Shown here piece after piece: positions 1 to 42,268 of a DNA stretch of 42,268 nucleotides. A program made the translations under genes and the position numbers. The stretch is from Basidiobolus meristosporus CBS 931.73. Its lineage: Eukaryota > Fungi > Basidiobolomycota. Within the stretch, counting starts at the first letter, position 1. Each line of letters opens with the position of its first letter. Under the pieces are notes generated by a model. That model was given only the letters and a program-made list of their open reading frames with translations. It made no database searches and was not told where the DNA came from. The stretch spans positions 1 to 42,268 of the forward strand of contig MCFE01000719.1 of the NCBI GenBank assembly GCA_002104905.1, read 5' to 3'.

Positions 1-1875
1 CATCATGACTTCTGCATTAAATAATCTGCTCTAATATATACTAAAGTATCTGACAGATCCTGTTGAAATTTCAAGGCTCTCTGTGGTTTCTGGCTTGATA
101 ACTTGGTACAAGAGGCTCCATGAAGCATATCTGCATTGCCAGATAGTCCAAATAGAGCCTACATAGGCTTTGGCTCCATTTAGAAAGTAGCCTGATTTGT
201 GGTAGTAGTATTCTCCCATTTTTTCTTCTTTTTCTCTTTCTACTGATGATCAAAGGGAAATTCCTTTTGTGGGATGGTTCTGGACTGTCCCAAAGGTGGG
301 ACCACAGTGTGTTTGAGTACAGAAGACCTCATGACATCATTTGTCCACAATATTTGACTATTTGAGAGTAATATAGTCAAAATCAGCATCTACTTAGATC
401 AATCAGCATTTTGATAGAGTTGTCCAAATTTAATCAAATAAGCTGCATTTGCAAGCTAGTTTCATCAGTGCTTTGATATCAGACTTCAATATATAGCTCT
501 TTGAGTTGCAGAGCTTGGCAGTGACTGGATCAATTGCAATTCTTCTGATCTGATCCTGAGAATCAAATGTCACAAAGTGTTTTCTCCCAATGTAATAAGT
601 GATATATATATAACAAGTATAAAGTACTATGTTATCTTCTGAGTGGCCTGCAGTTGTATACTGGCCAACTGTTGCTTTGTTGTATACTCCAATCAGGCTT
701 GCAATCATTTACTTCACTCTCACTGGCTAGTGATAGAATCTACTTGAGTTAATTTTGCTAAATTTGAATGATACTTTCTCCCACTGTTTTGGGACTTAAG
801 CAGAGTGATAGCACATCTAACAGCTCCATATTTGGCTTCTGGTACATTAGCTTCAGTATAAAAACACTTGATACAATAAAGCATTCTTCCATTGGATTGT
901 GTAGTACACATCTGTACTCCAGGTGGATATATTTGTAATATATTTCATCAGGATCCTTACAACTCAGAGAGCTTGTTTCTGAGACCTTTTTCCATAGATA
1001 GATAGTCCAAAATGGCAGTTAAAAGCTCCAGTACTTGCATTCTCAGTCTTATTTTGAGTAGCAACAGATTTGGTAAAATCTTCCCCCGGCAGTCATGCAA
1101 TGATGATCTATATTTTTTTTTGGAATTCAGGATAGTATCTTATCCAAAAGCTTGTTTAACAGTTCATTGAGGCTATATGAATACATATAGCAATATATTT
1201 TATTGTAGATCTGTACCCTCAATTGCTGGAATTATGCAATTGTCTTCAGTAGTGGTATAGCACCAACACACTATATTTCTTGACATATTTACACGTCAAC
1301 TTGATAAACTCTCCTTCATAGCTAGCTTGAGTAGTTACTGGATGAGTCTTTTGAAGGCAAGGCCTTCTTCTCCACAGCAATATCCTCATGAACATAGTCC
1401 TTTTATCAGCAGTAGTCATCTTTAACTTTGGCAGGGCAATAGTGCAGATATTCTTTCTCCAGACTAGCAGAAATGGATCCAAGGCAAAGTAGACACAAAG
1501 AGAACAGCAAGCTTGGGGCGCATAGCCTGCTGCAATAATCTGAGGAGTATTGGAAGTGATGTGGAGAGCTAAAGGATCTACATGTTATCCACTTGTAGAT
1601 TTATGGATCAAAAGTATGGTATTTGTACTTTTGATAAAGTAGAGCAATCAAACATGTATATCTTGTTAAGGAAGGTCCCAAGAGTATGTGTGCAAAGTTT
1701 GGGGGCTTTTGGACAACTTTGAGAAAGATCATAATCTGGGTACCTGATAATTTGGTGAAAATATTCCAAGTAAGTCCCACAAGAAATTTGGTCAGGACAG
1801 AATGCTAATCAAAGAATAAGATCTATGTGACTAAGTTAGCATGAATATTTTGATGACAACTTAATAATTACAACA
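1..1875 (-). mobile_element. Non-autonomous LTR element, copy A (5' LTR + PBS + LINE-derived interior; runs off window start)
   Basis: Minus strand reads LTR 1875-1528 (TGTTG...TGCAGCA), then PBS GGCTATGCGCCC (1527-1516), then ~1.5 kb colinear with 2813-4343 of copy B (roughly 80% identical by eye). Confidence 0.85.
1528..1875 (-). repeat. LTR, family 1 (348 bp)
   Basis: Full-length homology to 2464-2812, 5426-5774 and 16959-17307. TG...CA ends. Confidence 0.92.
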
Positions 1876-1936
1876 AAAACTATATAATCTACTTGTTCTC
1901 CCAATCACTTCCAATATCTCCAAGACTCTTACAACA
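1876..1936 (+). repeat. 3' fragment of a family-2 LTR
   Basis: ATAATCTACTTGTTCTCCCAATCACTTCCAATATCTCCAAGACTCTTACAACA matches the 3' end of the copia LTRs (e.g. end of 10012-10359). Confidence 0.85.
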
Positions 1937-2463
1937 GAAACAAAGATAACCCAAATCAGGTGTAGAAGACAAAACCTTAACTTGGCCAAAAATAGGTCAT
2001 TATCTTTTTACCTCATATAGAGTCTATATGATGAAAGTAATTGTCTCTGAGTCTAATATGGACACAGAGTATAGTTGCCTAAATGAATAAACCGTTGCTT
2101 GGAAATATGGAGACTCCAGATCTACTATTAATGACAAAACCTTAACTTAACCAAAAGAGGGTTATTTTTGCTCAGATAAGATGCATTGGATAGCCCTGAG
2201 GCTATATAGCACTATTACAATATGATAATTAGACTCAGCTCATTATTAAAGCCTGTGCTATTGATCAACAATGACAATTAGTAGTTTGATTGGATCATTC
2301 TGATTTTTAGGCATATTATCAAGTACATATGCACCTTGAACTTCAAGTGGCTTGTTCAAATAAGTTGAGCACAAATACATATACTGTTGGATAATATATT
2401 AGTCCAGTATGCAACAGAGTTGAGTTCTTGTATGCTTATTACAGTTTGCACACTGCCAATATG
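1937..2463 (+). repeat. Older relic of the 3' interior of the non-autonomous element
   Basis: Colinear direct-repeat homology to 4865-5390, including the twice-repeated GACAAAACCTTAACTT motif. Confidence 0.85.
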
Positions 2464-2812
2464 TGTTGTAATTATTGAATTGTCACCTAAATATTCATGC
2501 TAACTTAGTCACATAGATCTTATTCTGTGATTAGCATTCTGTCCTGACTAGATTTCTTGTCGGGATTTACTTAGAATATTTTCACCAAATTGTCAGGTAC
2601 CCAGATTATTATTTTTCTCAAAGTCGTCCAAAAGACCCCAAACTTTGCACACATATTCTTGGGACCTTCCTTAACAAACTCTACATGTTTGTTTCCTCTA
2701 CTTTATCAAAAGTATAAATACCATACTTTTGATCAATAAATCTACAAGTGAATAACATGTAAATCTTCTAGTTCTCCACATCACTTCCAAAACTCCTCAG
2801 AATATTGCAACA

Positions 2813-2824
2813 GGTTATGAGCCC
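2813..2824 (+). promoter_or_regulatory. Primer-binding site complementary to the initiator tRNA-Met anticodon arm (half-tRNA priming, Ty5/copia type)
   Basis: GGTTATGAGCCC is the reverse complement of GGGCUCAUAACC of eukaryotic tRNAiMet and abuts the LTR end. Variants follow the other 5' LTRs (1516-1527, 15686-15697, 17478-17489). Confidence 0.9.
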
Positions 2825-2825
2825 C

Positions 2826-4340
2826 AAGCTTGCTGTCCTCTTGGTGTCTACTATGCTTTGGATCCTTTTCTGCTAGTCTGGAGAAAGACTTTCCGCACTA
2901 TTGCTCTGCTAAGGTTAAAGAAGACTACCGCTGCTAAAGGACTATGTTTATGAGGATATTGCTGTGGAGAAGAAGGCCTTGCCTTCAAAAGATGCCTTCA
3001 GTAACTATTCAAGTTAGTTATGAAGAAGAGTCAATCAAACTGGCATGTAATTGTGTCAAGAAATATAGTATGTTGGTGCTCTACCACTACTGAAGAAAAT
3101 TGCGTAATTCCAGCAATTGAGGGTCCAGATCTACAATGAAATATACTGCAATATGTATTCATATGACCCCAATTGACTGTTAGACGAGCTCTTGGATAGG
3201 ATATTATCCTGAATTGCAAAAAAAAAATATAGATCATTATTAATGATTGCCGGAGGAGGATTTTACCAAAAATCTGTTGCCACTCAAAATACAGCTGAGA
3301 ATGCAAATACTGGAGCTGTTAGCCGCCATTCTGGACTATCTACTGATGGAAAAAGATCTCAGAAACAAGCTTCCTGAATTGTAAGGATCCCAATGATATA
3401 TAATACATATATATCCACCTGGAGTACGGATATGTACTATACAATCCATTAGAAGAATGCTATAATTGTATCAAGTGTTTTGATACTGAAACCAGTGTAC
3501 CAGGAGCTAAATATGGAGCTGTTAGACGTGCTATCACTCTGTTTAAGTCTCAAAACAGTGGGAGAAAGTATTATACAAATTTAGCAAAATCAACTCATGA
3601 AGATTCTACCGCCAGCCAAAGGAGTGAAGCATATAATTGCAAGCCTGATTGGAGTATACAACCAAGCAACAGTTGGTCAGTACACAGCTAAGAGCCACTC
3701 AGAAGATAACATAGTACTTTATACTTGTTATATATATATCACTTATTACAGTGGGAGAAAACACTTGGTGATATTTAACTTCTCTGGATCAGATCAGAAG
3801 AATTTTGATTGATCAAGTCACCGCCAAGTTCTGCAACTCAAAATACTGATATATTGGAGTCTGATACCGAAGTATTGATGAAGCTAGCTATCAAATGCAG
3901 TTTATTTGATCAAATTTGGTCAACTCTATCAAAAGTTATGAATGATCTAAGTGGATGCCGATTTTGATTATTTCACTCTCAAATAGTCAGATATTCTGGA
4001 ACAATGATGTCATGGAGACTCTTGTGCTCAAAAACACCGTGGTCCCACCTGCAAGGAAGTCCAGAACCACCCCACAAAAGGAATTATCCCTGGGTCATCA
4101 GCAGAAAAAGAAAAGAAGAAAAAATGGAAAATACTACTACCGCAAACTAGGGTACTTCCCAAATGGTGCCAAAACTTATGTAGGCCATATTTGGACTATC
4201 TGGCAATGCAGATATGTTCTATGGAGCCTCTTGTACGAAGTTCTCAAGCTAGAAACCCCAGAAGAGCCTTGAAACTTCAACAGGATCTGTTAGATATTGT
4301 AGTATATATTGGAACAGATTATTTAGTGCAGAAGTCTTGA
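2826..4340 (+). pseudogene. Degenerate 3' half of an L1/Tx1-like LINE ORF2 (RT C-terminal half to zf-RVT region)
   Basis: Across frameshifts the motifs appear in L1 order and spacing: Q(A)C.PL..Y.ALDPFL (QGCPLSP..ALDP), LP.LK.TTAD (YADD region), KY.AI, LSTDGK, ILPPAKG, then IWTIWQCR (W.IW..RN). About 500 codons, as expected from YADD to the ORF2 end. Confidence 0.65.
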
Positions 4341-4451
4341 TGTCTGCTGTCTATGGAGCTGAAAGAAAAAGGTGCAAGGATCAACCAGATGGTTTTTATG
4401 GATTCTGAAGACACTGAGAAGATCAGTTAGCCTTGGAAACCAAGCTCAAGG

Positions 4452-4850
4452 TTGAAAATAACTATCAGGAGAATAAGGATAATCAAAGCCCTTGTTAAGG
4501 AGAATCTCACTTCTGGAAAAGCGCCAATCTCTATTCTACAAGTATATTCTGATAAGACAAAAGCAGCTGTATCAATCCAAATCAGTAGAAGCACTCTAAG
4601 AATAGCTACCAAACAACCCATGGTGTTGTCCAATACCAAACTGGGTAAATCAAGAAGCAAATGGACTTTGAATCTACCGCATATGAAGTAATCAGTCCAA
4701 AGAAAGTTATTGCTATTTAAAGAAGACAAAGATGACCATTCTAGATCATATTTGTGGATCTGAATCACTAAACAGACGTGGTTCAAGTGGGAGCAGGCCA
4801 TCCCAGCTCAGAGTTGAGCAAAAACCTTCTTTTTTTGGCCATGTTATATG
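4452..4850 (+). pseudogene. Possible Tc1/mariner transposase remnant (HTH-Tc3_2 region to start of DDE domain)
   Basis: RIIKALVKEN...VSIQISRSTLRIA..KQPMVLS...RSKW...KLLLFKED...W...FFWPC resembles the Tc1 consensus (R.I.RLVREN..VS..T.RR.L..A...KP.LS..R..W...V.FSDE...M.WGC). Contains stops. Confidence 0.45.
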
Positions 4851-5416
4851 TGCCACAGTGCCAGGAAACAAGGATAATCCGGATCAGGCGTAAATGACAA
4901 AACCTTAACTTGACCCAAAGTAGGTCACTATTTTTTACCTCATATAGCATCTATATGATGGAAGTAACTGTCCCTGAGCCTAATATGGACACACAGTGAA
5001 GTTGTCTAAATGGATTAGACTGTTGGCCGGAAATAAGGAAACTCCAGATCTGCCGTAAATGACAAAACCTTAACTTGACCAAAAGTGGGTCAATTTTGCT
5101 CAAATAAGAAGCATTGGATAGCCCAGAGGCTATATACCATTATTACAATCTGTCAATTAGACTCAGCTTATTATTCAAGCCCGTACAACTGATCAAAGTT
5201 GATGATTAGTATTATGATCAGATCATTCAGATTTTTAGGCATATTACTAAGTAGATATGCATACTGAATTCCAAGTTACTTGTTCTATTAAGTTGAACAC
5301 AAATGCATACACCTTTGGATAATATATTAGTCCAGTATGCAAAACAGTTAAATCTTATACGCTTATTACAGATTGCACACTCACAATATGTATTTATTAC
5401 TCATGAATATTTTGTT

Positions 5417-5425
5417 GAGTGGGAG
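5417..5425 (+). promoter_or_regulatory. Polypurine tract
   Basis: GAGTGGGAG directly 5' of the LTR start TGTTG. The same motif family precedes the 3' LTRs at 10012 and 21510. Confidence 0.8.
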
Positions 5426-5774
5426 TGTTGTAATTATTGAATTGTCACCTAAATATTCATGCTAACTTAGTCACATAGATCTTATTCTGTGATTAGCATT
5501 CTGTCCTGACTAGATTTCTTGTCGGGATTTACTTAGAATATTTTCACCAAATTATCAGGTACCCAGATTATTATTTTTCTCAAAGTCGTCCAAAAGACCC
5601 CAAACTTTGCACACATATTCTTGGGACCTTCCTTAACAAACTCTACACGTTTGTTTCCTCTACTTTATCAAAAGTATAAATACCATACTTTTGATCAATA
5701 AATCTACAAGTGAATAACATGTAAATCCTCTAGTTCTCCACATCACTTCCAATACTCCTCAGAATATTGCAACA

Positions 5775-6056
5775 TTAATAAGCAATGATAACCAACAAAG
5801 GAGGTACCCAAGACCTTACAAAGGCAACAGCAACCTGTTTTGTAAATACTGCAAAAGGAAAGGACACACATCAGACCAGTGTCTCAAAATGAGAGATTAT
5901 CTGCAAAAGAAGCCTGTATATGGAAATGCTGCAACAACTGAGATAGACTATTCATATTGGCACTAAATATGACCACAAACAAGGATTCTCAGATGTGGTA
6001 TATTGACTCTGGAGCTTCTCAACACTTAACACACCAAAAAGAACTTTTTACCCAAT
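5775..6056 (+). pseudogene. Copia gag zinc-knuckle and protease fragment
   Basis: Translates to CKYCKRKGHTSDQC (CCHC) and WYIDSGASQHLTHQKELF. Homologous to 14780-15060 and 18120-18400. Confidence 0.9.
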
Positions 6057-6284
6057 AGACTTGTTCTGTTGGATAGTGCCACATTGAGCCATGAGTGCCA
6101 AATGATGCCATAGTGTGCCAGAGAGGTCAAGTGAGCCTATACTTGGCCACAGAGTGTGAAACATATCTCTGCATCTTCATGTAAAGCAGCCTCTGTGTTT
6201 CACCCATTGTGCAGGAGAAAATCCATTTTTTGACCTCTTACAACACAAAGTAGGGGGGATATTTAGATGAGGAGTAGGAGCAGG

Positions 6285-9201
6285 TATGTAAACCATAGAC
6301 TGATAAGGAAAGTCAGGGTTTTCAGATGGCACCAAGCTCTCTTAATTTGGTGGAGTTTTGACCAAGTTAAGGCTTGTCTCCATTGGGGCAGCTGTCAGTT
6401 TACAGTTTTCCATTTGGTACTTCTTTAGTATATCCTGAATATACTTGGATTGACTTTGGGTGGTAGTCTGTGTACCTCTGTCAATGGAGAACTTCATCCC
6501 TAAGTGGTAACTGAGTTCTCCCAGATTGGACATCTTGAACTCCTTAGATAGGCTGAATGTAGTCTCTTCCAATGTTACTAGGTTATTGGTGGCTATAGTA
6601 AGATCATCCACATATAGAGCTAATAGAACTGGATTTGCTCTATCTGGCTTATAGTATGTACTATAGTCAGCATTACTCCTTTTGAAGCTTGGCAAATCCA
6701 ATAAGAAAATATCTTGCAATTCCAGGCTCTTGGTGATTGTTTGAGACCTTATAGAGATTTTTTAAGTTTGCAGACCAAATGGGGGTTATCTTGGTCAATA
6801 AACTCATCAGGCTGGTCCATATACATGTCCTTATCAAGTTCTCCATTCAAACTGCAGCTTTTACATCCATTTGAAGAATACAGACTTTTATTTGGCTGCA
6901 ATAGCCAATTTCAATTAGACAGTATTAAGCTTGGCTACCAGTGCAAAGGTCTCAGTATAGTCAGGTCCTTTTGCTTGAGAGTATCCTTTGGCCACAAGTC
7001 TTGCTTGGTATCTTTCAATTGTACCATCAGCCTTGTATTTTGCCTCAAAAACCCACTGGCATCCAATTGATTTTTGGTTGATTGGTAACTTGATTAAGTC
7101 CCAAGTTTGATTTTCCATTAGAGCCTGATATTCCTCAGTCATTGCAGATCTCCAAGACATTTTCTGAGGGCTATTTAGGGCCTCTTTACATTCTGGGTCT
7201 CATCAATATGGACTGAAGAGTCATAGGCTTAGGTTGTACCCTAACCAATATAGTAATCTGGGCTATTTCTTGTCTAGTTGGTTCTCCTGGCATTTCATAC
7301 TGAAATGATCACTTCTGGGATATTTTTGGGCACTGATTCAGGCTAGACCATGGCTGTAGAGTCCTCTGGAGTGAAAAAGTTTCATTGTTTTGCTCTGATC
7401 CAATCCTGACTACTGGTGCACTTGAGATCAAATTTTTGTCATAATTTGATATCATTTTTGTGAAGATTTTGAATTTTTGTTAAACAATGCATCCCTGGAC
7501 TTGATCAGCTTCTTTACTTTGGTACTGTAGAGTCTGTATGCTTTACTCTCATTGGAGTAGCCAAAAAATATGCATTTACACTTTTTGGCTCAAATTTTGA
7601 CTGATTTCTGGGCAGTTTCTTGGCATATGCTGTACACCCAAATATTCTTGGATGTTCTGCACCTAGTCTGTATCCATACCATGCTTCAAATGGAGCAGAG
7701 TTGCAAAGTATTCTGCTATTAATCCTATTTTTATGATTCACAGCTGGGGAAACTGATTGCACCCAAAAATCATAGGATAATGTGGGATCATGGATCATAG
7801 ATCTTGCCAAATTGGTTATAGATCAGTTTGCATATTCTGCTACTCCATTTTGCTGTGGAGAGTATGGTACAGTAGTCTCTTGCTTTATCCCATGACTTTT
7901 GCAGAAGTGGATGAAGAGTTTTGAAGTATACTATCCACCATTGTCATAGTGTGTTTTCTTGAATTTTTCAGCAGTTTCTCTCTCCACCATGGTTTTAAGC
8001 TCCCTGAACTTAGACAGAGCTTCTTCTTTTCTCTCCATGAAGTAGATCCGTGTGTATCTTGTATACTCATCAGTAAAAGTGATTAAATATTTCATCCTGC
8101 CTAAGGATATATTTTGCATAGGTCCATACAGATCTTAGTGAATTAGATCAAATTTTTCTTAGTTTTGATGAGCCCAGAGCTCTTGAATGGTTGTCTGGCC
8201 TGTATCCCATATATGCAAGCTTCACTCTAAATTAGCTGTGGGATCAATTTTTACTCTAGAAATTAGCCAATCTTTGATCATTTTGTGCCAATAGTCAAAT
8301 TTATGTGTCCACATCTCCTATGCCAAAGCATTGGTGTTATTTCATTCAAGTTACCTATATTGACTTCTGGATATGATGGAATATAAGTCAGATTATACAG
8401 ATTCTGATCTCTGAAACCAAAACAATATGAGCACCATTTTGAACAGTAATCCTGCATCTAGTATTGTCAAAGCTACAACTGAGTCCTTCTGCTGTGGCCT
8501 TGCTTACAGATAGTAGGTTCCTGGCTATTTCTGGTACATAGAGTACTTCTTTAAAGGACAGTGTATGCCTTCCTTCACTGCTTCTAAGGTTTACTTGGAT
8601 AGTTCCTTTTTATTGGCACTTGATTTTCTTGATTCTTCATCCAGGGGCCTTCCATACACATAATTTAAGGTGAAATCTTCAGTCCTGGACTCTAGGGCTG
8701 ATACAAGGCCCTGAAACTCATCTGTCAGGCTATTCAGGAAGGTTACTATCACATCCTCAACAGTAGTTGGTAGGTCCAACTCTTCACCAGTGGGAAGATT
8801 CCAGTAATAGCAGTAGTAGACATTGTAGAGAGTGACAGCTCCAGGCTTATAAACTGTTGTAAGAGTCTTGGAGATATTGTAAGTGATTGACAGAACAAGT
8901 AGATTATGTGGTTTTCACTGAATGATTTATTGAATTTGAAAGTAAAATTTATACTTTTACATGGTCTTGACTTAGCAAGTTTGTAAAATAAGTTTAGGAA
9001 GATTCAAAAGCATGTGCGCAAAGTTTGGGGCTATTTCAATAACCTTGAGAATTCTCATGTTCTGGGCACCTGGTATTTTGCTGAAAATATTCCAAATAAA
9101 ACGCAACAGGAATTTGGTCAGTATTCTCTAAGATTTGTAGGTAATGATCTAAGTGACTAAGTTAGGTGAGTATATAGGTGTAATTCTGAGTTCTTATAAC
9201 A
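6285..9201 (-). mobile_element. Degenerate Ty1/copia element, 3'-truncated, with an internal gag-protease deletion
   Basis: 5' LTR 9201-8855, degenerate PBS, gag fragment (8779-8591) joined directly to post-protease sequence, integrase (FTDEYTRY, HYDNGG, ARSMIHD), RT ([25 protein letters not shown]). Many stops and frameshifts. Confidence 0.92.
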
Positions 9202-9215
9202 CTCCCTAACCCTAA

Positions 9216-10359
9216 GTGCCAAATGAAAGACTGTAAACCAGCAGCTACCACAAAGGAGACAAACCTCAACCTGATCAACACTCAACCAAATCAAGAGAGC
9301 TTGGTGCCCTCTAAAAGCCCTGACTTTCCTTATCTGTCTATTGTCAGCAGTCTGATGTATGTTATGCTTGGAACACATCCAGATATCTTGCATTCAGTGG
9401 AGTTGTCAGCCAGTATAATCAGAACTATGGATCTGATCATATTGCAGCAGTTTGGCAGATTTTTAGATACCTAAAAAAAACTGCTGATATCTGCATAAGA
9501 TACACCTATGAGTATTCAGAACAGGAACTTGTGGGATACTCTGATGCTGATTGGGGACAAAATTTGGAAGACAGAAGATCTACCACAGGATGAACCTTTG
9601 CTCACTGTAAAGGGGCAATTTCATGGAATTCACAAAAGCAACCAACCATAGCACTTTCTACCACAGAGGCAGAGTATATGGCAGCCTGTGCAGTTACAAA
9701 AGAGCAATGTGGTTAAGGAAGGTTCTTGAAGATTTAGGCTTATGCCAAAAAATGCCCATTACTTTACTTCAAGATAACCAATGATGTATACACTTAAGTA
9801 GAAATCCAACTTTTCATGCGAGAACTAGGCACATAGATATTAGAAATCATTTCAAACGTGAAGCTATAGAGAACAACTTAGTTTGCTTAGATTACTGTCC
9901 TTCAGATGAAATGATTGCTGACATACTTGCCAAACCATTAGCTAGAGACAAGTTTGAATATCTTAGGTCAAAATTAGGACTAGTTAGTATGAGCATTTGG
10001 CTGAGTGGAAGTGTTGTAAGAGTTTGTAATTCTACCTATATATTCACCCAGCTTAGTCATATAGGTCATTACCTTCAAATTTCAGGCAACACCAACCAAA
10101 TTCCTTGTTGGATTTACTTGAAATATTTTCACCAAAATATCAGGTACCCAGAACATGGAAATTCTCAAAGTTATTCAAACAGCCCCAAACTTTGCACACA
10201 TACTCTTGGGACCTTTCTAAGCTTATTTTATGTGTTTTCACAGCCAAGACCATGTAAAAGTATAAATACTACTTTTACATTGAATAAAACATTGTGTAAA
10301 AACCACATAATCTACTTGTTTTCCCAATTACTCCCAATACCTCAAAGACTCTTACAACA
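9216..10359 (+). mobile_element. 3' remnant of a Ty1/copia element (end of RT, RNase H, PPT, 3' LTR 10012-10359)
   Basis: GYSDADWG, ALSTTEAEYMA, HIDIRNHF, IADILAKPL, then PPT CTGAGTGGAAG and a 348-bp TGTTG...CAACA LTR. Confidence 0.92.
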
Positions 10360-10753
10360 GAGGATGGTTGCAGGGACATGTGTGCAAAGCTTAGGCCTGT
10401 TTGGACTACACTGACATATCTTGTGTTCAGAGTACCTGACATTTTGGTGACAATAGTCTATGTCAATCCCATCAAGAAATCTTTTCAGAATTCTCCAAGA
10501 TTTATAGGAAACAATGTGGGGGACTAAGCTTGATAACCACTTGCTTAAGAGTTTTGGATGTAATGGAAGTGATTGGGACAACAAGTATGTTATGGAGCTC
10601 CCACTTGATGATTTGTTGAGTGTAAATGTATTACTTTTACTTATAAAAGGTCTTGGATAACTAAACCTGTAGTATATTTTTAGAAAATCTCAGGGAATAT
10701 GTGGGTAATGTTTGGGTCTGTTTGGATAGCATTACAAAATTTCATGTTCTTGG
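10360..10753 (-). repeat. Highly degenerate LTR fragments
   Basis: Patchy matches to the family-2 LTR reverse complement (ACATGTGTGCAAAG, ATTTTGGTGA, GGAAGTGATTGGGA). Confidence 0.65.
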
Positions 10754-11101
10754 TTTGGTAAAAACTTGTAATTCCACCTAAATATTCACCTAGCTTAGTC
10801 ACTTAGATTATTACATTCAAGTCCTAGAGAATACTGACCAAAATCCTTGTTGGGATTCACTTAAGTTATTTTCACCAAAATATCAGGTATCCAGACCATG
10901 AAAATTCTCAAAGTTGTCCAAACAGCCCCAAGCTTTGCACACATGTTCTTGGGACCTTCCTAAGCCTACTCAACATGTCTGTTATGCCAAGGCCATGTAG
11001 AAGTATAAATACTACTTTTACATTCAATTAATTGTAAAGTGAAAACCACATTATCTACTTATTCTCCCTGTACTTCCAACATCTCCAAGCCTCATACAAC
11101 A
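10754..11101 (+). mobile_element. Solo LTR, family 2, with 5-bp TSD CTTGG
   Basis: 348-bp LTR flanked by CTTGG at 10749-10753 and 11102-11106. Confidence 0.85.
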
Positions 11102-11369
11102 CTTGGTATATGATATATTGGTGAGAGTGTTACTAGTAAGCTCTGACAAGGTATTTGGTCAGGCTTCTCTAAGATCTGTCAGCAGTGATACAAGCAACCA
11201 AGTCAGGTGAATTTGTAGTTGTGATCACAAAGTTTATAAGACACCCACTCAACTAAATATTTGCATGAGTTAGTCCTAACTGTGATCCAAATATTCCAAT
11301 TGATTTCTGGTTAATGTTTAATGATTATGGCGGCAATCAAATCATTTGTGGGACAGTAAACTAAGGTAC

Positions 11370-14300
11370 TGTTGTAAGAGTCTTGGAGATATTGGAAGTG
11401 ATTGGAAGGACAAGTAGATTAAATGGTTTTCACTTAATGATTTATTGAATGTAAAAGTAGAATTTATACTTTGACATGATCTTGGCACTACAAGCATCTA
11501 GAATAGGTTAAGGAAATTCCTAAGAACATGTGTGCAAAGTTTGGGGCTGTTTGAACAACTTTGAATATTTTCATGTTCTGGGTACCTCTTATTTTGGTGA
11601 AAGTATTCTAAGTAAATCCCAACAAGGAGTTTGGTCAGTATGCTCTAGGATTTGAAGGCAATGATCTAAGTGACTAAGTTGGGTGAATATATAGGTGGAA
11701 TTGCAAATTTTTACAACATTTGCACTCAACTAAATGCTCATACTGACTAGTCCTAATTTTGACTTAAGATATTCAAACTTGTCTCTAGCTAATAGTTTTG
11801 AAATATATCTGCAATCAATTCATCTGAATGACAGTAATCTAAGCTAACTAAATTATTCTCTATAGCTTCACATATGAAATGATGTCTAATATTTATGTGC
11901 TTAGTTCTAGCATGAAAAGTTGGATTTCTACTCCATTGTATACATCTTTGACAGTCATGAAATACAGCTATAGGCATTTTTTGACATAGGCCCAAGTCTG
12001 TAAAAGCTTTCTTAGCCACATTGCTTCTTTTGTAGCTTGACAGGCAGCCATATACTCTGCCTCTGTGGTAGAAAGTGCTACAGTTGGTTGCTTTCTTGAA
12101 TTCCATGAAATTCCTCCTTTACAGAGAAGAAAAATGTATCCTGTGGTGGGTCTTCTGTCTTCCAATGTTTGTCCCAAATTGGCAACAGAGTATCCCACAG
12201 GATCCTGGTCTGAATTCTTATAAGTGTATCTTAACCAGATTTCAACAGTTCTTTTAGGTATCTAAAAATCCACTAAACTGCTGCAAAATGATCAGTTCCA
12301 TAGTTCTGATTATGTTGGCCAACAACTCCAACTGAATATGAGATATCTGCACATGTGCCAAGCATGATTTACATCAGACTGTCAACCATAAATTGATAAG
12401 GAAAGTCAGCACTTTCAGATGGCACCAAGCACTCTTAATTTGGTGGAGTTTTGACCAAGTTAAAGTTTGTCTTGATTGGGGTAGCTGTCAGTTTACAGTC
12501 TTCCATTTTGTACTTCTTTAGTATATCTTGAATATACTTGGATTGGCTTAGGGTATTAGTCTGGGTACTTCTGTTTATGGAGAACTTAATCCCAACATAA
12601 TAACTGAGTACTCCTAGATTGGACATCTTGAACTCCTTGGATAGGCTGATTTAAGTCTCTTCCGATGTTACTAGATTAATGGCAGCTATAATAAGATCAT
12701 CCACATATAGAGCTAATAGAACTGGATTTGCTCTATCTGGCTTATAGTGAGTACTATAGTCAGCATTACTCCTTTTGAAACTCAGCAAATCCAATAAGAA
12801 TATATCTTGCAATTCCAGGCTCTTGGTGATTGTTTGAGACCATATAGAGATTTTTTAAGCTTGCAGACCAAAGGGGGGTTACCTTGGTCTATAAACCCAT
12901 CAGGCTGGTCCATATACACATCCTCATCAAGTTCTCCATTCAAAAATGCAGCTTTTACATCCATTTGATGAATAAAAAACTTATATTTGGCTGCAAAAGC
13001 CAATACCAATCTGATGGAATTAAACGTGGCTACTGGTGCAAAGGTCTCATTATAGTCAGGTCCTTTTGCCTGAGAGTATCCTTTGGCCACAAGTCTTGCT
13101 TTGTATCTTTCCACAAGCCATGAGCCTTGTATTTTGTCTTATAGACCCATCTGCATCCTACTGACTTTTGACTGATTGGTAATTTGACCAAGTCACAGGT
13201 TTGATTTTCCATCAGGGCCTGATACTCCTCAGTCATTGCAGATCTCCAAAACTTTGTCTGAGGGCTATTTAGGGCCTCTTTTACATTCTGGGGCTCATCA
13301 ATATGGACTGAACAGGCATAGGCTAAGTTTGTACCCTCATTGATATAGTAATTTGGGCTATTTCTTGTCTAGTTGAATCTTGCGGCATTTGATACTGGAA
13401 TGAGCACTTCTGGGATGTTCCTGGTCACTGATTCAGATGGCACCACAATTGTAGAGTCCTCTGGGGTGAACAAGTTCTCATTGTTTTGCTCTGATTCAAT
13501 CCTGACTATTAATGGACTTAAGATCAAATTTTCGTCATAATATGATGTCATTTATTGTGCAAATTCTGAATTTCCATCAAGCCATACATCCCTGGACATG
13601 ATCAGCTTCTTTGCTTTGATATTGGACAGTCTGTGTGCCTTACTCTCATTGCAGTAGCCCAAAAATATGCATTTTACACTTATTGGCTTAAATTTTGACT
13701 GCTCTCCAGGCAGTTTCTTGGCATATGCTGTACACCCAAGTATTTGTAGATGTTCTGCACTTGGTCTGTGCCCATACCATGCTTCAAGGGAGTAGAACCA
13801 CAAAGTATTCTGTTGTAACTCCTATCTTTAAGGCATACAGCAGTGGCAACTGATTCCGCCCAAAAATCATAGGATCATTTTTGATCATGGATCATAGATC
13901 TTGCCATATCATTTATTGATCTGTTAGCACATTCTGCTACTCCATTTTGCTGTGGGGAGTATGATACAGTAGTCTCTTGCTTTATCCCATGAATTTTGCA
14001 GAAGTGGATGAAGAGTTCTGAGGTATATTCTCCACCATTGTAAGAGTTTACTTTCTTGATTTTTTCACCAGTTTCTCTCTCCACCATGGCTTTAAACTCC
14101 CTGAGCTTAGACAGAGCTTCTTCCTTTCTCTCCATAAAGTAAGCCCACATGTATCTTGTATAATAATCAATAAAAGTAATTAACCACTTCATCCCACCTA
14201 AGGATAAATTTTGCATAGGTCCTCACAGATCTGAGTGAATTTGATCTAATTCTTTCTTAGTTTTGATTAACCCAGAGCTCTTGAATGGTTGCCTGGCTTG

Positions 14301-16045
14301 TTTACTATATATGCAGGCTTCACAGTGCTCCAAATTAGCTGGGGGATCAATTTTTACTCCAGAAATTAGCTGATCTTTGATCATTTTGCACAAATAATCA
14401 AAATTGATTTGTCCATATCTCCTGTGCCAAAGCATTGGTATTTATTCATTCAAGTTACTTATGTGGGCTTTCAAATGTGATTGAATATAAGTCAGCTTGT
14501 ATAGACTCTGATCTCTAATACCCAAAGCAATATGGGCACCATTTTGATCAGTGATCCTGCATCCAGAATTGTCAAGGCTGAAACTGAGTCCTTGTGCAGT
14601 GGCCTTGCTTACAGATAGTAGGTTCTTGGCTATTTCTGGTACATAGAGTACTTCTTTAAAGGTCACTGTATGGTTTCCTTCACTGCTTCTAAGGTTTACT
14701 TGGATAGTTCCTTCTCCCACTGCATCAAGTGCTCAATTGTCACCCATGAAAACCTTCTTAACTGAATTTCTTGATATTGAGTAAAAAGTTCTTTTTGGTG
14801 CGTAAAGTGTTGAGATGCCCCAGAGTCAATGTACCACATCTGAGGATACTTGTTTGTGGTCATATTTAGTGCAGATATGAATAGTTTATCTTCAGCTGTT
14901 GTAGCACTTGCTTATACAGGCTTCTTTTGCTGATTATCTCTCTTTTTGAGATACCGGTCTGATGTATGTTCTCTCCTTTTGCAGTAGTTGCAAAACAGGT
15001 TGCTATTGCCTTTTTAAGGTCTTGAGTACCTCCTTTGTTGGTTAGCAATGCTTGTTAAAGCAACTTCTTCTTCCTTCTAATTAGCACTTGATTTTCTTAA
15101 TTCTTCATCCAGGAGCCTTCCATATATGTAATTTAATGTCAAATCTTCAGTTCTGGACTCTAGGGCTGATACAAGGCCCTGAAACCTGTGTGTCAGGCTA
15201 TTCAGGATGGTTACTATCACATCCTCATCAGTAGTTGGAAGTCCTGCAGATTCCATCTTATCTACCAGCAGGGTAATTCTGTTAATTAGATTTTTCATTT
15301 CTTCTCCTGGCTGCATCTTTGAAGTAAGAAGTCTTTGCCTCAGATACATTTTCTTAGCAGCTGAACATGACTGGTAGGTGTCTTCTAATGACTTCCAGGC
15401 ATTATTTGTTGTTTTTGCTCTTGAGCATTGAATTAGCAATTTGTCCTTGACATTACGGCAAATGCAGTTAAAGGCACTTTGTTCTTTCTTCTGGTACTGT
15501 AAGGCTTCCTCTCCATGTTTTTAGGAGGGCATTCTTCTCCCATGAGAATATCCCAAAGGCCTCTTTCTTGTAGCAGCATCTTCATCTTTGCCTTCAACAC
15601 TTGGTAGTTAGATCCATCCAACTTTTCAGCAGAGGGAAAAATTCCAGTAATAGCAGTAGTAGATATTGTAGAGAGTGACAGCTTGGGGCTCATAATCTGT
15701 TGTAAGAGTCTTGGAGATATTGGAAGTGTTTTGGATGACAAGTAGATTATGTGGTTTTCACTCAATGATGTATTGAATGTAAAAGTAGTATTTATACCTT
15801 TACACAATCTTGGCATTAAAATATGTAGAATAGGCTAAGGAATATCCCATGAACATGTGTGCAAAGTTTGGGGGCTTTTGGACAACTTTGAGAATTCTCA
15901 TGTTCTAGGTACCTGGTATTTTGGTGAAAATTTTCTAAGTAAATCCTAACAAGGAACTTGGTCAGTATTCTCTAGGATTTCCAGGTAATGATCTAAGTGA
16001 CTATGTTAGGTGAATATTTTGGTGGAATCACAATTTTTTACAACA
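11370..16045 (-). mobile_element. Full-length degenerate Ty1/copia retrotransposon (4676 bp) with TSD GGTAC
   Basis: LTRs 16045-15698 and 11718-11370 (~85% identical by eye). PBS 15697-15686. Domain order gag (KLDGSNY..KMKMLL), Zn knuckle, protease (WYIDSGAS), GAG-pre-integrase (LWHRR.G), integrase, RT (YVDDL), RNase H. GGTAC at 11365-11369 and 16046-16050. The flanks rejoin into an older copia RNase H sequence. Confidence 0.96.
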
Positions 16046-16194
16046 GGTACTGCAGTTATTCTCTATGGCTACCCATATGAAATGATGTCTAATATATATA
16101 TATATATGCACAGTTCTAGCTTGAAAAGCTGGATATCTATCTGATAGTATGTATTCTTGATTATCTGAGAGTACTGTAGTATGGGTCATTGAAT

Positions 16195-16398
16195 TTTACA
16201 ACAGAAATTACAAAATATGCAGCATTGAAAACCTATCAGCATTTATCTGAGACTAATCAATTGGTACTCTGATCAAGTCCTAAGCATGTTTTTCTGCAGC
16301 TGCTACAGGTCTCCAGACCTTTTTCTAGGGGCTAATTTAGGCCTATTTTGCTGTCCCAGATGCATTGTTGTTGACTAGATAGATCTAGGCCAAGCTTA
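16195..16398 (-). repeat. Old copia-lineage fragment (integrase-RT linker), shared with 23332-23530
   Basis: Direct-repeat similarity to 23332-23530 and weaker similarity to 13180-13330. Confidence 0.6.
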
Positions 16399-16775
16399 TG
16401 TTGTAAGAGTCTTGATGATTTTGGAAGTGATTGGGAGGACATGGAGATTTGTGGTTTTCACTTAATGATTTATTCAATGTAAAAGTAGTACTTATAGTTT
16501 TACATTGCCTTGGCATAACAATAATGTAGAGTATGTGCTGGAAGGTCTCAAGTGTTACAATATTCAGAGGTATATTGGAAGTGATGTGGTGAACTACAGG
16601 ACTTCCATATTCTTCACTTGAATATTTATTAATCAAAAGTATGGTGTTTGCAACTTTGATAACAATAGACAAATAACTGTGTAGAGACTACTGAGGAAGG
16701 CCCCAGGAATATGTGTGCAAAACTTGGTGTCTTTTGGACAATTTTGAGAAAGATCACAGTAAAGGTACCTTACAA
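16399..16775 (-). repeat. Nested LTR fragments: family-2 piece (16399-16552) abutting a family-1 piece (16553-~16775)
   Basis: TGTTGTAAGAGTCTTG start at 16399, with an abrupt switch to family-1 sequence TGTTACAATATTC at 16553. Confidence 0.75.
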
Positions 16776-16958
16776 TTATTATAAAATCTGGCAATACAAC
16801 CTAAATATTCACCAAGCTCAGTCACTTAGATCAGTACCTACAAATCTTAGAGAGCACTGACCAAGTTCCTTGCTGGGATCTATCTAGAATATTTTATCAA
16901 AATATCAGGTATGCAGAACATAAAAATTCTCAAGTTGTCCAAATAGCCCCAAACTTTG

Positions 16959-17307
16959 TGTTGTTATTATTAAGTTGTCACCAAAATATTCATGCTAACT
17001 TAATCACATAAATCTTATTCTTTGATTAGCATTATGTCCTGACCAAACTCCTTGTTTGGATCTACTTAGAATATTTTCACTAAAATATCAGGTACCCAGA
17101 TTACAATATTTCTCAAAGTTGTCCAAAAGCCCCCAAACTTTGCACACATATTCTTGGGACCTTTCTCACCAAGCTCTACATATTTGTTTGCTCTACTTTA
17201 TTGAAAGTATAAATACCGTACTTTTGAACAATAAATATACATGTGAATAACATGTAAATCATCTAGTTCTCTCAATCACTGCCAATACTTCTCATAATAT
17301 TGCAAGA
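16959..17307 (+). mobile_element. Solo LTR, family 1, inserted into a family-2 LTR, TSD CTTTG
   Basis: 349 bp, flanked by CTTTG at 16954-16958 and 17308-17312. The host LTR resumes seamlessly. Confidence 0.92.
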
Positions 17308-18496
17308 CTTTGCACACATGTTTTTGGGACCTTCCTAAACATATTCTGTGTGTTTACTATGCCAAGACCATGCTTAACTATATAACCTACTTTTACGTTC
17401 AATAAACTATTGTGTGAAAACCACATAATCTCTTTTTCCTCCCAATCACTTCTGGTATCTTCAAGACTCTTACAATGTGTTATGAGCCACAAGCTGTCAC
17501 TCTCTGCAATATCCAATACTGCTATTGCTAAAATCTTTCTCTCTGCTGAATAGTTGTATGGATCTAGCTACCAAGTGTTCAAGGTAAAGAGGAAGATGCT
17601 GCCACATGAATATGGCTAGTGGGATATTGCTATGGGAGAAGAATGCCCTACAAAAAATGTAGGAGAAAAGGCCTTATGGACCAGAAGAAAGATTACAGTG
17701 CCATTAACTGCATTTGCCTTGGTGCTAAAGATAAATTGCTAATTCAATGCTTAAGATCAAAAATGGCAGAGAATGCCTGGAAGGCATTGAAAGATACACA
17801 CCAGTCATGTTCATCTGCTAAGAAAATGTGCCTTAGAAGAAGATTCCTGACTACATAGGTGCATCCATGAGAAGAAATGGAAAATCCAATCAGCAGTATT
17901 ACCCTGCTGGTTGATGAGATGGAATATGTTAGCATACCAACTACTGATGAGGATATAATAGTTACTACACTGAAGAGCCAGACAGACAAGCTCCAGGGCC
18001 TTGTATCAGCTGTAGAGTCCAGAACTGAAGTTTTGGCCTTAAGTTTTGTATATGGAAGGCTCCTGGATGAAGAATTAAGAAAATCAAGTGCAAGCCAGAG
18101 GGAAGAAGAAAATGCTTAAATTAACAATGATAACCAACTAAGAAGGTATCAAAGACCTTTTAAAGGTAATAGTAACATGATTTGCCACTAATGCAAAAGG
18201 AAAGGAAACACATCAAACCAGTGCCTCAGAAAGAGAGATAGCAAAAAAAGCCTGAATATGGACATATTGCAACAACTGAAGATAGGCTATTCATATCTGC
18301 TCTATAAATGACCACAAACAAGAGTTCTCAGATGTGGTATATTGACTCTGGAGCATCTCAACACTTTACACACCAAAAAGAAATTCTAATTAAGAAAGTT
18401 TCATGGATGACAATAGAACACTTGATGCAGTGGGAGAAGGAACTATCCAACCAAACCTTAGAAGCAGTCAAGGAAGCCACACACCTATCTTCAAAG

Positions 18497-18781
18497 TGTT
18501 GTAAAAATTTGTATTTCCACCTAAATATTCACCTAACTTAGTCACTTAGATCATTACCTTCAAATCCTAGAGAATACTGACCAAATTCCTTGTCGGGATT
18601 TACTTAGAATATTTTCACCAAAATACCAGGTACCCAGAACATGAAAATTCTCAAAGTTGTCCAAACAGCCCCAAACTTTGCACACATGTTCTTGGGACCT
18701 TCCTTAACCTATTCTACGTGTTTGTAATGCCAAGACCAGGTAAAAGTATATACTTCCAATATCTCCAAGACTCTTACAACA
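18497..18781 (+). mobile_element. Solo LTR, family 2 (internal ~60-bp deletion), TSD CAAAG
   Basis: TGTTG...CAACA flanked by CAAAG at 18492-18496 and 18782-18786, inside the protease-integrase region of the host copia. Confidence 0.92.
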
Positions 18782-19074
18782 CAAAGAAGTACTCTATGGA
18801 TCAGAAATAGCCAAGAACCCATTATCTACAAGCAAGGCCACCACAGAAGGACTCAGCTTCAGCTGAATAATTCTTGATGCAGGATTACTGACCATAATGG
18901 CGCCCCTATTGCTTTGGGCATCAGAGATCAGAATCTACACAAGCTGGATTGTAGTCCATCATATCTGGATGTTGATTTTTGAAACTCAAGTGGAAAACAC
19001 CAATGCTTTGGTATAGGAGATGTGGACACATAAGTTTTGATTATTTGTGCAATTGATCAAAGATCTGCCAAGGG

Positions 19075-19325
19075 TGGAATTTCCTTTGAATATTTTCATC
19101 AAAATATCAGGTACCAAAAATGTTAAAATTCTTGAAGTTGTCCTAACAGCCTCAAATTTTACATACATGCACTTGGGGCCTTCATAAACCTATTCTAAAT
19201 GCTTTTTATGCCAAGACCATGTAAAAGTAGAGTACTACCTTTACTCTCATTAAATCATTAAGTGAAATCCACACAATCTACTTGTTCTCCCATATACTCT
19301 GAATATTTCCAAGACTCTTACAACA
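19075..19325 (+). repeat. 5'-truncated family-2 LTR inside the host integrase region
   Basis: Matches the 3' two-thirds of the LTR and ends CCAAGACTCTTACAACA. Confidence 0.85.
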
Positions 19326-22300
19326 ATGGAAGATCTATGATGCATGATCAAGGATTATCCTATGGTTTTTGAGTAGAACCAGTTGCAACAGCTATATAGC
19401 TTCACAATAGGAGCTATAGCAGAATACTGTGTGATTCTACTCCATTTGAGGCATGGAATGAATACAGACCAAGTGCAGAATATTGGAGAATACTTAAGTG
19501 TACTGCATATGCCCAGAAACTGCCCAGAAACCAGTCAAAATATGAGTAAAAAGGTGTACAATGCATATTTCTGGGCTAATACAATGAGGTTAAGGCAAAC
19601 AGACTCTTCAGTACAAAAGCAAAGGACCTCATCAAGTCCAGGGATGTTTTAAGAAGAAAATTCAAGATCTTTTCAAAAAGTGATGTCAGATGACAAAGAA
19701 TTCTGGATTGAATTTCACAAATTTTCAAGATTGAAACAGAGTAAAACAGTGATATTTTTCACTCCAGAGGACTGTTCAATGATGGCTCAGCCTGAATCAG
19801 TGCACAGGAATATCCCAGAAGTGAGCATTCTGGTGTTACAAGGCAGGAGATCCAGCCAGACCAGAGACAGCATATATTGCTATATCAATGTGGGTACAAA
19901 CTTAGCCTATGCCTATACAGTCCATATTACTGATCCCCAGACTGTAAAAGAGGCTGTAAATAGCACTCAGACAAAGTTCTGGATATTTGCAATGAATATG
20001 GAGTATCAGGCCCTGATGGAAAATCACACTTGGGACTTATTCAAATTACCAATCAGTCAAATACTGATAGGATACAGGTGGGTCTTCAAGACAAAATGAA
20101 AGGCTGATGGCACAATTGAGATACATAATGCAAGAATTGTGGCCAAAAGATACTCTCAAGCAAAAGGACTTGACTATACTGCAACTTTTGCACCGGTAAC
20201 CAAGTTTAATTCCATCAGATTAATATTGGCTATTGCAGCCAAATATAAGTCCCTATACAGCATATGAATGTACAAACTGTATTTCTGAATGGGGAACCTG
20301 GTGAGGATGTGTACATGCACCAGTCTGATGGGTTTGTTGACCAAGATGGTCCCAATTTGGTCTGCAAGCTTCAAATCTCTATGTGATCTGAAACAGTACC
20401 TATAGCCTGGAATTGCACAATAGATTCCTTTGTGGAATCTTTGAGTTTCCAAAGAGGTATTGCTGACTATAGTATCTATTATAAGCCAGATAGAGCAAAT
20501 CCAGTTCTATTAGCTCTATATGTGGATGATCTTATTCTAGCTGCCAATAGTCTCAAAACATTGAAAGAGACTAAATCCAGCCTATATAAGGGGCTCAAGA
20601 TGCCCAAAATATGGAACTCAGTTACTGCTTAGGGATAAAGTTATCCATAGACAGAGGTACCAGACTAACACCTAAAGCCAATCCAAGTATATTCAAGATA
20701 AACAAAAGTAGTACCAAATGGGAGACTCTAAACTGGCAGCCACCCCTATGGAGACAAAGCTTAACTTGGTCAATACTCAACCAATTCAATAGTGCTTGGT
20801 GTCACCTGAAAGCCCTGACTTTCCTTAGAAATCTGTGGCTGACAGTCTGATGTATATGATGCATGGAACATATCCAGTTTTTTCATATATCTAGTGGAAG
20901 CTGGCAGCTTGCATAATCAGAGTTATGGATCTGCTCACATTGAAGAAGTTGAGCCAGTTTTTAGATACCCAAATGGAATTGCTGATATCTGCTGAAGGTA
21001 CATCTATAAGGATTCAGAACAAGATCTTGTGGGATACTCTGATGCTGCTTGGGGATGAAAATCAGATGGTAGAAGATTCACAGCAGGATACACCTTTCTT
21101 TACTGTAAAGAAGCAATTTCATGTAATTCAAGTGAGTAACCAAACATTGCACTTTCTACCACAGAGGCAGAGTATATGGCAGCCTGTGAAGCTACAAAAG
21201 TAACAATGTGGTTAAGAAAGCTTTTCAAAATCTTAGGCTTATGTCAAAAATGCCTATTACTTTATTTCTTGATAATCCAGGATTTATACAAATAAGTAGA
21301 AGTTCAACTCTTCAAGCTAGAAGTAAGCATATACATATTAGACATTGCTTTAAGTGTGAAGCTAGATAGTATAACATATTTAGCTTAGTTTATTGTCCTA
21401 CAGATGAAAGGATTGCAGACAAATTTACTAAGCCATTAGCAAAAGACAAACTTGAATATCTCAAGTCAAGACTAGAACTAGTCAGTATGAGCATTTAGTT
21501 GAGTAGGAGTGTTATAAAAGCTCAGAATTCCACCTAAATACTCACCTATCTTAGTCACTTAGATCATTTCCTACAAATCTTAGAGAATACTGACCAAGTT
21601 CCTTGTTGGGGTTTACCTAAAATATTTTCACCAACATATCAGGTATACAGCAAATGAAATTCTCAATGTTGTCCAAATTACCTCAAGCTTGGCACACATG
21701 CTCTTGGGATCTTTTTAAACCTATTCTATGTGCTTAGTATGCTAAGACCATGTATAAGTGTAAATATTACTTTTGCACTGAATATTTCATTTAGTGAAAA
21801 CCACATAATTGGCTAGTCCTCCCATTCACTTCCAATATCTCTAAGACTCTCACTACAAAAGCAGCAGTAAAGGACCTGGCAGCAATAAAAACCAGCAGCT
21901 TCCTTAGGAGCCTGCACAACAAGAGCTGAAAGCTCTAAACAAGTGGCAAAGAAATGTCAGGTTGCCAAAAGAGTGCCAGTAAGTGACAAGCAGCTAGAAA
22001 TGTATACACTAGTGTAGTATTCATCAAGGAGAAAATGTAGTTAAACACAATGAGGCACTCAGGCAGAGTAGTAGTGAAAGATCTGACAGTGATAAAGAAA
22101 AAGGGAAGGGAAAATGTCTACCCAAACCAGAGACAGGGAAGCATGAGAAAAAAGCTGCAGTTCCCACCAATTAATTTCATAAGCCTAGAACAGACTGAGT
22201 CCCATAATTGCTGAAAAGAACTACCAACAAGAAAACAGCTGTTTTTGCAAGAGTTGAAAGCACAGCAAGTTGAGCTACACTGCAGTGAGGTAGATGAGCT

Positions 22301-22689
22301 TGCAGAGAAAAGCAATTTGTCCACCACAGCCTCCAAATCCTTAATTGTAGACTGAATAGAGATCCCACTAACAGACAACAAAAAATATCAAGTGCTCACA
22401 AGAATATCTCAATGCCTACAGTGAAGCTTTAGGGTAATAACAAGCACAGCAAAATGTTACAGCACCTCTTCAAGAGCAGTGCTCAAGAAAACTCACCTGA
22501 ATATTGCAAGGATTTACTGCAAAAAGTGGCAAATGAGATGCCAAGCCTTGCAGTGCTGGCTAAAGACCAGGACATATGGCAACCAGTGATTGGACCATGG
22601 CATAAAGCCATGGGGTTCCTGCCAAAATCATGCAAAAAGGGCATTTTGGCAGAAATTCTTACTGAATGGTGAACTCTGATAGGGTTACT

Positions 22690-23331
22690 GATTGAGTGCC
22701 AGGTTGGGCTTAATATTTGTGTTGGGAATAGGGACTTGTGTAGGTCAGTATACATGGAAATTAAGCACTTGGTTCATTCTTCCTGTATTTCAAGGTTTTG
22801 TCTGCTATATTTTAGCAGGGCATTCTTCTGCCATAACAATATTCCAAAGTCTACTTTTCTGTAGCAGCATCTTCATCTTTGCCTTCCAGAGTTGGTTGTA
22901 AGATATATCCACATTTCAGCTAAAGTAAAAAGACCAGTAATAGCAACAGTAAACATTTCAGAGAGTACCAGCATAGTGCTTGTAGACTTTTATAGGAGCT
23001 TGGAGCTATTGCAAGTGATTGGGAGAACAAGAAGAAATGTGGTTCTCACTCAACAATTGAATGAATGTAAAAGTAGCATTTATACTTTCAAATGGTCTTG
23101 GCAAAGCAATCATGCAGAATATATTTAGAAAGGCTCCACAAGCATGTGTACAAAGTTTGGGACTTTTTGAAATCATTGCAATATTTCTTGTTCTGAACAC
23201 CCCATGTTTTGGTGAAAATATTCCAAGTAAATGCCAATATAAAATTTGGTCAGATTCTCTTAGCATTTTGACAGTGATCTGAGTGACTAAGTCAGGTGAA
23301 TAATTTGGTGCAATTACTAATTTTTACAACA
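22690..23331 (-). mobile_element. Old copia 5' remnant (5' LTR ~23331-22988 plus degenerate gag start)
   Basis: LTR homology. The downstream sequence aligns to the gag start (..YQLWKAKMKMLLQKSRLWNI..) of 15433-15693. Confidence 0.8.
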
Positions 23332-23750
23332 GAATTTACAAATCTTTTGATGTCCAAAACCTATCAGCATACAATTGAGATTGGCCAGTTAGTAATATGA
23401 TCAAGTCCCAAATCTGACTTTCCACAGCTATTACAGACCTCCAAACCTTTTCTAGGGGCTGCTTTGGGCATACTTTGCTGTCCAGAACTCATCATTGTTA
23501 ACTGGATAGGTCTAGGCCAAGTTTATAGCCATGCTGACGTGTTCATTTGTGCTATATGCATTGCAATTAACTACTTTGCCTTGTGATAATTAATGATCAC
23601 TTTGGGGATATTCCATAGTACTAACTTAGGCTCAAATACTTGGCATTGTTTTGCACTGATTTGGTCCTGGCTATTGGTGAGTTTAGGTAAGAAATCCCAA
23701 GATTCATAGAATATGATCTGAGTAATCAGGCGAGTGTTTTACTTGCCTGT
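23332..23750 (-). repeat. Very old copia internal fragment
   Basis: Diffuse similarity to the integrase-RT linker (e.g. CATTGTTTTGCACTGATTTGGTCCTGGCTATTGGTG vs 7385-7420). Confidence 0.55.
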
Positions 23751-24964
23751 AACTTTGGGATTTACTACTGGTAGCTTAAAGATTTGGATATAATTACAAA
23801 ATATACAGCATGAGCTCCTTTTGTAAACAATTTAAAAGTTATTGTTGGAAAGAGGAAATTGCATGAAGTGGGTACTAGGAGATTTAGTAGCAATTAGTGG
23901 ACTATGCCACGGCACTTTTCATTGTTATAGAGTTGGATATAAATACTACATGTAGAACCTCACAGAAATAACCATCAGAATTAAATAGCAAAGATGATGG
24001 AAAGCGGAGTACATCACTTGGGGCCTTTCCTACTAATCTACACTTCCGTAATTCCAAAGAAATTGCAGTTGATTTTGCAATACTAAATCCGCCTTACAGT
24101 CAAACTTTACGAAATTGTGTTAGTGTTGAATCATAGAATATACATGTATTGACAAACCAGTTAGTAGCATCAAATTCAATCCCTTGAGTACATGAGCCCT
24201 TAAGTGTTGTTGGCTGTGAGAGAGTATTTCTATTGACGTGCTGGTGCGTAAGGTGTTCCACAAAACAGAACACATTCTACATTCAAACCATCATGCAATC
24301 ACTGCGGTTAATTGATCGAGCCCTCATCTCCAAGTGTGGCCAGAATATTTGATAGAAACTGACTTGATCCATATATTATACACACGCTTCTTCCATATTT
24401 CTTATTGGCCACATTATCGTGTGATACTAAGCCCAATATGCACCAGATCTCATACGCCTCTGCCGACGTTCCGTTAGAGCCGCATTATCCAACGGGGAGT
24501 ACAGCCATGTGAGACACTGAAAACATCCACCTCACTACCAGTTTCCCACCAAACCAGAGAGTAACATGTCCAGATCTGGGGGCGTATGGCGTTCAATTTC
24601 AATTCCGGATGAATCAAGGTGCTGCAATGGGTGATCGAGCACAGTGCATAACCGATATTACGGATGGGGATAAACTAGGTAGCTCTCCACTGTGGCACCC
24701 ATTGATTGGCATTGACCATCGTTCCCTGACTTTCCAACGTAACAACTACATGCAAAGTGCTGCTTCGATCATGTACATGCTTTCATGTAGTTGAATAATG
24801 CCGTAATAGGTAGTGCCTCTGCTAGAATTTGTGTGTGGACTATCCAAATCCAGTCATGACATGAATACAATTGTTTTCACGAATTCTTATTTACACTTTG
24901 ATTTTATTGATGCACGAGGGACGGATTACATGATAAAAATATGTACAATACAATGTCGAGAATA

Positions 24965-25375
24965 TTATTTCGCGACTGAGGGTGTTAGCGAGATATACAG
25001 GGTGGAGATTCGACATGAAGAATCGTTCCCCGCCACAAACCCTCGCAACAGTACTTGATCGAAGTCCGAGTTTTCCTGGATCAGCTCTTTGACGGTGTTG
25101 CCACCCATCGTGCCACCATATGCCTTGAATCCATTTGGCGGATTCGTACCTGATGTGACTGATTTGTTGCTACCGAGTGCCCTCTTGGCTAGAAAAACGT
25201 TTGGCGGGGATGTTGGTTGATTTGCTCTGGTGATACTTTCATTCTGTGCTGAATCTACTTGCAAGTGACAAGACGTGTTGGACGTATTGGTCAATCTGGT
25301 GAACTTATTCTCAACATAGCTAGTGGTGCTACGTCTGGGTTTTGGATAGAGGCAGCATAATATATTTAACATCAT
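24965..25375 (-). CDS. Small uncharacterised protein (136 aa from MMLNILCCLYPK), paralog of 26030-26407
   Basis: Open frame. The N-terminal CCLYPK and C-terminal DFDQVLLRGF..NDSSCRISTLYISLTP match the neighbouring ORF. The start was chosen by that similarity. Confidence 0.7.
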   Translation of the reverse strand: MMLNILCCLYPKPRRSTTSYVENKFTRLTNTSNTSCHLQVDSAQNESITRANQPTSPPNVFLAKRALGSNKSVTSGTNPPNGFKAYGGTMGGNTVKELIQENSDFDQVLLRGFVAGNDSSCRISTLYISLTPSVAK

Positions 25376-26029
25376 CGTTGTTAGAAAAGCTGTTTTTGCA
25401 AACAATGTGGTTGATCTAGAGCTATCCACTATATTTATAACTTTGCAAATCAATGGACATTTGTTCTTCAGATCGAGTTCGGCGGGAGAAATCCGAATGA
25501 AAGGACTTTTGCTATTTGGACAAGTTTAGAACCCGGTTTGCCAATGCGAGAGCTTCACATCATAGTTAATTGCAATGGAACATCTTCAATGGAGGCGTGC
25601 ATGATGTCCCCTACAGGCCTCAACCTAATATGATGATTTACTAAGGCGGGTATAGATATAGGAATCTACGTCGTTGATCTGGCAACCGGATTTTAGAGAA
25701 CTCGGGAAAGGCAGTTTTGCCGAAGATATCATGACTCTCATTAGAGCAAGTTTATCTTGCAAGAGGCTTAAACCCCTGGTAATTTTGTTTGACTTCATCA
25801 GTGACTGAATGGAGGATATTTCGAGTGCGATATGCAGAGGGCATTGGTATCTGGTTAATCGTCCTGATATCGAAAGTATGCACAAGCAAACCAATCTGTA
25901 TAACTTGAATAACTTTATACAATTTCTATAAGACTCAGATTAACATCCTTATTGTGTTGGGAAAATGAACCTATATTTATGTACATTGAAGAAATTATGG
26001 CCAGCAGTAATCTACAAATGGGTTGTTCC

Positions 26030-26407
26030 TTAATTGGCGAGCAAGGCTGGAGTCAAAGTGATGTGCAATGTTGGAATCCTCTGAGAGCCATCGTTAAGCA
26101 GGAAGCCGTAGAGTAACACCTCTTCGAAATCCGGTGAAGGCTTAACGTCATCTTGCACAGTCCTTGGATCATTCCTCCAACGACAATCAGGCTTGATAAG
26201 CTGGCTAGTTCTCAGGTGATGGCGAAGAAATCCAGTGGCAGGCGCATAAGAAGATGGTGGCATAAAGGCCATGGCGGGGTGTCTGAGAGTATTGTCCTCA
26301 ATACTGGCTGTACTATTCGATTTACTCCCATCTACCAATTTGACAAATCCACTTCTCTTACGCGCCGTCGCTTTCGCGCTCTTTTTGGGAAATAGACAAT
26401 CCAACAT
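26030..26407 (-). CDS. Small uncharacterised protein (125 aa), paralog of 24965-25375
   Basis: ATG-initiated ORF with N-terminal CLFPK and C-terminal DFEEVLLYGF..NDGSQRIPTLHITLTP (about 18 identities over ~30 aa with the paralog). Confidence 0.72.
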   Translation of the reverse strand: MLDCLFPKKSAKATARKRSGFVKLVDGSKSNSTASIEDNTLRHPAMAFMPPSSYAPATGFLRHHLRTSQLIKPDCRWRNDPRTVQDDVKPSPDFEEVLLYGFLLNDGSQRIPTLHITLTPALLAN

Positions 26408-27799
26408 CAGAATATAAAGTAAATCCTAAGGAATGCTAGCGATGTCTGGGAATAGGGCAAGATGACTTACACAATGACTCACTTATATATTTTCTGGGTG
26501 ATACTCAACCTTACCGCTGCTTGTCTTACCGACACGTTCGACGAACTGTGAGAAATATGGTTGAGGGGTATGCATGGCTAGTAGTCAATGGTTATTGGTA
26601 AACAGCGTGGCGAGATTCCAGTTCAGAGCGGGCCGCTTGAAACGATACTAGTGTTTTCCCACTAATCCATCGCTTACGCCTAATCCAAAGCCTAATTGGC
26701 ATAAATTGTAAGACATGGACGCATTCTCCTCACAATTTCCAGGAATTCATCAACGTTCCATTGAACGGCGGAGCTAGATAACAATCCGAATTGGACTGAA
26801 CTTGGACTATCCTGATTTTTAGAGCAAGCGATACCAACGACAAGCTTTAATTCGATCACAAGCCACAGTATGTTGTTCGACAGAAACGGCTACCCTTGAG
26901 AGAGAAACAAGATCCGTACTTCTATATATAGAAATGACCCTTAAATGTTGATGAGCGGCTGCTCTTTAGACTGATCTTTACCCCAAATCAATATTTTAAT
27001 GAGCGTTTATTGTCGAACTCATGTATGTAGTGAGATGAGATGATCTGTTCTGTGTCCAGTAAGCTGGCCAGCACTGTGGAATTGTCACGAGAACAGGAAT
27101 AGGCCATGTCAAGATTGTACATATTCATGCGTACTTCGGAAGCTCGGACCAGAGTACGTTGGCTTAGATTCTCCCTAGACATGATTCATAGATTTAATAA
27201 GTCTTACATAGTGCTGAATTTCCCCAACCAAATACTACCAATTCAACTGTGACCATAGTCGGTCAATAGTTAAGCCACATAAGGCACCATCGTTGGTTAA
27301 GCCTTACGTTAAGGAGTGAATGTTGACTAAAACTGGCAAGCTGATGTGATGACCGAGGAATTCCAGCAAGAAGTAAATCATCCTAATGGATCGGTTTGAT
27401 AAACGGCTTACATACAGGCTCGTCCACATTGCTGCCTCTAATCCACTGCCTTATCAGGAAGTTGATTTAGAATATGCTTACTATTTAGTCTAAAGTGTGT
27501 GACAATATAACATTGTTGCTCAAAGCTCATTTCCATCCAATGCGCGATCAGCAGAAACATGATTACGCTTACTAAGCGGCATCATCATTACCTCAGTAGA
27601 TCTGTTATGGCAATTTTGGTACCACTATTTTAGATATGTACCTGATCAAATGTTTTCTTCAGAACCTAGCCTAGGTCAATGCTGTAATCAGTGAATATTT
27701 TTACCCTGAACTTGCTTTAACATGGGTACAATGGCGATATGACTTTGGAAATGAATCGAGATACGCTACATCAGCTCTTTAGCAAAGGAAACACCCAAA

Positions 27800-28495
27800 A
27801 TGTCCACCGAAAATACTAGTTTTCGCGCAAAAGCCTTCCTTTTCGATTTGGACGGTACGTTGGTAAACACGATTGCTGCTGTGGAGAAGCACTATACCAT
27901 CTGGGCCAACGAATTGGGCATTGAACCACAACCTGTCATTGAGTATTGCCATGGAGTACGTTCTATTGAAGTCATGAACAAATTTGCCCCGCCTGGAAAG
28001 GTTTTCTCCATAGAAGAGACGAATGCTTGGGAGGAGGTTCTACGACTGGACTCTGAAGGTGTCTTTGTTGTACCAGGTATCGTCGAGCTTCTTGCGAAAC
28101 TTCCCAAAGAGCGTTGGGCCATTGTTACTTCTGGAACTCGTTCAATGGCCGAAACCCGACTGAAGCAAATGAACCTTCCTATTCCTGAAGTGTTTATTAC
28201 TGCTGATTCTGTTACCCATGGCAAGCCACACCCTGAAGGATACTTGACTGCTGCCTCGAGATTGGGCTTCAAACCTGAAGAGTGTATGATTTTTGAAGAT
28301 GCGCCTGCAGGCATTGAGGCTGGGATCAACGGTGGTATCCCTTCTATTGCCACAACCACCAGCTACAAGCCAGATATGCTTCAGAGAGCCGTAGCAATTA
28401 TAGATAACTACCATGATATAAAAATAGAAGCAATCACTAATGCTGAAAATGAAATGGAGTTTGATATCGTCGTTGTTAACAATAAAAAGCAGTAG
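27800..28495 (+). CDS. HAD-superfamily phosphatase, subfamily IA (2-deoxyglucose-6-P / glycerol-3-P / hexitol phosphatase-like), 231 aa, intronless
   Basis: All four HAD motifs: FDLDGT, VTSG, GKPHPEGY, FEDAPAG. Confidence 0.95.
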   Translation: MSTENTSFRAKAFLFDLDGTLVNTIAAVEKHYTIWANELGIEPQPVIEYCHGVRSIEVMNKFAPPGKVFSIEETNAWEEVLRLDSEGVFVVPGIVELLAKLPKERWAIVTSGTRSMAETRLKQMNLPIPEVFITADSVTHGKPHPEGYLTAASRLGFKPEECMIFEDAPAGIEAGINGGIPSIATTTSYKPDMLQRAVAIIDNYHDIKIEAITNAENEMEFDIVVVNNKKQ

Positions 28496-29632
28496 GCGCC
28501 CAAATGCCGAGATTTGAGACTAAACCTCTCTAGTAATAATGTGATAGCTGGTTCTGAGGTCCAATGTGACTACACATTTATTGAAGGACACACCAAATAG
28601 ATGTCGATGGCGTAAGTCCCGCTACGCCATTCCGTTTTCCAGTTAATTGGAAACATCGTGAGTAATCGTTATTGTGATATCCAGTACAAACCTCAAACTT
28701 GGTTTTATTGAGACATCTTGTAAACAGATGGTGATGCATGCTACACAGAAAATCCAGCAATCTAGGGAATAAGACTTGATCGAGCTTGGTAAGTACATGG
28801 TATTGGCAGGAACGTATAGTCTAGAACAATCGATTGGAGGTTATCCCCTTAGGTAGTGACATCACCTCCGGTAAGTTCTTGTGAAAGGAGTCAGGCCCAT
28901 ATGGGGAGAGTTCGGAAAGGGCGACCTGCACTGAATCAAGAATAGCAAAGGCTAAACATGTTGATAATTCCCTACTTGACTGGCAACTTGTAGAGCCTTA
29001 TAACTCCCAGGATGAGATCATCTGTGGAGGTGCCTCCAGGGGGATCGGTTCATTATATGTTACTGAGGTGTGTTTAGCAACGCCAATCATACCAATTCCA
29101 CTGATGATGTATCCGTCAATATGGAAGCTTGTTTATTGTAAAACGGTGTCAAACTACGAATTGCATAGTATAAACTGTTTTGAGGAATAACATCCGGCTA
29201 CTGTATCAGGACATGAGCAGAATGCAGATGCTCAACAAAAACCAATAGAACTGATACCATGTCAGCAGCTTATTGTGTCAGCATCATGAGATCTGACCCA
29301 TGTACCAGAGAGCGGCGATACCTCGTATCCTTGCTACAATTGCGGTAAATCTGCTAAAAGATATACCGCACATACTGTAGATGATTCAGCGAGCGGATGT
29401 GCATTGTCAGGTGGTGCTTATTGGGTCCCTCCACAATATATTAACGCCTTATATGGTGTAAACCAGTAACGTTAAACCACTTCGATGCTCTATTATGGGA
29501 AAGCAAATGTGCATCTTAATATGCCAATGATTGGGCACATGGAAGGCTTACCACTCTTTACTGGCGAATGGTCATCCTCCAAAAGCGATCGGAAGCTGTG
29601 GGCTGATCATAAGCAATGCAATAACGGACAAT

Positions 29633-30713
29633 TCATTTTGAGGGTAGTGTGTGCGAGTTGGCCGAGTAGGTTTCACCATTTCCTTGTACTTCAACATCTT
29701 CCAGTTTTGTGACATCGGAGTTAGAAGATTGACTAGGTAGCTGGGAAGTCTTGTCCCTACTCTTCCATATCCTTCTATAGATCTCAGACAGGTTTGCCGT
29801 AAAGCCAAATACCAGACTTAACCAGAATGACTCGCTTATGCTTAGAAACGTCTGAATCGCATTTAAGATGAAGTTGTAGTAGTTTGGGTCTTTGAGCTGG
29901 ATTATACGGTTGACTACACCAGGAATCCAGCACAAGAGGAATATAACAACATATAGAACGTATCGCCCAAGAAACCTTTCGTAGGGGTGCTTCCTGGATC
30001 GTTGCTGTTCCCAAGGATTTCTACGTAGACGTGATACTTGATACAAAGTAGCCGCTAATAGTACGATGTATATTAGGCAAGACAGCAAAAGCCATCCATA
30101 AAAAGTACCTATACGCAGGTCACCAGCAGTCGGTTGAATCCAGCACCTAGAGCAATGTTAGAGGTGTGTTTACCAATATGACTCTTTCTATATCTCACCA
30201 GGCCCTCAACGGCTCTATATCGTGTAGATTGGCAAGTAAGGGTATCATTGATATCGCAGGCAGTCCCATCGAAATGATTGTGAACTTCATCATAATTTTC
30301 CTTCTAAGAAAATTAAACTTTCCTATAGGTAGAAGGATTACGAAGCTAGTTCAGCGTTAGCGTGAAGTCAGTAAACAGGAAAGAGAGTAGGCTTACATAT
30401 TGACACATATACAAATTCCCCAAAGCCAGTTAGATACATTAAAATATGTGATGTGTAGTGCCTGAAGAATGCACACAACTCTCCTTTCTCTCCAATTCAA
30501 GGCCTGATATATTAATGCCCCACCATTGAGGAATACATTGATAAGGGAAAGGAAAAGCAAGGATTTATGATGGGCTGTGATATTATTTGAAGCGTTCACT
30601 AAAAAATGTCGATTGATTAAGTGGTAGTTAAATATGACGAAGGCGCAACCAGTTAAAGAAAGGACGTTGCCAGCTGTAACTAGGTTCTGGAGTACCTCGC
30701 CTTCTGTTGGCAT
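29633..30713 (-). CDS. cAMP-receptor-like (class E / CRL-type) 7TM GPCR, 325 aa, 3 exons (30713-30397, 30345-30199, 30146-29633)
   Basis: GT-AG introns of 51 and 52 nt give a 978-nt frame. Multiple hydrophobic helices, with family motifs LSL.GC..VI..Y, C..QA, AWCWI (formed across intron 2) and Y..IF..CW.P..VNRI. Confidence 0.88.
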
Positions 30714-30894
30714 TTCCTCGACAAACTATAAATTGGATTCGATACTGTATGTGCAAGGTCATACTTATATATATGGAACTTGACATTGGCCTAAAATATA
30801 CGATTCGAAAAGCGTCTATTGATTGGAAGATGCCCAAACATTGTGTGTGATTCGGCATTTTCTTACCAAGATGTTAAATTTGGACCTTCCAATG

Positions 30895-31257
30895 TTAGAA
30901 TGGCATCGCGTCCGTCGCACTGTCCTCATCAGTTGCAAATAACACGTAGTTGTACCTGGATTCTTTGGAGAACCATATCAATTGGTGTACAAACGTGACT
31001 GTTCCATTTGCATTGCATGGTCCAATGGCTCATCGGGCAAGAATGTGATTATGCAATGGAAATTTCGACAGATCAGTATCTATTGAATTATTTCTAAACC
31101 TGGGTGCTGTGCACGCTGGCACTAAAGGTTTTCCGCTTTGCAAATAGCCAATGCTAAGTTTATCAGAATTAAAGTTGATTACCGATAGCAAGATAATGTA
31201 GACAAGAGAAATAACTTGCCAAAATAGTGCTTTTCTTGAGGTTCCTTGATAAACCAT
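30895..31257 (-). pseudogene. Possible disrupted type II membrane protein (glycosyltransferase-like)
   Basis: MVYQGTSRK-ALFWQVISLVYIILLSVINF anchor, then the same frame continues past one TGA (31030-31032) into ..NGTVTFV..NYVLFATDEDS, reminiscent of nucleotide-diphospho-sugar transferase N-termini. Family call is weak. Confidence 0.3.
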
Positions 31258-32372
31258 AATACTGCCTAATCCAGAGATCTCTGTACCAACGAAGTGAATT
31301 TTGGTTGGTATTTCGATGAACTCCAAACGTGGCACCAATGTCGATATGGTTCCATAGGCGTCACAATTTTGTGTATTGGCCAAGTGGCAGTCCCTAGTTC
31401 ACATTGATTTGGTAGTACATAAGTGTATTTTTGAGAACATCGGTATTAAATACATGAACCATAACCTCCCTTGTCACTTGGTCCAACCGGCTGATGCTGC
31501 GCAACTTACTGCTGTGTTATAAAGTTGATAGTCCAAAACTCACATATCTAGACTAAATAAGATATGGGGGTCTTTTTCATGATTATATCAGATTGAATTG
31601 CAGTTCTAGTTGTCAGTTTTTTTGCTAATATCTCTGTCTCTCTCAAATACATCTTATACTGCATACTACCCTGGTGACTACTAGCTTATGCTCCTAAAGG
31701 CTGTAACAAGGGTTTTGTTGAACATTTTCATACATTACTGGAGAAAATTGCTCTATTTCTTGCAATGTAGCTTGATTGCATTCAAAATGTGTGTTCTATA
31801 TGTGATTGTGCACCAGCAGAATGCCAGAAGAATGCCGGCATGATACCAGCAGAATACCATAGGAAGTCCAAGTTTGGTATCTTTCATTGTAAATGAACAT
31901 ATTTTCCATAAAGCACAAAGAATGATGTATTTTTTATGTCCCTATCAGAGGTTTCTGGTAGTGCGCATATTTATTCTAAACAAGTTGCAAAACTATCAAT
32001 ATTATAGCTCCACTCAAATTGACAAGCACTATTAGCAAATCCGTATTGAAAAATACACCATCTAAATAACAATTGCCGCATTTTTTATGGGTCTTCGTAT
32101 AAACTTCCCATATCAAGATGAAATTTCTAACCGTTGGACGAGGTTTAAGAACCAAACACTAAGTAAACACACAAGACAGGCTACACTAAATCAGGGTCCC
32201 TTGTGGATAATATTTAGAAATTTTATTTGGGTTCGTTAACTTCCCCTTGTGTTGTAGTAAAATAGAGATAGTAAGGAATCATTGTGTAGTTGAATTGCCA
32301 TCAGCCACAGTAATCAATATGTCGCTTTTTGTACAGAAAAGGGCTGTCCAAATCATACGCAGGATAGGTAAA

Positions 32373-34061
32373 CTAACGTTCACCCTTTGCGTATCGCTTC
32401 AATAGATCATAGTTCCCTTCAATTGTTCTCTTGGCGCCCCTCCATTTCCCTGGCCCAACCAAGCGGAAGTTCGCTGGCCATCTTGGAGCAAAGAACGATT
32501 TCCACGCAAGTTTGACGCTTCCATATTCCTTCAGAATAGCCCATAAGGATGGATAAAATCCACACTGAGAGGCTAAATCATTCAAGTAATTTTGATTCGG
32601 TTCCCATATGACGCGTTGAGTTGAAGGTAGCCGCTTTCGCTTGTCCTCCAAGTATTGTGAGATGTTAGAGCGCGGTGGAAGTGATATAGTACCAGTCCAC
32701 AGTGAGGTGATATACCTATTCTGGATATCACTACGGAAGGGTCAGTGTAATCAAGAGAACAGTAGTTAAAATTCATCATTACCTCACATTGAAAGCGGAA
32801 TCTAGTAATTTTCTCAGTTAAATCCAGTATAGCACAGAGGAATATGTGAGATCTTACCCAAGGTGAACACAAATCCAACGAATGCTATGCTGGGATAATC
32901 CGGGGGAAGCATTCCTTGGTATAGCCAGAGTGGCCCACTCTCGCAAGAGCTTTTATGTCGAGGTTGACCACCAAGGATATATTTTTCAATGTCAGTCTCT
33001 GTAAAGAAAGGAAAATCCAATTTGAATCCAGTGGCCAAAATAATTGCATCAACGTCAGACACGACATCGCCATTGGTGAATTCAATGGATCTTCCGTCAT
33101 TCAAGAAGCGCTTTACACCAGGCATCGTAAGAACATGACCAGAGGCTAATCTTTCAAGAAGGTTGCCACTAGCTGCCGGAGGCTTCTCTAAGAATGATAT
33201 TTTCTTGCTTGGATTAAGCCAGCCGGTTGGTGGCACCAACAAATAGTTTGTAATTATGAAATCACTGAGCCATGTAGGGGCTATTGCAGAAAGAAACCGG
33301 TAGTGCATCAAATCCAGGGGGAGTCCGCTGCTGGTTAATCGAGGAAGTATGAAAGTCCCGCTTCGAGAAGATATAATTACCTCCTCTGCCGTGTGAGATA
33401 ATTCGTTGGCAATATCACACCCGCTTGTCCCTGAGCCAATTACAACCACACGTTTGCCTAGAAATTTTGAAGGTTCGTGATAGTCCAAAGAATGAATGAT
33501 CTCGCCACAGAAGTTCTCCATGCCTTCATACCTAACCATGTTTGAATGATAATTGTGCCCAGTAGCTACAATAACATGGTCGAAAATCTCATCAACAGGC
33601 ACGGGATCATTCAAGGCTGTATTCAAATATTTCAACAGCCATTGTCCATTCTCCAAGCGGACGACGTTGACAATTTTATGTTGCAAACGCACACTGTCCA
33701 TGAGGTTGAAATCCTTCGCGTAGCTCTCAATGTATTTGCATACGTATTTTTGAGGAAGATATTGAGGCCACGTAGAGGGGAAAGGGTAGTCAGGGAATGG
33801 AGACATATCTCGACTCAGGATAAAAACTATCCCTTTGTACATCGGAGTAGGCCCACCATTATACCCCTTGTAGTGCCACAAGCCACCAATCCAGGGATTT
33901 TGTTCAAAACAAACCGGGGTCAAACGTCCATTAGTTTCCAGGCAGGCCTTTACCGCGTTTAACCCACCTATTCCTAATCATACTATTATTTCAATGGACA
34001 ACTTTACGGAGTTCAAGCCGACTATACCTGCACCGATAATAGCTACGCGTTTACTAGTCAT
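32373..34061 (-). CDS. Flavin-containing monooxygenase (class B FMO), ~508 aa, 4 exons (34061-34028, 33973-32858, 32801-32783, 32730-32373)
   Basis: FAD motif GAGIGG (across intron 1), FE....GGLW, FMO fingerprint FCGEIIHSLDY, NADPH motif VVVIGSGTSG, ATGF, and S..Q.RY..LW.G...LP. Introns 54/56/52 nt. A further 3' exon cannot be excluded. Confidence 0.92.
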
Positions 34062-35110
34062 GATTTTCTATATGATGGTATTCCGGAGACCAGTTTTTAT
34101 ATCTGAAAATCCAGCTTCTAGATTTTGGTTTGCTTGTGGTTTGGCTGATCCCGGTATGCTCCAGCTAATCCATATATATGCCGCAGTTTGATCACAATAC
34201 TTTCCATACTGTACCATCTAAAAACTAAGTCATGTCAAGAAATATCGTGTTGACACTCTGATTAGGCATTTCAATCGTTAGTAACTCCACGTAAAGTTTG
34301 GCTATTTGAGGTGACGTGCATCAAGTATATCCCTTCCTGTGATTAGAACTATCCTGACGCACATTGCGAGACATCTCAGGCTCTCCTTGTGCGACTATGT
34401 TAACCACAACAACATGACAGATAGGGATAAAACCAATGAGTGTCCGTGCACAAGCACTCTCTTCCTTTTCACATCGATCTGCAGTTTCTATGCCAATGGC
34501 TGCGTAAAATAGTAGCGGATAAGGTTCACAACTCCGAGATAATAAAATATTGTGTGGAGCTCTTGGAGAAAATCCTATGATCTCACTTCCACACTACGCA
34601 CTAGCACGTTGTGGGGTACCTTGACAAAATGATGCATATAATTTAACAGAAAGGTACCGATAACTCGGGCAATCAAGAGAGAGTCGCCTATAATAGTGCT
34701 GAATATTTAACTCCATATTTCCAAGCAAACATGAACTCTCAAACCGCATAGATCCAAAAATTCCTGCATTGTACAACTAGAATTTGATTCGTTCCGTAGT
34801 AACAAAGTATTCTAGACCAACAATGCCAGAATAAATGAGTTTTAAGCTCAGTTCGCGTACTAATAGCTCAATTACTGTTGTGGCACACGGGCAGCAAATA
34901 ACTTGGGAGCAGTCAAGAGCATATCACGTATTATGCCTGATACCAATTTACAAACCCAGCATGTGGGGAGAAATAGCTGATGATTGTATCACCATATGAT
35001 GGGCTACACTGCCATGCTACCCGCAACCCAGTATAGAGAAGATCAATGCCAATCAAAGAAACAATACAAAACAAAAGCGGTAATTCATTTCTGGAGATTC
35101 TGATGAAATA

Positions 35111-35438
35111 TAGAAGGGAAAGTCACTTTGGTAGTAGAATATTTATTTGGTTTAAAACTGACTAAAGGTAGTGAAGCTAGCTAACAGGCTGAAAATTGCT
35201 CTGCAGACTGTAGTAGAAAAAGCTGTTATATGGGCAGCAGATGACCCTCAGAGGTATTCAAACAGTATGTAGGAGGCTTCACATTAGTCAATACTGGGGG
35301 GTTCTGTATCAAGCAGCAGTAGTATGTAAAAACTAGCTACTTGGAAGAAGTATGTTATATAGTATTGTTATGGTAAAGTAATCTTTGTAATAAACATAAG
35401 TTCAATTGTATTTTTCTTAAATTTTTGATGCCATTCTT
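35111..35438 (-). mobile_element. Array unit E: degenerate 3' fragment of a related LINE
   Basis: Eroded tail AATAAATATT..GTGACTTTCCCTTCTA at 35111-35150. The body weakly resembles the ORF2 C-terminus (WHQKFKKNT.ELM.I vs WQQYLQQHTPFMMNI). Confidence 0.55.
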
Positions 35439-35439
35439 C

Positions 35440-35920
35440 TTAGAGGGGGAGACAGTCACCAACATGTAAAATCTTTATTTCAGTTGAAACAAAGAAGCCA
35501 GCACTACTGTTGTAGCTTTGATACAAGAGTGTGTAGCTGAGGGGAATTTGTATGTAAGTTTATAAGGAGAGATGATAGTTCTTCAGTGATCAAGACACTG
35601 TTTAGTGGGAAGGGGAATAGCAAGAGGGGTAAGAATGATCTCTGCACAACTAGTGTATCCAAGAGAAAAGTGTAATAAAACCCTTGAATGGTTTAACTGA
35701 ACCTAAGTGACAACTAAATGCAGAATCTTAGAATTGTCAGAGAGTGGCAGAAATATCAGCAGAGAAATTCTGGTTCAATATTGATCTTGTATATAGCTGG
35801 GTTTGGCTATAAAGGCAACAAAGTTGGTTTTCCACACAGGCTAGACTTGGAGTTCTTGGGTGTGCTAGGTATGCTAGGCTTGGGTAGAAATTAGAATGCA
35901 ATGGTTGAATTCTTAATTTT
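35440..35920 (-). mobile_element. Array unit D: short copy of the unit-B LINE family (3' ~210 bp) with an unassigned 5' part
   Basis: 35440-35652 is ~90% identical by eye to 36537-36748. 35652-35920 is not in unit B and may be endonuclease-derived. Confidence 0.8.
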
Positions 35921-35923
35921 GCT

Positions 35924-36534
35924 TAGGGGGAGGGAAAGTCACCAAGGTAGGTGAAATCTTTATTTGATTGCAGACAAGTCTAACTACAAATAAAGAAGCC
36001 AGCTGGGAATAGAAGATTCCCAAAGTAAACACTAAGTTGAATATGAATAAATCTAAGCTAAAGTTAAGGCAGTATCCCAGAGTACACTGGAGTTCAGGTT
36101 CATGGGGGAGTAAGTAGATAAGCTTGAGAGATATAATAATCTTTGAGGAAGTGGGTAACAGCAGGTGAAGGGGAGTTTTTGATAAGAGAAGTGAATCTTG
36201 AGAGCAGAGATTCCTCTAAGGAGAAGGTCTTGTAAACTGGAGAATCAGGAAACTCTTTAAAGGCATGGTCAGTAGGTTCCCAGTAAAACTGGTCAGAGAC
36301 ATTTTGAGAGAACTCTTTAACAATACTTTTGTCAAGTACTACCTCCAGAGTGTGATGGTTGATAAATCTCATGTTAACAAACTTGGATAAATTGTAACCT
36401 TGTTGCTTGAGATACATCCTATGGTCAGATATAGGAATAAACTCCACATTGGCAAAGTAGCAGACAGCCCAGTCAGTAGCAGGAGGCAAACCAGAAGTGG
36501 CAGGAAACTTTCTTTTAGTCTTGGGAAGAGCAGC
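35924..36534 (-). mobile_element. Array unit C: ORF1-only non-LTR element (5'-truncated)
   Basis: 144-codon open frame (36534-36100) whose C-terminus aligns with the ORF1 end of unit A, then ~130 nt of UTR and the shared tail. No ORF2 trace. Confidence 0.75.
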
Positions 36535-36546
36535 AGTTAGGGGGGG

Positions 36547-38711
36547 GAGACAGTCACCAACAGGTGAAATCTTTATTTCAGTTGAAACAAAGAAGCCAGC
36601 ACTACTGTTGTAGCTTTGATACAAGAGTGTGTAGCTGAGGGGAATTTGTAGGTAAGTTAATAAGAAGTGATGATAGTTCTTCAGTGCTCAAGACACTGTT
36701 CAGTGGGAAGGGGGGTAGCAAGAGAGGTAAGAATGACTTGTGAACAACATTAATGAGGGGAATGTGATAAGGATTGATATTCATCATAAAGGGAGTGTGC
36801 TGCTGCAGATATTGCTGCCAAAGGTCTGTCAAGTACTTCAGGTAGGCCAGCTTGGGTTTTTCTGACTGCAGAATATAGTGAGCAAACTTCTTGACTTCAG
36901 GATCTCCAAGTATAGTTCTCCAGCAGGAGTCAGGTGTAGTGTGGTGTGTTCTCTTCCATACCTTAATCAGTGGGTTGTTGCAGTTGTGAAGTCTGAGGTA
37001 TAATATGGTTCTAAGGTAGAGAAGTCTGATCTTATAGGGCATAAACCCAAAAGCACCAAGAATAGCATGTCTGTAGGGGCATTCAGGCAAATGAGGCACC
37101 AAGGAGGTAATGCACCATACTGCAAACTTGTCAAGCTTAGTGCAGTCTCTAGAAGTAAGAGAGAGAAGTGGTAAGCCAAATTCCAGGACAGGGAAGACAA
37201 ACTGCTTGAGTAGAAGAAGGCAGCTGGGAGCTGAAGTTGTAGGAGGAGTAACAGTCAGTAGCTTGTGGAGTGCCTGTCTTGCCAGGATAATTCTCTTCTT
37301 CAGGTGTGCTCCAGAGTCTAGTCCAGTAGGAAGGAAAGGAAAGCCAAGATATGTAGCTGAGACCTGAGCAGGTAGAGTGGAGTTCTCCAAGTTGATGGGA
37401 GAGCCCAAAGGTACTGTCTTTGCAATAGAAAGCTGGAGATTATTCTTCTGCAGATACTGGTGGATGGTCTGGGAGTCTTGTTGCACATTGGAGGAGGATA
37501 TTCTGATGTCATCAGCAAAGAGAGTAACCAGGCAGTCAGCTGAGAGTCTTGGGAAATCATTCAGGAAGATGGCAAACAGTATAGGACCAAGCACAGAGCC
37601 TTGAACCACTCCATTAGGAACTGAGAACACAGCTGATTGCTCACTTGGGTGCAGAATTCTTGCTTGTGGATCCAGAAACAGAGACCTGACAAGGAGGGTG
37701 AGAGAGGTACTGGAGAAGCATTGCAACTTGGACCAAAGCAGATTTCTGTCAACTGAATCAAAGGCCTTAGTAATATCAAACAGAACAGAGGGATACTTGC
37801 ACTGGAGAGAGTGATCTTGGCTAAGTATGACTGCATATTCCAAGGAGAGGCCAGGAACAAAGCCACACTGTGCAGGATGAAACTTGAGGGAGTCAGAGTA
37901 GAGCTCCTGAGCAAGCAGAAGCTCAAACACCTTTCTGCAGGTGGGCAGCAGAGATATTGGCCTGTAGGAGCTAGGATCCAGGTGCTTTCCTTTACCCTTG
38001 TACAGTGGCAGAACATTTGCAAAGGACCATTCCTCAGGAGTAGAAAGCTGGGCTGAGCATTGCTGAAACAGTGGAAGCAGAAGTGCAGACATGGCCTTGG
38101 TACTAGTCTTCAGAAGCTCATAAGAGATTGTGTCCACACCTGGAGCAGTAGAGTTGGGAAGCCTCTTGAGCACATTATGGATTCTCCTTTGATCAAGTGC
38201 AAGTGGGATGGGCAGAGTCTTGAAGTCAGGATGAAAGCCAGGAGTTGAGTACTGCTTTGTAGAGAAGAAGATGTTAGCCAGCTGTTCTGTTGAAGGTAAC
38301 TTCCTGGAAGAGGGCCTCATTGCCCTGTAGAGTCTTGATACTGTTCTTGTTATAGAGTTGGAAGATTGCAGAGGCAAAGAACTCATAATATGATCCCAGA
38401 GCTGAGTATGCAGAGTGTGGTGAATTGCCTTGGAGTGGTGTATTGCTGTCAGGAGGAGTTTCTCTGTTTTTGGGTTAGGGAAACTCAGGTAGCTTTGTTG
38501 CAGGGCTGAAACAATGGATTCCCATTTTCTTGAGGTAACAGCAGTAGTCTTGCATGGTAGTGAGAGGGAGGCAGACACCAGAATCAGATGCTTCACAAAG
38601 AGCCAGGCATAGTTGAGATCATCTGGCAGAGAAAGTAGCAAACTGGCAAGCTTCAAGTAGTTCCCAAAGTCTTTCTTCTGATGCTTGGTAGCTTTGTGGG
38701 TGAGCACAGTA
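36547..38711 (-). mobile_element. Array unit B: 5'-truncated LINE with an intact 701-aa RT ORF (36602-38707)
   Basis: RT motifs PGVDTI, YRPISLL, FDITKAFDSVDR, GVVQGSVLGP, FADDI, YLG. Begins just after the endonuclease region. Flanked by 12-bp AGTTAGGGGGGG at 36535-36546 and 38712-38723. Confidence 0.93.
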
Positions 38712-38723
38712 AGTTAGGGGGGG

Positions 38724-39136
38724 AGGAAAGTCACCAAGTGGTGATATCTTTATTTACTTATGACAAGTATCTAAAGAGGCCAAGTTAATCTGAAGTAATT
38801 CCTAGAAAGCTAGGTCTGAGAGATATCTTCCTGGTAAGCCAGGTCTGAGAGTTGAGAAGCTGAGTGGTACTATATTTCCTAGTTAGCAAGGTCTGAGAGA
38901 GGTTTCCTGGAAAGCCAGGCCTGAGAAGTGAGAATCTGAATATATCTGAGCTAAGTTATACTGGTTTGCAGTAGCTGAATTGTGGCCGGAATGGCCAGTA
39001 GACTGGGGAACTGAGATGAATTTCTGGGCGATCACTGGCCAAATTTACTAGGCAAATCTGGCCAATTAGCATTTCAAGGATTTCAGCCAATCAGAGCCTT
39101 TACTTTGCCGATGGTTGATCAAGCCATCTCCCAATG
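38724..39136 (-). mobile_element. Array unit S: ~410-bp non-coding SINE-like element with the LINE tail
   Basis: No ORF or LINE-coding homology. Ends in AATAAAGATATCACCACTTGGTGACTTTCC. Contains four 20-bp palindromic repeats. Confidence 0.65.
38801..38925. repeat. Four imperfect 20-bp units CCTRG-N4-CYAGGTCTGAG arranged as a duplicated dimer
   Basis: Units start at 38801, 38830, 38878 and 38906, each preceded by TT. Confidence 0.85.
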
Positions 39137-39228
39137 AGGGTTAGGGGAGGGAAAGTCACCAAGTTGGTGAAATCTTTATTTGAGTTAAGAACTAATCTAG
39201 GTACAAATAAAGAAGCCAATTAAGAGGT

Positions 39229-42078
39229 CTAGAACCTCTCTAATAAATAATCTAATTTATGTTTTGTTTTATCTCTAATGTTTGTTTCAATAAAGTAAAG
39301 CTCATCAGGGGTAAATATAAAATTCAGGGGTTTTGGGGGAAGTACAAATTGTAGATGTTTCTGATCAATATAATCCAAGACTGGAACCCAGCCTGGGATT
39401 AGGTGTAGTAGGAAAGGTGTGTGGACTTGTAAGTAGCTCTGCCACATAGATCTTAGATGGTCCTGAGCCAGTAGTCTTGGTTTCTCAGCTTTTTGAAGTT
39501 TTGAAGCAAGCTCTGTTACTACAGCAGAGCCAACCAGGGTGTGCCAGCAAGAAGATTTCAGGGAGGAGTTAGATTGAAGCCATTGTTTGATGGAGGGGTT
39601 ATGTGATTTCTGAAGTTTGACTAGGAAGGAAGCACGGAGATAGACCATTCGGATTTGGTATGGGTAGAAGCCAAAGGCTCCATTAGTTGCATGGATATAG
39701 GGAGATACTGGAAGATAAGGTACCAAGGATCTGATACACTGATGGAGAAATTTATCCAGGCGGTGAAGTTCTCTGGAGGTTAGGGGTATAATGTGGAGAC
39801 CAAACTCAAGTACCGGCAGTACATACTGCTTCAGAAGTATAGGGATCTTTTGAATTGGAGTGTCAGGAGTGACTACTACCAGAAGCTTTTTGAGAGCCTG
39901 TTGAGCAAGACGGATCCTATTATTCAGGTGGAGCTTTGAGTCAATCCCATGTTGACAAAATGGCAGACCTAGATATATTGCAGTTTGTTGTGGCAGAATG
40001 CTAGTGTTCTGTATAGTTGTAGTGCATCCAATTGGGACTGTCTTGGAAATTGAGAGTGAGAGGTTGTTGGCAGCCAAGTACTTCTCAATGATGGCAGTGT
40101 CTGCTATGGGATTAGGAGTAGCAATCTTGATATCATCCGCATAGAGAGTTAGTAGTGGATAGGGAGAGTCTGGTGAGGGGCCTTTTGGAAATAAAGGAAA
40201 GTCATGTAGGAATATCACAAATAGTAAGGGACCTAGTACAGATCCTTGGACTACTCCATTTGGAACCTCATAAGTCTCTGATGTACAACTTGGATGCAAA
40301 ATTTTGGCTGAGTTCTCACAAAATAGAGAACGTACAAGAAGGGTCATTGGTAGTGTGGTAACTGCTAATAGCTTTCTCCAAAGCAGAGCTCTGTCCACAG
40401 AGTCAAAGGCTTTAGTAATGTCAAACAGAATGGTTGGCAATGAGAATTGAAGTGAATGATCATGGCTTAGCACTACAGCCATATCCAAGGAGAGTTTGGG
40501 CAAGAAGCCAAACTGAGAAGGATGGAATGGATATAGTTGAGATTGCAAGGATCTTGCAATTATAAGCTCAAAGATTTTCCGGCAGGTTGGCAGGAGTGAA
40601 ACTGGCCGGTAAGAACCTGGGAGTGAGTGTTTCCCCTTCCCTTTGTATAAGGGTATTACATTTGCCTGTGACCAGGCCTTTGGGGTAGTCAATTGTTGGG
40701 CACAGATAGAGTAGAATGGGAGAAGTAAGTGACTCATTTTGGAGTAGCACACCCGGAGTAGATCGTAGGTAATCAAGTCATGTCCAGGTGCAGTATTTGC
40801 AGGAAGCTTCTTTAAAATTTTCTCCAGAAGCTTTGCTGAAACCAAAATTGGAGATGTTGGACTGCTAGATATGTTACCAGTATGGTAGAAAGGAGGAGTG
40901 GGATGCACGGTTGAATCAAAGAATATAGGGGCCAGTTTGTCTGGTGATGGTATACTCCTTGCTTGGGGTCTCATGGCTTTATATACTCTTGATATGGACC
41001 TTGTGGTGGCATTCATATTTACTAAGGGCAAGGTATCCATGATATGAGCCCATAATCTAGTATGCTCAGTGATCTGTAGTGACTTGGAGTAGGAGATTGC
41101 GCTTTCCAGGAGGTTCTGTGTTTTTGGGTTAGGGAAACATAGGTAGCTGGAATTTAAGGCAGAAATGATGGATTTCCATTTAAGTTGGTTTGCAGATGGC
41201 TTTTGGTAGGACTTGGTGGGCAGGGCCAGACAGCCAGTGATTATGATGAAATGCTGGTAAAATAGCCATAATGCATTTATATCATCACAAATCCATGCAG
41301 GTAAGCTGGGAAATGCATATTCTGTAAGCAAGGATAGGTAGTTGGCAAAGTCCTGTGTCTGTGATACTGAAGCTTTGGCTGGCAGGATTGTAAATGGCTG
41401 AAGAAGGGTGCCAATTGGTAGGGTTTTTCTGGCAGAAATGATAATATGTATTGGCTTGTGATCAGATTTCTCTAGTGAACCACAGCTGATATCCTCTGGA
41501 ATGCTTGTAACCTGGTGGATGTATTGTAAGGCAGCTGGAGTAGCTGTTACCCAGTCAACACAACGTTGAGCTTGCTGAGTGTTTACAGTGACCAGATGGT
41601 TTTGTCGGAGGAACTTTGTAAAGTGCTCCTCTCTAGTTCTAAGTCTGGATGAAATAGTGGTGATATTTTCAGGGTGGGGAATATTTGTATCTCCCACTAC
41701 CATACAAGGGATTGATGAGCTGTTAATGAATTCTGATGTGGCCAAGAAAATTGCCAGTGTTATGGAGTTAGACAGAGATGGAGGGAGATAGATAATAATG
41801 GCTACTATAGTTGGAAGTGTTAGAGCATAGCAGTAATACTCATAGATGATGGATACATTTGCTGAGGGTGCAAGCTTAGAAGATGAAAGAGCAACAAGTG
41901 CCATTGAGTGAGCTGGAAATCTTGGGTGAGCAGATGAATATGCATTCAGTCTAGAGGGAAGTTTTGGCAACTTAACATCAATTAGTAGGAGCAAGGAATA
42001 TTCCTTTTTCAGTAAGTTTTCTAATTCAGCTACAGTTGGAGTGATGGAGTTGCAATTGAGTAAGAGTATGTTTTGTAG
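39229..42078 (-). CDS. Array unit A ORF2: APE endonuclease + reverse transcriptase (949 codons from the upstream stop; no N-terminal ATG)
   Basis: APE motifs LNCNS, YLPP, GDTN, VDW, SDH. RT motifs PGHD, YRPVSLL, FDITKAFDSVDR, GVVQGSVLGP, YADDI, YLG. Uninterrupted frame with no obvious RNase H or CCHC tail. Confidence 0.95.
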   Translation of the reverse strand, partial: LQNILLLNCNSITPTVAELENLLKKEYSLLLLIDVKLPKLPSRLNAYSSAHPRFPAHSMALVALSSSKLAPSANVSIIYEYYCYALTLPTIVAIIIYLPPSLSNSITLAIFLATSEFINSSSIPCMVVGDTNIPHPENITTISSRLRTREEHFTKFLRQNHLVTVNTQQAQRCVDWVTATPAALQYIHQVTSIPEDISCGSLEKSDHKPIHIIISARKTLPIGTLLQPFTILPAKASVSQTQDFANYLSLLTEYAFPSLPAWICDDINALWLFYQHFIIITGCLALPTKSYQKPSANQLKWKSIISALNSSYLCFPNPKTQNLLESAISYSKSLQITEHTRLWAHIMDTLPLVNMNATTRSISRVYKAMRPQARSIPSPDKLAPIFFDSTVHPTPPFYHTGNISSSPTSPILVSAKLLEKILKKLPANTAPGHDLITYDLLRVCYSKMSHLLLPFYSICAQQLTTPKAWSQANVIPLYKGKGKHSLPGSYRPVSLLPTCRKIFELIIARSLQSQLYPFHPSQFGFLPKLSLDMAVVLSHDHSLQFSLPTILFDITKAFDSVDRALLWRKLLAVTTLPMTLLVRSLFCENSAKILHPSCTSETYEVPNGVVQGSVLGPLLFVIFLHDFPLFPKGPSPDSPYPLLTLYADDIKIATPNPIADTAIIEKYLAANNLSLSISKTVPIGCTTTIQNTSILPQQTAIYLGLPFCQHGIDSKLHLNNRIRLAQQALKKLLVVVTPDTPIQKIPILLKQYVLPVLEFGLHIIPLTSRELHRLDKFLHQCIRSLVPYLPVSPYIHATNGAFGFYPYQIRMVYLRASFLVKLQKSHNPSIKQWLQSNSSLKSSCWHTLVGSAVVTELASKLQKAEKPRLLAQDHLRSMWQSYLQVHTPFLLHLIPGWVPVLDYIDQKHLQFVLPPKPLNFIFTPDELYFIETNIRDKTKHKLDYLLERF

Positions 42079-42267
42079 TCAGGCAGACTCTGAGGTTGCC
42101 TGTTCCTGCTGAAACTCTTGCACTGCCCTTTGTAAATTTCCAGAATTATTCCACAACTCTTCAAATGGAGCTTGTGTAATGTCTTTCAGGATTCTAATTG
42201 CTTCCTCTTTCAAGAAGTAGGCCACATCATAGGTTGGAGCCTGTTTCTTAATGGCAGCAAAGAAAGC
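42079..42267 (-). CDS. Array unit A ORF1, C-terminal 62 aa (partial, continues beyond window)
   Basis: Open frame AFFAAIKKQAPTYDVAYFLKE...ATSESA ending in TGA, in frame with ORF2 and homologous to the unit C ORF. Confidence 0.75.
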   Translation of the reverse strand, partial: AFFAAIKKQAPTYDVAYFLKEEAIRILKDITQAPFEELWNNSGNLQRAVQEFQQEQATSESA

Positions 42268-42268
42268 C

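What the first reader, a model, noticed from the sequence alone, without database searches (positions are those of the whole stretch)
33920..34027. FMO intron 1 looks like a tandem duplicate of the following exon: a candidate intron gain by AG|GT duplication
Seen: the 54-nt intron (34027-33974) aligns without gaps to the first 54 nt of exon 2 (33973-33920) at 32/54 identities (26 of the first 39), exactly one intron length apart. Read in frame it gives G-I-V-G-L-N-S-V-K-L-S-I-E versus exon G-I-G-G-L-N-A-V-K-A-C-L-E, and half of the 20 mismatches before the terminal AG are at third codon positions. Exon 1 ends GCAG|GT. Established: tandem duplication of coding DNA containing AGGT is a proposed but rarely documented route to new spliceosomal introns. 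Inference: this intron arose that way and still shows its origin.
Basis: partly seen in the sequence, partly recalled or inferred. Interest (0 to 1): 0.75.

Follow-up and report, generated by a model that had tools for sequence, protein, structure and literature searches.

The report
Ancient intron rebuilt from adjacent exon
The first intron of a Basidiobolus flavin-monooxygenase gene really is a decayed copy of the coding sequence next to it, but fungi from four phyla have an intron at exactly this spot, so an old intron site was refilled or re-created by a small local duplication rather than a new intron being born.

Summary
The 54-nt intron (34027-33974, minus strand) matches the next 54 nt of exon 2 at 32/54 positions without gaps. 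No shuffle and no other place in the window reaches that. The window is a scaffold of Basidiobolus meristosporus and the gene is a canonical FMO.

An intron sits at the same nucleotide and phase, inside the second Gly codon of GxGxxG, in an 80% paralog and in B. ranarum. It is also there in Endogone, Geosiphon, Ambispora, Fimicolochytrium and Kockovaella. The position is therefore ancient in fungi and is not a new gain.

Only the Basidiobolus introns resemble their exon: strongly in the window, weakly in the paralog and B. ranarum. The two B. meristosporus introns are homologous and share derived changes, so the copying predates their split (dS about 1.8). It probably dates to the Basidiobolus stem, where this gene also lost five or six ancestral introns.

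My best reading is that the old intron was lost and then re-created at the vacated AG|GT by tandem duplication (about 0.4). The main rival is that the old intron was kept and overwritten by an exon copy (about 0.35).

The public gene model uses an acceptor 6 nt further on, which breaks GxGxxG.

The parts
34028..34061 (-). Exon 1 of the FMO gene: ATG at 34061-34059, 34 nt, ends GCAG. It encodes MTSKRVAIIGA plus the first base of the second Gly codon of GxGxxG.
   Evidence: 100% match to database protein P0001
33974..34027 (-). Removing it gives GAGIGGL with an intact GxGxxG, and a 508-aa product, the same length as the paralog.
   Evidence: same junction in the paralog, in B. ranarum and in five other fungi
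33983..34027 (-). Exon-derived part of the intron, intron positions 1-45. It is a decayed copy of the first 45-46 nt of exon 2.
   Evidence: 28/45 ungapped, about 31/45 with one 1-nt gap
33974..33982 (-). Intron tail TATGATTAG with the 3' splice site. It has no detectable source and is nearly identical in the paralog (TATGACTAG).
33985..33988 (-). Likely branch-point core TAAT, 11-12 nt before the 3' AG. It lines up with the exon's CTAAT (Thr-Asn codons). The paralog has TTAAC and B. ranarum has TACTAAC at the same distance from the 5' end.
   Evidence: inferred; no experimental mapping
33928..33973 (-). Source segment: the start of exon 2, encoding (G)IGGLNAVKACLETNG, which is the FAD-binding GxGxxG helix.
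33968..33969 (-). Second in-frame AG, 6 nt downstream. The public gene model uses it as acceptor (60-nt intron 34027-33968). That deletes Ile-Gly and destroys GxGxxG.
   Evidence: P0001 reads ...IIGAGGLNAV
32858..33973 (-). Exon 2 (1116 nt), a fusion of what are six exons in related fungi. It carries FxGxxxHxxxY (FCGEIIHSLDY) and the second GxGxxG (GSGTSG).
32802..32857 (-). Intron 2 (56 nt), found only in the Basidiobolus genes.
32783..32801 (-). 19-nt micro-exon, conserved in all three Basidiobolus genes.
32731..32782 (-). Intron 3 (52 nt, phase 2 before ...DIQNRY). It sits at the same position as an intron in Geosiphon and Ambispora.
32373..32730 (-). Last exon including the stop codon.

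Best explanation
The gene is a vertically inherited fungal flavin-containing monooxygenase. Its first intron occupies an ancient fungal intron position, phase 1 inside the second Gly codon of GxGxxG. The intron's present sequence is not the ancient one. Its first 45 nt or so are a decayed tandem copy of the first 45 nt of exon 2. That copy was made by a local duplication of roughly 54-68 nt in the Basidiobolus lineage. The event predates the split of the two B. meristosporus paralogs and probably also the split from B. ranarum.

The most likely path has two steps. First, the old intron was precisely lost, plausibly in the same cDNA-mediated event that removed the next five ancestral introns and fused them into today's exon 2. 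Second, a tandem duplication across the vacated AG|GT junction (the Gly codon GGT) re-created an intron at the same site. The GT came from the Gly codon. A ready-made branch-point-like ACTAAT came from the Thr-Asn codons. Splicing out the upstream copy restored the reading frame.

Shown here: the similarity and its register, the ancient position, the homology of the paralog introns with their shared derived changes, and the loss of neighbouring introns. Inferred: the loss-then-regain order, the branch point, and which acceptor is used.
For: Similarity and register: 32/54, reached by no shuffle and no other site. Collapsing the repeat gives an uninterrupted GAGIGGL reading.

Ancient position: the junction is identical in the paralog and B. 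ranarum and in Kockovaella, Endogone, Geosiphon, Fimicolochytrium and Ambispora. The Basidiobolus genes are sister to Endogone inside a fungal clade. A sea cucumber FMO lacks the intron.

Exon likeness is specific to Basidiobolus. The five other GxG introns have empirical tails of 0.13-0.51, and the best of 47 control introns is 0.026. B. ranarum scores 0.006-0.009, the paralog 0.024, and the window below 0.0003.

Age: the window and paralog introns are homologous in their interiors (p=0.0006). They show 10 shared derived columns against 3 window-only and 9 paralog-only. Paralog dS is 1.84 and four-fold site identity is 47%.

Plausibility of the loss step: Basidiobolus keeps only 2 of the roughly 8 intron positions seen in its relatives.

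Weak 5' splice sites (GTATAG in B. meristosporus, GTCTAT in B. ranarum, against GTAAG/GTATG in the six other introns) fit a coding-sequence origin.

The mechanism has been shown to work in ATP2A1 (PMC3265369). Protosplice sites of the form (A/C)AG||Gt are reviewed in PMC3488318.
Against: No intron-less intermediate was seen, since all three available Basidiobolus genes have the intron. Simple retention of the position is the more parsimonious reading.

The duplication model predicts that the intron's tail should resemble the 3' end of exon 1. It does not (4/9; local alignment p=0.68-0.99).

The signals in the paralog and in B. ranarum are weak (p about 0.01-0.03, with several lengths tried).

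If the event predates the B. ranarum split, the window intron is better preserved than neutral decay predicts. My rough estimate gives about 0.45-0.5 expected identity against 0.59-0.67 observed, p about 0.02-0.05.

There are no transcript data. The public model uses a different acceptor.
Confidence: 0.4

Rival explanations
1. The ancient intron was never lost. A duplication of the intron's 3' end plus the start of exon 2 (as in the potato RdRp case), or a template-switching repair, placed an exon copy inside the intron. The old intron body was then deleted in register. The short repeats shared by the two junctions (AG|GTATA and AG|GAATA) may have guided the deletion, and so may the likeness of the exon's ACTAAT to a branch point. 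On this reading intron content turned over and there was no gain.
For: The position is continuously present in every sampled intron-bearing relative, including the sister Endogone. Endogone's intron also starts GTATA and its exon 2 starts GAATT, so microhomology between the junctions may be old. The intron tail has no likeness to exon 1 and could be the old 3' end. Similarity stops near the branch point. The potato case shows that duplications spanning an intron-exon border happen and reuse parental signals (PMC4974935).
Against: It needs the exon copy to begin exactly at intron base 1. That requires either a roughly 1-in-50 coincidence or a microhomology-guided second event. No long intermediate intron was seen. 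The weak, coding-like 5' splice sites are not what a retained ancient intron would be expected to have.
Confidence: 0.35
2. One reading: a new intron position created by AG|GT duplication in this gene lineage, with the introns at the same site in other fungi being independent parallel gains.
For: The register and the AG|GT junction fit. The site is a textbook protosplice site inside a conserved Gly codon. Parallel gains do occur, estimated at about 5-10% of shared positions (PMC3488318).
Against: Five further lineages in four phyla share the exact position and phase. Four of the five (not Kockovaella) also share several other intron positions with each other. The sister Endogone has the intron. 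So many independent gains at one site is not credible.
Confidence: 0.03
3. The likeness is maintained or produced by selection, for example an intronic splicing or regulatory element that must resemble the exon, or repeated conversion between the two copies. On this reading it is not a historical relic.
For: The window intron is better preserved than a neutral estimate predicts if the event is as old as the B. ranarum split. Its lineage shows 3 private changes against 9 in the paralog.
Against: The paralog and B. ranarum introns have largely lost the likeness. Window-paralog identity over the first 39 intron bases (19/39) equals that of four-fold sites (47%), which indicates neutral drift. The 3-versus-9 contrast is not significant. 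The copy has an in-frame stop.
Confidence: 0.05
4. Chance resemblance between an ordinary intron and its exon.
Against: 0 of 200,000 shuffles reach it. It is the only hit in 42 kb at any offset from 40 to 300. It lies 5.5 sd above the window mean, and 0 of 4,477 gene positions reach it.
Confidence: 0.01

Closest known systems
Vertebrate ATP2A1 intron created by segmental duplication across AGGT (Hellsten et al. 2011, PMC3265369)
   Same: The intron is phase 1 inside a conserved Gly codon at AG|GT. The duplicated coding sequence supplies the donor, the acceptor and a branch-point-like motif, and the protein is unchanged after splicing.
   Different: In ATP2A1 the outgroups and paralogs lack the intron, so that is a clean gain, and no sequence likeness survives. 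Here the likeness survives but the position is ancient and occupied in all intron-bearing relatives.
Potato RdRp intron gained by tandem duplication of intron 3' end plus exon 5' end (Ma et al. 2016, PMC4974935)
   Same: A small tandem duplication at an intron-exon border with an identifiable source sequence. It is a model for my main rival explanation.
   Different: The potato event added an extra intron and is recent, with clear presence/absence among close relatives. Here the number of introns is unchanged and the copy starts at intron base 1.
Fission-yeast introns spanning tandem 24-bp AGGT-containing exonic repeats (Zhu & Niu 2013, as cited in PMC4974935)
   Same: A fungal case of short exonic tandem repeats being spliced as a short intron.
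   Different: Those are multi-copy, near-identical recent repeats at new positions. This is a single old copy at an ancient position.
Parallel intron gain at protosplice sites (reviewed in Rogozin et al. 2012, PMC3488318)
   Same: If the old intron was lost and re-made, this would be a re-insertion at an (A/C)AG||Gt site inside a conserved GGN codon.
   Different: Parallel gain has been inferred statistically from shared positions. Here there would be a visible source sequence for the second gain.

Membership tests
Intron created by tandem duplication of AGGT-containing coding DNA (Rogers 1989 model) | The intron's 5' part is similar to the downstream exon at an offset equal to intron length | tested here: met
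   32/54 ungapped, unique in the window, 0 of 200,000 shuffles
Intron created by tandem duplication of AGGT-containing coding DNA (Rogers 1989 model) | AG|GT at the donor junction, and collapsing the repeat restores an uninterrupted, conserved reading frame | tested here: met
   GCAG|GT. Removing the 54 nt gives GAGIGGL, as in the paralog and Endogone
Intron created by tandem duplication of AGGT-containing coding DNA (Rogers 1989 model) | The intron's 3' part is similar to the end of the upstream exon | tested here: not met
   4/9 and 8/30 identities; local alignment p=0.68-0.99 in all three genes. The tail is only 9 nt, so power is low.
Intron created by tandem duplication of AGGT-containing coding DNA (Rogers 1989 model) | Phylogeny shows a gain: orthologs and paralogs outside the clade lack an intron at this position | tested here: not met
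   The intron is present at the same position and phase in 5 fungal orthologs from 4 phyla, in the paralog and in B. ranarum. It is absent only from wholly intron-less genes and from an animal FMO.
Intron created by tandem duplication of AGGT-containing coding DNA (Rogers 1989 model) | Transcripts show removal of exactly this segment | not testable with these tools
The public model uses an acceptor 6 nt downstream.
Flavin-containing monooxygenase (Pfam PF00743, FMO-like) | Pfam FMO-like profile match over the whole protein | tested here: met
   Exon 2 gives E=1.9e-65 and the last exon gives E=1.1e-11
Flavin-containing monooxygenase (Pfam PF00743, FMO-like) | N-terminal FAD GxGxxG, the FMO motif FxGxxxHxxxY, and a second (NADPH) GxGxxG | tested here: met
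   GAGIGG (only with the 54-nt intron), FCGEIIHSLDY and GSGTSG are all in the translation. The public 60-nt model loses the first motif.
Horizontally acquired bacterial gene that gained introns (considered because Basidiobolus is known for such transfers) | Closest relatives are bacterial | tested here: not met
   The exhaustive search puts Endogone (43%), Geosiphon, Ambispora, chytrids and animals first. The tree nests the gene in fungi. The bacterial hit P0004 is only 29% identical.

The most novel reading that the evidence does not exclude
An ancient fungal intron was precisely lost in the Basidiobolus lineage and then re-created at the very same protosplice site by a tandem duplication of about 54-68 nt of coding DNA. 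If so, this would be a case of intron re-gain at an old position with the source sequence still visible. It would show directly that a shared intron position need not mean continuous inheritance.
Probability: 0.4. Interest if true: 0.8.

Novelty: new variant of a known kind. Interest (0 to 1): 0.55.

Why it matters
Well-supported cases in which the source of a spliceosomal intron's sequence can still be read are few. This one is unusual because the two standard criteria disagree. The source sequence says the intron is young and made from the exon. The phylogeny says the position is ancient.

If the intron was lost and re-made, this would be a concrete example of parallel gain at a protosplice site. 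That bears on how far shared intron positions can be used to reconstruct ancestral gene structures. If the intron was kept and overwritten, exon-to-intron copying can renew intron content. A recognisable source sequence is then not enough on its own to call an intron gain.

Practically, the public gene model for this protein probably uses the wrong acceptor and lacks two residues of the FAD-binding motif.

Tried and rejected
Acceptor choice is unresolved.

Horizontal transfer from bacteria: I considered it because the word search gave a bacterial metagenome protein as the next hit. I rejected it after the exhaustive search and the tree.

Segmental duplication context: the paralog locus shares nothing with the window beyond the gene itself.

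Intron tail as a copy of the end of exon 1: no signal.

Introns 2 and 3 as duplicates of each other: no signal.

An alternative donor/acceptor pair using the GTAAAG present in both copies would stay in frame. It would delete Val-Lys from the conserved helix, so I did not pursue it.

Earlier scan notes near this place and under the words 'intron gain' or 'duplication' held nothing on this feature.

Searches used exon 2 by reference and database proteins. The joined coding sequence was built only inside local scripts for the codon alignment and dS.

A genome-wide scan of all introns was not possible because only this window was available. The window-wide scan found no second case.

Full report
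**What is there.** The window is an entire 42,268-bp scaffold of Basidiobolus meristosporus CBS 931.73. The database protein P0001 matches it at 100% and names the organism. On the minus strand, from 34061 to 32373, lies a flavin-containing monooxygenase gene. Pfam FMO-like matches exon 2 at E=1.9e-65 and the last exon at E=1.1e-11. The translation shows the FMO motif FCGEIIHSLDY and the second dinucleotide-binding motif GSGTSG.

The gene has three short introns and a 19-nt micro-exon:
- exon 1: 34061-34028
- intron 1: 34027-33974
- exon 2: 33973-32858
- intron 2: 32857-32802
- micro-exon: 32801-32783
- intron 3: 32782-32731
- last exon: 32730-32373

**Checking the observation.** The match is 32/54 ungapped identities between the intron and the next 54 nt, with 26/39 in the first 39. 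Exon 1 ends GCAG|GT. The in-frame peptide likeness is as stated, and 10 of the 20 mismatches before the terminal AG fall at third codon positions.

The match is far beyond chance:
- None of 200,000 shuffles reaches 32.
- At offset 54 the window mean is 14.0 with sd 3.3, and only this site reaches 32.
- Over all offsets from 30 to 300, it is the only tandem pair of 40 nt or more at 59% identity or above.
- None of 4,477 other positions in the three Basidiobolus genes reaches it.

With one 1-nt gap the likeness extends to about intron base 45. The last 9 nt resemble nothing. Read through, the intron has an in-frame stop.

**Relatives within the genus.** A paralog in the same genome, P0002, is 80% identical in protein. 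It has a 57-nt intron at the identical junction. The B. ranarum homolog is 58% identical over the full coding sequence. Its public model is truncated, but the genomic sequence shows the start codon, exon 1 and a 68-nt intron at the same junction. All three introns of the gene are at the same positions in all three genes.

The window and paralog copies are old duplicates. dS is 1.84, and four-fold sites are 47% identical. Against B. ranarum, four-fold sites are near saturation at 31-36%. Nothing outside the gene is shared between the two loci.

**The decisive comparison.** An exhaustive profile-free search with the paralog protein found much closer relatives than the word search had. These are Endogone (43%), Geosiphon, Ambispora, chytrids and animal FMOs. 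I fetched the genes and mapped their introns onto the proteins.

An intron sits after the first base of the second Gly codon of GxGxxG (...IGA[G]xxGL, phase 1) in:
- Endogone (89 nt)
- Geosiphon (90 nt)
- Ambispora (62 nt)
- Fimicolochytrium (75 nt)
- Kockovaella (61 nt)

The first four of these genes also share several other intron positions with one another. Gamsiella and two ascomycete genes are entirely intron-less, so they are uninformative. A sea-cucumber FMO has no intron there.

In a maximum-likelihood tree the three Basidiobolus genes form a clade, (ranarum,(paralog,window)). That clade is sister to Endogone with 100/99 support, inside a fungal FMO clade. The intron position is therefore ancient in fungi.

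**The likeness is nevertheless real and lineage-specific.** I scored every intron of all these genes for in-register identity with its downstream exon, using all other positions of the genes as an empirical null. Tail fractions were:
- the five non-Basidiobolus GxG introns: 0.13-0.51
- the best of 47 control introns: 0.026
- the paralog's intron 1: 0.024 (13/30)
- B. ranarum's intron 1: 0.006-0.009 (20/45, 27/68)
- the window's intron 1: below 0.0003

In B. ranarum the canonical branch point TACTAAC followed by GG lies in register with the exon's ACAAAT GG (the Thr-Asn-Gly codons). The window has TAAT and the paralog TTAAC at the matching place. So the exon's Thr-Asn codons look like the source of the branch point. 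This is an inference.

**Dating.** The interiors of the window and paralog introns are homologous (p=0.0006 with the splice-site ends held fixed). Over 45 aligned columns, 16 are the same in introns and exons. Ten are derived and shared by both introns, 3 are private to the window intron and 9 are private to the paralog intron.

One copying event therefore predates the paralog split by roughly as much time again, or more. That places it at about the age of the B. ranarum split, which fits the weak residual signal there. Over the first 39 bases the two introns are 49% identical, the same as four-fold sites. So the intron drifts neutrally.

If the event is as old as the B. ranarum split, the window intron is a mildly lucky survivor. 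My rough estimate gives about 0.45-0.5 expected identity against 0.59-0.67 observed. Some luck is expected for a case that was picked because it was striking.

**Mechanism.** Because the copy begins at intron base 1, collapsing the repeat removes the intron exactly. That is the signature of a tandem duplication across an intron-less AG|GT (Rogers' model, demonstrated experimentally for ATP2A1 in PMC3265369). With an ancient intron at this position, that requires the old intron to have been lost first.

Loss is plausible here. Basidiobolus retains only two of the roughly eight intron positions of its relatives, and exon 2 is a fusion of six ancestral exons. That is the pattern left by cDNA-mediated intron loss. 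The old junction would have been left as a protosplice site, (A/C)AG||Gt (PMC3488318). The unusually weak, coding-like donor sites GTATAG and GTCTAT fit this. I give this path about 0.4.

The main rival, at about 0.35, keeps the old intron. A duplication spanning the intron-exon border (as in the potato RdRp gene, PMC4974935) or a template switch put an exon copy into the intron. The old body was then deleted in register. The near-identical junction repeats may have helped. Endogone's intron also starts GTATA and its exon 2 starts GAATT. This would explain why the intron's tail resembles neither exon, but it needs an exact-register second event.

The data cannot separate the two. I rate literal new gain with parallel gains elsewhere at about 0.03, selection for likeness at about 0.05, and chance at about 0.01.

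**Splice sites.** The public model P0001 reads ...IIGAGGLNAV. It uses an AG 6 nt further on (60-nt intron, 34027-33968) and loses Ile-Gly from GxGxxG. Its AG is also the first one at a workable distance (11-12 nt) after the putative branch point. By comparison, the other introns of these genes skip AGs lying 1-6 nt after the branch point. I think the 54-nt form is the functional one, but this is inference.

**Verdict.** The intron's sequence did come from the exon by local duplication, but this is an old event at an ancient intron position, not a fresh intron gain. It is a new variant of a known kind and of moderate interest. It would be of high interest if loss and re-gain at the same site can be shown.

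The spliced coding sequence was used only in local scripts for dS.

Noticed in passing
window 33968-34027 (minus strand): The public gene model (P0001, 506 aa) removes 60 nt rather than 54. This deletes Ile-Gly and breaks the FAD-binding GxGxxG. All relatives support the 54-nt form. It is either a likely mis-annotation or a tandem acceptor pair 6 nt apart.
   Followed up: partly
L002:644-742 (B. ranarum contig JASJQH010002361.1): The public B. ranarum protein P0003 starts at an internal Met. The genomic sequence has an upstream ATG at 644, a 31-nt exon 1 and a 68-nt intron (675-742), which add 55 residues including GxGxxG.
   Followed up: yes
window 32783-32857: Intron 2 and the 19-nt micro-exon behind it are shared by all three Basidiobolus genes. 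They have no counterpart in the five other fungal orthologs examined. Intron 2 is a better candidate for a true lineage-specific gain than intron 1. It shows no likeness to intron 3 or to its flanking exons.
   Followed up: partly
window 32858-33973: Exon 2 spans five ancestral intron positions that are still occupied in Endogone, Geosiphon and Ambispora (Fimicolochytrium shares one exactly and has a second a few bases off). This indicates a block loss of introns in the Basidiobolus lineage.
   Followed up: partly
window 36000-42268: There is strong positive GC skew (0.25-0.31) over the last 6 kb. A weak offset-54 repeat signal lies at about 38114-38126 (30-31/54). Earlier scan notes describe an array of non-LTR elements with telomere-like joints here, so the FMO gene may lie close to a chromosome end.
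   Followed up: no
L010:326-364 and L010:2878-2916 (Fimicolochytrium FMO model): Two 39-nt 'introns' in the public model have poor splice-site contexts and look like annotation devices rather than real introns.
   Followed up: no
tree: The window protein's terminal branch (0.17) is twice the paralog's (0.087), although the window intron is the better-preserved copy of the exon.
   Followed up: no
L001:857-3747 and L003/L004: The paralog lies next to alpha/beta-hydrolase and FSH1 serine-hydrolase genes. The distant bacterial FMO hit P0004 also sits next to an alpha/beta-hydrolase. This is probably coincidence.
   Followed up: no
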